DNA of 64,000 nt, taken from IMG/VR virus record IMGVR_UViG_3300048861_000178, positions 96,001 to 160,000 of that record, one strand, 5' to 3'. The stretch is from a virus (Duplodnaviria; Caudoviricetes). The notes beneath the pieces are model-generated. The model made no database searches. It saw only the letters and a list, made by a program, of their open reading frames with translations, and was not told the origin of the DNA. The translations under genes and the position numbers were made by a program. How positions within the stretch are numbered: the first letter of the stretch is position 1; every line of letters starts with the position of its first letter. This document shows positions 1 through 64,000 of this stretch, piece by piece.

Positions 1-1
1 C

Positions 2-328
2 GTGGACAAGGTGCGCTTTGCTTACGGCACGTTTGCCAAGTTCAAGACCACGACTGGCATGCGAGTGGTGCTGCTCATGACGCGTCTGGGAGCGATCGGG
101 TTGTACGAGTACATCGAAGACCCGAGCAAACCCAATCAGCTCAAGCTCGGTCTGTTGCAGTCCACCGCCATCGCCACGCACTGGTTTATCCGCAAGGTCG
201 ATGGCAACGACGCCCAACTCGAACAACTGCTGTGGCTCTTTGGTGTTCCTGAGAAGGGCATCATGAATCTGGCTGAGCGACTGGACGCACTTGCCGAGCA
301 ACTCGTCGTGACGCCTCAGCCTCAGTAA
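2..328 (+). CDS. Hypothetical phage protein, probably 5'-truncated by the window edge
   Basis: Open frame from the window start, codon usage like neighbouring genes. Confidence 0.6.
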   Translation: MDKVRFAYGTFAKFKTTTGMRVVLLMTRLGAIGLYEYIEDPSKPNQLKLGLLQSTAIATHWFIRKVDGNDAQLEQLLWLFGVPEKGIMNLAERLDALAEQLVVTPQPQ

Positions 329-341
329 CGGGGGTAAGACC

Positions 342-626
342 ATGCCGTACCAGTTTGTTTTGGGTTCACCGACGCGCGCGGGTACTCACAGCAACATCGA
401 GTACTTCAGCGAACACGCCGACCGGGGGGATGTACCCAATATCGTGACGCTGGAGGCTCGGGCGATGCGTTTCGATACGCAGGCCGAAGCCGGTGCTCGC
501 ATTGCAGATTTCATGCAAGCGAAGCAGGGCCAGAAGCAAGCGATTCGTCGTTCGTTGGGTCGGGAAGAGAAGCCGCTTTACGAACCGCAGGATAGTTCAC
601 CGATCTACATCTTGCCAGTTGAGTGA
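342..626 (+). CDS. Hypothetical phage protein
   Basis: 94-aa ORF, G-rich RBS-like sequence upstream, co-oriented. Confidence 0.6.
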   Translation: MPYQFVLGSPTRAGTHSNIEYFSEHADRGDVPNIVTLEARAMRFDTQAEAGARIADFMQAKQGQKQAIRRSLGREEKPLYEPQDSSPIYILPVE

Positions 627-714
627 CTGGACTTGGGGCGAGCTTCGGCTCGCCTCCTATGCCGTTAAATCGCAAGCCATCGTATGAATCTATTCTTTCT
701 CACTGGAGCAGTAC

Positions 715-1260
715 ATGTCCCTCTCTACCGAACTCGCTCAGCTTCAAACTGCAGTTACCAGTACCGGTACCGCGATCCACGCTAAGGATTCGGCCAATAG
801 CGGTGCAATCAGCGCCGAAGCGACGACACGCCAGAATGCAGATACTGCGCTTGGCGCGCAAGTCGGCAGTCAACGGGGTGTGGTGTCGATCAAAACGGGC
901 GCCAGCGCCTTGCCAGCCGATCCCTGGGGGTATGTGTACCAGACCGATGCGGCGAACACCACGGGCGCGCTGAGCACTGCCCTGCCTGCTGCCTTGCCCG
1001 CTAATGCCGGTAAGCGCATGGTCTTTGAAAATACCTCGGCGTTTAACTGGACGCTCACGGCCTCTAACATCCTGTCCTCGCAAAGCAACGGCGCAGCGTC
1101 GCTGGTGCTGGCCCCTGGCACTACAGCTGAAATCTATCACGATGGCGCCAGCTATCTGGTGGAAGGTGGCACGTATGTAAGCGGTGGCAACGGTAAGACG
1201 ACGGTGTCTGCTGCGGCTCCCTCGGGCGGTGCGAATGGCGATACTTGGTATCAGGTGTAA
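715..1260 (+). CDS. Tail fibre / virion structural protein
   Basis: Ala/Ser/Thr/Gly-rich; C-terminal TVSAAAPSGGANGDTWYQV motif typical of fibre proteins; GGAG RBS. Confidence 0.6.
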   Translation: MSLSTELAQLQTAVTSTGTAIHAKDSANSGAISAEATTRQNADTALGAQVGSQRGVVSIKTGASALPADPWGYVYQTDAANTTGALSTALPAALPANAGKRMVFENTSAFNWTLTASNILSSQSNGAASLVLAPGTTAEIYHDGASYLVEGGTYVSGGNGKTTVSAAAPSGGANGDTWYQV

Positions 1261-1262
1261 GC

Positions 1263-1976
1263 ATGCCGATCTACAAGAACATCAGTGGAACGTGGACCGT
1301 CACCAAACATTTGTGGCGCAACATCAATGGCACCTGGACCAAGGTCCGTCGAGCCTTTCGCAATGTGAACGGAACCTGGACGCAGTACCACGGCGATAAC
1401 GACTTTACGGCGTATTCGTTGGGACTGCTTCAGAACCGGACCGCGGCAGCCAACGGTGGACTGTGGATGAATGGCGCTCAGAAGTTGGGTCCGATTCGCT
1501 CCTACAGTCTCGTTACCTTTGACAAGTACGGCAACATCGCTTTTAGTCGCTCGTACGATATTTTCGGTGAAGCCTCGGATGGCGCACCGAGCTCGACACC
1601 TTATGGTTCCGCGCAGTTTTCAGCGGACGTAAGTGCACTCGCCGCAGGCACGAACTTCGTGCTGGTCACCTATGACGAACCGGCCAGTGGTGTCGCACCC
1701 GTTGAGCCAGGGGTAACGAATCCCCCGATTGCGGCAGTCGACAATGCATTGGTGGCGCTCGGTGCGTCAAGCTCGGTATTGAACGGTATTCAGTATCGCG
1801 GTGCTTATCTGCTGCTTGGTAGTAAGGGTGGCGCGAAGGCAGCGGAGCTCTACGCAGGCACGTATCAAACTGGCATTGGTAGTGGTGGCACGGACGCGGG
1901 GTGTTTGGATGGCGCCGTGGGCATCACGTTCAATGTGGTCAATGGCGTCATCAGTAACGTCGTAAGGACGATTTAA
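1263..1976 (+). CDS. Tail fibre-associated protein with GG/ILEI lectin-like domain
   Basis: Three N-terminal N(I/V)xGTWT repeats, then RSYDIF...GTNFVLVTYDEPAS...ALVALGAS...YRGAYLLLGSKG, matching the GG (ILEI/FAM3, T4 gp35) domain pattern. Confidence 0.6.
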   Translation: MPIYKNISGTWTVTKHLWRNINGTWTKVRRAFRNVNGTWTQYHGDNDFTAYSLGLLQNRTAAANGGLWMNGAQKLGPIRSYSLVTFDKYGNIAFSRSYDIFGEASDGAPSSTPYGSAQFSADVSALAAGTNFVLVTYDEPASGVAPVEPGVTNPPIAAVDNALVALGASSSVLNGIQYRGAYLLLGSKGGAKAAELYAGTYQTGIGSGGTDAGCLDGAVGITFNVVNGVISNVVRTI

Positions 1977-1979
1977 GCA

Positions 1980-2699
1980 ATGAACCCACTCGCACTTCTG
2001 GCAGCCGCGCAGCGCGCACAAGCTGTTTACATTGCGGACGCTCTGGCTGCTCAGAAGGCGTTCGAGGAGCTCGGCTACACCTTTCTCGGCCAATACCAAG
2101 ACGCTACGCACCAAGGGGTCGTCTCGCAGGATGCCAAGGGTCGTTACTATGTGACAATTGCAGGCACGCGTTACAACCAAGGCTACGGGGCTGACCTCGT
2201 CATGGATGTCTGGTTAGCCCCGCACGACTGTCTGAAAGGCGGTCAGGTGGCAGCGGGTGTCATCGAGGGCATGGATAAGTTCTGGGCCTGGGCGCTCTCA
2301 AAGATTCCGGCGACCGCCGCCATTAACATTGAAGGGCATTCGTTGGGTGCGGAGCGTACCTTGCTTGCACCGATGTTTATCCCGAAGGAACGGCTCGGCG
2401 ATCTCTATGCGTTTGAGCCACCGATGTTCGCTACGCCTGAATGGTGGAGCGCCTATGGGAGCGATCTCGAAGGTGCAGTCTGTACCGTGCAAGGGGCCGA
2501 TCGCTGGTTTGCCTGGCCGCCACGTCAGGGGTACATCCACAACCCCAACGGCAAGTACCTGTGGTTGCTCTCCACCAGCGTGCAAGCAATTAATGTCGCT
2601 GACTGGAAACCCACGGCCCTCTCGGAAGGTGACCACTCGATCGAACTCCTCGTCAGTCGGGTACAAGACGCGCTGACCAAGAATCTCTTTCCGCATTAA
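1980..2699 (+). CDS. Lipase class 3-like alpha/beta hydrolase
   Basis: YYVTIAGT oxyanion strand, nucleophile elbow IEGHSLG, C-terminal GDHS. Confidence 0.75.
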   Translation: MNPLALLAAAQRAQAVYIADALAAQKAFEELGYTFLGQYQDATHQGVVSQDAKGRYYVTIAGTRYNQGYGADLVMDVWLAPHDCLKGGQVAAGVIEGMDKFWAWALSKIPATAAINIEGHSLGAERTLLAPMFIPKERLGDLYAFEPPMFATPEWWSAYGSDLEGAVCTVQGADRWFAWPPRQGYIHNPNGKYLWLLSTSVQAINVADWKPTALSEGDHSIELLVSRVQDALTKNLFPH

Positions 2700-2773
2700 G
2701 TATTGTATGGAACTGTTCGTGATGGGGCATCGTTCCTTCTCCTGAGAGGTGGTTGTCGTTCGGCGCGAGCCGG

Positions 2774-2811
2774 TCATAGGGGCGGCCTCTCCGGGCCCGC
2801 CTTTATGACGC
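2774..2811 (+). terminator. Hairpin + TTTATGACG element
   Basis: GC stem followed by the window-wide TTATG(C/A)CG tail. Confidence 0.55.
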
Positions 2812-3000
2812 TATGTTATGCAGTGCCTGTGTGGCCTGTTAAGTCTACGCGATGAGAGCGCTTCATTGAAAGCGCATACGCTCGATGAGACCGTGAGACC
2901 TCCTCCGGAAAGGGGACATGGATGCCGGGACTTCGGTCCCGGCTCTATGCTGCAAATTTTACGTACACGGCTTACGGTATGCGGAAATGAGGAGCTCATC

Positions 3001-3411
3001 ATGGCAAACATGGGAACAGAATACATCATCATTGACACGATGGAACCGATGCGGCGGTTCTTGCATGACACAGCTTTCTTTAAGCACAATACGACGTGCG
3101 AGGGCGAGCAGATTGCCCAGGAATACCTGGAAGAGTATCTCGACATGGTGCTCGATCGCGTGGTCGACTGTGTGTCGCACGAACAAATGGCGTACTCGCG
3201 CCTGTGGGATTACGCTAATCAAATTCGCGACGAGGGCTTTCTGACCGATGAAGGTCAGTCCTCGATTGCGCTCGCTCAAGGCGTGGTGGAACTGGGTGAA
3301 CAGTTAGCCCAGCAGTTCAAAGAGCTGCGCGCCTATGACCACAACAAACAACTGAACTATTATCTCTCAGGTCGCATTGCGCATGCTGATCTGATTCTCG
3401 CAAGGATCTAG
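3001..3411 (+). CDS. Hypothetical protein
   Basis: GAGGAG RBS before ATG 3001 (start re-called from the ORF track). Confidence 0.65.
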   Translation: MANMGTEYIIIDTMEPMRRFLHDTAFFKHNTTCEGEQIAQEYLEEYLDMVLDRVVDCVSHEQMAYSRLWDYANQIRDEGFLTDEGQSSIALAQGVVELGEQLAQQFKELRAYDHNKQLNYYLSGRIAHADLILARI

Positions 3412-3413
3412 TT

Positions 3414-3827
3414 ATGCTCTATCCTAAAACAGTGGAAACCCCACCGGGGCCAGAGCGCATCGTGTTCGATCTGTGGGACATCGAACCGGTGTTTCGCAAG
3501 AAGGTCAACTGGATGAAAGACTTCGAGGGTTCACTGCCCGAAGTGCTGGAACTCTTGCCACCCTACATCAACAATCCGATTGATGCAGAAGCGGGCCTAA
3601 AGTCCTACATGGAGTGGACCGTGAAGGAACACGCAATGCAAGGCTCAGAGAACGACGGTAAGATCTATGCGGGGGCGATCCAGTTAGTCGGCCAGTACAT
3701 GATCGACCAGTTCATCAAGCTCGGGCTTTATCGGGACGGCATGTGTCACTACGTACCCGATGGCTGGTTGGATAACTACTCACCGGTCTACAAGAAGGTG
3801 AGCATCGAAGAACTCTTTAACGTCTAA
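3414..3827 (+). CDS. Hypothetical protein
   Basis: Operonic spacing. Confidence 0.65.
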   Translation: MLYPKTVETPPGPERIVFDLWDIEPVFRKKVNWMKDFEGSLPEVLELLPPYINNPIDAEAGLKSYMEWTVKEHAMQGSENDGKIYAGAIQLVGQYMIDQFIKLGLYRDGMCHYVPDGWLDNYSPVYKKVSIEELFNV

Positions 3828-3831
3828 CACC

Positions 3832-4578
3832 ATGGAAGAAGAAGAGAACAAGAAAGTCCCCCTCCTGCTTTTTTCAGGCGGCATGGACTCGACCTACCTG
3901 CTTCAATGGTTCCTGCAGTATGGCGATGTGGATACGCTCTTTGTTCAGGCTAATCCGCATCCGCTGAAACTGGTCAAGGAGAAAGAAGCGCGCAAGAAGC
4001 TCTTCGCGCTCTTTGAAAAGCACTATAAGCACCGGGTGCTCAAGGATCACGAGATTGAGCTGAATCGGCTCTTTGGCGAGAATAGCGACATCAAGGCAGT
4101 GCAGCCCATCAGTTGGCTCACGGCGGCGCTAATCGCCTTTGATTCGGAGCGCCATCATTCGGTGAGTGTCGGCTACGTGCTCGGGGATCAAGCACCGGTT
4201 TATCAGCCCCAGTTTAAAGCCTACTGGGAAGCAGGTTGGGTGATGACGCGTGGCCCCCGTGAAGCGGTACCGCAGTTAGTCTTCCCCCTGGTGGAAACGC
4301 ACCACACCAAGTACGACACCGTTGATCGGATCGATAAGCGGCTCGTGATGGCCACCTGGGTGTGTGAGACGCCCTACGAGGTTGGCGAGGGAGCGCACAA
4401 GACTATCAAAGCGTGTACGCGCTGTAACCCGTGTCGACTCCTGCATCACACGGTCAAGGACTGGGAAGACAATCACCACCAGAACTACATGGGTGAAGTG
4501 ATCAAAGCCATGAACCCGGATAAGTACCCGAGTTCCTTGTTGCACGAGCTGGCTGCCCAACCGAAGGACTTCGTGTAA
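3832..4578 (+). CDS. queC: QueC-like (7-cyano-7-deazaguanine synthase family) PP-loop ATPase
   Basis: LLLFSGGMDS PP-loop and C-terminal TWVC...CTRCNPC Zn site. Confidence 0.7.
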   Translation: MEEEENKKVPLLLFSGGMDSTYLLQWFLQYGDVDTLFVQANPHPLKLVKEKEARKKLFALFEKHYKHRVLKDHEIELNRLFGENSDIKAVQPISWLTAALIAFDSERHHSVSVGYVLGDQAPVYQPQFKAYWEAGWVMTRGPREAVPQLVFPLVETHHTKYDTVDRIDKRLVMATWVCETPYEVGEGAHKTIKACTRCNPCRLLHHTVKDWEDNHHQNYMGEVIKAMNPDKYPSSLLHELAAQPKDFV

Positions 4579-4766
4579 AAGTAATTTTTGTCTTGCATTC
4601 ACCATGTTGTGCACACAAGACCACTTGACCGATCTGACCGTATTCTCCACTCGATTGCGAGGCTAACAGGAGAGCACAACCTGATCGTCCTGCTCGAGGA
4701 GCCAACATGAAAAAGGAAGCGTGATGAAGAAGACCTAATTCATTTCAGTTTCTGTTTGAGTGTAAG

Positions 4767-5153
4767 ATGAGCAATTACGACGAAGTTAAGATTGACCTGG
4801 GGATGCCCGCCTCGCACAACTTGTTGTCTGAGACGGATCGCATGGAGTACGCCGATGACACCGATTGCGTGGAGTCGGTCGAAGTACTAAGTGTTGAGGG
4901 ACAAGGTTTTGAGTGGCGCGCGATCAGGCGCATGCCCATGGCTGCGTGGCAGATCGGTTTCGAGCTGAAACGCAACGGCAAGCATGAAGGCTTGGTGGTG
5001 TTTAACACAGAGCTCGGGGATGTCACCTTGGCACCAACGACCAATCGGGAAGCATTGGAAGGCGTGACGATGACGGTGCGCGTAACCCGCGTGAACTACA
5101 ATCGTCGCCTGCGGTCAACCGGTGAAGTGCGGGAACGGCCGCACGATCGATAA
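4767..5153 (+). CDS. Hypothetical protein
   Basis: 128-aa ORF, co-oriented. Confidence 0.55.
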   Translation: MSNYDEVKIDLGMPASHNLLSETDRMEYADDTDCVESVEVLSVEGQGFEWRAIRRMPMAAWQIGFELKRNGKHEGLVVFNTELGDVTLAPTTNREALEGVTMTVRVTRVNYNRRLRSTGEVRERPHDR

Positions 5154-5225
5154 GCAGTAGATGTAAACCTTAATGGTGAGGGGTGATGGGATCGAAAACT
5201 TCGAACTCAACATTAAGGTGTAGTT

Positions 5226-5804
5226 ATGCAGAAAATCATGTCGCTGTTTCAACGTCTTCGTGAAGCTGATCCCGTTCGGGGTCGTCTCGTCCACGACGTC
5301 GTGACCGAAGGTGCAGAGTGGGTAATTCGCGGTGAAGGTATCGCGACGCGCAAGTGGGACGGCGTAGCGGTCTTGATCAAAGAGGGTGTGGCGTTCATGC
5401 GCTACGATCTCAAGCAAGGTCGCCAAGAGCCGGAAGGCTTTATCCCTGCCCAAGCTGCCCCTGATCCGATTACCGGTCATTGGCCGGGTTGGATTCCTGC
5501 TGTCTGCCTGTCGGGCAAGTGGGTCATGGAGGCGGTGAACAAAGCGAAGCAGTTGTGGGAAGACGGGGTTCCGGATGGTACCTACGAAGCATGTGGTCCG
5601 AAGATTGGTACGCGTCATGGCGCCAATCCCGAAAAGCTCACCGAGCATGTTCTGATTCCGCATGGAAAAGACGTGATCGAGGATTGTCCGCGTGACTTCG
5701 TAGGCCTGAAGGACTATTTGCAAGCTCGCTCGATTGAGGGCATCGTGTGGCATCACGAAGATGGTCGCATGGTGAAAATCAAGAAGGCAGATTTCCCGTA
5801 TTAA
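5226..5804 (+). CDS. Minimal ATP-dependent RNA ligase-like nucleotidyltransferase (DUF5565 / C12orf29-RLIG1-like)
   Basis: Motif I TRKWDG, GTYEACGPKI, motif IV EGIVW, motif V MVKIK. Confidence 0.65.
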   Translation: MQKIMSLFQRLREADPVRGRLVHDVVTEGAEWVIRGEGIATRKWDGVAVLIKEGVAFMRYDLKQGRQEPEGFIPAQAAPDPITGHWPGWIPAVCLSGKWVMEAVNKAKQLWEDGVPDGTYEACGPKIGTRHGANPEKLTEHVLIPHGKDVIEDCPRDFVGLKDYLQARSIEGIVWHHEDGRMVKIKKADFPY

Positions 5805-5810
5805 AGCCTT

Positions 5811-5848
5811 GCATGGGCCCGGAGGGAAACCTCCGGGCTTTATGCCGC
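5811..5848 (+). terminator. Hairpin + TTTATGCCG element
   Basis: CCCGGAGG-GAAA-CCTCCGGG followed by CTTTATGCCG. Confidence 0.7.
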
Positions 5849-5885
5849 TCGTCCATGCTATGTTAATACTAAGCAAGAGGACATC

Positions 5886-8800
5886 ATGAGCTTGATCAAG
5901 ACCAAGCTGGCAGCGCTGGTCAAAATACTCGATCCGACTGGCGAACTGATGCCACAAGAAGCGCCGCAAGAAGTTCAAGAGACTGCGGCACCAACTGAGA
6001 CGACTGAGTCTACCGAGACCCTCAGTGTCGCTGAAGCACCCCCACAAGAACCCGCTGTCGTTGAGCCCGTGGAAGAACCGACCCCCGAACCTGAACCCGC
6101 TCCTGAACCCGAACCAGTGGTCGAAGAACCTGTCGCAACGGTTGAGCCTGAGGTCGAACCTGAACCAACGCCCGAGCCCGACCCAGTAGTGGTCGACGAC
6201 TTCGTCGAACCTGCTCCCGCTCCGAGGATGGCCTTGCGGATGATGGCGGCACCGCATCGAGCACTGAGAGCAACCCCCAGCGCGAGCCCGCTCACCTCCT
6301 CGTTGCAAAGTCTGCAGACTGCCATGACGGACTTTGTGGCGCCGTATAACTCAGCGCTCGTGAATACCAAGGTGCAAGAAGCGCTCACGGCCGACAATGC
6401 GGCTGAACTGAGTGATGCCACGCCTGCTGAAGTGATCACTGCCTTGGAAGCCGATCTGGATGCGCACGCGGCGACGTACGGTCAATCGCACAACGTCACA
6501 CCGCTTCAGGCGGGCACCTATTCGAAGACGCAGGTCGATAGCCAGTTGCAGGGACGGGTAGCCTTTAGTGGCATGCCGCTCACCCGCTATGGGGAGCTCA
6601 GTTATCTTCCGGCTGGAGTATCGGGTTCGTTTGAGGGTGCCACCACCAACATCGCCATTTACGGGGAAGCACGGAACTATCCGGGCATTGTCGAAGACGA
6701 CGGCACCTTTGTGTTCTTGCGCAGTGGCACCAATGGCTCCAAGCAAGGGGTTTACTACGCGTACACGAAAAACGTCTTGGCTGCTACGGATCTGACACCC
6801 ACGCGCACCAACCGCAAGTATGCTCCGGCGTATTTCCCGTCGGGCTCCAGTGCGCGCTATGTGTGTCGCAGTGACATCAATGGCGCCTGTATTTTGGGTC
6901 GGCTGCAAGATGCCAGTAACAATCTCACGGACTGGTTCCTCTCGCTCACCCACGGGACCTTTAACGACGCCAATCACACAGGCTGCGTGATTTCGGCAAG
7001 CAACCTGCCGGGCGTGATTAATAACGCTTATCCGGAAGCGTTCGTCGGTAATGATTCGGTGTTCCTAATCTTCCCCACAGCGGACTTGGCGGATAATACC
7101 GGCCTGCCGGTGGAATACCAGATCTACCAGATTCCTTTGTCATCTATCGGCAATGGCAATACGGTTGTCCCCACTGCACTCACGGGCTGGACGATCAATA
7201 GTTTCTACGGACAGAACATCTCTACCACCAACATGCGTTTTGCCAACGCCTGTGTGGATGTGGCAGCCAATCAACCGCTGGTGATCCGCGACCCGAGTGC
7301 GAACGGCTGCTATATCGTGCCGTTCTACCCGAACCAGTTGGGTCATTGTACCTATAGTGCACAAGGCTCGGATGGCAATGTCCGCACCCGCATCATGGTG
7401 GAGTTCCTGGTGCAAAATCCAGCGACTGGCGAGCAACCGGTGGTCAACATGTTCTACACTTTTGTGTGGAATCCGACGAATCGCACAGGTGGGGTGGAGT
7501 CCGCCTATAAGGGACCGTTGACTGTAGCCGTGAATGGCAGTAATAAGGTTGCGCTCTCAGGTCCTATTCTGCTCGCCGATCGCAGCTCGATTTCCTCAGG
7601 CAACTGGCTCACTGGTGAAACACTCTCCTATCACCCTTCGGGCTACTGGGTGTCGGTGGTGGATCAGAACCAGCCAGATTTGAACTGCTGGGTCACCCGG
7701 TGTAAGTTAAACGCAGGGGCGACGGCGCCGGTGGTGGCGCTTGCCGGTGGGTTGACGGTTACGGGTAAGCTTAACACCGTGTTCACCCCTGCGTATGGGT
7801 CGGCTGTAGGCGGAGGGCTGTTGGGTTCGTTTCAGCTCCCCAGTAACCGAGTGCTGGTGTATGGGGGTGGCAAGAACGCCGCAGGGAGTTTCCAGACTGA
7901 CCTGATCCTGGCTCAAAAGGGCGCAGATGGCTACACCTACAGCTCGCAGAACTTTGGCACGCTGACAGGCTTTGCTCCGAATGCTTACCGGCAGTTTGTC
8001 ACCGACCTCGGGAAGAATCCGGTTAGCTATGCAGGCATGATCAGTGAAATCACTGCTGCTGGTGCCATTACCTGTACGGGGGCTTCGTATATGGAGAACA
8101 TTTCCAATACGGGGTTCACGAACTGTGATAGCAACCTGACACTCACGGGCAATACGTCGATCGCACCGGCGCTGTATGGGTCGATCAAATCCGCCATGCT
8201 GTCTGCACTGGGCGTGGGTGCAGTGGATTCACGTGTCACCATCGTGGTGCCGCAAAATGCTTCGATTCCGCCGTTTGCTGTGCTGAACTGGATTTCGACT
8301 GACGCCGTGGCGAGAGACATGGCGGCCTTGGGAGAACTCTCCATTACCGCAGGCTCTCGGGCAGGGGCGATTACGGGCTTGTCGCTGGTATCGGTGTCAC
8401 CCGCAAAACAGAATTACAGCTTTGCGGGCGCTTTCACGGATAACCAGAATAACTACAAGTACACCTACATGGGCGGGGGTGTGACGATTGTCGAGTGTTC
8501 GGATTGCTGGCTTATCGGCGGGACCTCCAAACACTTCCTGAATCGGGTGATCTTCACGGGCATCTACACGTATCGCTTTGCGGTACCGAAGAGTACGAAC
8601 CGGCCAGACTGGAATCGACTGGTGACCAATCCCGTGTGGGGACAAATCGCTTCGGTCTTTTGGGGTGGGGTACCTGGCAAGGGTTTCGGGGAATTCCAGC
8701 AACTGGTGACGAATTCCGATGACTTGACGAAGCTCACCTTCCGACCCTTTGCGACCAACCTCTCGACCTACGATGCCTGGACCCAGTCCGCGCAAGCCAA

Positions 8801-9197
8801 TTGGTCCGTGCAGGTGTCGCAGGATGTGGCGCAAGGCTGGATTGTTTACTTTACGGACATTCAGCCGCTGATCATGAATGGCGTGTATTACAAGCTGCAA
8901 CCAGCCACGATTGATCTGACCACCATCCAAGCCAACCCGGCGAGCACAACGTTCTACATCTACGTGGTGTTCACCAATGGGACCCCAGCCTACGTGATCC
9001 GCACCACTGATCAGCCCGAGTCGCCGACCGTGCTTTTCATTGGCACGCTGGTCACCAATGCCACGCAGATCAGTGCAATCAACATGCAAAAGGTCACCCG
9101 CTTAGGGAACTATCGAGTCTCAGCCACCCGTGCAGGTGCGGCGATTCCGGTCTCGAGCGGCACGCCTGATGCAGCAGCAGTGCTTGCCTGGAAGTAA
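5886..9197 (+). CDS. Large tail fibre / virion protein (phiKZ-type fibre paralog family)
   Basis: Acidic PE-rich N-terminal linker, HNVTPLQAGTYS motif, long beta-rich body, C-terminus shared with 9293-9976. Confidence 0.7.
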   Translation: MSLIKTKLAALVKILDPTGELMPQEAPQEVQETAAPTETTESTETLSVAEAPPQEPAVVEPVEEPTPEPEPAPEPEPVVEEPVATVEPEVEPEPTPEPDPVVVDDFVEPAPAPRMALRMMAAPHRALRATPSASPLTSSLQSLQTAMTDFVAPYNSALVNTKVQEALTADNAAELSDATPAEVITALEADLDAHAATYGQSHNVTPLQAGTYSKTQVDSQLQGRVAFSGMPLTRYGELSYLPAGVSGSFEGATTNIAIYGEARNYPGIVEDDGTFVFLRSGTNGSKQGVYYAYTKNVLAATDLTPTRTNRKYAPAYFPSGSSARYVCRSDINGACILGRLQDASNNLTDWFLSLTHGTFNDANHTGCVISASNLPGVINNAYPEAFVGNDSVFLIFPTADLADNTGLPVEYQIYQIPLSSIGNGNTVVPTALTGWTINSFYGQNISTTNMRFANACVDVAANQPLVIRDPSANGCYIVPFYPNQLGHCTYSAQGSDGNVRTRIMVEFLVQNPATGEQPVVNMFYTFVWNPTNRTGGVESAYKGPLTVAVNGSNKVALSGPILLADRSSISSGNWLTGETLSYHPSGYWVSVVDQNQPDLNCWVTRCKLNAGATAPVVALAGGLTVTGKLNTVFTPAYGSAVGGGLLGSFQLPSNRVLVYGGGKNAAGSFQTDLILAQKGADGYTYSSQNFGTLTGFAPNAYRQFVTDLGKNPVSYAGMISEITAAGAITCTGASYMENISNTGFTNCDSNLTLTGNTSIAPALYGSIKSAMLSALGVGAVDSRVTIVVPQNASIPPFAVLNWISTDAVARDMAALGELSITAGSRAGAITGLSLVSVSPAKQNYSFAGAFTDNQNNYKYTYMGGGVTIVECSDCWLIGGTSKHFLNRVIFTGIYTYRFAVPKSTNRPDWNRLVTNPVWGQIASVFWGGVPGKGFGEFQQLVTNSDDLTKLTFRPFATNLSTYDAWTQSAQANWSVQVSQDVAQGWIVYFTDIQPLIMNGVYYKLQPATIDLTTIQANPASTTFYIYVVFTNGTPAYVIRTTDQPESPTVLFIGTLVTNATQISAINMQKVTRLGNYRVSATRAGAAIPVSSGTPDAAAVLAWK

Positions 9198-9208
9198 GCA
9201 CACATGAG

Positions 9209-9243
9209 AACCAGGGTACTTCGGTATCCTGGTTTTTATGCTG
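9209..9243 (+). terminator. Hairpin + TTTTTATGCTG element
   Basis: ACCAGGGTAC-TTCG-GTATCCTGGT followed by a T-run. Confidence 0.7.
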
Positions 9244-9292
9244 TCGTTTTAATCGGCAATCTTATAGAAGATCTCTTTACACGGATGTGATC

Positions 9293-9976
9293 ATGGACCT
9301 GAGCGGATTGAACGGCGCGCTGAATACCTTTAGCGATGCAGTAGTAGGTGGGATTAGCCGCAAGGTGCAAACTGCCTTCTCGGCCGATAACGCACTGGCT
9401 CTCAATGGCCAGACCGCCACCCAGTTGACCAACACGGCGAATGCCCATACGGACGCGCACGCCAATAACACCAACAACCCGCACGGTACCACCGCCAGCC
9501 AGATTGGTGCGTATAGCTCGGGCCAGATTGACACGGCTGTCGCCTCACTCTTGCCTTCGGGCATTGTTCCGCTGTCCGCTTTTGGCGATGCGATGGGTAC
9601 GGCGATTCCGGCGACCATCAATACGTCAAACAAGACAGTGAATTTCGCCGCAGGCATTCCGTGTCTGATTGCGGGTCAGGCCTTTACGCTGGGCGCTTAC
9701 AGTCTCGGTTATGCGACCAACGCCACGACGCTTTACTACCTGAAGCTAACGGCCGGAGTGGTCAGCATCATCGCATCATCCACTGTGCTGGCTGAATCCA
9801 ACACCAATATGTACATTGGTAAGATCGTGACGGATGCCTCGGGCAATGTCACCACGAACACGATTGGCCGTGTGGTGCGGGTCGATGTCTATCGGGTGTC
9901 GGCCACGGCGGCGGGCTCTGCGATTGCTGTGTCCAACGGTACTCCTGACCAAAGCGCGAGTCTCGCCTGGTCCTAA
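9293..9976 (+). CDS. Short tail fibre paralog
   Basis: NNPHGTTASQIGAYS motif; N- and C-terminal similarity to 5886-9197. Confidence 0.7.
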   Translation: MDLSGLNGALNTFSDAVVGGISRKVQTAFSADNALALNGQTATQLTNTANAHTDAHANNTNNPHGTTASQIGAYSSGQIDTAVASLLPSGIVPLSAFGDAMGTAIPATINTSNKTVNFAAGIPCLIAGQAFTLGAYSLGYATNATTLYYLKLTAGVVSIIASSTVLAESNTNMYIGKIVTDASGNVTTNTIGRVVRVDVYRVSATAAGSAIAVSNGTPDQSASLAWS

Positions 9977-9996
9977 TTTTATTTTGAGGTTTTCCG

Positions 9997-10497
9997 ATGC
10001 CTTACTACCGCGACGCGAGCGGCAATATTCTGTTTTTCAACTCGATTGCGTTTGCGCACGATCTGCCCGCGGGCGCCACCGTGATCAGCGATGCGGAAGC
10101 GCTTGCGAACACGCCCACGCCCTTGGGTGAAATCCAGAACCTGCAGATCCAGCAAATCGACGACGCCTGTGCCGCTGCAATTGTTAATGGTTTCAATTCC
10201 AACGCACTGGGTGCCACCTTTCACTATCCGGCCAAAAGTACTGACCAGGCGAACCTAGCGGCCGCAGTGCAGCGCTCGATGTTGCCGGGGTTCACCTCGG
10301 TGCTCTTCTGGTGTGCAGACCGTTACGGCAACTGGGCCATGCGGGGTCACAACCAAGCCCAGATCCAGCAAGTCGGCATCGATGGCTTTAACTGGATTAG
10401 CAAGTGCATTGCCCAAAAGGCCCAGCTTGAAGTGCAGGTGATGAGCCTGCAAGATCCAGTGGCCATTGCCAAGATCGTCTGGTCGAACCCGACCTAA
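9997..10497 (+). CDS. Tail fibre assembly/chaperone-like protein (DUF4376-like)
   Basis: GFNSNALG..HYP...TDQANL..FWCAD..GNW...H...QIQQVG pattern, directly after the fibre genes. Confidence 0.65.
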   Translation: MPYYRDASGNILFFNSIAFAHDLPAGATVISDAEALANTPTPLGEIQNLQIQQIDDACAAAIVNGFNSNALGATFHYPAKSTDQANLAAAVQRSMLPGFTSVLFWCADRYGNWAMRGHNQAQIQQVGIDGFNWISKCIAQKAQLEVQVMSLQDPVAIAKIVWSNPT

Positions 10498-10597
10498 TCG
10501 ATGCCCAGGGCTACGGCCCTGGGTCTATGCCGTTTTTACTTGCGGCAGCCATGATTTGTCTATGGTGGAGTAAGGACCCAGATCAAGGATTCCAGAT

Positions 10598-10616
10598 AAA
10601 ATCAGCCCTATATAAC
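10598..10616 (+). promoter_or_regulatory. Putative phage early promoter (TATATAAC)
   Basis: Matches the phiKZ early consensus TATATTAC; the same motif recurs at seven other operon starts. Confidence 0.55.
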
Positions 10617-10692
10617 AGGAGTGAGAAGGTTGTAGTACACTCTTCTCCTAGGCTTGAATTGATCAACGAAGAAGATAAAGGAGCTGTTTGTG

Positions 10693-12369
10693 ATGGCTAA
10701 AGGTCGTGCACTGAAAGAACTGCGTAACATTCACCAATTGTTCACTCCGGCAAAGCCTGAGAAACCTTTTGCGCAACAACTGGCAGAGGCTGAAAATGCA
10801 CCGCCCCCGCCCGAAGACATCGACGTGGCGATGCTTGCACTGATGACCAACTACCGGGGTTGGACAGTAGGCGATGTGCAGCGTTGTTTGGCCAAGCATC
10901 CGGACGCAGATCAGATTCCGGCTCTCATGAACAAGTTCGTCAATGAAGGAAAATTCGAAATCATGACTATTACAGGTCGCCCCGCAACCTATACCCTCAA
11001 GCGCAAACCGGTGGAAACCATCACCAGTGCGCGCAACAAAGCCGCCGCGTTCAAGCTCACTGATCCGGTGGGCACGCGCCAAGCTCCGGACCCCAAGGGC
11101 GTGATCGTCCTCGAAGAAGGTCTGGATGTGGCGATCTGGAAGGTGATGTCTGATAACAAGGCGCGCACCAAGAACGAAATCTGCGCGATGCTGGCCGAGT
11201 ACAAGTTCGATCGCGTGCAGATCAATCGTCGGGTCGATTCGATGATCAACTCGCGTAACTACTTCGACCGTCGCGATGGCGGCTCGGGCGGCATGCGCTA
11301 CTCGATGAAGAAGCACGTGCCGATGCCCAAGCCGCTGAACCAGGTGATCCTGGAAGAGCAAACGGCGCTCGCTCAGATCCGTGACAACCTCACGACCTCC
11401 GCGGCCGAGAGCGAACGCGAAGTGCGTATCCGTGCGATGTACGAATCCAGCGCACAGGGCAACTTCGCGCCGCTGCATTCGGCGTCACGTGAAGTCGGTT
11501 CGATGTTCTCGATCGTCTCCGAGGCGCTCAATGCTGAGCGCGCTGAGAAGGTGGACGGCGCGAGCGTCCTCGCTCAGGAAGAAGCAGGCGCTGAAGATCT
11601 GGCCGCAGTGAATGTTGCTCCGGCTGCACCGCTTAACCCTGTGATCGATCACGCCATCACAATGGCTGAAGACGACCACTTGACGACGCTGATCTGGAAA
11701 GCGATGGCGGACTTTAAGCCTTACAAGTCCGAAGAAGTTCACGTACTCGTGTCGATGTTCCGTCCGACCCAATCGCTTAAGAGCGTGCAGAATAAACTCT
11801 CCGAGCTGGGTATCGAAGGCTGGTTCACGATTACGAAGTCGGGCCGGGCCAACGTCTATACGCTCAAGGAAGGTATCTCCAACCCGAATCTGAAAGTCAA
11901 CGATTTGCGCGCTGCTCAGTACGAAGCACAGCGCGAGTCGTTCAAGGCCGCGGCGCAATCCACCGCACCGAAACAACAAGAACTGCCGGTGCAAACTGAG
12001 CAGAGCGCAGCCCAACCCGAAATCACCGACAACAAGGAAACCGAAGACATGTCTGCCGCAACCAATTCGAAGTACAACACCACCCCGTCGCTCGTGCAAG
12101 TCACCCCGAAGGCTGCGCCGATCGCTGCACCTCTGATCGAGTTGGCCATTCCTATCAAGGGCGAGAAGTTCAGCTTTGCCGAATGCCGTCAGCTCGTCGA
12201 AGAACTGCGCGCGCTCGGCTACGGCCGTGAGTCGGGCGCCGTCTCGCAACTGTCGCTGGTGAATCAACAAGTAACCATCAAGGGCATCGTGTTCGAGAAG
12301 AACGAGCTCGATGACATCGTCAAGGCGCTGATCGCCGAAGGCTTTGGTAGCCACGCGGTCAAGCGTTAA
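10693..12369 (+). CDS. Early protein with three tandem winged-helix-like repeats
   Basis: Three internal repeats (DVAMLALM / DVAIWKVM / TLIWKAM ... YTLK / YSMK / YTLK) and a duplicated C-terminal IKG..F...GxG motif. Confidence 0.6.
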   Translation: MAKGRALKELRNIHQLFTPAKPEKPFAQQLAEAENAPPPPEDIDVAMLALMTNYRGWTVGDVQRCLAKHPDADQIPALMNKFVNEGKFEIMTITGRPATYTLKRKPVETITSARNKAAAFKLTDPVGTRQAPDPKGVIVLEEGLDVAIWKVMSDNKARTKNEICAMLAEYKFDRVQINRRVDSMINSRNYFDRRDGGSGGMRYSMKKHVPMPKPLNQVILEEQTALAQIRDNLTTSAAESEREVRIRAMYESSAQGNFAPLHSASREVGSMFSIVSEALNAERAEKVDGASVLAQEEAGAEDLAAVNVAPAAPLNPVIDHAITMAEDDHLTTLIWKAMADFKPYKSEEVHVLVSMFRPTQSLKSVQNKLSELGIEGWFTITKSGRANVYTLKEGISNPNLKVNDLRAAQYEAQRESFKAAAQSTAPKQQELPVQTEQSAAQPEITDNKETEDMSAATNSKYNTTPSLVQVTPKAAPIAAPLIELAIPIKGEKFSFAECRQLVEELRALGYGRESGAVSQLSLVNQQVTIKGIVFEKNELDDIVKALIAEGFGSHAVKR

Positions 12370-12378
12370 GCAGCATAC

Positions 12379-12412
12379 GGCCCGAGGGTTTACCCTCGGG
12401 CGTTTATGACGT
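12379..12412 (+). terminator. Hairpin + TTTATGACG element
   Basis: GCCCGAGGG-TTTA-CCCTCGGGC. Confidence 0.7.
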
Positions 12413-12434
12413 CGCTTTCTTTCAGGAGAACGTA

Positions 12435-13172
12435 ATGATTAAGCATCTGTTAGCAGCTGCATTGCTTGTTAGTGTCTCGAGCATGGCGCTCGCAGACGGC
12501 CCGCTCAGCGCCTATGATAGCACTGAGGATCTTGCGCTCGCCCCGAACGAGCGCGTCATCCCCGAAAGCCAGTACAACATCGATGGAGCGCAAGAAGACC
12601 CCGCTGCACCGATGACGGGAACCGCACGAGCCTTCCGCAATGGTCGGATACAAGGCGCGGCAGAACAAAAAGAAAAAGATGCCCAAAGCTATCCGCCCCT
12701 GCCTCCGTTGCCGAAAGGTTACGCAGGCTACCCCCAAGCCGCCCAAGTGGCTGCCATCCCTAAACCTGTTGTGCGTCAAGCGCCAGCGCCCGTCTATGCT
12801 GCGCCCCAACAGCAAGCTGAGGTCGCCTATCAGCCGCAACCGCAACAGTACGTACATGCTGCTCAGCCACCGGTTGTGGTGAACGTCATGCCGCCGGACC
12901 CGCGCTACTACCAACCTGCTACGGACTTTGGTCGTGCACCGAGCTGGCGCAATCGACAAGAAGCCATGGAAGAGTATGGCTACGACCCGTATCCGCCGCC
13001 CGGCTATCAGCCGCCGCCCCGGCCGGTTTATATCGCTCCGCAACCAGTCTATGTACAGCCGGGTTATGTGGTGCGTTCACAGCCACGTTACTACCAACCC
13101 TATCCTGTTTATCGCGACAGCGGTTACGCGGTCATTCGGGGTCGGGGCTGGTCGGTGGGGACAGGATGGTAA
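12435..13172 (+). CDS. Secreted Pro/Gln/Tyr-rich protein
   Basis: Sec signal peptide (MIKHLLAAALLVSVSSMALA), low-complexity body, AGGAG RBS. Confidence 0.7.
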   Translation: MIKHLLAAALLVSVSSMALADGPLSAYDSTEDLALAPNERVIPESQYNIDGAQEDPAAPMTGTARAFRNGRIQGAAEQKEKDAQSYPPLPPLPKGYAGYPQAAQVAAIPKPVVRQAPAPVYAAPQQQAEVAYQPQPQQYVHAAQPPVVVNVMPPDPRYYQPATDFGRAPSWRNRQEAMEEYGYDPYPPPGYQPPPRPVYIAPQPVYVQPGYVVRSQPRYYQPYPVYRDSGYAVIRGRGWSVGTGW

Positions 13173-13413
13173 AATTAACGTAGTGGCATCATCGAGTGAG
13201 TACTGTTCCATGAACGGGGGGAGGGCACAGACCGTTGTGCTCGCAAGCGACACACGCTCTGCTAAGAGTTAGTCCTCTCCTCGTTCAAAAATCGACGATG
13301 CGTAATGAGTAAACTGAAAATAACAAAAGCCGATCTTATTTTTGCACTCTTGTGTCTGGGTGCATTAATAGGAGGTATGATAAGTGGCTATTATAGCCCA
13401 TAAGAGGAATGAA

Positions 13414-14109
13414 ATGAACAATGCACCGACCTGGGTGAAGAAGATTACCTTTGAACTCCGCCACCCGGCGTATAAGGACAATAAGCTCGTGCGGACGCTC
13501 GTCGTGTCCGACACGCTGCACGTGCCAGAGGGAATGCTGACACCGTCGATGGACAGTCTCGGGCTGGTGGATTTTGACTACCGTGATCCGGGGGATTACG
13601 ACAAGATCCGTGAGCTCATCATCAAAGAAGTGATCCGCTCCAAGATCGATGGTTTGCCACCGCATGCCGTCTCAGATGTGATTCGGGTGACCAAGGAAAG
13701 CACCTTCCAGATCGTCACCACAGCAACTGAGCGCATCGCAGGCAAACCCACGAGACGCTTTGGGATCAAGCTCACACTGGAAGGACGCGAAAACGAGTCC
13801 CTCTGGTACGGCGGTAGTGACATGCCGGTCTACCATTTTGTCGGGGGAGAGTGGTCAGGCGTGGGTGACCCGATGTTCGACGCGCATTGCTGCTGGGTGA
13901 GCAAGCTCGTCGCGACGCAGAAGGCCGAGGAAATTCTGCGGGAGTGGAAGCGCATGGGTTTTAACCAGGCGCCGATTAAAACCGATGTCCAGGAACTGTG
14001 CTACGCCAAGCAAACCATTCAACTGGTGAGCGAAGTGCGGCGCGATGCGCTGGCGGGCGGCGTGACCGCCTTCGGTTCGCATGCATTGGCGGAATTGGAC
14101 TCGCACTAA
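13414..14109 (+). CDS. Hypothetical protein
   Basis: AGAGG RBS, long ORF, followed by a hairpin and T-run terminator at ~14117-14162. Confidence 0.65.
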   Translation: MNNAPTWVKKITFELRHPAYKDNKLVRTLVVSDTLHVPEGMLTPSMDSLGLVDFDYRDPGDYDKIRELIIKEVIRSKIDGLPPHAVSDVIRVTKESTFQIVTTATERIAGKPTRRFGIKLTLEGRENESLWYGGSDMPVYHFVGGEWSGVGDPMFDAHCCWVSKLVATQKAEEILREWKRMGFNQAPIKTDVQELCYAKQTIQLVSEVRRDALAGGVTAFGSHALAELDSH

Positions 14110-14235
14110 GGTGCATCGGGAGCCCGACGGGCTCCCGACTCGTCCGCTTCCTTTTTCTTTTCTATTGAAGGACAAAATAAACATATATCATCAAGTAGCA
14201 ATGCAACCGAGGTCGTTAACTTTGGAGGAAGTATT

Positions 14236-14568
14236 ATGACCGATACCACACAGAAAGAGCTGGGTCAAGAGTTCGTGCGGAAACTCAATAATCTAGCGCT
14301 GGAGGCCGAAAAGGTGCGCGGGTCGGGGGCGATCATGCAGGATCGTCGCCAGTTTTACCGCCGTCGCTTGGCGAAGTATTTCATGGATGCGAACTACACG
14401 GTGGTGCTCGAACGTATCAACCGCGGTGAGTACCCGGATGCATTCCTGCAAGAGAAGATCAAACAGATGGACGATCTCATGTCGAACTCCTCGGCGCTCG
14501 AACGAGCCCTGAGCGATGGTGCTCACGCGGAGAGCACGTTTGACCTGGGTTCTTTTAACCGTTCTTAA
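14236..14568 (+). CDS. Hypothetical protein
   Basis: GGAGG RBS; early-promoter-like TATATCAT at 14184. Confidence 0.7.
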   Translation: MTDTTQKELGQEFVRKLNNLALEAEKVRGSGAIMQDRRQFYRRRLAKYFMDANYTVVLERINRGEYPDAFLQEKIKQMDDLMSNSSALERALSDGAHAESTFDLGSFNRS

Positions 14569-14582
14569 CGAGGAGCAGTGAG

Positions 14583-15674
14583 ATGAATGAGTTGCAAGCG
14601 ACCAGCCCGATGCAGTCGCAGTACATGATCAAATGCGTGAAGTCCGGCAACACCGCAGAGGCCTTTTACGCGTTCTTGTTCGATCGGGAATTCTGGGCGC
14701 AACGCGACCAGGCGGCCCAGTTCAGTGATCTGGCCATGGCGATTACGAAGCTGGAGGCGATTGCCAATGATGAGATTGGCGACGGGCTTTTCATCAGTCT
14801 GAAAGAGCAACTCGATGGGGACGTGGCAGCACTGTACGTCGTGCGCACTGATGACGATGCGATCATGCACAGCATCGCTTACCTGGACGATAGCGCCAAG
14901 GCGCCTGCGAGCTCGCAAGACTCCGAGGCTTTCCAGCTGAAGGTCGTGCGCGAAGGCCAGGACGACGTGTATATCAACGTCGACGAAGATGCCAACATCA
15001 ACCTCACCGTGAACAAGGAGCAAGCAACCCTCTACGGGCACATTAACTTAGTGCGACAGATCATCCAGCAATTGCAGGATGCGACGATTGGTGAAATCGG
15101 TGTGGACCATGAGTCGGTGGAGAGCGCAGACACGGCACTCGAGCAAAGCGACGGCTGGTCGCAGCTCAAGCTGCACCTCTGTAGGCGCCCGGCTGACTAT
15201 ACCGAGGAAGTACCCCAGGACGCCGACGGCAGCCCCTCCAAAGGGCTGTGGTGGTACGAGAAGGTGGGTCTGGAAATCGTCGACGTGAATCGAGAGGAGA
15301 CCGTCGAGACGCACTTGCTGCGCACGGTAGTGAAGATCAGTGACGCCCATCATTTCACCGTACGTATCGTACGCGAACCGATGGCGGACCTCTGGCTCAC
15401 CGCCGATGGGCAGACCAGTGAAGACTACGTACCCGATGAAGCGCTTATCGTCAGCATGAACGAGGGCGTGGAGTTATTGCGCAGTCTGATGGAAATGAGC
15501 GACGTGAAGGACCTGGAAGTCGGACAAGAACCTTTGCCGTTCCAGGCGTTGAAGTCGCAGTTGATTCGGGGCAGTGAAGAAGTATGGGCAGAGTTGATTG
15601 ACATCGAAGACCAGAAGGCGGTGGGTTCGGTGTACCTGAAGCAGCCGTTTTACATGGAAGAAGTCAAGCTCTAA
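14583..15674 (+). CDS. Acidic hypothetical protein
   Basis: 363-aa ORF, GAGGAG RBS. Confidence 0.7.
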   Translation: MNELQATSPMQSQYMIKCVKSGNTAEAFYAFLFDREFWAQRDQAAQFSDLAMAITKLEAIANDEIGDGLFISLKEQLDGDVAALYVVRTDDDAIMHSIAYLDDSAKAPASSQDSEAFQLKVVREGQDDVYINVDEDANINLTVNKEQATLYGHINLVRQIIQQLQDATIGEIGVDHESVESADTALEQSDGWSQLKLHLCRRPADYTEEVPQDADGSPSKGLWWYEKVGLEIVDVNREETVETHLLRTVVKISDAHHFTVRIVREPMADLWLTADGQTSEDYVPDEALIVSMNEGVELLRSLMEMSDVKDLEVGQEPLPFQALKSQLIRGSEEVWAELIDIEDQKAVGSVYLKQPFYMEEVKL

Positions 15675-15780
15675 TCATAACGAGCATAAGGAGCGCTATT
15701 CCCGCTAGGTAAAACTAACGGGGTAGCCTCCTTTTATGCCGTATATGGATTAGTTGTGAACAATAACAAGGAGTTAGGTG

Positions 15781-16383
15781 ATGATCCCAACGAATATCCC
15801 AACGGAAACGCTGCGTGACTGGAACTGTATCGATGAAAAGACGCAGCAGCCCCAGTCGCTAACGCCGTTGATTGAACGGAGTTTGCATGACCTTGCACTC
15901 ACTTTGTTGTCGTGGGTACGGGGCCATAACTTGAACAACCCGCAGAACCCGCAAGCGCTCACTTACGGACAGGAAGCGGGTGACGGTTACGTCGCATTTG
16001 AATTCAAGCTCCACGGCGATCTGGTGACCAAACGCACCCAGGCCTCGAGCACGTACCATTTGGCGAAAGTCATCTGTTTCGATGATGATCGCACGAAGGT
16101 CCGGATTCGTTACCTGGTCTGGCGCAAAGTTCGTGGCCCGTATGGTCGTGCGCACCCTATCGCCCAAGAACTGCTCGATATGCTGGAAGTGGATTATTCG
16201 CTGAACGCACATCCTGGCATGAACAACATAAAGAAGGCCGCGGTCGACGTGTACAACCACATCAGCGATGGCACGTTTAACTTTACGCTGTATCGCGAAC
16301 ACCTCGCGCATGAACCGCGCATTAATGGCAAGCAAGGTTTCAAGCAGTTGCCTGCCAAGCGTCTGATTCAGCCGGACTATTGA
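15781..16383 (+). CDS. Hypothetical protein
   Basis: AGGAG RBS. Confidence 0.7.
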   Translation: MIPTNIPTETLRDWNCIDEKTQQPQSLTPLIERSLHDLALTLLSWVRGHNLNNPQNPQALTYGQEAGDGYVAFEFKLHGDLVTKRTQASSTYHLAKVICFDDDRTKVRIRYLVWRKVRGPYGRAHPIAQELLDMLEVDYSLNAHPGMNNIKKAAVDVYNHISDGTFNFTLYREHLAHEPRINGKQGFKQLPAKRLIQPDY

Positions 16384-16429
16384 CGGCATAAACCCCCGGC
16401 AGCAGCCGGGGGAAAGCATCAGCCTCGCG

Positions 16430-16825
16430 TTACGCGGTGGGCGCTGCTTTTTGGATGGCGGGAACCATCTTCCCGTTTTCATCCAGGGTGATCGTGAAGG
16501 TCAGACCCACGGCATTACACTTGGCGATCATGCGCTCGATGTATTGCCACAGATCCTGCTCACTGGTCACCGGTTTGGGTTGCGTCGCATCGTGCTCTTC
16601 GCGTTCTTTCGTGAACGCAACGGCTGCAAAGATCGCGTGCGCAAAGTTGAGCACTACCCCTTGCGGATTGGCAAGGACAGCAGCACCGAGTTTGGTAGGA
16701 TCGGTTGCTTCCAGAACACCCAGACGTTGGGCTTCCTGGAGAATGCCGGGGTTGTTGGGACGATCACCGCTAGATGTTGTTTGAACCACACTGAGGATGG
16801 TGGTCACTGGGGTATCAGCAGTCAT
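16430..16825 (-). CDS. Hypothetical protein (minus strand)
   Basis: Minus-strand GGAG RBS before MTADTP; followed on the minus strand by a hairpin + TTTATGCCG at 16384-16412. Confidence 0.65.
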   Translation of the reverse strand: MTADTPVTTILSVVQTTSSGDRPNNPGILQEAQRLGVLEATDPTKLGAAVLANPQGVVLNFAHAIFAAVAFTKEREEHDATQPKPVTSEQDLWQYIERMIAKCNAVGLTFTITLDENGKMVPAIQKAAPTA

Positions 16826-16895
16826 TATAACGCGCTCCAGGAAAGAGGACCGGTGTGGGGGTTCATCAGATATGTGTTTCCCTAGGGGAGGTTGT

Positions 16896-17180
16896 ATGCT
16901 TAATCTGATCATACTCAACTGCGACGATGGTCGCAAGCTCTACTACTCCAACGGACAACGTACGCCGCAGGGCTTCCATGAGAACATCCAGGACGCTACG
17001 TTGTATCCGCATGGAGAAGCAGCGAGTCATGATTTTGGGATGTTGCGCTCGACGCTGCAGGGTCAGTCGCTAGTTCGCAATGCATTGATCCGGCCGACTT
17101 GGAAACAAGTCTCAGGCCACCTGACCGTGGAGCAGTTCGGTCACGGCGAAGCAGTCACGAGTGCGGCGGTGCGTCTCTAA
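16896..17180 (+). CDS. Hypothetical protein
   Basis: GGAGG RBS before ATG 16896. Confidence 0.6.
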   Translation: MLNLIILNCDDGRKLYYSNGQRTPQGFHENIQDATLYPHGEAASHDFGMLRSTLQGQSLVRNALIRPTWKQVSGHLTVEQFGHGEAVTSAAVRL

Positions 17181-17201
17181 CTGCGAAAAAAGGTCATTAC
17201 A

Positions 17202-17492
17202 ATGGACAAAACGAAGAAAAAAATAGAGGTCCAGGCTCGCGTGAGAGTGATCGGTAAGGTCAAGCTACAAGAGCTCATTCGGCCTGAGACCTTTAATACC
17301 GTAGTCGAAGTGGATCGCTCGACCATTCACATGCCGGGTCTTCACCAAGCTGCGGTTCACAAAGCCACTCGCGAGGCCTTCGAACAGCAATTCATTCGAC
17401 GCATGCGCACGGACGCTGACACCAAACGTAAAGTCGGCGGCACGAGGTGGATGGTCGAAGTGGTGGAACTTCGCTATAAGGACGCGGTATGA
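17202..17492 (+). CDS. Hypothetical protein
   Basis: Operonic, ATGA overlap with the next gene. Confidence 0.6.
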   Translation: MDKTKKKIEVQARVRVIGKVKLQELIRPETFNTVVEVDRSTIHMPGLHQAAVHKATREAFEQQFIRRMRTDADTKRKVGGTRWMVEVVELRYKDAV

Positions 17493-18049
17493 AATTCGGT
17501 GAAAGGACTTGGCGACCGAAGCTGTGGCAAATCGGCTATGCACCTAAAGGTGAAGAATGGCGTTGCTGGCATCCTGGGCTGATGACTCGGCCGGGTGAAG
17601 TGTGGTCCGAAACGATCTCGCTCTCACTCACCGAGCGTTGGCATATGGCAGTTGGCTACGGTTGGGCTCGCGAGTTGCAAGAACGCATGGTGGATTGCGA
17701 CGTCTATACGCGCGTTCACGATGCTGACTTCTTCCGGTTTGTGCTGACGCTGCCCAAGCCGCTTGCCGAAATCCTGGACGATATCAGGATTCCGCGCACA
17801 CGCACTGTCGAGCGTTTCATTCCGATGTTCGGACCGCCACCGGAATTCCATGGTCCGTTGGAACCGACAGGCATTCGCTCTGCTGAACAACGACTTCTTG
17901 ATGCCGAGAAGGATCGCAATGAGCTCAATGCGCAGCCGTCGTTCAAGCACATCGAGAACCTACCGCTCATGAAACCGACTTCACCGGAGACATGGACGAA
18001 GGTGCTTCATTCGTTAGTAGAAGTAACGCCACTATCACCCATGCAATAA
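17489..18049 (+). CDS. Hypothetical protein
   Basis: Translationally coupled. Confidence 0.6.
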   Translation: MKFGERTWRPKLWQIGYAPKGEEWRCWHPGLMTRPGEVWSETISLSLTERWHMAVGYGWARELQERMVDCDVYTRVHDADFFRFVLTLPKPLAEILDDIRIPRTRTVERFIPMFGPPPEFHGPLEPTGIRSAEQRLLDAEKDRNELNAQPSFKHIENLPLMKPTSPETWTKVLHSLVEVTPLSPMQ

Positions 18050-18132
18050 GACGTCTTATCGCCGGTGTTATTCAAGAGAAACCGTAACTTAACCAGGAGT
18101 ATTGCCCACTTGTAATATGGAGGATAAGAAAC

Positions 18133-18495
18133 ATGCCGTCGAATGTTATTACTGCACGGCTCTATACGGGAAAGATGCTGTATCTCGGTAGAGTAGAGTC
18201 AGGAAAGCTCGGAGATTGGTATGGTGAATTGGACCGCGCTGAAATCCTCCCTAATGAGGGAGATCTCTCGTCACTTTTCGATGCACTCTGTATGCACGTG
18301 CAATACAAGACTGGTCGGACGCTGTTTGATCCGAACCTCTTGAAGACACTGCAACAAAAGGCCCGCCTCTTTGAATTGGGGGCGGCTCGGGTGGTGGACG
18401 GGCAGGTACGCACCTTCCGTCATCGCATTATCGACACCTATGCGCTGGAACAACGCTTAAGTAGTCCTGTCTTAAAGCTTGTAGCAACAATCTAA
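18133..18495 (+). CDS. Hypothetical protein
   Basis: GGAGG RBS; hairpin-TATGCCG after the stop. Confidence 0.6.
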   Translation: MPSNVITARLYTGKMLYLGRVESGKLGDWYGELDRAEILPNEGDLSSLFDALCMHVQYKTGRTLFDPNLLKTLQQKARLFELGAARVVDGQVRTFRHRIIDTYALEQRLSSPVLKLVATI

Positions 18496-18577
18496 GTAGA
18501 GGGCGGCCTACGGGCTGCCTTCTATGCCGTTTTTACGCCGTCGCCCCATCGGTTGAGTACCCATACAAGGATAAATC

Positions 18578-19099
18578 ATGCCCACTAAATCAGGTCGTAT
18601 CAAGCTCGAAGATCTCCGTCAAGGCAGAACCATTTGGCAACCCGCAGTCGGTCGCGATGGCAAGATGGTCGCCAAGCCCTTTCTGATCACCCTCGGTTTC
18701 ACCTACCGCTTGGTCGGACTGGTGGAAAACGAGCAGGGTCAGCTGGTGGGCTACAGCCTGCCGATGTATTCGATCGGTAAGCCCCGCACCATGAGTCACT
18801 ACCAAGGCCCGGCGCTCTCGACGTTTCATCCGACACGCAACATAGCGATCGTGGAATTGCCTGATGGCTCGCTCTGCCAGTGGAATGGCTTTACCAGCCA
18901 GAAAGCGTGTCAGCGTTATATCAACGACGTGCAAGCAGGTCGGCTGCCCAATTTCGCGACGGTAGGGGTGACCCTCGGCACGCCTGCGCGCGAGTCCGTC
19001 GCCAAGCACGCCAAACCGGCCGCGCAGTTCGAGCAGGTCGATTTCAACGATCTGAAGTGGGTGCCCTCTGACCCCACACCGAACTACGGTCACCGTTAA
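18578..19099 (+). CDS. Paralog family member (MxTKxGR N-terminus)
   Basis: N-terminus similar to the 25751 and 26338 ORFs. Confidence 0.7.
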   Translation: MPTKSGRIKLEDLRQGRTIWQPAVGRDGKMVAKPFLITLGFTYRLVGLVENEQGQLVGYSLPMYSIGKPRTMSHYQGPALSTFHPTRNIAIVELPDGSLCQWNGFTSQKACQRYINDVQAGRLPNFATVGVTLGTPARESVAKHAKPAAQFEQVDFNDLKWVPSDPTPNYGHR

Positions 19100-19109
19100 G
19101 GAGGCGGCC

Positions 19110-19388
19110 ATGCGTGTCTTCTCTTGCCGTGCTGAGTGCGAGCATGATGTCAAACAGCTGCGCATTCGGCTGACGCGTTTACGCAATGCGGGCGAAGTGG
19201 ATTCTGCTGCCTTGTGGTTAAAAGACCATGAGTATCCGGATCGCGCGGTGGAGATTCACACCAACAAGAATCTGCACTTCCTGCGTTACTTGTTGCGCCA
19301 GATCCCGGACTCACACGTGATGATCCAATCGTTGCGCGAGGGTCCACTTTCGACCAACTCGCTGGACCGCGATCACGATGTCGAGTGA
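19110..19388 (+). CDS. Hypothetical protein
   Basis: AGGAGG RBS. Confidence 0.65.
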   Translation: MRVFSCRAECEHDVKQLRIRLTRLRNAGEVDSAALWLKDHEYPDRAVEIHTNKNLHFLRYLLRQIPDSHVMIQSLREGPLSTNSLDRDHDVE

Positions 19389-19614
19389 AAAACATCCATG
19401 CTGCCGGGGTGAGTACCGGGACTCACCCGAAGGTATTGTGTACGTCTGCGGGTACAACACCGTGATTCAGTGCGAAGAGTGCCGCTATCGCACCAATCGC
19501 AACTTCAGCTATCTGGAAGTCCGCAAGAATCCAGAGGCCAAAGGGAACCGCCCAATGGGTGGTCGTGCAGTCCAACTGACGTTTTTCCCGAGGAAAGAAT
19601 ATGGAACCGAATAA
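19378..19614 (+). CDS. Small Cys-rich hypothetical protein
   Basis: Overlapping operonic ORF with CC/C/CxxC. Confidence 0.5.
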   Translation: MSSEKHPCCRGEYRDSPEGIVYVCGYNTVIQCEECRYRTNRNFSYLEVRKNPEAKGNRPMGGRAVQLTFFPRKEYGTE

Positions 19615-20029
19615 GGACACACCGGCTGAGCCGTTGAAAATCGTTGATTACCTCGATCTAATCCCGCGCAAACCGGACCTCAATCCGAAGGCGACCCAGC
19701 AGTTGTGTGACCAGATCCGCAACATGCTGAAGGATCACGAGTTTGTGCCGGTCATTCCGACGAACTTCAAGCGCTTCGAGGACATGATCCCGAAGGGTGG
19801 CTTTAAGATGGGTGAGCTGGCCCTGTTTGTGCCACCCATTCCGCCACATGAGCGCAAATCGAACCTCGTGTTCCACATGGTGCTCAAGCGCATGGCGGAA
19901 GATCCGAATTACAAGCCCGTCTTCCATTTTGAAAACGAATGGACGGCGTACGATCAAGAACGCTTCGAAGCAGCCTGCAAGAACATGGGGCTGGAAATTA
20001 CCAACGACAACAAGGAAACCAAGTCATGA
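19601..20029 (+). CDS. Hypothetical protein resembling a DnaB/RecA-fold N-terminal fragment
   Basis: GGFKMGEL...RKS...FHFENE resembles a degenerate Walker-A region of DnaB-like helicases. Confidence 0.45.
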   Translation: MEPNKDTPAEPLKIVDYLDLIPRKPDLNPKATQQLCDQIRNMLKDHEFVPVIPTNFKRFEDMIPKGGFKMGELALFVPPIPPHERKSNLVFHMVLKRMAEDPNYKPVFHFENEWTAYDQERFEAACKNMGLEITNDNKETKS

Positions 20030-20571
20030 GTAAGTCCAACGCCGCGCAACGCCGTCTCGCGCAAAAGAAGCTACCGCTGGTTATGCAGAAAATGCTCGCT
20101 AACGGCTACTCGGGTGCCCATCGTCCCGCAGCCGGTGAGCACGCCGACGAGTTCTACCTGAACTATCTGGAGAACCGTCGCCAGGCTGCGTTGGAACAAA
20201 AGCCGTTCCGTGACGCATTGCACGCGCTGCACGAGTCCAATCCGTTCAAGGAAGTCGCGTACGGTGCGGCGCTCTTTACCTACGTGCCCACCGAACTGTC
20301 GCTTAAGATCGGCGCGTTGTGTGCCGAGTGGAAGGTGCCGGTGCAGGAGAACTTGCAAGGCAAGAGCTGGTCATCCGTGCGCTACCCGTGGAATGACGGC
20401 AAACCCGTCAGCCAGGAGTACGTGTTGCCGTCGCCAGATCATGCGGACTTCATGAAGTTCGTCACGTACGAGCAACTGCGTGCCACGCCCGAGCAGGATC
20501 TGAACATGCGTGCCTTGCTCACCCAAATGGCCAAAGATCTGGGGATCGCCGATGAAGCTCAAAACGTTTGA
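20026..20571 (+). CDS. Hypothetical protein
   Basis: AAGGA RBS, ATGA coupling. Confidence 0.65.
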   Translation: MSKSNAAQRRLAQKKLPLVMQKMLANGYSGAHRPAAGEHADEFYLNYLENRRQAALEQKPFRDALHALHESNPFKEVAYGAALFTYVPTELSLKIGALCAEWKVPVQENLQGKSWSSVRYPWNDGKPVSQEYVLPSPDHADFMKFVTYEQLRATPEQDLNMRALLTQMAKDLGIADEAQNV

Positions 20572-20860
20572 CATTCTCATGAACGGCAAGTTAAGGCCGT
20601 TCGAAGTCGTGCTCGATAAGGGCACGAAGGTGTTGGATTTTATCGACCATACGGGCGAAAGCACCGTGCAGTTGGTGATCCTCGAACCCGAGAACATGGG
20701 CGATGAGCTCGAAACGCGTAAGCTCTGCTTCTATCAGGTCAACGATAAGGAGACGAACGTGCCGGAGCTCGCACGCTACATCGCCACCTCCAAGGGTAAG
20801 TACTGGGCACCGTTTATGCTCTTTGACGTGACGGGGTGCGTGCTCGACGAAGAAGAGTAA
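20552..20860 (+). CDS. Hypothetical protein
   Basis: Overlapping operonic ORF. Confidence 0.6.
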   Translation: MKLKTFDILMNGKLRPFEVVLDKGTKVLDFIDHTGESTVQLVILEPENMGDELETRKLCFYQVNDKETNVPELARYIATSKGKYWAPFMLFDVTGCVLDEEE

Positions 20861-20887
20861 ATAGGCTAATTAAAAGGAGTAGGACAA

Positions 20888-21430
20888 ATGGCAGAAGAAA
20901 AGGCAATCCCGGCGATCCTCTCGTTTAACGAAAAGCGCATGCGGCCGGTAGTGGCACGGGCATTGCCCATGATCGGTAAACTCTTGAACATGCAGCGCGA
21001 TATTAACTTTGTTTTGCCGCGGGTAGACAAGCCGATTGGAGACTTCTTTGTGGTGGCGTTTCCGTACGGCGGGCCGATCGGCGTCAATAGCCGAGGGGTC
21101 GTGAACGAGGAAGGCGATTTCTTCTGCCTGGTCGAGAACTCCGCCCATGCTGCTTTTGAGCGCGAAGAGCTCACGCTCGGGCAAGTGCTGCACGACGCAC
21201 TCAGCTTCGTGTGTATCGAGCACAAACTCGTCGACGGCAAGATCAGCGTGTTGTTGCGCAATCGCGCGACGGAACTGATGGCACGTGCGTACTTTGTGGG
21301 CAGCACCACGTTTGACATGGCGGTAACCGTGACGCAGGCGCTCATGTGCATGAATGCACCGTCGCCGCGAGAAGCAGCGGCCCTCGCGTCCTCGGAACTG
21401 CAACGCATCATGAGCAAGAAGGAGGCGTAA
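20888..21430 (+). CDS. Hypothetical protein
   Basis: AGGA RBS. Confidence 0.65.
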   Translation: MAEEKAIPAILSFNEKRMRPVVARALPMIGKLLNMQRDINFVLPRVDKPIGDFFVVAFPYGGPIGVNSRGVVNEEGDFFCLVENSAHAAFEREELTLGQVLHDALSFVCIEHKLVDGKISVLLRNRATELMARAYFVGSTTFDMAVTVTQALMCMNAPSPREAAALASSELQRIMSKKEA

Positions 21431-21681
21431 TGCCGCGGCTTGCCCATACCGTTGAAAAGGTCCGTCTGAATCTGGACATGCATCCGGAAGTGAAAGCCGA
21501 GATTCAGGCCTTACAGGAGCGACTTAACGCAGACAGCATGGGGGAAGTCATCCGGCGCTGCGTGAAAGCCGTCACTGCTATCCTGAAGGAAACCGACGAG
21601 GGCAATCGCGTCATGCTCCATCTTCAGGACGGCAGTCCTCCCCAGCAAATGTTGCTCTTTCCACCAAGGAGGGAAAAGTAA
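21430..21681 (+). CDS. Ribbon-helix-helix (CopG-like) DNA-binding protein
   Basis: KVRLNLDM beta ribbon, helix, then S-MGEVIRR helix; GGAGG RBS. Confidence 0.65.
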   Translation: MPRLAHTVEKVRLNLDMHPEVKAEIQALQERLNADSMGEVIRRCVKAVTAILKETDEGNRVMLHLQDGSPPQQMLLFPPRREK

Positions 21682-22112
21682 TGAGTAGGCGAAGTGAAAT
21701 CCGCAGACGTCGTCAAGTCATGCGGGGCATTGGCGACAGACGACTGACCTATCGGCAGCAGATGGACTTGATTGCCATGCGCACGGTGAAACGGATCATC
21801 ACCACCGTGGGTTGGGACCACGTGAAATTCATGCAAGACACGTCGTTCTCCCTGGAAGCCGCCATCACGCCAGAACGAGAAGCCATCGTCGAGCAAATTT
21901 TGCTGGAGGAGGGGTATCTTAAGACACGCACTGGAGAGTTCGTCCACAAGAAGATGCGGCTGAACGACTTCGCCTCAATAGGCACGATAAGTATTGTGCC
22001 TACCGTTATCAGCGAACCTGATCGGATGCCAGGGGCTTTTGACTGGCCGGAAATCACTCCGGAAGAAATCAAAGCCGTCAAAGAACGGCTCGCAGCGCCA
22101 CACGGGATTTGA
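21681..22112 (+). CDS. Hypothetical protein
   Basis: TAATG coupling. Confidence 0.6.
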   Translation: MSRRSEIRRRRQVMRGIGDRRLTYRQQMDLIAMRTVKRIITTVGWDHVKFMQDTSFSLEAAITPEREAIVEQILLEEGYLKTRTGEFVHKKMRLNDFASIGTISIVPTVISEPDRMPGAFDWPEITPEEIKAVKERLAAPHGI

Positions 22113-22319
22113 GCGGTATTAGTGCTAGTCACCTGAGTGCTGGGCGCGGCACTCACGGGGAGTGGTCCATCGTGCCGGTTTACAGGTTTGGCCGGATTAT
22201 CAAGTCGATGGTAAAAGGCCCGTTGGTAGGGGTGAGCGGCGTGGAAACCTCTCTGCCTGAATCCAACCCCCAGCACTCAGGTGATTGGTGAACCATATGC
22301 GCATAGTCGGGGATTCACA

Positions 22320-22649
22320 ATGTCTGATTTAGTTCGGAGTTCAGTAAGGGAGACAATCGAACTGCTCTATGGCCTGATTGCCAATCCCGAATCGATCGAT
22401 AAGTTTGCTGCTTTCTTTAGCAAAATCAACGAGCGTCCGTTCGTGATGTCGGTGTCAGAGGGCAGGTACAACAATAAAGAACTCGGAACTGTGGTGACCA
22501 TTACGGTCCACGACAGCAAAGGCACGTTTGAATTGCTGCAGGGTTTCTTACCCTTAGCAGAAGAGATGTTTGAAAGAACAGGTAAGCGCTACTTCACTGA
22601 CTTCTTTGAGCCCGAGTTTGGCTCGATTCTGTTGGTCGAGAGCGAATAG
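22320..22649 (+). CDS. Hypothetical protein
   Basis: ORF with plausible RBS. Confidence 0.5.
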   Translation: MSDLVRSSVRETIELLYGLIANPESIDKFAAFFSKINERPFVMSVSEGRYNNKELGTVVTITVHDSKGTFELLQGFLPLAEEMFERTGKRYFTDFFEPEFGSILLVESE

Positions 22650-22684
22650 GCATAATAACTAGATTTACACTACAGGTCGATAAC

Positions 22685-23563
22685 ATGACTACCATCCTCT
22701 ACCACGACGGCCGACTCTTTGCGGACTCGACTATCTACAAAGGTAGTGATCGCATCAACAGTCTGGAAAAGATCGTGTTGCTTAACCCGCCGTTTAAAAT
22801 CCTCTCGGACCGGCCGGAGTTCGAGTTCGATGACATCGTCTATGGCTACTCGGGCACGGGCAGCCAGGATGCGATGCAAGCCTTTGCTGAGCACTTGGAG
22901 GGCAATGTCAAGGAGCGCGAGGATAGCAAGCTCACGCTCGCTTTCTACGACATGGTCTCGACTGCCAACATGATCGTGCCCGGTAACACGTTCGAAATCT
23001 TCTTCATCGGCGAGAAAGCCAACCACAGCTTTCGGCTGGACCACCAGGGTTTTGTCTACACACGCTACGAGCTGGATCAGACGGTGGCGCTCGGTAGTGG
23101 CTCGCAAGACGTCATTCGCAATATCACGCACCATCGTGATCCCATTCGCGCGATGATGGAAACCTTCATCACCGATACAACATCGGGCGGCTGGATCGAC
23201 TGTTGGGCGCTGCGAGAAGATGATGGGCTGAAGCGCTTTCGACGTGTGGGGTTGTGTGAGCCGATTCCGACTGATCTGATCCGTCCCGTCATGGAGAAGT
23301 TCCATGCTGACATGGACGAGATCCCGCTGCAATTCGTACGCAATGCGAAGAACACGCAAGACATCATCAACATTGCCAATATGAATCAGAAGCTTTTCGA
23401 TCAGAATAAGCGGCTGAAAAAGCAGCTTGACATCTTGCGCAAGCAGGGTGTGCCCATTCCGGTCGTGCCGTCTAAAGTCGCCAAGGCAAAACCGAAAACC
23501 CAGAAGCTCCCTTACACGAAGCTCTCGGGTGAAAAAGCAGTCACTGAAGTGAAGAAGAAGTAA
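22685..23563 (+). CDS. Ntn-hydrolase, proteasome beta / HslV-like Thr protease with coiled-coil and basic tail
   Basis: N-terminal MTT (Thr1 nucleophile), LFADS, GYSG, ALGSGS, DTTSGG. Confidence 0.65.
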   Translation: MTTILYHDGRLFADSTIYKGSDRINSLEKIVLLNPPFKILSDRPEFEFDDIVYGYSGTGSQDAMQAFAEHLEGNVKEREDSKLTLAFYDMVSTANMIVPGNTFEIFFIGEKANHSFRLDHQGFVYTRYELDQTVALGSGSQDVIRNITHHRDPIRAMMETFITDTTSGGWIDCWALREDDGLKRFRRVGLCEPIPTDLIRPVMEKFHADMDEIPLQFVRNAKNTQDIINIANMNQKLFDQNKRLKKQLDILRKQGVPIPVVPSKVAKAKPKTQKLPYTKLSGEKAVTEVKKK

Positions 23564-23628
23564 AGATTTTTTGCTGGGCCCACAACTAAAGGTAGTATCC
23601 GTTAAACAAACGAGAAAGGAACAGTGTC

Positions 23629-23991
23629 ATGAAAGCAATCGTCAAACTCCTCGCCGCTGGCCTCAAACACAACTCCAACAAGGAACAAATCGCCAGCGAC
23701 ATCGGCCTGTCGGTCGACGACTTCAATCTGGTGCTCGACGGCACGATGGAAATCAGCCCGGCCCTCGCCCTGAAGCTCGAACAGACCATGGGCGTTGACG
23801 CCCACGACATCCTGAACGCGCAGTCGGCGGATCAGCTCGCCCAGCTCGGTAAAGCCCGCACCAGGAAGGTCGACGTGCCGAAGGAAACCAAAACCGCGAA
23901 GGCTGCCAAGCCCGCCACGGACGGTCAGCCGAAGCAGTCGCCGATGCATCGTGGTCCGCGGCTGACCGGCGCAATCGCAGTCAAGCTGTGA
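23629..23991 (+). CDS. HigA-like XRE helix-turn-helix protein (orphan antitoxin-like)
   Basis: EQIASDIGLS...ISPALALKLEQTMGVDA..ILNAQ, the HigA/VapI signature; no HigB adjacent. Confidence 0.7.
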   Translation: MKAIVKLLAAGLKHNSNKEQIASDIGLSVDDFNLVLDGTMEISPALALKLEQTMGVDAHDILNAQSADQLAQLGKARTRKVDVPKETKTAKAAKPATDGQPKQSPMHRGPRLTGAIAVKL

Positions 23992-24284
23992 ACGGGCCCG
24001 AGATTCTCTGCGAGATCAGTCGCGTACTTACTTCCGAAGCTTACGCTGTCGGGATGGAACCGACACGCCACCCTGGGGTAAATTTGTGCCAGGGTTCGCT
24101 CGACGTGGGTTATGAAGCTCTCTCGCGGGTCGAATGTGCGCAGTACGCAACTAGCTTGAAGGCGCAGATGGTTTTGCATGCCATCCTGCTGCAACACGGG
24201 ATTGACAACGTGGAGCATCTGAAACTCGTCTGCTTCAAGCCCGAAGGTGCGTACTTCACCTTCAGCAGTTACGTCGGCGACTAA
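23988..24284 (+). CDS. Hypothetical protein
   Basis: GTGA overlap; hairpin terminator follows. Confidence 0.5.
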   Translation: MNGPEILCEISRVLTSEAYAVGMEPTRHPGVNLCQGSLDVGYEALSRVECAQYATSLKAQMVLHAILLQHGIDNVEHLKLVCFKPEGAYFTFSSYVGD

Positions 24285-24403
24285 TGCACAGCGGAGCCTT
24301 CGGGCTCCGCTTTGTGACTGCCTTTCTTTTTTGGCATTCATTTCGATTTCAACGACATATTACTCCCTAGTGCTGTAACCGAAACTTCTTTAAGGAGCTG
24401 TAC

Positions 24404-24934
24404 TTGGCTAAGAGTTTGCTGTATTTCACCTGCCCTGAGCCCAAGTGTGGGAATTCGGGTTATGTGGAACTGGAAAACGATGATGGTAAGGTCGTCAGTC
24501 ACTGCACCACGCACAATGCCCCCAAGGCGATGTTCGAGAAAGCACTCGCACCGGGCTTGGAGGTCGTTTGTCATCGTTGCAAGACCAAGATCGAGTTCGA
24601 AACCGAGACGATCACGGTATTGAAAGCGGTGAAGTACAACCCTTACACCAAACTTAATCGCTCCACCGAGTGGCTGGTGTGTGGGGCTGATCTCGCCGGG
24701 GGCAAAGTCCACATGGACGTGATTGTCACCCAGCCCGATTACGTTCGCATTATGGATCGAGAGCTGGGCAGGCTCGACTCCACGCATTATGCCCGTGAAC
24801 ACAAACTGAAGATCGCAGGCAAATGGCTGCGCTCGTTCATTACGGCTTGGGCGAAGAGCACTCGCACAGGCAAACCCGATCATGCCGCCTTGGAAGCTGA
24901 GTACGCTAACCTGATGGCTTCGTATATTCGTTAA
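24404..24934 (+). CDS. Zn-ribbon protein
   Basis: CPEPKC and CHRC; AAGGAG RBS; CATATTAC promoter at 24356. Confidence 0.6.
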   Translation: MAKSLLYFTCPEPKCGNSGYVELENDDGKVVSHCTTHNAPKAMFEKALAPGLEVVCHRCKTKIEFETETITVLKAVKYNPYTKLNRSTEWLVCGADLAGGKVHMDVIVTQPDYVRIMDRELGRLDSTHYAREHKLKIAGKWLRSFITAWAKSTRTGKPDHAALEAEYANLMASYIR

Positions 24935-24945
24935 GGAGTGTAAAG

Positions 24946-25194
24946 ATGTCGACTGTTGGAATGGTTCGTGGTAAGACCGCGCACAAGCGCACGGAACAAA
25001 GCAACAACGGTGGCGTGGCGAATGTGTTCACGCCCGAGCAGATTCGGGAGTGGGAGATGTCCACCCCCAATCACGCTGGGCAGTGGGTCTGTGCACGACC
25101 GGTCGGCTGGCAGGGTCTGTGTCTGCTCAAGCGTCTGAAGCTCGCCTGGGGTGTGTTCACGGGTCGCTACGATGTGCTCAAGTGGCCGCTCTAA
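24946..25194 (+). CDS. Hypothetical protein
   Basis: AAGGAG RBS. Confidence 0.6.
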   Translation: MSTVGMVRGKTAHKRTEQSNNGGVANVFTPEQIREWEMSTPNHAGQWVCARPVGWQGLCLLKRLKLAWGVFTGRYDVLKWPL

Positions 25195-25203
25195 GGAGGT
25201 GTG

Positions 25204-25554
25204 ATGCAGACAGACCACTTGCAGCGCATCGCCATGAACGCAATGGCCCATGTGTACGTGGAGAATAACGTCGAAGAAGCGGCGCTGCTGTGGCAGTTCC
25301 ATGCATGGTGTCGTAAACAGTTCGCCGTCTTCGATGCCTGCGACCTCGCGGAAGCGGTGACAGTCTCACTCACGGAACGGGCCTGGCTGCAAGTGCCGGG
25401 CTACACCAACAAACAGTACGGGCATGTGTTTTTGATGATCTTCGAAGACCCGCTTCTGAAGCCCGAGCAGTACAAGAAGGCCGAACTCTTTATGCGGGTG
25501 TCCGAGTGCGGAAAGATTGTTGAGTTGTTGCAGTTCCAACCGACTATGCATTAG
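25204..25554 (+). CDS. Hypothetical protein
   Basis: AAGGAGG RBS. Confidence 0.6.
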   Translation: MQTDHLQRIAMNAMAHVYVENNVEEAALLWQFHAWCRKQFAVFDACDLAEAVTVSLTERAWLQVPGYTNKQYGHVFLMIFEDPLLKPEQYKKAELFMRVSECGKIVELLQFQPTMH

Positions 25555-25563
25555 GAGAAGGAC

Positions 25564-25761
25564 ATGAATCAGCGCAAACCCATGAGAGAACACATCGACG
25601 ACAAGGTGATGGAGCTCGTCGACGTATTCGCAGCGTTTCCTGCTGAAACCAAATCAGTCGACTCTCGTGCCTGGCAGCAATTGCTGGTGTACGTGCCCAA
25701 AGAAGAACTCGAGGCGCGACTGAAGAAGATTAACGAAAGGAAAAAAGAAGATGGCAACTAA
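25564..25761 (+). CDS. Small hypothetical protein
   Basis: AGGAG RBS. Confidence 0.55.
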   Translation: MNQRKPMREHIDDKVMELVDVFAAFPAETKSVDSRAWQQLLVYVPKEELEARLKKINERKKEDGN

Positions 25762-26311
25762 AGCAGGCCGCGCCGAAGTCAGTGATGTCCGGGCGGGGAA
25801 GACGCTGTGGTATGCAGCAATCGATCATGCTACGGGTAAGCGTTATCCGCTACCGACGCTGGTAGGGACATGGGCCAGAAAGCTTATCAGTCAGCGTGAG
25901 TTGCCAGCTGGTAGCGACGCGCCCGAAGCCTTCTGGGTTTTCTACGAGTATCGCCGCGGCAAACTCAGCGGCCGCTTGATTTACATCAAGAACTTCCCCC
26001 TGAATCACAAGGAGGAACCGTCCTTCGACAAGTGCTTTGTCAGTCGCTCGGCTGTGCTGCGCTGGATCAAGCGCTACGAAAGCAATCGGGTCGAGACGCT
26101 CTGCGAAGATCGGCGTGTCTTCAAGTACGGTTCGCACTTTATGCGTCGTTCCGGCATTGACGTGATCAATCTGGCCGATAACCAGTTTGTCATGACGGAA
26201 CAATGGTTGGTGAACGAAGCCAAGTACGAGCGGCATCCGAAACAACCCTTCAATCTGTTCGAGGCGGCGCAGGCAGCCCAGGAAGCGCTGGCGGAAGCGC
26301 TGCCCTCTTAA
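25751..26311 (+). CDS. Paralog family member (MATKAGR N-terminus)
   Basis: N-terminus shared with 26338 and 18578. Confidence 0.7.
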   Translation: MATKAGRAEVSDVRAGKTLWYAAIDHATGKRYPLPTLVGTWARKLISQRELPAGSDAPEAFWVFYEYRRGKLSGRLIYIKNFPLNHKEEPSFDKCFVSRSAVLRWIKRYESNRVETLCEDRRVFKYGSHFMRRSGIDVINLADNQFVMTEQWLVNEAKYERHPKQPFNLFEAAQAAQEALAEALPS

Positions 26312-26337
26312 CGGAATAGTGAAACAAGGAGAGCAAC

Positions 26338-27531
26338 ATGGCAACGAAAGCAGGTCGTGCAACACTGAAGGATCTCAAAGCAGGGAAGACGTTCTGGCTT
26401 GTGCGGGCAGGCTGGGGTAAAGCGATGGTAGATGATGGCAAGGGTGGCAATCGCCTGAGTCTGACCTGGTGTCATCAGCCTGAACGCATGGAAATCCTCG
26501 AGCGTCCCTGGCGTTCGATGACGGACTACAGTCCGAGCGCGGTGTCGAATCCAACTCCTGACTGGTCGTTCAGGGCGCGCGTGTATTTCGAGCACGAGCA
26601 CGTCGAAGAGCTCGTCTACGATTGCAGCAGCTACGGCATTCCGACGCCGGAACATCCGCAAGTGCAGGCGACGTTCATCTTCGTCACCCGGAAGGCTGCC
26701 CAGCGTTACTTCGAGCACGTCAAGTCGGCGAACTACCAGACGCTCTTCGAGCATCCGGCACAGTGGAAGCCTACAGGCCTGCGTAAGCGCGTCAGCACGC
26801 TCTACAACGGCCGTCGAGCGGTCTACGGTGACATCCCTACCCGGACCAACAGCCATCGTCCCTGGCTGCATCTACGCCCCACTGAGTTTCTCATGGGCGG
26901 CATGGTGATGGATCAGCATACGCCACAGAGCACGCGCGAGCATTTCCAGCGTGAAAGTGCTCGGGAGCTCGCAATGATGTATCCGCACACGATCGACACA
27001 CTCATCGATCCGAGTCTAGGGGTGGTCAAGCACTTCAGCGACGTGCATCTGGGTGTGACGCCGAAAGAGCAGTTCAAGGACATCGACAAGTTCTTCAAGG
27101 ATTTCTGGGAACAGTTCCCCACACCGGAAGCACAGAAAGCCCACATCCGTGACGACGGCGCGCGTAAGCTCTATCCGGGGCAAGTGATCATTCCGGGCGA
27201 CCTAATGCCGGAGCAACGTGCCCAGATCGAGAAGGACTTCGTGATTCTGGACGAAGCGCACATCATCGATCCGCCGGGCAAACGTTTTGTTGGGATTGAT
27301 CCGGCAGGTCCGACTGTCGTCTCGGTCAAGATCGGTAACGGCGACAGAATCCATCACGAATGGCACGTTGATCCGGCGAAAGATGTGCCGCTGGAAGAAC
27401 CATCGCCTGGGGTGCTGAAGTTCGCTGACGAGATTCTGAACGGTACGAAGATCACAGCGCAAGGTAGCTTCGAGAAGTTGGAGTTTAATGATCCTGAAGT
27501 CAGGAAGGGGAGCGACGATGACGGCATTTGA
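26338..27531 (+). CDS. Paralog family member (MATKAGR N-terminus) with long C-terminal extension
   Basis: AAGGAG RBS; shared N-terminus. Confidence 0.7.
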   Translation: MATKAGRATLKDLKAGKTFWLVRAGWGKAMVDDGKGGNRLSLTWCHQPERMEILERPWRSMTDYSPSAVSNPTPDWSFRARVYFEHEHVEELVYDCSSYGIPTPEHPQVQATFIFVTRKAAQRYFEHVKSANYQTLFEHPAQWKPTGLRKRVSTLYNGRRAVYGDIPTRTNSHRPWLHLRPTEFLMGGMVMDQHTPQSTREHFQRESARELAMMYPHTIDTLIDPSLGVVKHFSDVHLGVTPKEQFKDIDKFFKDFWEQFPTPEAQKAHIRDDGARKLYPGQVIIPGDLMPEQRAQIEKDFVILDEAHIIDPPGKRFVGIDPAGPTVVSVKIGNGDRIHHEWHVDPAKDVPLEEPSPGVLKFADEILNGTKITAQGSFEKLEFNDPEVRKGSDDDGI

Positions 27532-27904
27532 CATCAACAATCTCCGGCAGTTCTACGACGACGTGCAGCATAAACTGCCGTTGGAGTTTCCGCAGGAGAT
27601 CTGGGCGGGTACCATTTCACCGAAAGCCGCCACGATGACTGCTGCTATCGTTGTCGAATCCGATCGCAAGCAGAAGATCGCCCGGATGCTGGACCTGTCG
27701 CGCTGGCTGCACGGCGAGATCGGGCCCGCGATGGACAAGTATCGCACTTACCTCAGCACGCTGGCCCCGGAGAAGATGACGCCGGAAGCCAAGAGCGCCT
27801 ACGAGGATGCGCGGATGCATCTGAACCTGTCGGGGACGTTGCTCGTGTCGTACTCAACGTTCCTGCATCAGGTGGCCAGCATCTTCAAAGCGGAGGGGGA
27901 ATAA
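27518..27904 (+). CDS. Hypothetical protein
   Basis: GGAG RBS, overlap with the upstream gene. Confidence 0.6.
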   Translation: MTAFDINNLRQFYDDVQHKLPLEFPQEIWAGTISPKAATMTAAIVVESDRKQKIARMLDLSRWLHGEIGPAMDKYRTYLSTLAPEKMTPEAKSAYEDARMHLNLSGTLLVSYSTFLHQVASIFKAEGE

Positions 27905-28278
27905 TGGGCGCTAGTGTTTCGGTGGATCTTCCTGGGCTCGTCTACGGAACGATGGAGACATCCGGCAATTCAGTTGCTTGGTGCGTCATCGAGATGTGCA
28001 GCCCGTGGATGGATGGTTCGGTCAACGCGAAAGAGTTTCGGACCATTCCGAGCGCGGCCATGCGCGCAGCGGACAAAGAGGTTCCGCAAACGCTGGAAGC
28101 TTACAACCACTGGCGTCGTTTGCGTCATGCAGAGGCACTGCCGAATCAACCGGGTTCGGGCAAGCTCTGGTTGATCGAGATGAATGACTGGAATTCCTAT
28201 CCGTTCGAAGAAGCGCGAGAGTTCCTGCGCAACTACGGTAAATCTTCGTCGACCGATGATGCACACGTGATGCTCTAG
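27904..28278 (+). CDS. Hypothetical protein
   Basis: TAATG coupling. Confidence 0.6.
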   Translation: MGASVSVDLPGLVYGTMETSGNSVAWCVIEMCSPWMDGSVNAKEFRTIPSAAMRAADKEVPQTLEAYNHWRRLRHAEALPNQPGSGKLWLIEMNDWNSYPFEEAREFLRNYGKSSSTDDAHVML

Positions 28279-28333
28279 CTTTAAATTACACCCACGACCC
28301 ATCAAGTGGGTATAGAAAACAAGGAAGATTGAA

Positions 28334-29206
28334 ATGAGTATTCTGAATGACCGCGCGATTAGAAGGCTCTCGCTGATGCCCACGCACCAGCGTGTTGATA
28401 ACAACCTGCGGCGCACGCTGTATTCGCTCGTCGGGGACGAGCTGTATTGTGTCGACGACGGTTATCGGGACGACACGCGCTGGAAGGGCGGCATGGAAGA
28501 CGCCATGCGGCACCTGAAGGAGCTCACACCCGAACAGTCGGTGGGTTTCGCACCCGGTACGTGCTTTGTACCCGATCCGGATCAGGGCTTGGTGGTCGGC
28601 CAGCCCGACGGCCAGTGGGGACGCATGATCACACCCTTCGTGCCGGGTCAGGTTCGTACTGCCGACAAATACTGGGATGATGACAAGCAAATCTGGCGCT
28701 TCGGTACTAAGGACGGCGCCATTGCAACGAATCCCGGCCAGAAGATCATCTCCTACGGCACATCGAGCATGGGCTACGATGTTCGGCTCGGCCGCAAGTT
28801 CAAGATCTTCACCAACGTGTTCTCGGAAGTCATCGATCCGCTGAATATGCCAGAGAAAGCTTATGTCGATCACGAAGGCGACTACGTGGTGATCCCGCCC
28901 AACAGCTACGTGCTGGGCCACACGATCGAGTACTTCAACATGCCGACCAATGTGGTGGCGATCTGCGTCGGCAAGTCGACGTACGCACGCGCAGGTTGTG
29001 CGATTAACGTGACGCCGATCGAACCCGGCTTCAAGGGTCAGGTGGTCATCGAGATCGCCAATCAAACGCCGCTACCCATGAAAGTCTACGCGGACATGGG
29101 CATCGCGCAGTTCATGTTCTTGCAGGGCGACCACTGCGAGATTGACTACGCGAAACGCGCAGGCAAGTATCAGGGCCAGATGGGCATCACAACAGCCAAA
29201 GTGTAA
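28334..29206 (+). CDS. dcd: dCTP deaminase with N-terminal insertion
   Basis: ISYGTSSMGYDVR, GKSTYAR, VTPIEPGFKG, GKYQGQ motifs. Confidence 0.92.
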   Translation: MSILNDRAIRRLSLMPTHQRVDNNLRRTLYSLVGDELYCVDDGYRDDTRWKGGMEDAMRHLKELTPEQSVGFAPGTCFVPDPDQGLVVGQPDGQWGRMITPFVPGQVRTADKYWDDDKQIWRFGTKDGAIATNPGQKIISYGTSSMGYDVRLGRKFKIFTNVFSEVIDPLNMPEKAYVDHEGDYVVIPPNSYVLGHTIEYFNMPTNVVAICVGKSTYARAGCAINVTPIEPGFKGQVVIEIANQTPLPMKVYADMGIAQFMFLQGDHCEIDYAKRAGKYQGQMGITTAKV

Positions 29207-29222
29207 TAATAAGGAGAACAAG

Positions 29223-37836: not shown

Positions 37837-38628
37837 TTACGCGTTGGTCTGCGTGATGACCCAGAAGTCCTCAGCGAGTTCCGGATTCATCATGTACTCG
37901 TAGGGCAACCAGAACGAACCGCGCTCCTTCGAACCCGGCCAAGCCGGAGGATAGATTTCATTCCAGGAGTTGCGCACGAGAAATGCTTGCTTGGCGTCAT
38001 CGTAACCCACGCACAAGACAGCGTGCCCGCCTTGACAGGTTTCATTGGTGCGCGGCATCGGCACCACACCCGAGGCGATCGTCTCTTGCGACTCGAATGA
38101 GTCGAACACCATGATGCCGATCAGAATCGGCCGATTGAGCACCGCCAGCACGTGCTTAAAGGCCGTGAGGTCTTGCGGGACGGCTTCGTACTTCAGTGCC
38201 CGATGCTGCAAGGCTTCGGTGTACGCTTCGAGCGAGGGCTTCTGACGAAACGCCCGTTCGTTGTAGGGCCAGGTGGTTTCGAGCGGTGCCCCGTACTGAG
38301 CGGCAGCCTTCACCACGTCACGAATCTGACCACCCGAATCCTGATCGACCGTGCCTTCCAGATTACGCTCGTTCCAGTACAGGAAGAGCCGCGAGAGTGG
38401 CACAGCGTTGTGATTGTTGTTCTGGATGTTCTGTTCGTATTCGAGTGCCCCGGCGCAGGCGTTAGCCGTGCAGCTACCGAGCTGATCTTGATCGAACACT
38501 GGACCGAGATAAGGCGTCAAGTCCGCTTTGGGCGGAATGAGGGCCGCCCCGAAGGTCTTGTGGCCATAGTAAACGAAGTCGCGCGGATCATGCGTCTTGC
38601 GTTTACGCTTGTACTTACTGTTACTCAT
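37837..38628 (-). CDS. Papain-like cysteine protease (peptidase C1A, bacterial type)
   Basis: DQDQLGSCTANA (catalytic Cys), GGHAVLCVGY (His), RNSW (Asn). Confidence 0.9.
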   Translation of the reverse strand: MSNSKYKRKRKTHDPRDFVYYGHKTFGAALIPPKADLTPYLGPVFDQDQLGSCTANACAGALEYEQNIQNNNHNAVPLSRLFLYWNERNLEGTVDQDSGGQIRDVVKAAAQYGAPLETTWPYNERAFRQKPSLEAYTEALQHRALKYEAVPQDLTAFKHVLAVLNRPILIGIMVFDSFESQETIASGVVPMPRTNETCQGGHAVLCVGYDDAKQAFLVRNSWNEIYPPAWPGSKERGSFWLPYEYMMNPELAEDFWVITQTNA

Positions 38629-38750
38629 GCTAACCCCTTTCGGTAGTGATCGAAGCGAAAAAATACACTTCATACGATCCGATATTTTTTTACTTACCGA
38701 AAAAGATTACGCACCTATATTACTGCTATGTCATCAATCAGGAGAACTGT

Positions 38751-39158
38751 ATGGCCAACGACCAGATCATGCCCAACGCGCCCGCAAGCATGGGACAGCT
38801 TGACGCAATCTTTGCCTTTCTCGAGCCGCAGACGGACCCCACACGCAAGTCCCACATGTTCAAGCTCGCCCGCGAGTGGGTCGCCCAAGAGCTCGGCCTC
38901 TATGGCAAGAGCTACAACACCGATGCAGTCGAGTGCACGCTGGAGCTACAAAAGGTCAAGGCGGTGTTTGACTTTCACGGGGAAGATGCCGAGATGCTGG
39001 CCTATCAGTTAAAGCTCAGCCTCGTCGGTGAAGAACCGCATCACCCTGCGGTGGAAGTGGATGCGCTTTTCATCATCAATGCGCAAGGCGTGGTGGATAA
39101 CCTCGTGCTCTCTAAAGCTGCGAATTTAAGCGACGATGAGCAACCCAAATTGGCCTAG
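38751..39158 (+). CDS. Hypothetical early protein
   Basis: TATATTAC at 38716, AGGAG RBS. Confidence 0.65.
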   Translation: MANDQIMPNAPASMGQLDAIFAFLEPQTDPTRKSHMFKLAREWVAQELGLYGKSYNTDAVECTLELQKVKAVFDFHGEDAEMLAYQLKLSLVGEEPHHPAVEVDALFIINAQGVVDNLVLSKAANLSDDEQPKLA

Positions 39159-39221
39159 TAAATTTACATCTCACCGCTATCTTACGGTGTGTGTTGATTA
39201 ATAGTTCCAGAAAGGACCATC

Positions 39222-39515
39222 ATGAGTATCGCAATCGCCACGGGGTTGGCGACAGCCGTGTCTATCTCCGCCATGTCGACGCCGATTCACGGCTCGCACG
39301 CAGGACCGGTCATCTGGCAGGGCACGATGCTGTTGTTGTTCCTGCCGCTGCTGATCGCGCTTAATCTCGCTTGGAATCGTATCCCGCTCTTTGAGCATAC
39401 GCCCCAGCAGAAGCGGCAAGCACGCTATTGGCGCCGTGTGATGTACGCCCTGGTCACGCTCTATATCGTCATCGGCGCGGCACTGATGATCCTTCTTGTG
39501 ATTCTCGGGATTTAA
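39222..39515 (+). CDS. Membrane protein
   Basis: Two to three hydrophobic segments. Confidence 0.6.
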   Translation: MSIAIATGLATAVSISAMSTPIHGSHAGPVIWQGTMLLLFLPLLIALNLAWNRIPLFEHTPQQKRQARYWRRVMYALVTLYIVIGAALMILLVILGI

Positions 39516-39526
39516 CAACAAAGAAA

Positions 39527-40606
39527 ATGGAATCTCTTCTCTATCTGCTCGCCTTAAGTGGCGGGTTCACGGCAGGCGCGCTCTTTTGGCATCGTAAGAA
39601 GTTTGAGCGCACTGCCTTGATTGTGCTGGCGGTGGTGGGGCCACTGGTAGTACTGATCGGCTACGGGAGCGTACTCTTTCACAATCGGGTCGACACCGAA
39701 GTGTGGAATGGCGAGGTGACCAAAAAGTATTCGGAGCATGTGTCCTGTGAACACAGCTATTCGTGCAACTGTCGCACTCAAGGCAAGACCACGACCTGTG
39801 ACACCTGTTACGAGCACGCTTACGATGTCGACTGGAAGGTCGAGAACACCGCAGGCAACGACATCACGATCCGCCGGATCGATGGGCAAGGTGTATATGA
39901 GCCGCCGCGCTGGACCCAGATTCAAATCGGTGACCCGGTGGCGCAAACCCATCGCTTTATCAACTACGTGATGGGGGCGAAAGATTCGCTCTTTAACACG
40001 CACGACCAGAAGACCCTGATTGGCCAGTACAAGTCGATGATCCCGACCTATCCGGACGGCATCTACGACTACTACAAGCTCAGACGTGTCTTGCTAGTGG
40101 GTAACGTCGGCGTGGATGAGCTCACCCTTAATGCGTGGAATCAGCAGCTTGCGTTGATGCTGCGCCCACTTGGACCGAGGAAACAAGTCAATGTCATCCT
40201 TGTGCTTACGGCTATTCAAGATCCTAATTTTGCCAATGCTCTTCGAGCGGCTTGGTTGGGCGGCAAGAAAAACGATGTGGTCGCGGTTATCGGCACGAGT
40301 CACTATCCGACAGTCGATTGGGCCCGTGTCTTTAGTTGGTCGGATAACGAAGCCTTCAAGATTCAGTTGGCTGACGCGCTCCAAGACAAAGGCACGCTTG
40401 ACCCTGTCGATACGACGGCGTTAATCGGTGGCTGGATTAACCGCGACTTTCAGCGCAAGCACATGAAGGACTTTAGCTATCTCGCTTGGGAGTCCACCCC
40501 TTCGATGTCGGCCTGCGTCATCATTGCGGTGCTCTCACTGGCCGCTACAGCCGGGGGCATCATTCTCTTTCTCAACAAACCGCGCCGTCGGCGCTATCGC
40601 TACTAA
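39527..40606 (+). CDS. Membrane-anchored protein with Cys-rich motif and TPM-like domain
   Basis: 2 N-terminal TM, CEHSYSCNC...CDTCYEH, GGKKNDVVAVIG, C-terminal TM + poly-Arg. Confidence 0.6.
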   Translation: MESLLYLLALSGGFTAGALFWHRKKFERTALIVLAVVGPLVVLIGYGSVLFHNRVDTEVWNGEVTKKYSEHVSCEHSYSCNCRTQGKTTTCDTCYEHAYDVDWKVENTAGNDITIRRIDGQGVYEPPRWTQIQIGDPVAQTHRFINYVMGAKDSLFNTHDQKTLIGQYKSMIPTYPDGIYDYYKLRRVLLVGNVGVDELTLNAWNQQLALMLRPLGPRKQVNVILVLTAIQDPNFANALRAAWLGGKKNDVVAVIGTSHYPTVDWARVFSWSDNEAFKIQLADALQDKGTLDPVDTTALIGGWINRDFQRKHMKDFSYLAWESTPSMSACVIIAVLSLAATAGGIILFLNKPRRRRYRY

Positions 40607-40623
40607 AAAGGAAGTAACAGAAC

Positions 40624-41220
40624 ATGGCAACCACACAAAACAGCAGCACCAATAAGACGCTGGTCTTCGCGCTCCTGGGCGTACTTGGCGTCATCGTCCT
40701 GGCCGTCATGGTGGTCGGCGGCACGCTAGTCGGCGCGTACAACTCCGGTAACCGTTTCGAGCAACACATCGACGCGGTCTACCAGAACAACCAGAACATC
40801 CTGTCCAACTACACGCAGAAGGTTCAGGAAGCCGCGCAGGTGACCGACATGCAGAAGTCGGACATCAAGGAAGTGATTACGGCGGCGCTCCAAAACCGCT
40901 ATGGCAAGGATGGCGCCAAAGCGGTGTTCCAGGCGATTCACGAACAGAACCCGCAGATCGACTCGAGCGTCTATCGCAAGCTCCAGGAAATCATCCAGGC
41001 AGGGCGCGATGAGTTTCAGAACAACCAGACGGCGCTCATCGATGCCACACGCTCCTACAAGACAGCACTCGGTTCATTCCCTGGTGGGGTGGCGATGCAT
41101 ATCGTCGGCTACCCGCATCTGGACCTGGACAAGTACAAGCCGCTCGTGGACGGGGACGTTTCGAAGCAATTTGCTACTGGCAAGTCGCACGCCGTTAATC
41201 TCCGACCCGCCTCGCAATAA
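40624..41220 (+). CDS. LemA-like membrane-anchored helical protein
   Basis: N-terminal TM then YN..., helical body ending Y...LGSFPG. Confidence 0.55.
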   Translation: MATTQNSSTNKTLVFALLGVLGVIVLAVMVVGGTLVGAYNSGNRFEQHIDAVYQNNQNILSNYTQKVQEAAQVTDMQKSDIKEVITAALQNRYGKDGAKAVFQAIHEQNPQIDSSVYRKLQEIIQAGRDEFQNNQTALIDATRSYKTALGSFPGGVAMHIVGYPHLDLDKYKPLVDGDVSKQFATGKSHAVNLRPASQ

Positions 41221-41221
41221 C

Positions 41222-41416
41222 ATGCTGAACGATCCACTCAGTAAGCTTCGCGCCAAGCAACAGAAAGGCATCGAAGCGGCGGTACGGGACAAGCTCAAGC
41301 ATTCCAATCGCGATCCGCACAACGGCCCCATCATCCGCTTCGCCCTAGGGGTGATGGCGACGGTCGTTGCTATCTGTGGCGTAGTGGGCTACGCCATCTA
41401 CCACTTCATGAAGTAA
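41222..41416 (+). CDS. Small membrane protein
   Basis: C-terminal TM helix. Confidence 0.55.
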   Translation: MLNDPLSKLRAKQQKGIEAAVRDKLKHSNRDPHNGPIIRFALGVMATVVAICGVVGYAIYHFMK

Positions 41417-41428
41417 GAGGAGCACGTA

Positions 41429-41971
41429 GTGCGTATTCAGAATTGTGGCATGGAAACGCCGCTGGAGAAGCAATTCTTCACGCGGCTCTTGCTAGACATC
41501 GAGCGTCGTGAGCTGCCCGATTGCGGCCTCTATTTCACGAACGGTGCACTGCAGTGGAATGGCAAGCCCATCGAGACGCTCTCGTGCAAGCTGGCCGAAG
41601 AAGGTCGTGAGCTGCATGCGTTTGCCGCCGCCAAGCAAGGCGCGCCCAATGGCATCGTGCTGATGGTGGTCATGATGCTCAACGGTGAAGCCAAGTGGTC
41701 GCAAGAGTGGGCCGTGGACATGAAACGCATTGCCAATATCTCCTTCGAACTGGTCAAGCGTTTTCTCGAACTCACGGGTCACATCAAGACCGACCGTCAA
41801 GGCATCGAGCTGATGTATCCAGCCTATGGCCTGCGCGTACCGGAATTGGTGGTACCTGAGCCCAATACCATCGATCCGAACCGGGTCAAGTCCTACGCCA
41901 GCACGCCGCTACCGGATGTGCCTGAAGACGACGATCCTCAGTCCAACGAAGGCGCGCCTCATCCTGTGTGA
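41429..41971 (+). CDS. Hypothetical protein
   Basis: GAGGAG RBS. Confidence 0.6.
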   Translation: MRIQNCGMETPLEKQFFTRLLLDIERRELPDCGLYFTNGALQWNGKPIETLSCKLAEEGRELHAFAAAKQGAPNGIVLMVVMMLNGEAKWSQEWAVDMKRIANISFELVKRFLELTGHIKTDRQGIELMYPAYGLRVPELVVPEPNTIDPNRVKSYASTPLPDVPEDDDPQSNEGAPHPV

Positions 41972-41990
41972 GGAAACAAGGAGCGCGAAT

Positions 41991-42416
41991 ATGGCAGCAG
42001 GTTTTTGGAGCAAGGTGCCGCGTGACGGCTCCTTGGTGGCAACCGATGTGGCAAGCTTTTGGAACGATCTGATTACGTACTCGGATCAGACCACGCTGAC
42101 AGGCTGGCAGGCACGGGACAGTTATTACCGTTTCGTCTCGTTTGCGCAGCGTAAGTTTGCTGAGCACAACCAGGTCTTAACGCCCGAGCAGTTCGTCATG
42201 TACTACACGAGTGATCCGTCGCTGGACCTCGCTGTGATTGCGTCGGCTGTCGCGTTGGATGCCACTGCGCTTAAGCAACCACGCTATGCACGGATGTCGT
42301 ACAAGCTCGATCCGACGAGCGGCATGATTGCGGACTTTGGTGTGCATCTGTTTTCCCGCTGGACCTTTGGCAGCGTAGGGGTGGTGCATCCTGCCCCGTC
42401 AGTACCCTACGAGTAA
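41991..42416 (+). CDS. Hypothetical protein
   Basis: AAGGAG RBS; hairpin-TTATGCCG at ~42420-42450. Confidence 0.65.
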   Translation: MAAGFWSKVPRDGSLVATDVASFWNDLITYSDQTTLTGWQARDSYYRFVSFAQRKFAEHNQVLTPEQFVMYYTSDPSLDLAVIASAVALDATALKQPRYARMSYKLDPTSGMIADFGVHLFSRWTFGSVGVVHPAPSVPYE

Positions 42417-42479
42417 CACCGAGAGGACCTTCGGGTCCTCTCTTATGCCGGTCAATTTTTTACCCTCAGCACTTATGAG

Positions 42480-43082
42480 ATGGCAAAAAATTTCGGAGCA
42501 GGTAGCATGATTGCAGTAACTCAAGAAGAAGCCGAGAAGATTAAATCCTGGATTGTGCGTGCTGCTAAGCTGCGCGCTAGGGATGTCGGCAAAGATCAAT
42601 ACACGCATCGCCAGTACCGCGACCAGATTACCCGCGAATACTACGGCATAAAACTCTACCGCGAGCTGTGCACTTATCTGAAGGAAGGCTTTTGCCCCAC
42701 ACGGATCAAAGCCAGTAAGAGCGGCGGTGTGTACGACTTGCGCTCGGTGCAAGGAGAAACCCATTCGTACCAGGAGATTTTGAATCTCCTAGGCCCCTTC
42801 TGTAAGAACGAGGCAACTCAGCTAAAACTCGCTCGCAAGATGGACGAGATGGGGGAGGTCCAGTTTGAAGGTATGGCGAACCTGCGAGCCCGCAACGCCG
42901 CCTGGCGGATCGGGCGTGACATCTTCGATCGTGTCTTTGTGGTGCTGTTTGACTTCCCTGCTGGCCAGCGTGTCACGCGCGAGCATCGTGCCTGCGCGCG
43001 CCTGAATCTGGATGTGACGGCCGCGGGACTCATTCGGGGCATGGAAATCTATCGGACCACCGTCCAGACTGAAGAGACTTAG
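42480..43082 (+). CDS. Hypothetical protein
   Basis: 200-aa ORF; hairpin-TTTATGCCG at ~43086-43114. Confidence 0.6.
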   Translation: MAKNFGAGSMIAVTQEEAEKIKSWIVRAAKLRARDVGKDQYTHRQYRDQITREYYGIKLYRELCTYLKEGFCPTRIKASKSGGVYDLRSVQGETHSYQEILNLLGPFCKNEATQLKLARKMDEMGEVQFEGMANLRARNAAWRIGRDIFDRVFVVLFDFPAGQRVTREHRACARLNLDVTAAGLIRGMEIYRTTVQTEET

Positions 43083-43166
43083 CACGACGGGACTTCGGTC
43101 CCGTCTTTATGCCGGATAGTGTTTTTGACCGCACTGACCCATCAATTGAAATAGGGAGGAAGTACC

Positions 43167-43634
43167 ATGAAAATCGAACGCGCAGCGTTTTACAGTTGGG
43201 TCGAAGATAGGCTCTTGTACGAGCTCAAGCAGATCAAGAGCGAAGCGGTGAGTGCGTTGAAGCTCACCTATACGCACGTCGAAAGTCATCCGTGCCTGGT
43301 TATTCAGGCCACCGAGACGCAAGCCATTATCCGCATCTGGCAAACGAACGACGAGTGGGATGCGATCAAGATCGCCATCACTCGGGTAGCTAAAACATGG
43401 ACGACGCGCCAGGCCTTCTTCTTCCGAGTGCCGACACTCTCGCTCCCGGCCTGGGGTACGCACCATTTGGCTAAGTGGTTGGTGATCGTGGCGGAGCACA
43501 TCACTCGCGACGACACCGACGAAGTTTTCATGTCGAAGATGCGCGAACTCGTGGAACTCACGGAAAACGAATCGCCTGTTGCCGCGCAGTTCGGCGAGTT
43601 CGATCACTTCGATAACCGAGAGCAGTACGTTTAA
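43167..43634 (+). CDS. Hypothetical protein (paralog of 43650-44111)
   Basis: Shared A.WLV.V......DTD..F..K...L.E. Confidence 0.65.
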   Translation: MKIERAAFYSWVEDRLLYELKQIKSEAVSALKLTYTHVESHPCLVIQATETQAIIRIWQTNDEWDAIKIAITRVAKTWTTRQAFFFRVPTLSLPAWGTHHLAKWLVIVAEHITRDDTDEVFMSKMRELVELTENESPVAAQFGEFDHFDNREQYV

Positions 43635-43649
43635 ACAGGAGAGTACAGC

Positions 43650-44111
43650 ATGCAGATCCGCCAGTCCAGTCTGATTCAATTCGGTAATATCTTGGTCCGT
43701 AACATGGTCGCTGCGGGCGAGCAGGATCAGGATATGAAGTATTCGCTGGACTACATGCATTCGCGCTACGATAGCAAGAAGGTCTTGACTCTTATCTCGC
43801 CTGAGACTGGCGGGATGGTGCTCCTGGGTCACGAAGAGCCGCACGCGCCATTTACGATTACCATCACCGCTAATCGCGTGGTGCCGGGCGACACCCTCTG
43901 CTGGTGGGCGGAACTGCCGCAGATGGGAATTCGTCAGTCCCAGCGTTTTGCCCAGTGGCTGGTGGGCGTGTTTAAGATGTTGAGCTGGATGGATACCGAC
44001 GACCAGTTCAAAGACAAGATCAATCAGCTTTTTGAAGACTGCAAGCCACTCGAGATTCAGTTCGCGGCACGGCAGTTTAAAACTTTCCAACATCAGTTGT
44101 TCGACATCTAG
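43650..44111 (+). CDS. Hypothetical protein (paralog of 43167-43634)
   Basis: Same shared motif; AGGAG RBS. Confidence 0.65.
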   Translation: MQIRQSSLIQFGNILVRNMVAAGEQDQDMKYSLDYMHSRYDSKKVLTLISPETGGMVLLGHEEPHAPFTITITANRVVPGDTLCWWAELPQMGIRQSQRFAQWLVGVFKMLSWMDTDDQFKDKINQLFEDCKPLEIQFAARQFKTFQHQLFDI

Positions 44112-44113
44112 CA

Positions 44114-44617
44114 ATGAACATTCAAAACGCACAAATCATCACGACCATGCACCGGTTGCTCACCGACTTGCAGCTGCGTCACATCGGGGGTGACCTCTTC
44201 GTGGAGTCGGCGATGCCGCCGATCCTCTCGCGTACGCCGTTGGGACCGAGCTTTATCCTCTTTGACATGGAGCGTCGTTTTGCGGTCTCCATTCAGGAGA
44301 AGATCGAGTTCTTGAACAACCGCTACCAGGTCACGGGCTTGCTCTTCTCGCCGATCATCTTCGCCGAAACCGCTTCGGTGCATACACCTGAGCCGAGCCG
44401 GGTGCTGTTGCTCAAGCACAGCGAAATCAAGGAGATGTCGCTTCTCACCGCGTACTGGTTCTTGCGCGCCAAGAGCGACATGGGCAAAAAGGCGGTCGAG
44501 CAGTTCCTGAAGACCACCTACGGCGACATCGCACCCGTGCAGTGGGGCAACATGGCCGAACCCATGGAAGACATGGAGCGGTTCCTGCGCACCCTCAAGG
44601 TTCCCGTCGCCGCTTAA
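44114..44617 (+). CDS. Hypothetical protein
   Basis: Operonic. Confidence 0.6.
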   Translation: MNIQNAQIITTMHRLLTDLQLRHIGGDLFVESAMPPILSRTPLGPSFILFDMERRFAVSIQEKIEFLNNRYQVTGLLFSPIIFAETASVHTPEPSRVLLLKHSEIKEMSLLTAYWFLRAKSDMGKKAVEQFLKTTYGDIAPVQWGNMAEPMEDMERFLRTLKVPVAA

Positions 44618-44628
44618 GGAGAGTCGTG

Positions 44629-44991
44629 ATGTATGTGTTGCGTTTTAAGCGTCACAAGCGAAACCCCTTGTACCTGACTGTAGCGGAACATAGTCGGGAC
44701 TGGGATCTCACGGTACACGTGGGTCATGCACGGGCCTTCGGGTCAGTGGAAGCAGTTAAGCAGACCATCGAAGCGATTCAACGGCTCGTTATCCCGAAGG
44801 ACGTCTTCGCGTTCAATGAGCGCACGCTCTTTCTGATCCGACTCTTTGGATCGACCTGGGATGACCAGGTGGAAGGAATGCTGGTGGACATGGACGACGT
44901 TATCAAGGCCCAGGTTGTGCACACGCACGCGCTCACTGTCCAGGAGACCGTGCGCTTGCGCAATCCGATCTGGGAGACACACTACGCCTAG
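44629..44991 (+). CDS. Hypothetical protein
   Basis: AAGGAG RBS. Confidence 0.6.
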   Translation: MYVLRFKRHKRNPLYLTVAEHSRDWDLTVHVGHARAFGSVEAVKQTIEAIQRLVIPKDVFAFNERTLFLIRLFGSTWDDQVEGMLVDMDDVIKAQVVHTHALTVQETVRLRNPIWETHYA

Positions 44992-45000
44992 GAGACAGCG

Positions 45001-45345
45001 ATGAGCCTGATGATGTACGTGAATGAGGAGATTGACGAGCGTCGTGGGCTAGAGTACATCCGTCGAAACTGTGTCAGTAGTGCCGTGTTTCATCAAGTGT
45101 TAGGTCATGTGTGGGCTGGTCAGTCCAAAGCGCGGGAATTCACTCCGCGCGGAGAACTTCACTTTGACATCGCGTTCGAGCTCGTTTACACCGGTAAAGA
45201 GAATCGCCGCATCGTTCGAGTGCGACAAGTGACTGCCCCGTCCACTCAGAAGCGTTTTACAGTACACCACCTTTCAACCTTTCTCATCACGCTCGATCCG
45301 CAAGGTTGTATTGATGGGGCGTACTTCGATAGTCTGAAAGATTAA
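45001..45345 (+). CDS. Hypothetical protein
   Basis: AGGAG RBS. Confidence 0.6.
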   Translation: MSLMMYVNEEIDERRGLEYIRRNCVSSAVFHQVLGHVWAGQSKAREFTPRGELHFDIAFELVYTGKENRRIVRVRQVTAPSTQKRFTVHHLSTFLITLDPQGCIDGAYFDSLKD

Positions 45346-45366
45346 CCGGCTTACCTCAGGAAGATC

Positions 45367-45723
45367 ATGCCAGTTAGAGAGACCAAAAGGTCCAAGAAAG
45401 TCATTATCGCCCTCGTCGTGGTACTGGTGGCGATAACGTTGTTGGCGATGAAGTATCACCGGTACACCCAGTTTAAGTATGCGGTGACGCATCAGTACGA
45501 CAGTGTGGAGGCGGTACTGTCGGATGTGGAGAAACTGGGTGGCCAATTGGTGCACTGCCAAAGGGGTGAGTGCCGTGATCGCAAGAGCGGCAAGCGCGTA
45601 GACGTGGAGGAGCCAAGCGATGGCAACTACATTGTCTATCCCCCTGAGGCGGACGTACCGGCAGAAGTGATTGAGCATCAGAGTGAGGAGATTCGGCGCC
45701 TCACCGCGAGTCGTCACCTATAG
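45367..45723 (+). CDS. Single-pass membrane protein
   Basis: Basic N-terminus + TM helix. Confidence 0.6.
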   Translation: MPVRETKRSKKVIIALVVVLVAITLLAMKYHRYTQFKYAVTHQYDSVEAVLSDVEKLGGQLVHCQRGECRDRKSGKRVDVEEPSDGNYIVYPPEADVPAEVIEHQSEEIRRLTASRHL

Positions 45724-45869
45724 ACTTAGAGGCGGGCCTACGGGCTCGCCTTTATGACGTCGATTCTTTTTTGGTTCGATCCTAGATTTTTTCAAGTATA
45801 TATTCCGCGCATGAGTTCAAACCAGTATCGAACTCAAAACCCTCTACTAAATCCAACTAGGAGTTACAC

Positions 45870-46223
45870 GTGAGCAAATTCGAAATGGTCGTGACAGGTC
45901 TGATGGCGTACAGCTTTGCGTTCCACGTAGTCGTGTTGATGATCGGCGCGCTCGGACCGATGGAGCATCCGGCTACCGTTTGGTGTCGACGGGTGATGTT
46001 CATCGTCCCCACGCGGCGCATGTTGGAACTGTGGCAAGACATCGGGATTCCGCTGGCTTATTTTGCAGCTGCTGCGCTGCTGTTTCACTTCGGCTGGAAG
46101 GCAGCAGCCGTATTCACCTTCTTGGGTGCGATCGCTTGTCATGCACGTACCCTGCTGATGCGCATGAACCCGGCCCGCAACTTTAAACCGAAGCAACTGC
46201 ATCCGCTGTGCCACTGGATGTAA
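45870..46223 (+). CDS. Small membrane protein
   Basis: AGGAG RBS, GTG start, ~3 TM; promoter motif at 45799. Confidence 0.6.
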   Translation: MSKFEMVVTGLMAYSFAFHVVVLMIGALGPMEHPATVWCRRVMFIVPTRRMLELWQDIGIPLAYFAAAALLFHFGWKAAAVFTFLGAIACHARTLLMRMNPARNFKPKQLHPLCHWM

Positions 46224-46370
46224 GCGAGTAAGCATCAGGGGGCTTAGGCTCCCTGGTCTGGAATCTCTTTGAGCCCACCCAAAAGTGGATTGAAAAAGAT
46301 TTCAAACCTATATAACCGACCTGAACTGAAGCAAATAGCTTCTACCCAAACACCTGAAAGGAGCGTCACC

Positions 46371-46715
46371 ATGTTTGCAGCTATCATTTTCGCCATCATC
46401 GTTGTTGTCATGTTCTTTCTGGCCTTCATCCAAATGGGCCAGCATATTCGCCACCTCGGCCGCACGAGCGCTGCCGAAGCGGTGATCAAGAAGTTCGACA
46501 ACAGCGTTTTCGTTTTCTTCGTGCTGTCGATTCTTTTCGTCGTGCTCGGCATCGCGGGCGTGAGCGCCGGTTCGTTCCTGGCGGTCCTGCCGCTGGTGTT
46601 CTTCTCAGCCACTGCTGAAGTCTTCGGTGCTGAGATCCTGATGCTGATCGAAGCCAAGTACGTACTCTGGTACGATGCGAAGTTTGCTAACCAAGCAATC
46701 GCAACGTCCGCCTAA
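46371..46715 (+). CDS. Small membrane protein
   Basis: AAGGAG RBS; ~3 TM; promoter motif at 46309. Confidence 0.65.
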   Translation: MFAAIIFAIIVVVMFFLAFIQMGQHIRHLGRTSAAEAVIKKFDNSVFVFFVLSILFVVLGIAGVSAGSFLAVLPLVFFSATAEVFGAEILMLIEAKYVLWYDAKFANQAIATSA

Positions 46716-46733
46716 CTCTTAAAGGACTCCATC

Positions 46734-46913
46734 GTGGAAATCCTCGGTTTCCTGTTGTTCCTGATGCTCATCATCTTGGCGATTCCCGTGAGCGTTTGGC
46801 TCACGTTCCAAGTCGCTTTCTTCATGATTCACCTCGCCGTGGATTACATCGACTACACCGCCACGATGCTGTTCCGTGATGGCGTCATCTACGATTCGAC
46901 CGCGGTCGCTTAA
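46734..46913 (+). CDS. Small membrane protein (59 aa, absent from the ORF track)
   Basis: AAAGGA RBS, GTG start, EILGFLLFLMLIILAIPVSVWLTF. Confidence 0.6.
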   Translation: MEILGFLLFLMLIILAIPVSVWLTFQVAFFMIHLAVDYIDYTATMLFRDGVIYDSTAVA

Positions 46914-46940
46914 GCCCGCAATTATTACAGGACAACAATC

Positions 46941-47318
46941 ATGATCGTCCTCTTTGCCCTCTTTGTCATCGCAGCGCTGCTGCTCGTGCTCTTCGCTTTT
47001 AACATGGAAGAAGCCAAGAAACTGCTGGCGGTGCAATCGCAGGAATTCTGCGAGTCGTACATCGAGATCAAGAAAGTGCGCCTGGCTGCGAAGGGTCTGT
47101 CGGTGCAGATCGACAACGATCCGCTGCCCGATGCGAGCTACTTCATGATTGCTGCCGCGCTCGCTCTGGTGTGTGCGATGGGTGGGTTCTCGCTCATCTC
47201 GCTTTTCTTCACCTTCTGCTTTGCCTGCTGCTTCGCGGATTTCCTGGAACAACTCAAGGACATCCACCTGATTCGCTTCTGGCAAACGGGTCGTGGCTTG
47301 AACGTCGCGGCTGCTTAA
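46941..47318 (+). CDS. Small membrane protein
   Basis: TM - charged linker - TM hairpin. Confidence 0.65.
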   Translation: MIVLFALFVIAALLLVLFAFNMEEAKKLLAVQSQEFCESYIEIKKVRLAAKGLSVQIDNDPLPDASYFMIAAALALVCAMGGFSLISLFFTFCFACCFADFLEQLKDIHLIRFWQTGRGLNVAAA

Positions 47319-47347
47319 CCCACCTCACTGATTACAAGGAACCCATC

Positions 47348-47713
47348 ATGTCCGTCGCTCTCTTCGTCGCAGTTATTGCTCTTCTCATCCTCGTCATCGG
47401 CACGATCAAAGCGCGTGGCGCGATCGCGGCGTACAAGAAGTTCCTGAAGAAGGACGTAGCCGAACAAGCACGCGAAATCGAGCGCACCAAAGAACGCCTC
47501 TCGGTAGCGGGTTCGATCGACTTCGATCTGGGCTTCGCCTCGTTCTTCTTTGTGTTCGGCGTGTTCCTCGGTCTGGTGGGCTTTTACGGCGCCGCTGCGC
47601 TGTGTGTCTGGTATGCGGGTGATGCGACCTCGGCGCTGATCCGCAAGCTGCTCATGCAGCGCGTCGTGCGTCACAATGACGCTGTGGATCAAGCAGGCGT
47701 GTACGCGTACTAA
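47348..47713 (+). CDS. Small membrane protein
   Basis: TM - charged linker - TM hairpin; AAGGA RBS. Confidence 0.65.
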   Translation: MSVALFVAVIALLILVIGTIKARGAIAAYKKFLKKDVAEQAREIERTKERLSVAGSIDFDLGFASFFFVFGVFLGLVGFYGAAALCVWYAGDATSALIRKLLMQRVVRHNDAVDQAGVYAY

Positions 47714-47747
47714 GTCACTCACTCTTTCGTTGGTCTAGGAGAACATC

Positions 47748-48125
47748 ATGGTCGCACTCGTCGTCTATTACTTTGTGGTCTACGTTATTCTCGCGGTGAT
47801 CTTTGCCTGGAGCGCCATCACGGCTCTCAATAAGTTCAAGAAGGCACCGATTCACAAGCGCGTGGTGGAGATCGCAGCAGCGAACGTCAAGATGGATCGC
47901 GAGCAATTGCGTGACCGTAAGTTCTCCCCGGAGTTTATGCGGGCCGCTGTGCTGTACGTCATCATGGGCCTAGTCCTCGCAGCAGGCTGGGCCTTCACGG
48001 CCGCGTTCATCGGCCTCTTTGCTGCAGGCTCGCTCGCGCGCGGTATCGAGCACGCCATCACGATGCACATCGCTGGCAAGAACGCCGTGCCGATGGATCT
48101 CGCAGCCGAAGCTGCGGTTGCTTAA
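47748..48125 (+). CDS. Small membrane protein
   Basis: TM - charged linker - TM hairpin; AGGAG RBS. Confidence 0.65.
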   Translation: MVALVVYYFVVYVILAVIFAWSAITALNKFKKAPIHKRVVEIAAANVKMDREQLRDRKFSPEFMRAAVLYVIMGLVLAAGWAFTAAFIGLFAAGSLARGIEHAITMHIAGKNAVPMDLAAEAAVA

Positions 48126-48152
48126 CTTCACTCGACCCTAAGGAGGGTTATC

Positions 48153-48530
48153 ATGAAGCATATTTTCCGTGCCTTGAAAAAGGTAGTAGTGCGTGTCGCC
48201 ACCTGGCTGGGCTTGATCAAGTCCGAAGACGAAATGTCCAACGAAGAGCTCGCTCGTCGTTACGCCAGCGCCCAGAAGAACCTGGAGGACTACAACGTGA
48301 CGCGCCGTCCGTCAGTACTCACCACGTTGCTGCTCATGGTGCTCTTCGCAGGCGCCGTGTACGTCGAGCTGCATCTGCTCGCCATTTTCCTGGGACTGGC
48401 ACTGGTGTGCTGTCTTATCTCCTACGTGACGATTCAGAACTGGATCGATATTGCGGAGCGAGATGTCGACCATCAACCGAATGATCCCCCGGCCTGGCAC
48501 TGGCCGAAAGGGGAAGACTTCGCGCAGTAA
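48153..48530 (+). CDS. Small membrane protein
   Basis: AAGGAGG RBS; TM hairpin. Confidence 0.65.
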   Translation: MKHIFRALKKVVVRVATWLGLIKSEDEMSNEELARRYASAQKNLEDYNVTRRPSVLTTLLLMVLFAGAVYVELHLLAIFLGLALVCCLISYVTIQNWIDIAERDVDHQPNDPPAWHWPKGEDFAQ

Positions 48531-48587
48531 AACATCGGGGCGGTTATGAGACGCCCTTCATTCCACATCGCTTAAAGGAGAACACTC

Positions 48588-48923
48588 ATGTTCGAAACCC
48601 TCTTCATCGTTTTGCAAATCATCGGCATGATCTCGTTCGCCATGGGCGTGTGGTACAACTTCCACACCCGTTCGGCGAAGAACCCGAGCGTGGAGCGCGT
48701 GCGGGCTTTCTTCCACAACGCACAGAAGACCGCAGGCGAAAGCGAAATCTTGAATGCGGGTATCGTGGGCGCGGCGATCATCTCGCTCGTGCATGCGGAC
48801 TATCGCATCTTCGCTGCCGTCATGGGTTTCACGGTCGTGGTGGGCGCCGTGATGGTACTTAACCGTAAGCTGGGCGAGCTCAAGGACACGGCGTCCAAGA
48901 AGTTCGCCCGCTTCTCCTTCTAA
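48588..48923 (+). CDS. Small membrane protein
   Basis: AAGGAG RBS; ~3 TM. Confidence 0.65.
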   Translation: MFETLFIVLQIIGMISFAMGVWYNFHTRSAKNPSVERVRAFFHNAQKTAGESEILNAGIVGAAIISLVHADYRIFAAVMGFTVVVGAVMVLNRKLGELKDTASKKFARFSF

Positions 48924-48932
48924 GGAGCCGAG

Positions 48933-48986
48933 ATGCGCAAGATTCTCTTTCTGGCAGCACTCATCTACATCTTGATCGTGATGTAA
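48933..48986 (+). CDS. 17-aa hydrophobic micro-peptide MRKILFLAALIYILIVM
   Basis: AAGGAG RBS, fills the operon gap exactly. Confidence 0.5.
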   Translation: MRKILFLAALIYILIVM

Positions 48987-48988
48987 TC

Positions 48989-49183
48989 ATGGACAAGATG
49001 ACTGATCAAGAAGCGCTGGATATGCTCAATGCACCTGCCGATGAAGTCTACTGGTTTGCCAGCGCGAACGACAAACCAGCCTGGTACGGTGAAGCCGGTA
49101 AGGAAACCATCTCACTGGATGGTGACTTCACTCGTGAGCAACTCCTCGCAATTCTCCATTTCCACCCTAGCAATAAGGGGTAG
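48989..49183 (+). CDS. Small hypothetical protein
   Basis: Operonic. Confidence 0.55.
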   Translation: MDKMTDQEALDMLNAPADEVYWFASANDKPAWYGEAGKETISLDGDFTREQLLAILHFHPSNKG

Positions 49184-49186
49184 GTC

Positions 49187-49273
49187 ATGGCCAAGAAACG
49201 TAGTGGCAAGTGGACCGTCTTTGTGGTTCTGACCTTGCTGGTCTGGTTTTCGCTGATGACTCGGCGACAGTAA
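49187..49273 (+). CDS. 28-aa single-TM peptide
   Basis: MAKKRSGKWTVFVVLTLLVWFSLMTRRQ, operonic. Confidence 0.45.
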   Translation: MAKKRSGKWTVFVVLTLLVWFSLMTRRQ

Positions 49274-49345
49274 GCACGTCGCGTAAGAGCGTGCACCCCC
49301 GTAGTACAACAGGCAGTTACTTTAAACCGTTATAGGAGCTTTACC

Positions 49346-49552
49346 ATGAATCAAGCACTCGCAATCAAGATCGCAATCATCGCTGGTGGTGTTATCGGTG
49401 GCGCAGGCGTCGGCTTCGGTGGCTACAAGGGCATCCAGGCTCTGCGTCGCCGTAGCGCGGCAAAGAAGGCCGCCAAGACCATCGACTCGAAGATGTCGTC
49501 GGTCAAGGAAGCGGGCAACAGCGCGGGCGGCGCACAAGCCGCGGCGGCGTAA
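49346..49552 (+). CDS. Small membrane-anchored basic protein
   Basis: AGGAG RBS; Gly-rich TM. Confidence 0.65.
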   Translation: MNQALAIKIAIIAGGVIGGAGVGFGGYKGIQALRRRSAAKKAAKTIDSKMSSVKEAGNSAGGAQAAAA

Positions 49553-49647
49553 GCAGTAGTAGTTCAGTAGTCCTGTAGTACCCGCAGGGGAGTTCGGGCT
49601 CCCCTGCGTTTTCCATGAGTTGATCAATCTTTGTCAGGAGTCCTACC

Positions 49648-49986
49648 ATGTTGAACTTCATCCACGCTCACGTCGCTGAATTCGCTCTGTCAGGTGCGCT
49701 CGTCATCATGTTCGGTTACGTCATCTACCTGAACGTCTCCTACGCCAACGAGAAGAAGGCTGAGGCGCAACGACGCGACACTACGCCGATTCATTCGACC
49801 TGCGAACTGGACACCACGTTGCAACAACGTGAGCACGCGCAAAAGCTGATGGATGCTGCGATACAGACTTCGATGGCGATCGGCTCCTCGCTCTTTGCAG
49901 CAGGGCTCCAGCGTCTGTACCACGAACAGGCAGAACACTCGATCAGCCTGCCCCAGTCGGAAGCCGACTCCCCCACTCTTCACTAA
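49648..49986 (+). CDS. Membrane protein
   Basis: AGGAG RBS; N-terminal TM. Confidence 0.6.
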   Translation: MLNFIHAHVAEFALSGALVIMFGYVIYLNVSYANEKKAEAQRRDTTPIHSTCELDTTLQQREHAQKLMDAAIQTSMAIGSSLFAAGLQRLYHEQAEHSISLPQSEADSPTLH

Positions 49987-49994
49987 ACGCTATT

Positions 49995-50351
49995 ATGACC
50001 ATCGCATACGCAATCGGTCTGGTCGTCTTCGTTGCGCTGGTCGTGTTCTGGATCGTGAGAGCGTTTGTCTCGCTCACGATCCAAGACCCCCAAAGCAAGC
50101 TGACGGTCTGGCTGCAAAAGTCGTTCCTCTCGGCCAACCTCATCCCCGGTACAGAGATGGTCATCGCGGTGCTCGTCTACACCTTCCTCGCCTTTGGCGC
50201 CTGGTTCGTGGGCCTGCCCATTACCGCGATGGCGGTGCTCGGTTACATGTGTTTGCAATGCATCCAGTGGCTGTATGCAGCGCAAGACACCGTGGCGCGG
50301 CGCTTTAATCACATCCTCTTAGGCCAGGAGCTTTGCTGCATGCCAGCGTGA
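49995..50351 (+). CDS. Small membrane protein
   Basis: ~3 TM. Confidence 0.6.
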   Translation: MTIAYAIGLVVFVALVVFWIVRAFVSLTIQDPQSKLTVWLQKSFLSANLIPGTEMVIAVLVYTFLAFGAWFVGLPITAMAVLGYMCLQCIQWLYAAQDTVARRFNHILLGQELCCMPA

Positions 50352-50363
50352 GCTTCATTCTGT

Positions 50364-50420
50364 GAGTCAGATGCCTTCGGGTGTCTGGCTCGCCTCCTCT
50401 TACCCCATCTTTTTTTTTTT
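50364..50420 (+). terminator. Intrinsic terminator
   Basis: GAGTCAGATGCC-TTCG-GGTGTCTGGCTC hairpin and downstream poly-T. Confidence 0.6.
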
Positions 50421-50453
50421 GGCTTTATGGCGTCGCAGTATGGACGGAGGATC

Positions 50454-50843
50454 ATGACTGACTCGAAGAAGTTGCGCTGGCTGGTCGATTCGAAAGATCC
50501 AAATCATCGAATCGGAATTGTTCACTACTGTCCTGCGTGTGATATGAACCATGTGGTTTATATTGCGCAGCAGCTTCAAGCCCACCCACATCCCGTCTGG
50601 ACGTGGAATGGTCAATTTAACGAACAACTTACCTGCCATCCGTCGCTGCTGCTACGGTATACGCGACGCTTTGACGAGCGGCTCGACTTGCCCACGCGAA
50701 AGCCCGATCATTATGAGCAAATAGTGGATGTGGTATGCCACTACTTCATCACAGGCGGCTATCTCGTGTACTGTGGTGATTCGACCCATAAGCTGGCAGG
50801 AGTCACGATTCCGCTCGAGGACTTTCCGCCGGACGATCAATAA
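50454..50843 (+). CDS. Cys/His metal-binding protein (DUF6527-like)
   Basis: CPAC...H...WTWNG...PSLL...CHYFIT.G...CGDSTH.LAG. Confidence 0.55.
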   Translation: MTDSKKLRWLVDSKDPNHRIGIVHYCPACDMNHVVYIAQQLQAHPHPVWTWNGQFNEQLTCHPSLLLRYTRRFDERLDLPTRKPDHYEQIVDVVCHYFITGGYLVYCGDSTHKLAGVTIPLEDFPPDDQ

Positions 50844-50854
50844 AGGAAACTAAC

Positions 50855-51199
50855 ATGAGCGCCAAATTCCTGGCCTTCTTGAAATGGCTGCGTGACAAGC
50901 TCACGATGAAACAAACGCGCGCCTTGATCGCCAAGACCTTCGGCGACATGTTCCAGAACTGGAACGGTGACTACGACCCGGCTCGTCTGGTTGGTTACGG
51001 ATTTGTGCTGCTGTGTGGCTTTGTCTTCATCGCACTCACGATCTACGACACGCTGAAGAATCACTCGTTTAACAGCCTCGCCTTCTCGGGTGGCTGCGTG
51101 GCGATCTCGGGCCAAGCACTTGCTGCGGCTTGGGGCGTGAGGCTGAAGCAAAACTCCGAAGTCCCCATGCCGCCGCCTGAGTTTCGCGGTGGTCAATAA
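50855..51199 (+). CDS. Two-TM membrane protein, holin-like topology
   Basis: Two TM helices with a charged C-terminus. Confidence 0.5.
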   Translation: MSAKFLAFLKWLRDKLTMKQTRALIAKTFGDMFQNWNGDYDPARLVGYGFVLLCGFVFIALTIYDTLKNHSFNSLAFSGGCVAISGQALAAAWGVRLKQNSEVPMPPPEFRGGQ

Positions 51200-51312
51200 A
51201 AGGAATCTGACATGTCTTTCATGACGTACGCCATGCTGATGAATGGCGTCACACAGCGCGCCATGCTCCAATCGATGGCGCTGTTCAACCCGTTTCTGCT
51301 CTGGGGGATCTG

Positions 51313-51774
51313 ATGGGTGCACCGACAATCGGCCAAGCGGTTCAGTTCTATCCCGAACGCGGTGGTCAACTGGCTGACCTCAATGCAATCGAGCCGATCA
51401 CACCGCTGAGCGCTACGATTCGCTATGTGGGTCCGACGCTCAAAGTAAACCTGACGGTCACGGGTCCGACGGGTCGCCAGTACATGCTGAAGAACGTACC
51501 GTACTTCGATAGCGAATACGCGACGCGTCCCTACACGAATATCATCCCTGGCGTGGGTGGTTATTGTGTGGACCCGAACGACGCTCCGGCTTTCCCGCCG
51601 CCCAAGACGGCGCCGTATCAAAAGGCAGGCTGGAACATGCCGCTCTCACCGATCAATCCCCCGGCCAACCCGGAAGACACTGCGCAGCCTTACGTGCCGG
51701 TCAAGATCATGGCCGACGAGACGGGTACGCCCGTCGAGGCTCCGGAAACCCCGGTCGCGCAAGATCCGAACTAA
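51313..51774 (+). CDS. Hypothetical protein (related to 51832-52191)
   Basis: Shared FYP...TI..V...V...V...NVP.(F/V)D pattern. Confidence 0.6.
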   Translation: MGAPTIGQAVQFYPERGGQLADLNAIEPITPLSATIRYVGPTLKVNLTVTGPTGRQYMLKNVPYFDSEYATRPYTNIIPGVGGYCVDPNDAPAFPPPKTAPYQKAGWNMPLSPINPPANPEDTAQPYVPVKIMADETGTPVEAPETPVAQDPN

Positions 51775-51831
51775 GCTTTTCGGTTCGGCACACATGCAGT
51801 AGCCTTTTCCCTTTCTTAACTGGAGTCATCG

Positions 51832-52191
51832 ATGCCCGCAGTCAATAACACCGCAGCCAAGTTCTACCCGCAACACACTGCACCCGCCCTCGGCTTGGAC
51901 GGCAGTGGCAATACCGTCGTGAACATCGCGGCGCTGCCCTGCACGATCATCAAAGTCCTGACCGGTGGTTCGCGTGTGAGCGTTGCGGTCGAGAATCCGG
52001 CTCAAGCGAAGCAAACCCCGTCGGGCGCCTGGGCGACCAACAACGTCCCGTTCGTCGACGCGGGTGAAGCACCTCCGGCCACGGGTCCGTTCGTGACGGC
52101 AGTCGGCTACGTGGTTCCGGCCGATGGCACCACGCACGCTGCCAACGGCACGCCGTCCTCGGAAGGCGGCGAAGCACAAGCAGGCGCTTAA
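51832..52191 (+). CDS. Hypothetical protein (related to 51313-51774)
   Basis: GGAG RBS; hairpin-TTTATGCCG follows. Confidence 0.6.
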   Translation: MPAVNNTAAKFYPQHTAPALGLDGSGNTVVNIAALPCTIIKVLTGGSRVSVAVENPAQAKQTPSGAWATNNVPFVDAGEAPPATGPFVTAVGYVVPADGTTHAANGTPSSEGGEAQAGA

Positions 52192-52285
52192 GCGTCTCTG
52201 ATAAAGGCGGGGCTACGGTCCTGCCTTTATGCCGTAATAACAGCGATTCATTAAGGAAAACAATAGAATAGGAAAACTTACTGAG

Positions 52286-52615
52286 GTGCGGCATGATCTG
52301 GAAAGAGTCATGCTGTTCAGATCAAACAGGATAATCGTGAACGACAACAACTTTAAACCGATCGAGTATTCCCGTGCTTATTCGGAAGCACTGTGGATTG
52401 CGATTGAAACGACGCGCTCTGAAGCGTATCAGCTGCGCACGTCGCTGGAGTCCGATGAGAAGTGTAAGGGCTCGGTGGCAACGGTCATTGAAAGCAAGAT
52501 GATCGAGTGCTTTGAAGCGGCTGACCTCTTGGAAGGTCAACTCAAGCGTCACGGACATCGCGATTTTCTGAAGCGCATGCGTGAAGCAGACAATCCCATT
52601 TTCCGGGTTGCCTAG
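52286..52615 (+). CDS. Hypothetical protein
   Basis: Open frame; start uncertain. Confidence 0.5.
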   Translation: MRHDLERVMLFRSNRIIVNDNNFKPIEYSRAYSEALWIAIETTRSEAYQLRTSLESDEKCKGSVATVIESKMIECFEAADLLEGQLKRHGHRDFLKRMREADNPIFRVA

Positions 52616-52618
52616 TAA

Positions 52619-53095
52619 GCTCTCTGATGAGCCGTGCAAGTCGGCAACGGTTATCAATCGTCCATCTGTTAAGACACCCTTCTCAAGGGACGATTGGTAA
52701 TTCGTGGGTGTAACGCCCGCGAAAGGGGGAGACTCTCACTCCCCCTCAGAGCAAAAGGTTCACGATCCTTTTAGGAGGTGAGGTGTCGCCCGTCGGGCGC
52801 CTTCGCACCAGCGAGATACCGCCAAGTTGATACGCTGACTCAAATCGTACGGCTAAGACTTACGGTGCTACCGGAGTCAAGGCAAGTTGTACCCTGAAAC
52901 GAAAAGGCGACGTAAGGTTGGACTCGCAAGCCAACGATAAGTCGATGACTAAGTAAGGGACGCAGCCTGCAGAAAGTTCTTTGGTCCAAACGACACGTCC
53001 TCACGTGTCGACGACTCTGTTGAGGACTACCGCTTTAATCGAAAGAAGGACGGTAAGACAGAGAAGTGTCAAAGAGCGATCTGTGGAGTGCGTCA
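52619..53095 (+). ncRNA. Candidate large structured non-coding RNA (~480 nt)
   Basis: More than 10 nested or adjacent helices with G-U pairs on the + strand; no credible ORF. Confidence 0.6.
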
Positions 53096-53120
53096 CTAAA
53101 ACCAAGAAGAAGGATAGTAA

Positions 53121-53879
53121 ATGGAAGCGCAACAATTCAAACGGTTCCGTGGAGTACGGATTGTTCCCATCGTGCGGCCGGAAGCGACGGACTACATTGT
53201 AGCGGATCTGCAGCATACAGCGATGATCGATGACGAGACGGTTTTGACTGCGCCGTATCGTTTTGGAACGACGTTCTCAGTGCTGGGATTGGGACAAACC
53301 GAAGCGCTACTCGAAACAGCCCTCCTCGGCGTGACAGACCACATCAGTTACAAAGCGATGCTGGAGAGCGTCTATCTGAAGGTCGGCGAACAGTACGTGA
53401 AGGCTCCGGTCAATGAACCGCTGCGGCCCGACCCGGTGTCGACGTACCGCTGGATTGGTCTGGCCGACCATAAGCTATCGGTCGGTCTGAACAGTTACAC
53501 ACGGGATGTGGAAGGCAGGACCCTGAGCCTTTTCGATCCGTTCACAGCCGCTGGGATTCACATCGCGCTCGAATCGTTGCTCTCGGGCAGCGTGAACCTC
53601 GAGCTGTCCGACACGTGTTTCTACACGACACCCCTCACGGTCCGCTTGAGCTTTTCGGACGCACCGTCGTTGCAAGACGAGGAAATCCGTCGCAAGATCA
53701 AGCAGGACCTGACGCAGCTCGTGAGCGATCGCGTTGAATTGGTCGGCTACGATCTGGACATCGATCGCGTAAACGCATTCAGTGCACCGAAATACGTGTC
53801 GCAAAAAGAGCTACAGACGGCGGCCGCCGACGTGCTAGTCGCGCGCTATCAAGAGCCGCCGCTGTATCATCAAGTCTAA
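53121..53879 (+). CDS. Stand-alone phiKZ-type major-capsid-domain-like protein, copy 1
   Basis: RIVPIVR...TAPY..G..FSVLGLGQTEALLE...TD...LESVYLKVG...VGYDLDIDR.N. Confidence 0.55.
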   Translation: MEAQQFKRFRGVRIVPIVRPEATDYIVADLQHTAMIDDETVLTAPYRFGTTFSVLGLGQTEALLETALLGVTDHISYKAMLESVYLKVGEQYVKAPVNEPLRPDPVSTYRWIGLADHKLSVGLNSYTRDVEGRTLSLFDPFTAAGIHIALESLLSGSVNLELSDTCFYTTPLTVRLSFSDAPSLQDEEIRRKIKQDLTQLVSDRVELVGYDLDIDRVNAFSAPKYVSQKELQTAAADVLVARYQEPPLYHQV

Positions 53880-53927
53880 GGTCGCTTGACCCTAGACGTA
53901 CCCGCTTAAGAAGAAGGAAGAAAACAA

Positions 53928-54683
53928 GTGGAAGCACAACAATTCAAACGGTTTCGGGGTGTTCGTATCGTTCCGGTTGTACGTCCGGAAACAGAAGACC
54001 TGTTGGTTCCGGCATTAGCACGATTCGTGAACATCGATGGCGCGCCGGTTCATACCGCGCCCCTGAAGGTCGGCCAGAAGCTCTCGATTCTTGGTGTCGG
54101 CCAGACGCAAAGCCTGCTGGAAACGTCGATTCTGGACAGGACCGATCGTCTGAGCGAAAAGGCGTATCTGGAATCAGTTTACCTGAGTCTGGGTGAGCAG
54201 CACGTGAAGCTCGACCTCGGTCTGCCGTTCATGCGCTGTCGCAACTGGGAAGAGCGTCGCCTCATCGAAGTGTATCACTCGCAACACAAGGTCACGATCA
54301 ATACGAACACGCGCGCCATTGACGGCTCGAAACTGGTCATGTTCAAAGAGTTCCTGGACGCCGGAATCGAACTCGAACTGCACCTGCATGTGAGCGGCTC
54401 GATCAGCTGCATGACAGCTGAAATGAGGCTGGAAGTGCTCCTCACTGGCATCGTGCCGAAGTTCCCGCATCACAACTCGCTGCAAGACGAGCAGATCCAG
54501 TCGGACATTTCGGCGGATATTGGCCGCACGCTGCTGCGCGTTCAGCCGGTTGGTTACGATCTGGACATCGACCGTCTGAACGACCTGGACCGGCCGATCA
54601 AGACCGAAGAAGTCGATCCGGCGGTCGCGGCCCAAAAGCTCGCGGCGAAATACGCAGAAGCACCGAACGGCGTGCCGCGTTAA
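53928..54683 (+). CDS. Stand-alone phiKZ-type major-capsid-domain-like protein, copy 2
   Basis: Tandem paralog with identical first 16 aa MEAQQFKRFRGVRIVP. Confidence 0.55.
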   Translation: MEAQQFKRFRGVRIVPVVRPETEDLLVPALARFVNIDGAPVHTAPLKVGQKLSILGVGQTQSLLETSILDRTDRLSEKAYLESVYLSLGEQHVKLDLGLPFMRCRNWEERRLIEVYHSQHKVTINTNTRAIDGSKLVMFKEFLDAGIELELHLHVSGSISCMTAEMRLEVLLTGIVPKFPHHNSLQDEQIQSDISADIGRTLLRVQPVGYDLDIDRLNDLDRPIKTEEVDPAVAAQKLAAKYAEAPNGVPR

Positions 54684-54729
54684 TCAGCCTCTCGGCCACA
54701 CGCTACACTTACAACCATAACACCTCGTC

Positions 54730-55485
54730 ATGAAACACGTCCTATTCGAAACCAACAAGGGTAACTTCCTCGTCGAGCTCGACGATGAGCGTGCTCCCAA
54801 GACTGTCGCGAATTTCCTCGCTTACGTGCACAAGGGCCAGTACACCAACACGATCTTCCATCGCGTGATCGATGGCTTCATGGTCCAGGGTGGCGGCTTC
54901 GAACCCGGCATGAAGCAAAAGACGGTGGATGCACCGATTCGCAATGAAGCGGACAACGGTCTGAAGAACATCGCGTACTCGATCGCGATGGCACGCACCA
55001 ACGATCCGCATTCGGCGAGCGCGCAGTTCTTTATCAACGTGCGCGACAACGAGTTCCTGAACCATACGTCGGCCACATCTCAAGGCTGGGGTTACTGCGT
55101 GTTCGGCCAAGTCGTGGCTGGTCAAGAAGTGATCGACGAAATTCGTCGGGTACGTACCGGCAGCAAGGGTTTTCACCAGGACGTGCCGCTGGAAGACGTG
55201 ATCGTCACGGTCGCGTACGAAACGGATGCGGAAGCCAATCATCGTCAAGGTGATCCGGCCACGGAAGAAGCAGCCGAAACAGGCACGCTGGGTCGTCTGG
55301 TCCAAGGCGCTGATGTCGAACGCGTTGCAGCAAGCCTTTTGGATGACGAAGGTCTTTCCGATGAACAGATCGAACAAGGCCGTACGATCGTCAAAGAAGG
55401 GCTGTTGCGGATTCGCCATCAATTGGGAATGCAATTGAATTTGGAGTTCGACGAACTTAATCGTCGGTTCCCGAAAGAGCGCTAA
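54730..55485 (+). CDS. ppiB: Cyclophilin-type peptidyl-prolyl cis-trans isomerase with C-terminal extension
   Basis: [45 protein letters not shown]. Confidence 0.93.
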
Positions 55486-55494
55486 GGCTTGGCC

Positions 55495-55794
55495 ATGAAC
55501 ATCAAGTTCGAAGACCAGCCGGATGCCCTGCTGGTGTTGGTGCAAAAGAGCATCGAAGAAGCCCTGGCACGATACCCGGCTGAGAAAGTTCGCGAGATGT
55601 CGAAGTTCATGTGCCAGTCTTCACCGAATCCCCAGGGCGTTATCTGGTCAATGACAGTCATCGATCCGTATCGTCAGTTCGAGATCCCGGTGGCGGTGCA
55701 CGTGCGTGAAGATGGCTCGTACGGCGTTAATGTGTCGGGCACAGATGAGCAGTGGAAGTTCTTGTTCCGCGATCCGGGCTTTGTGAGGTCTTAA
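55495..55794 (+). CDS. Hypothetical protein
   Basis: Operonic. Confidence 0.55.
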   Translation: MNIKFEDQPDALLVLVQKSIEEALARYPAEKVREMSKFMCQSSPNPQGVIWSMTVIDPYRQFEIPVAVHVREDGSYGVNVSGTDEQWKFLFRDPGFVRS

Positions 55795-55864
55795 AGGTAG
55801 ATGGCGGCGACGACAGGGAGGATGAAATCTTGTGTAGTTCATCCTCTCTTTCAAGGACACGATC

Positions 55865-56197
55865 ATGGGTACGGCTTGGCAACAGATGTTTGTAGGAAAG
55901 AGCGCGCAAGTGCTCATGCAACTCACCAATGCGAATATTGGCGATCCGGATACATTGCTCAACGAGCTCTGTAGCTTGCCGGGTATTCCGGATACTGCGC
56001 GTCAGGCGCTCACCAAGCCCTCCACTCAGAATACCTTAGGCGGACTGGCTCCGATTGAGTACCTGGCGTGTGGGCTGCTCAAGCACAGTAAGTCGCACCC
56101 TTCGCCTCAGATCCTGGCCGACTGGAAAATGGGCGCAGCGGGTACGAGCATGCGCATTAACCGGATTCGTTTACTGGCTGTGCAATTCTTCGCCTAA
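55865..56197 (+). CDS. Possible Xre/MbcA/ParS antitoxin C-terminal-like domain protein
   Basis: L.KP....LGGLAPIEYL motif. Confidence 0.45.
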   Translation: MGTAWQQMFVGKSAQVLMQLTNANIGDPDTLLNELCSLPGIPDTARQALTKPSTQNTLGGLAPIEYLACGLLKHSKSHPSPQILADWKMGAAGTSMRINRIRLLAVQFFA

Positions 56198-56208
56198 GGA
56201 GGCACGTG

Positions 56209-56577
56209 ATGAGTGTGGCAATGGGTCTTTTCATGCATTCGGTTTTTGAAGACGGCACTTTGGCGGCTGAACAGTCGCCTGAGGTATTGCTCGAGACACT
56301 GAACCGGCACGATAAACGCGTGGAAGGATCAAATGCGTTCTTGGTCACTTCGTGCGATGCGCTCAATGAACTCTCGCCGGTCGAAGTGCTGGCGGGGCGC
56401 TGGTTCAAAGCGCGTCAGGATGCACCGGGTCGCACCGTGTGGGGTAATGGTAAGGCAACGGTTGTCCCCTACACCGAAGCGGACATTGCGGCGCATCGTC
56501 GCATACTCGAATTGCCCGTCGAAGAACGTGCGGCCAAAGTCATTGCGGCGGCAAAGCGCTGGCAGGTGAACGATTAA
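56209..56577 (+). CDS. Possible Xre/MbcA/ParS antitoxin C-terminal-like domain protein
   Basis: FL.T...ALNELSPVEVL...VIAAA motif; AAGGAGG RBS. Confidence 0.45.
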   Translation: MSVAMGLFMHSVFEDGTLAAEQSPEVLLETLNRHDKRVEGSNAFLVTSCDALNELSPVEVLAGRWFKARQDAPGRTVWGNGKATVVPYTEADIAAHRRILELPVEERAAKVIAAAKRWQVND

Positions 56578-56855
56578 CTTTCGGGTCGCTGTCTTTTGCA
56601 TGCGGCTGTAGTGCTGTAGTAGACTGTTCCTCGTTTGTTTAATTGCAGAGGTCTCCTCTCGAAGGCCAGGCGGTTCGGCTTCTCTCCTCCTGCCTGCTGC
56701 TTGGCCTTCGCTTTTTCTTACCCGTTCTTTGACGGGAGAGACTATCAGCGCTGGTCTGTCCAACACCGGATCAGAGTCTCTCCTGCTTTTTGTTTGTCCA
56801 CGGGGTAGCAGACAGCAAGCTCGTTCTCCACCGATACGCGAGCTCTGCTACCCCG
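56578..56855 (-). ncRNA. Candidate structured antisense RNA (~280 nt)
   Basis: Series of 9-12 bp helices whose wobble pairs are G-U only on the minus strand, separated by A-rich linkers. Confidence 0.5.
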
Positions 56856-56986
56856 CTTTTTATACTCTAACCAGAATAAAAGATGTCCAGAGCAGGTGCT
56901 CTGGTTTATGCCCTAATGAAACCAGTTTGGGCGACATATTACTTCTCTGAGTCGTACCAACATGTCTTTAACAAGGAGAAGTGAAG

Positions 56987-57751
56987 ATGCAGCAGAAGAA
57001 TAACGGTGCTTACGAACAGTACCAGGCATTCAGAGGTGGTGTGCGGTTTGACTTCGCCACGCTCGCGGCGCTCTTTAGTGCGGGCAACAAGAAGTACGTC
57101 TGGAACGACAGCGTGAAGCTGATGGCGGTGATCTGGAACCTCTCACACGGTCGCCCCACAATGCCCACTCTGGTGGACGCAATCGTGACCGAACGCGATC
57201 GCGAGAATCTCAATACGCTCTACCAGTACGCCATTCAAGAGCTCCCGGTGACGAATCCGGACTGCTGGAAGTTCCGGGTGCTGATTCTGCCGCATGGCTC
57301 ACCTGAACCGTTTGCCCATTTCGATGCGACCATGGTGGCCGATCGGGATGTGAAAACGCCCTGGTACGTGGACGGCATCGACGCCCTGTCGCTTAAGGTG
57401 CACAGCATCGCTGAGCCCGGCTTCACGTCGGGCGTATCGACTGCTGATCGCTTCGGCAGCTACACCATCTTCGACAACCTGACGCAGACAGTCGAACTGA
57501 TGGAAGTCGGCACGCTTTACCTGCAATGCCTCGAAGAACAGGTCGAGGAGTTTGCGGGTAAAGACACGGCGGATCTGTTTCACAAGTTCCGCGCCTACGC
57601 TGACTGCATGCTGGAAATGCACGACGAGTATCAGTGCGACGTGTCGTACAAGCAAGTCGAGCAGGACCTGGTCCACCTGCAGGTGGCTGTCTACAAAGAC
57701 CGCCATACCTGCATCGTGCAGTTTGACGAAATCATCAAGAAGGTGAACTAA
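56987..57751 (+). CDS. Hypothetical early protein
   Basis: CATATTAC at 56935; AAGGAG RBS. Confidence 0.65.
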   Translation: MQQKNNGAYEQYQAFRGGVRFDFATLAALFSAGNKKYVWNDSVKLMAVIWNLSHGRPTMPTLVDAIVTERDRENLNTLYQYAIQELPVTNPDCWKFRVLILPHGSPEPFAHFDATMVADRDVKTPWYVDGIDALSLKVHSIAEPGFTSGVSTADRFGSYTIFDNLTQTVELMEVGTLYLQCLEEQVEEFAGKDTADLFHKFRAYADCMLEMHDEYQCDVSYKQVEQDLVHLQVAVYKDRHTCIVQFDEIIKKVN

Positions 57752-58242
57752 TGGGCAAGATCTATTGTGATTTCGAATTCAACAGCCATAAAGGCGAGTT
57801 GATGAGTATCGGTCTGGTGAATAGCATGGGGGTGGCGTTGTATAACGTCTTTCCCAAGCCGAAAGCACCGATCGATCCGTGGGTGCAGCGCAATGTAGTC
57901 CCGTACCTGGACGCGGCTACACCAAACGGTATCTGGCCTCTCCACTTGGACGTGGAAGAGTTCCAAAAGGTTCTGCAGGCGTATTTGCAGAAAGAAGAGG
58001 GCGAGATTCGGATCGTGACCGACTGGCCGGATGACGTGAGGTATTTCAGCGAACTGCTGATCACAGGTCCGGGCACGATGGTGGACATTCCCGGCATCGT
58101 CTTCGAAGTACAGCGTGTTGATCCGTACGTTCAGGATCGGGCGCTGCAGGGTGCAGTACAGCATCACGCACTGTGGGACGCATTGCAGCTTCGACGATGC
58201 CTTACCGGCTTCTCGAACTACGAGGCGTTTCGCACGGCCTAG
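57751..58242 (+). CDS. DEDDh 3'-5' exonuclease
   Basis: CDFEF (ExoI), DWPDD (ExoII), HHALWDA (ExoIII). Confidence 0.75.
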   Translation: MGKIYCDFEFNSHKGELMSIGLVNSMGVALYNVFPKPKAPIDPWVQRNVVPYLDAATPNGIWPLHLDVEEFQKVLQAYLQKEEGEIRIVTDWPDDVRYFSELLITGPGTMVDIPGIVFEVQRVDPYVQDRALQGAVQHHALWDALQLRRCLTGFSNYEAFRTA

Positions 58243-58275
58243 CCCTAGCAAGGCATCACCACCAGGAGATCAGTG

Positions 58276-58791
58276 ATGAGTCGTGAAGTTCGTAAGGTAG
58301 CTGCGGGATGGCAACACCCGAAGTTGAACGACAAGCTGTTTGTCCCCTTGATGGACGGGAGTCGGTTTGTATCGGACTCTCAGCGGTATGAAGAAAGTCG
58401 CAGAATGTGGGAGCTCGGGATGGTACGGGACCCGCTGGATGCGAAAGAGTGGATCACTCGGCGAGAAGCAGGTATCTGTCAGACATGTTTCTACCAGTAT
58501 TACGGCAACGAGCCCCATCAGGACCAGTACATGCCGGTATGGAAACCCGAGGAAGCCACCCAGTACATGCTGTACGAAACGCTCACGTTGGGCACGCCGT
58601 TATCTCCGGCGTTTCCGACAGAACACGAGTTGGCGGATTGGTGCGTGACACACAAAGTCACGCTCTGCCCCACTCGGCGACTGACTTTTACCGGTTGGTT
58701 ACAGTTGTGCCAAGGCTTTACCTTTGGCCAGCTGATGCGCGAGAAGATCAACACCATTCTCATTGAGGATGCGTTGCTCCAACCCGCATGA
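58276..58791 (+). CDS. Hypothetical protein (paralog of the N-terminal half of 60450-61331)
   Basis: R.V...W.HP....F.PLMDG...YYG..P....Y.P.W...EAT....YE....GTP.S. Confidence 0.7.
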   Translation: MSREVRKVAAGWQHPKLNDKLFVPLMDGSRFVSDSQRYEESRRMWELGMVRDPLDAKEWITRREAGICQTCFYQYYGNEPHQDQYMPVWKPEEATQYMLYETLTLGTPLSPAFPTEHELADWCVTHKVTLCPTRRLTFTGWLQLCQGFTFGQLMREKINTILIEDALLQPA

Positions 58792-59591
58792 TGGTAGATG
58801 TAAATCGCAGTAGAGCACTTTTGGCGAGGGGTTACACCCTCGCCGTTTATGACCTTGGCGTCCAAGCCCGCTACGAATGCGTGCGTGACCCCACTACAGA
58901 GAACGTTACAATGACTGCAAACGCAAATCCGATCACGTTGGAAAACTCCTATTGCAAGTTCACTTTCATCGCGCTTCCCAAGCAGGTGAAGAAGGTAGCG
59001 GAGCTACCCAACTGGTTCATCACGCTCGGCGACAAGAAGACCAACAAAGCCGTCAAAGTTTATTTGCAGATGACTCACTATGTCGAAGCCGGACCTGTGG
59101 ACATCCGCGATGCCGAGAATACAGTCGATTACATCAAGGCGATGTTGACAGACGAAAACTTCATCGCACAGTTCGGTGAACTCGACCTCAATAGTTGGAT
59201 GCAGAAAGCACCCAATGAGTCCGAGAACTACCGCGTAGCAAAGGAGTTTCACAACTTCTTCCAACGGCGCGGTCGTCATGTCGAAAGCCGTATCGGTGCA
59301 GCGGTCAAGAAGTGTACCCCGATCACGCTCGCAATGGATTCGGATGTGGTCTTTACCACTGACTGCCAGTCTAAAACCACCTCTCGTCGGCGAGGCATGA
59401 CAGGTGAAGTCACGATCTTCGGTCAGCATCATTACTTCTCGTTGCAGCACCCGCTCTTTGATCTGTCGCTGATGATGACGGGCACGGACGCACGCAAGAA
59501 CGTCACGCAGGAGCTGCGCAAGGCCTTCCCCTTCATCCAGACCACTGACATCAAGAACTGGTCGTTCGATACCCACGTACAAGGAAAGTGA
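58788..59591 (+). CDS. Hypothetical protein
   Basis: ATGA coupling. Confidence 0.6.
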   Translation: MMVDVNRSRALLARGYTLAVYDLGVQARYECVRDPTTENVTMTANANPITLENSYCKFTFIALPKQVKKVAELPNWFITLGDKKTNKAVKVYLQMTHYVEAGPVDIRDAENTVDYIKAMLTDENFIAQFGELDLNSWMQKAPNESENYRVAKEFHNFFQRRGRHVESRIGAAVKKCTPITLAMDSDVVFTTDCQSKTTSRRRGMTGEVTIFGQHHYFSLQHPLFDLSLMMTGTDARKNVTQELRKAFPFIQTTDIKNWSFDTHVQGK

Positions 59592-59593
59592 GC

Positions 59594-60055
59594 ATGTCCG
59601 CATTCAAGGAAAACACCCGTTACGTCGCCGTCGATGCAGAAGCCTTGCGTACCCTCTTGCGGGCCTTGAACGGTCCGGAGCACTACATCCGGGAATTGCA
59701 AGCGACACGAGACATTGATCGCTTGCCGGGACAAGAGCGCAACCCGATCAATGTCCTGCAGGAGCAGTTCGAGATCCAGATGAAACATCCGGTGCGCTCG
59801 CATGTGGAACTGGAAACGACACGGGGTGCCAAGCGGGTGTTGTTCAAGGACTTTTACGGTCGGGACAGCAGCCTGCAAGATAGTCGTGTGTCGGGCACGC
59901 ACGCGGTCTGGCTCGGGATTGATCCGGAGCAACTCAAGCGCGACATGGCGGCACATCCGAATACCGAACCGCGTTCGCGCATGCAGCTGACAGAAGAAGA
60001 GGTCTCGAATCTGCTACCTTACCTGCTACGGTTCTTGGCTCAAGGAGAGCTCTGA
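59594..60055 (+). CDS. Hypothetical protein
   Basis: AAGGA RBS. Confidence 0.6.
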   Translation: MSAFKENTRYVAVDAEALRTLLRALNGPEHYIRELQATRDIDRLPGQERNPINVLQEQFEIQMKHPVRSHVELETTRGAKRVLFKDFYGRDSSLQDSRVSGTHAVWLGIDPEQLKRDMAAHPNTEPRSRMQLTEEEVSNLLPYLLRFLAQGEL

Positions 60056-60450
60056 TGTTTATCGATAGCGCTCAGAATACCTTGAAGATGGCTGAGGATG
60101 AGCATCAGGTCTTTATCGTCAATGCCCGCTGGCAACAGTCATTGGAGCTCCTGAACCACCGCTACATGGTGGTGCCCGATGAAGCGTACGCGGAAGTCGC
60201 CGAGCTCTGGTCCGAGGAAGCCAAGGTCGATTTGCTGCCAGCACAAGCCGAACAGATCCTCTCACTTTACATCCGTGAGCGAACTGCGCTGGTCCTGGCA
60301 GGCTCGATTGACACGATGATGCGCGCTGAGATGTTGGGCGTGCTCACGCACTTCTTTCTCGGGTGTTCGTGGCCGACGTATGGTGACCACGTCCGGCTCG
60401 ATCGCTTTATCGCCCTTTTACAACATCAAGTTAAACAGGCAGGTTTCTAA
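60055..60450 (+). CDS. Hypothetical protein
   Basis: TGATG coupling. Confidence 0.6.
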   Translation: MFIDSAQNTLKMAEDEHQVFIVNARWQQSLELLNHRYMVVPDEAYAEVAELWSEEAKVDLLPAQAEQILSLYIRERTALVLAGSIDTMMRAEMLGVLTHFFLGCSWPTYGDHVRLDRFIALLQHQVKQAGF

Positions 60451-61331
60451 TGGGTAAGATTGCATACCGTCGTGTGGCTCCCAATTGGGAACATCCCCGT
60501 GACGCGAACGGTCGCTTCATCCCGCTGATGGATGGCACCCAGTTAGTGGCGCACCAACAGCACTGGGACGAGTGCCGTAAGCGCTGGGAAGAATCCAACG
60601 AAGTCTACACCCTGATCGGGGTGCGCTCGGATGGTCGAGATTTGTATGGGTGGACCAAACGGGATGGCCATGCGCTGGACATGAGCATGGAGCATTACTA
60701 CGGGGATCGTCCCGTAGCGACGGACTATACGCCTGCCTGGACGATACAGGAAGCCACTGCCTGGCGGGTGTACGAGGAAGTTACCCCTGGCACCCCCATC
60801 TCCGAAATCTATCCCGATCTCGATACGATGGCACGCAAGATTGCTCATCTTTACGGGCACAGCTTCGGGGCGATGAAGGCCAAGATCCTGGCGAGTGTGA
60901 ACGAGGGCAAATGGTACGTGCCGGTGAAGGAGTTCGAGCCAGGTGGTACTCACTACGAAGACGTCAACACGAAAAAGGAGGCAGGTATGTTCGTTTTGCG
61001 CTTGGTATTGGAAAACACGGTTCTTTACTTTGCGAGTCTGGAGTTTGATCCCGACAATCCGCAAAAAGACACGGTGCAGTGGGTCAAGCTCGGTAATCGA
61101 CTCCAGTCGTTCGTGGATGCAGAAAGTGCGAAGCGCACCCTCGATCAGATTCTCGGCGGTGTATTTCACTACGTCGAAGTCGATGACAGTGAGGCGAAGA
61201 TTGCGGGTGCCCAGTACGTGCCACCGGCAGTCAAGATCGGCTCGCACTGGCAGTTCCAGATCATCGATCTCACGGACATGTTGGTCAATCACAGCCACAT
61301 GTGCTTCGACCCGGACTACGACGTAAAGTAA
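60450..61331 (+). CDS. Two-domain hypothetical protein
   Basis: N-terminal half paralogous to 58276-58791. Confidence 0.7.
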   Translation: MGKIAYRRVAPNWEHPRDANGRFIPLMDGTQLVAHQQHWDECRKRWEESNEVYTLIGVRSDGRDLYGWTKRDGHALDMSMEHYYGDRPVATDYTPAWTIQEATAWRVYEEVTPGTPISEIYPDLDTMARKIAHLYGHSFGAMKAKILASVNEGKWYVPVKEFEPGGTHYEDVNTKKEAGMFVLRLVLENTVLYFASLEFDPDNPQKDTVQWVKLGNRLQSFVDAESAKRTLDQILGGVFHYVEVDDSEAKIAGAQYVPPAVKIGSHWQFQIIDLTDMLVNHSHMCFDPDYDVK

Positions 61332-61456
61332 GTTTTTACCGTGTCTGAGCATGTATTAGAGAGGGTGATGCTTGCACAAGCTTCCTAACCAGAAGCCTGT
61401 GTGAACGTCGTGCGTGTCCTCCACGCCCTCTCTACCCAATTTGGAGACAACTAAGC

Positions 61457-62188
61457 ATGCCCTTGGTATTGCCTAATTTAAACGAATGGGTTCTGCAAGA
61501 AACCAAGAACAAAGATGGTAAAGAGTTCATGCTGATCACCCACTTGAAAGAGTCGGGTAATACTCACGAGCTTCGCCCTTTGGAACAGTTCAAGCAGGAG
61601 ATGGAAGATGGGGAACCTTTCCCCCTCAACTTGATTATCGAGGACGGTGAGATCCGTAAGCGGACCGCCACCGACCCTTTGCCTCACAATGACGCAGAGC
61701 CTGTCAAAGGGCTGGAAGATTATTTCATGGTCACACGGAACGGGGATTTGTATTCCGTGCGCACCAATCGCGTCGTTTCGCAGAACATTCTCGGCAACGG
61801 CTATCTCGGCCACGTCACGAAGATTGGCGGGCGAGAAGGGCAGAATCGTGCGATTAAGACCAGTCGCGCGGTCGCAGAGGCTTTCATTCCTAATCCGGAT
61901 AATAAGCCCGTCGTCAATCACCTCAGTGGGGTGAAGCTCGACAACCGAGAAACAAATCTTGAATGGGCAACCTATCAAGAGAATTCGATTCACGCTGTGG
62001 AAACCGGACTCATTAAGTTTCCGCAGGGTCCCGATATGCATAATGCCAGATTTACGGCAGAACAAGTGCGCGAGATTCGTGAATTGCGTCAGACGAAAGG
62101 TCCTCGTGAACTTGGTCGAATGTTTGATTGCGACCATACCACGATAATGGATCTGTGTAGCGGTAAGACCTACGGCAACGTAACGTAA
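61457..62188 (+). CDS. HNH homing endonuclease (NUMOD4/I-HmuI-like) with C-terminal HTH
   Basis: VAEAFIPNPDNKPVVNHLSGVKLDNRETNLEWATYQENSIHA. Confidence 0.88.
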   Translation: MPLVLPNLNEWVLQETKNKDGKEFMLITHLKESGNTHELRPLEQFKQEMEDGEPFPLNLIIEDGEIRKRTATDPLPHNDAEPVKGLEDYFMVTRNGDLYSVRTNRVVSQNILGNGYLGHVTKIGGREGQNRAIKTSRAVAEAFIPNPDNKPVVNHLSGVKLDNRETNLEWATYQENSIHAVETGLIKFPQGPDMHNARFTAEQVREIRELRQTKGPRELGRMFDCDHTTIMDLCSGKTYGNVT

Positions 62189-62206
62189 TATATATGCACC
62201 GGTTTT

Positions 62207-62288
62207 GGGGAGGTGCCTGAGTGGTTAAAAGGGCCGGACTGTAAATCCGGTGGCTCTGCCTTCGTGCGTTCAAATCGCACCCTCCCCA
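62207..62288 (+). tRNA. tRNA-Tyr(GTA)
   Basis: GGGGAGG/CCTCCCC acceptor, CCGGA-CTGTAAA-TCCGG anticodon arm, long variable arm, GTTCAAATC; 3' CCA not encoded. Confidence 0.92.
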
Positions 62289-62306
62289 CAATCCTGTTTC
62301 ATCTGG

Positions 62307-62382
62307 TCCGAAATAGCTCAGTCGGTAGAGCGGCGCCCTGTTAAGGCGTAGGTCCCTGGTTCGAGCCCAGGTTTCGGAGCCA
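62307..62382 (+). tRNA. tRNA-Asn(GTT)
   Basis: TCCGAAA/TTTCGGA acceptor, CTGTTAA anticodon loop, GTTCGAGCC, GCCA end. Confidence 0.93.
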
Positions 62383-62408
62383 AGAATTCTGTTGTACCTG
62401 TTTCAATG

Positions 62409-62541
62409 TCCAGCGTAGCTCAGTTTGGAAGAGCGCCCGTAGTTCCCCCGGTTCGAATCCGGGCTTCCCAGTATTGGGAAGTGGTGGAGATGGTATACAC
62501 AGACGGGAGGTCACACGTTCGATTCGTGTCGCTTGGAACCA
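62409..62541 (+). ncRNA. tRNA-like RNA whose anticodon loop is replaced by a 62-nt circularly permuted tRNA module
   Basis: Outer D arm, T arm and ACCA end; inner T arm CCCGG-TTCGAAT-CCGGG, closed acceptor CTTCCCA-GTAT-TGGGAAG, inner D arm. Confidence 0.75.
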
Positions 62542-62565
62542 TCCTTTTACCGTTGTACTTCAGTG

Positions 62566-62691
62566 TCCGCAGTAGCTCAGTTGGTAGAGCGCCGTCACCC
62601 GAGTGGGCCCACCTACCGGCCAGGTAGGGTGGACTCTCCCACTCACCAACCAGACGGAGGTCGTTGGTTCGATACCAACCTGACGGAACCA
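62566..62691 (+). ncRNA. tRNA-like RNA with a 56-nt hairpin replacing the anticodon loop
   Basis: Canonical D arm TAGCTCAGTTGGTAGAGC, CCGTC/GACGG stem, T arm GTTGG-TTCGATA-CCAAC, ACCA end. Confidence 0.75.
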
Positions 62692-62708
62692 GTTTTAGTA
62701 GTAACTGT

Positions 62709-62790
62709 GTCCTGTTCGTCTAGCGGCCTAGGACCTATCTTCACGATGAGTGAAGAGAACAACGGGGGTTCGAATCCCTCACGGGACCCA
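62709..62790 (+). ncRNA. tRNA-Glu-like body with aberrant anticodon arm
   Basis: GTCCTGT/ACGGGAC acceptor, Glu-type D arm, GGTTCGAATCC; anticodon arm TCTTCAC-GATGA-GTGAAGA. Confidence 0.6.
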
Positions 62791-62803
62791 AGTTTTGTTG
62801 TAC

Positions 62804-62878
62804 TGTAGTCGGGGGTCAGCCGGGACTGACGTCGGTCTAAACCACCGGAGACGCAGGTTCGACACCTGTCCGACTACA
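62804..62878 (+). ncRNA. Atypical tRNA-like cloverleaf (nominal anticodon AAA)
   Basis: 9-bp TGTAGTCGG/CCGACTACA stem, non-canonical D arm, GCAGG-TTCGACA-CCTGT T arm. Confidence 0.5.
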
Positions 62879-62889
62879 TCACGTATTTA

Positions 62890-63368
62890 GAGTGAATCGA
62901 CTTGCTGTAGCAAGATTCAGGCGAGTTTCGCCTGTGACTCCGTGACTCACGATTAGCGGAGGTACCTACGTGTGGACGAGATCGCGTTTGCGCGCGAAGG
63001 GTGCCACGAATCGTACGACTGGTGACGCAAACACCAGTAAGTTGTTTGTTTCCAGTACCGATACTGCGTCTAGTCTCGCTTCTTCGCGATTCGTTGGTAA
63101 CCGGGGTAACCCGACGTGCCAGCCCGGAGTTGTTACGCCCGTCTTCCTTGTGCGGCCGTTACGGGACTTGTTCGCCTAGTGGCGCCTGCGGTTTTCACCG
63201 CGGCCGCTGCGTCTACGTCGGACTGGGAATGCGCAGCCGGGTGTACTTACTTGCTGGGATGGCCACCCTGTCTGGTAAGTATAGTCGGAAGTGCATTCGA
63301 GTCGCATAGAGTCAAAGCTTTTGCTTATCCCTGTCCACAGGACTTTGCAATCGACGCTTCAGGTATCG
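62890..63368 (+). ncRNA. Candidate large structured RNA downstream of the tRNA cluster
   Basis: Dense hairpins, no credible ORF, ends at a hairpin-TTATGCCG element. Confidence 0.5.
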
Positions 63369-63398
63369 GAGGAGAGCTTCGGCTCTCCTCTTATGCCG
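63369..63398 (+). terminator. Hairpin + TTATGCCG element
   Basis: GAGGAGAGC-TTCG-GCTCTCCTC-TTATGCCG. Confidence 0.7.
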
Positions 63399-63549
63399 TT
63401 CTTTCGAGCACGGCGAGAAAATGCCGTTGTTTCGAGGGAATGTGATTTTTACGCACTGGGCACTTCGTATGGGTAAGCTACTACCCGCACATGAGAGGGC
63501 GCAAAGCCCCGCATTAGTCGTTACTCTACAATTGTTACAAGGAACTGAA

Positions 63550-63975
63550 ATGGCAAAGAAGATGGACCGTGCGAAGCAGTACATCGACGAGATCTACGAG
63601 AAGTACGAGAACAGCCGAAAGTACGTGCAGATCACGATACACAAATTCCTCTTTCTCAAGCTTGTCGTCGTTCAGGTTGACAAGAGCTACGACGCCAAGC
63701 TCTTTCGCAATGGGGTGGAGGAGTTCACTTACTGGATGGCAGTGGAGCCACGGCGAGCGTTTGTCGCCAAGATGATGAAAGCAGGCATGAAGCAGACGAT
63801 CATCGCCAAGTGCTTCAAGCTCTCCACCGGCACCATTACCAAAGACGTGGCCTGGTTGCGGGATAACCAACCGTGGCTGCTGGAAGGTGTGAAGCTGCGC
63901 CCACGCAGGGGTGAGGAAGTGGTGACGCCGCGGCGCGTGAGCCGGACCAATCAAGCCGGATTGACGTTGCAGTAA
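63550..63975 (+). CDS. HTH-containing protein
   Basis: AAGGA RBS; GMKQTIIAKCFKLSTGTITKDV helix-turn-helix. Confidence 0.6.
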   Translation: MAKKMDRAKQYIDEIYEKYENSRKYVQITIHKFLFLKLVVVQVDKSYDAKLFRNGVEEFTYWMAVEPRRAFVAKMMKAGMKQTIIAKCFKLSTGTITKDVAWLRDNQPWLLEGVKLRPRRGEEVVTPRRVSRTNQAGLTLQ

Positions 63976-64000
63976 ACGAGCACTGACGGGAGAGGCGCGG

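Follow-up and report, generated by a model that had tools for sequence, protein, structure and literature searches.

A bulged, insert-bearing valine-type tRNA look-alike in a large phage and its possible RNA ligase partner

Results

The tRNA cluster and its surroundings

The window analysed here is a stretch of 64,000 nucleotides that makes up bases 96001-160000 of a 315,190-bp IMG/VR phage record, IMGVR_UViG_3300048861_000178 (G000 below; G002 and G004 are records of sister phages). The genome has one tRNA cluster only, at window positions 62207-62878. It is headed by two ordinary genes on the plus strand, tRNA-Tyr(GTA) and tRNA-Asn(GTT) (62207-62382), which are called by ARAGORN and by the Rfam tRNA model at 62.5 and 69.5 bits, and these are followed by four abnormal tRNA-like genes. 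The first two of the four are sisters that also lie on the plus strand. RNA1 (62409-62541) reads CAC-AG, has an extra T in its acceptor stem and contains a T-arm-like hairpin inside an insert, as judged from ARAGORN, the fold and a nine-sequence alignment. RNA2 (62566-62691), a valine-type tRNA look-alike of 126 nt and the subject of this study, is delimited by its cloverleaf fold, by ARAGORN and by covariation. A covariance model, R1, was built from nine long RNAs of this phage and its relatives that were collected by pattern scans, and was applied to phage loci and to whole phage records; RNA1 and RNA2, both of them seeds of the model, score 137 and 102.5 bits.

The third abnormal gene (62709-62789) is normal in its acceptor stem and in its D and T arms, but its anticodon arm has a 7-bp stem with a loop of 5 nt; the same slot is occupied by a normal tRNA-Glu(TTC) in a related phage, G001. 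In the fourth (62805-62878) the acceptor stem has 8 bp, the D stem has 5 bp and the loop reads CUAAACC (nominal anticodon AAA, C37); this gene encodes no CCA and scores only 17 bits with R1. The sister phage G004 has an extra cluster segment that the window is without, and in it a tRNA-like gene (L103, reverse strand 1384-1461) whose anticodon loop has 6 nt and whose acceptor stem is interrupted in its middle by two mismatches.

An HNH homing-endonuclease gene (61457-62188) lies directly upstream of the cluster, a layout comparable to that of T4, where the gene for the homing endonuclease SegB, of the GIY-YIG family, lies in the tRNA region. Past the cluster there are about 500 nt of non-coding DNA (62890-63400), 92-95% similar in tblastx to the corresponding DNA of G002 and G004, which is probably a large structured RNA. 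The motif TTATGCCG ends both this stretch and a similarly placed one in the 280-kb phage G016, and in the window it is preceded by a GC-rich hairpin. The spacers of the cluster (62383-62408, 62542-62565 and 62692-62708, and positions 1-31 and 160-180 of the metagenome contig L356) have GTTGTAC or GTAGTAG motifs in common, and in these spacers a CA(A/G)TG leader stands immediately 5' of the first base of each RNA, across phage lineages. Motifs and leader together may be a processing signal. A scan for sigma-70 promoters found none, and a BLAST search of the cluster against GenBank phages returned nothing except one match to tRNA-Asn.

Fold of RNA2

RNA2 is a full tRNA cloverleaf with canonical D and T arms, a variable loop and an encoded ACCA end. 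The 5' strand of the acceptor stem, TCCGCAG (62566-62572), pairs with CTG-A-CGGA (62680-62687), and three of the seven pairs are changed on both sides among four orthologs. The direct reading and the fold agree that the 3' strand carries one unpaired base, the A at 62683, between acceptor pairs 4 and 5, and the acceptor/T helix is thus made up of 7+5 pairs plus this base. In the fold the D arm occupies 62575-62590 and the T arm 62663-62679, and all of the bases that make up the core of the L-shape are present (U8, A14, G18-G19, G53-T54-T55-C56, A58 and C61). The molecule ends on the discriminator A73 and an encoded CCA (62688-62691).

The seven-base anticodon loop is replaced by a loop of 56 nt (62597-62652). 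It begins with a single-stranded flank, ACCC (62597-62600), which is conserved as ACCA or ACCT in the orthologs. The inserted hairpin (62601-62644) folds into a helix 1 of 7 bp (GAGTGGG/CCCACTC), an internal loop, a helix 2 of 9 bp with a bulged G (CCACCTACC/GGTAGGGTGG) and a GGCCA loop. The single-stranded 3' flank ACCAACCA (62645-62652), conserved as GCCAACCA in L356 and as ACCATACCA in G016, holds an anticodon-like AAC followed by C37 and A38. A match between ACCAAC of this flank and a T-stem strand was dropped, as it is not kept in L356. A sequence-only reading of the window, made before this analysis, had described the canonical arms, the ACCA end and the 56-nt replacement with its hairpin helices, and had pointed out that RNA1 and RNA2 have the ends TCC...GGA-ACCA in common as well as an extra nucleotide at the same place; all of this is borne out, the extra base being T in RNA1 and A in RNA2.

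RNA2 in relation to known RNA classes

RNA2 falls outside the Rfam tRNA, tmRNA, YrlA and group I intron families. The Rfam tRNA model RF00005 (gathering threshold 29 bits) finds no match over 62566-62691 even with E values up to 10, nor does it match RNA1, and RNA2 was rejected as a canonical tRNA for its 56-nt loop, which has neither seven bases nor U33 nor a purine at 37. At both thresholds used, Rfam returned only the ordinary tRNAs and a spurious match to YrlA, or bacterial Y RNA (RF02553), of 21.9 bits against a threshold of 69; it runs from the T arm of RNA1 to the D arm of RNA2 and thus spans two genes. No TROVE domain (Ro60) was found in the five records searched. The tmRNA search of ARAGORN was negative, and RNA2 has a full D arm. 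An archaeal or eukaryal tRNA intron was rejected because there is no bulge-helix-bulge, the usual site of which is 37/38, the junction being a 4 x 8 internal loop, and a group I intron because the insert measures 49-56 nt against a core of at least 200 nt and no Rfam intron model matches.

Orthologs and selection

RNA2 is identical in G002 and differs by three changes, all in loops, in G004; tRNA-Tyr and tRNA-Asn in the same alignment of sister phages differ at about one site in five. An ortholog in L356 is 76% identical and has changes on both sides of acceptor pair 4, of one anticodon-stem pair, of T-stem pairs and of insert helix 1, and its bulged acceptor base is a T. G016 has a positional ortholog after its tRNA-Asn, which is shorter and has a shorter hairpin. 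Exact-pattern scans of viral contigs gave the known relatives only, and a scan of metagenomes yielded a single new ortholog besides three chance matches.

When the four orthologs are aligned on the fold, 97.8% of the cells are paired and 10 pairs are changed on both sides, a result that none of 500 shuffles reached. In the L356 ortholog compensatory changes are found in all helices but the D stem and hairpin helix 2, and among the four orthologs three of the changed pairs belong to insert helix 1. The hairpin keeps its pairing while its sequence and length drift (the loops range from 37 to 58 nt), and what is conserved is A35-C36 and the two flanks, which read ACCN and RCCA-NACCA; C37 is also conserved in the RNA2 of the window, L356 and G016.

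As judged by these alignments RNA2 is under selection as a gene, as the sequence-only reading had proposed. One could argue that it is a decaying tRNA pseudogene without function, given that four of the six cluster members of this phage are abnormal. A pseudogene would however hardly remain unchanged in G002 next to true tRNAs that differ by about 20%, nor show compensatory helix changes across lineages and a set of features common to five of them; the conservation data already contradict this reading, and we consider it very improbable.

An anticodon remnant with the marks of valine

RNA2 had been described as anticodon-less. This does not hold, since AAC and then CA immediately precede the anticodon stem's 3' strand. 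The last seven bases of the loop read CC-AAC-CA, with A35-C36 at 62649-62650, at the normal distance from the anticodon stem, and with the insert placed 5' of the remnant. In the nine-sequence family alignment this AC, with two bases between it and the downstream strand of the anticodon stem, is the only invariant part of the loop; the triplet is AAC, CAC or TAC, all of them valine anticodons, and the discriminator is always A. The main determinants of valyl-tRNA synthetase (ValRS) are A35, C36 and A73 (PMC9976931), and RNA2 has all three. The minor determinants known from E. coli are partly kept: G45 is present, position 20 is a U instead of G20, and the bulge lies beside acceptor pair 4. Because the E. 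coli enzyme is sensitive to irregular acceptor pairs 3 and 4 (PMC9976931), charging of RNA2 may be poor.

The AAC of RNA2 is flanked by C33 and C37, and neither flank of the insert contains a U. There is therefore no register of excision that would yield a canonical loop, and without U33 and a purine at 37 normal decoding is not to be expected. We conclude that RNA2 is derived from tRNA-Val, is real and under selection, and does not decode.

One explanation of such a molecule is that it is a static decoy that is never cut, and that titrates or misdirects ValRS or another factor that reads tRNA-Val. It would bind through A35-C36 and A73, and the bulge would keep it from being charged or delivered by EF-Tu. 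The conservation of these three bases and the loop without U33 and R37 fit well, irregular or lengthened acceptor stems impair both ValRS and EF-Tu, and plant viruses offer a precedent in their valylatable tRNA mimics. We regard this as a serious but rather unlikely explanation, for reasons that lie in the distribution of the family and are given with the ligase below.

A family defined by an insert and an extra acceptor base

From RNA1 and RNA2 alone the sequence-only reading had suggested a family of RNAs with bulged acceptor stems, to be sought with a covariance model among phage records. The search turned up 17 long genes in five phage lineages (G000/G002/G004, G001, G003, G016 and L356), every one with an insert and with one or two extra acceptor bases in the same alignment column (17/17, against 0/7 ordinary tRNAs at the same loci). 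We define the family by a structured insert at 31/32-33, by one or two extra bases in the acceptor stem's 3' strand and by A73, which is found in all 17; A35-C36 is found in 15 of the 17. RNA2 has all three defining features, together with 16 other genes in G000-G004, G016 and L356. In other phages there are insert-bearing tRNA-like genes whose acceptor stems are normal, and the extra base thus defines a subclass.

The inserts are of several types. At one end of the range are plain hairpins (RNA2), followed by modules that contain a T arm (RNA1), and at the other end G003 has double tRNAs, 160-172 nt long and joined tail to tail. The G003 locus (L132:946-1481) holds three RNAs, all with an extra acceptor base. 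An insert-bearing candidate in G007 was rejected, as the ARAGORN call was poor and only the T arm could be recognised. Four other IMG/VR loci (L015, L025, L044 and L052) have tRNA-Asn(GTT)-like genes in which 40-50 nt are inserted after the D arm, ahead of an intact anticodon stem-loop, a position that differs from that of the valine-type family.

That one body carries different inserts in different members recalls the earlier suggestion of a tRNA scaffold with interchangeable cargo, in which the body would stabilise or display a hairpin such as an aptamer or an antisense RNA. A tRNA body gives processing and stability, which is exploited in engineered tRNA scaffolds. The data do not specifically support it, however: between orthologs the hairpin drifts in sequence and length and only its pairing is kept, what is conserved is the flanks and A35-C36, and the extra acceptor base and the link to a ligase (below) are left unaccounted for. 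We find cargo display quite improbable.

The family also has the look of a set of interrupted valine tRNAs, and one could suppose that RNA2 is an intron-bearing tRNA-Val whose hairpin is excised and whose exons are joined, possibly by a ligase of the RLIG1 type, to give a working decoder. With introns allowed ARAGORN calls RNA1 as tRNA-Val(cac) with the insert at 32/33 and RNA2, at a relaxed threshold only, as tRNA-Val(aac) with the insert at 31/32. An uninterrupted tRNA-Val is absent from G000, G001 (14 ordinary tRNAs), G003 (9) and G009 (5), the three triplets of the family jointly cover the valine codons, two members in G001 (G001_c and G001_d) would yield canonical U33-NAC-A37 loops, unexplained introns occur in the tRNAs of Lak megaphages, and an RLIG1-type ligase co-occurs with the family. 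The missing tRNA-Val therefore keeps this possibility alive for members with canonical flanks. For RNA2 the flanks without U speak against it, as does C37, which the orthologs keep. Neither a bulge-helix-bulge motif nor a group I core is present, a permanent bulge in the acceptor stem would be a burden on a decoder, no insert-free allele was found among the family loci and these records, and human RLIG1 left the exons of a spliced pre-tRNA unjoined (PMC11494293). The perfect coupling of bulge and insert, the conserved C37 and the missing U33 thus speak against the reading as a simple intron whose removal leaves a working tRNA, which we hold to be improbable.

An RLIG1-type ligase that co-occurs with the family

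Comparison of the open reading frames of G000 with the full sequences of G001, G003, G007 and G009 singled out a gene at 5226-5804 (plus strand) that is predicted to encode an RNA ligase of 192 aa, of the RLIG1 family that joins 5'-P and 3'-OH ends (PMC11494293). It matches Pfam PF17720 at 28.8 bits (cut-off 25) and PDB 9c6l with an E value of 1.6e-5, and its ATRKWDG aligns with the lysine mutated in PDB 9c6m, so that the KxDG lysine is kept. With a profile score above the cut-off and the catalytic lysine in place, the gene belongs by its sequence to the RLIG1 family. It is 72% identical to its homolog in G001 and 57% to that in G003, which places it in the 99.5th and 98th percentile of the shared reading frames. 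Other reading frames common to G001 and G003 that G007 is without (17 were screened against Pfam) mostly gave no match.

The RLIG1 profile matches G000, G001, G002, G003 and G005, the last of which comes from the same sample as G004 and probably belongs to that phage, and has no match in 43 records (G006-G014 and 34 further records with insert-bearing tRNA-likes). Counted by lineage among records that are at least 90% complete, the ligase is present in 3/3 carriers of the family and in 0/13 others, a co-occurrence that rests on three to five lineages only. In a core tree of 12 proteins (FastTree, rooted on G009) the topology (G003,(G007,(G008,(G000,G001)))) has full support. G007 and G008, which have neither ligase nor RNA, are placed between the carriers, and both traits must therefore have changed jointly, by gain or by loss, on two or more occasions. 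A single cassette does not carry them, since ligase and RNA genes are 8-117 kb apart. The ligase family is in itself widespread. Of the 44 phage records with the ligase that were searched, most have no such RNA; the ligase thus does not need it. One record, G022, has the ligase together with long RNAs that have normal acceptor stems.

The neighbours of the ligase gene in the window include a weak QueC-like match and no clear healing enzyme. In G001 a Macro-domain gene (L161:10043-10501) lies directly upstream of the ligase, and its counterpart in the window has no Pfam match. A search of G000 found no RtcB, class Ia synthetase, Ro60/TROVE or CCA-adding enzyme. The search for T4 Rnl1 gave no match in G000, nor in the controls, and no cutting enzyme for RNA2 was identified.

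In the anticodon loop of tRNA, human RLIG1 seals preferentially at 31/32 and 32/33 (PMC11494293), and this is the junction at which the inserts of the family sit. Here the static decoy falls short. That many phages have the ligase without such RNAs agrees with an incidental link, but the restriction of the family, among the records tested, to phages with the ligase is then left unaccounted for, as is the constant position of the insert at the junction that the ligase family prefers.

Discussion

The explanation that we favour, with a probability of about 40%, is that RNA2 is a look-alike dedicated to the RLIG1-type ligase, as its partner or its substrate, in a conflict over tRNA between phage and host. 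RNA2 would be cut and resealed on the 5' side of its anticodon loop, either as trimming of the hairpin or as repair of nuclease cuts; the link to the ligase and the position of the insert are what point to this side of the loop as the site of cutting and rejoining. The acceptor bulge and a loop without U33 or R37 would keep the molecule out of translation, while A35-C36 and A73 would engage a protein that reads tRNA-Val, for example ValRS or a tRNA-directed nuclease. We rank this ahead of the static decoy, which is followed by the true intron, by the cargo scaffold and at last by decay.

It is possible to go one step further and propose a protein-only cut-and-rejoin system that acts on dedicated, bulge-marked valine-tRNA look-alikes, in which the cut would be made by a nuclease of host or phage, on the 5' side of the anticodon loop, and would be resealed by the RLIG1-type ligase. 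This fuller scheme is more doubtful, and we consider it somewhat unlikely.

The known systems that resemble RNA2 do so in part. Among published observations the one on Lak megaphage tRNAs comes nearest, and among working systems the closest analogies are the tymovirus tRNA-like ends, the repair of tRNA in T4 and T4 species 1 RNA. The tRNAs of Lak megaphages have introns that were called "enigmatic" (Devoto et al. 2019, PMC6784885), and like the RNA2 family they are phage tRNAs with short, conserved inserts in the anticodon loop that are not group I introns, some of the inserts being tRNA-like themselves. Simple splicing of RNA2 to a decoder is unlikely because its flanks cannot form a canonical loop. 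In the text consulted the Lak paper reports no extra acceptor base, no conservation specific to valine and no link to a ligase (PMC6784885).

The valine-type tRNA-like structure of the tymovirus TYMV is, like RNA2, a virus-encoded and non-decoding look-alike with A35, C36 and an ACCA-type end, which are the features that make the plant-virus RNA a substrate of ValRS. Its place is at the 3' terminus of an RNA genome, and its acceptor stem is pseudoknotted, whereas RNA2 is encoded as a separate gene and combines a normal cloverleaf with an insert.

The ligase of the window resembles RLIG1 and the repair ligase T4 Rnl1 in that it is an RLIG1 homolog with the catalytic lysine kept, from a family that seals nicks with 5'-P and 3'-OH ends in anticodon loops. 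The known role of RLIG1, and of T4 Pnkp-Rnl1 against PrrC, is the repair of ordinary tRNAs, and in the literature searched no dedicated insert-bearing RNA partner of these ligases is described.

T4 species 1 RNA (rnaC), also a stable small RNA encoded in a cluster of phage tRNA genes, has a terminal stem as well as a T arm, but it has no D arm and no valine marks, and scores only 9.5 bits with R1; we know of no function that has been assigned to it. YrlA is likewise a non-coding RNA that mimics tRNA and is found also in phages; it ends on a Ro-binding stem, unlike RNA2 with its acceptor stem and CCA. What we propose for RNA2 can also be compared to tRNA-Sec, where an altered acceptor helix keeps the molecule off EF-Tu and assigns it to a dedicated partner, although tRNA-Sec has an extra base pair and decodes UGA, while RNA2 has a one-sided bulge.

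Conclusions

The family offers three new handles on such RNAs. The insert is always coupled to an extra acceptor base, the valine identity bases are kept though decoding is impossible, and the RNAs co-occur with an RNA ligase whose human relative prefers to seal at the position of the insert. With these, the "enigmatic introns" of phage tRNA genes, which have been on record since 2019, can be turned into a testable hypothesis of enzyme and substrate. If true, the proposed scheme would amount either to an enzymatic pathway of tRNA splicing, the first one in the bacterial world, or to a renewable decoy set against a defence that cuts tRNA, and the locus suggests a new viral way of exploiting the shape of tRNA.
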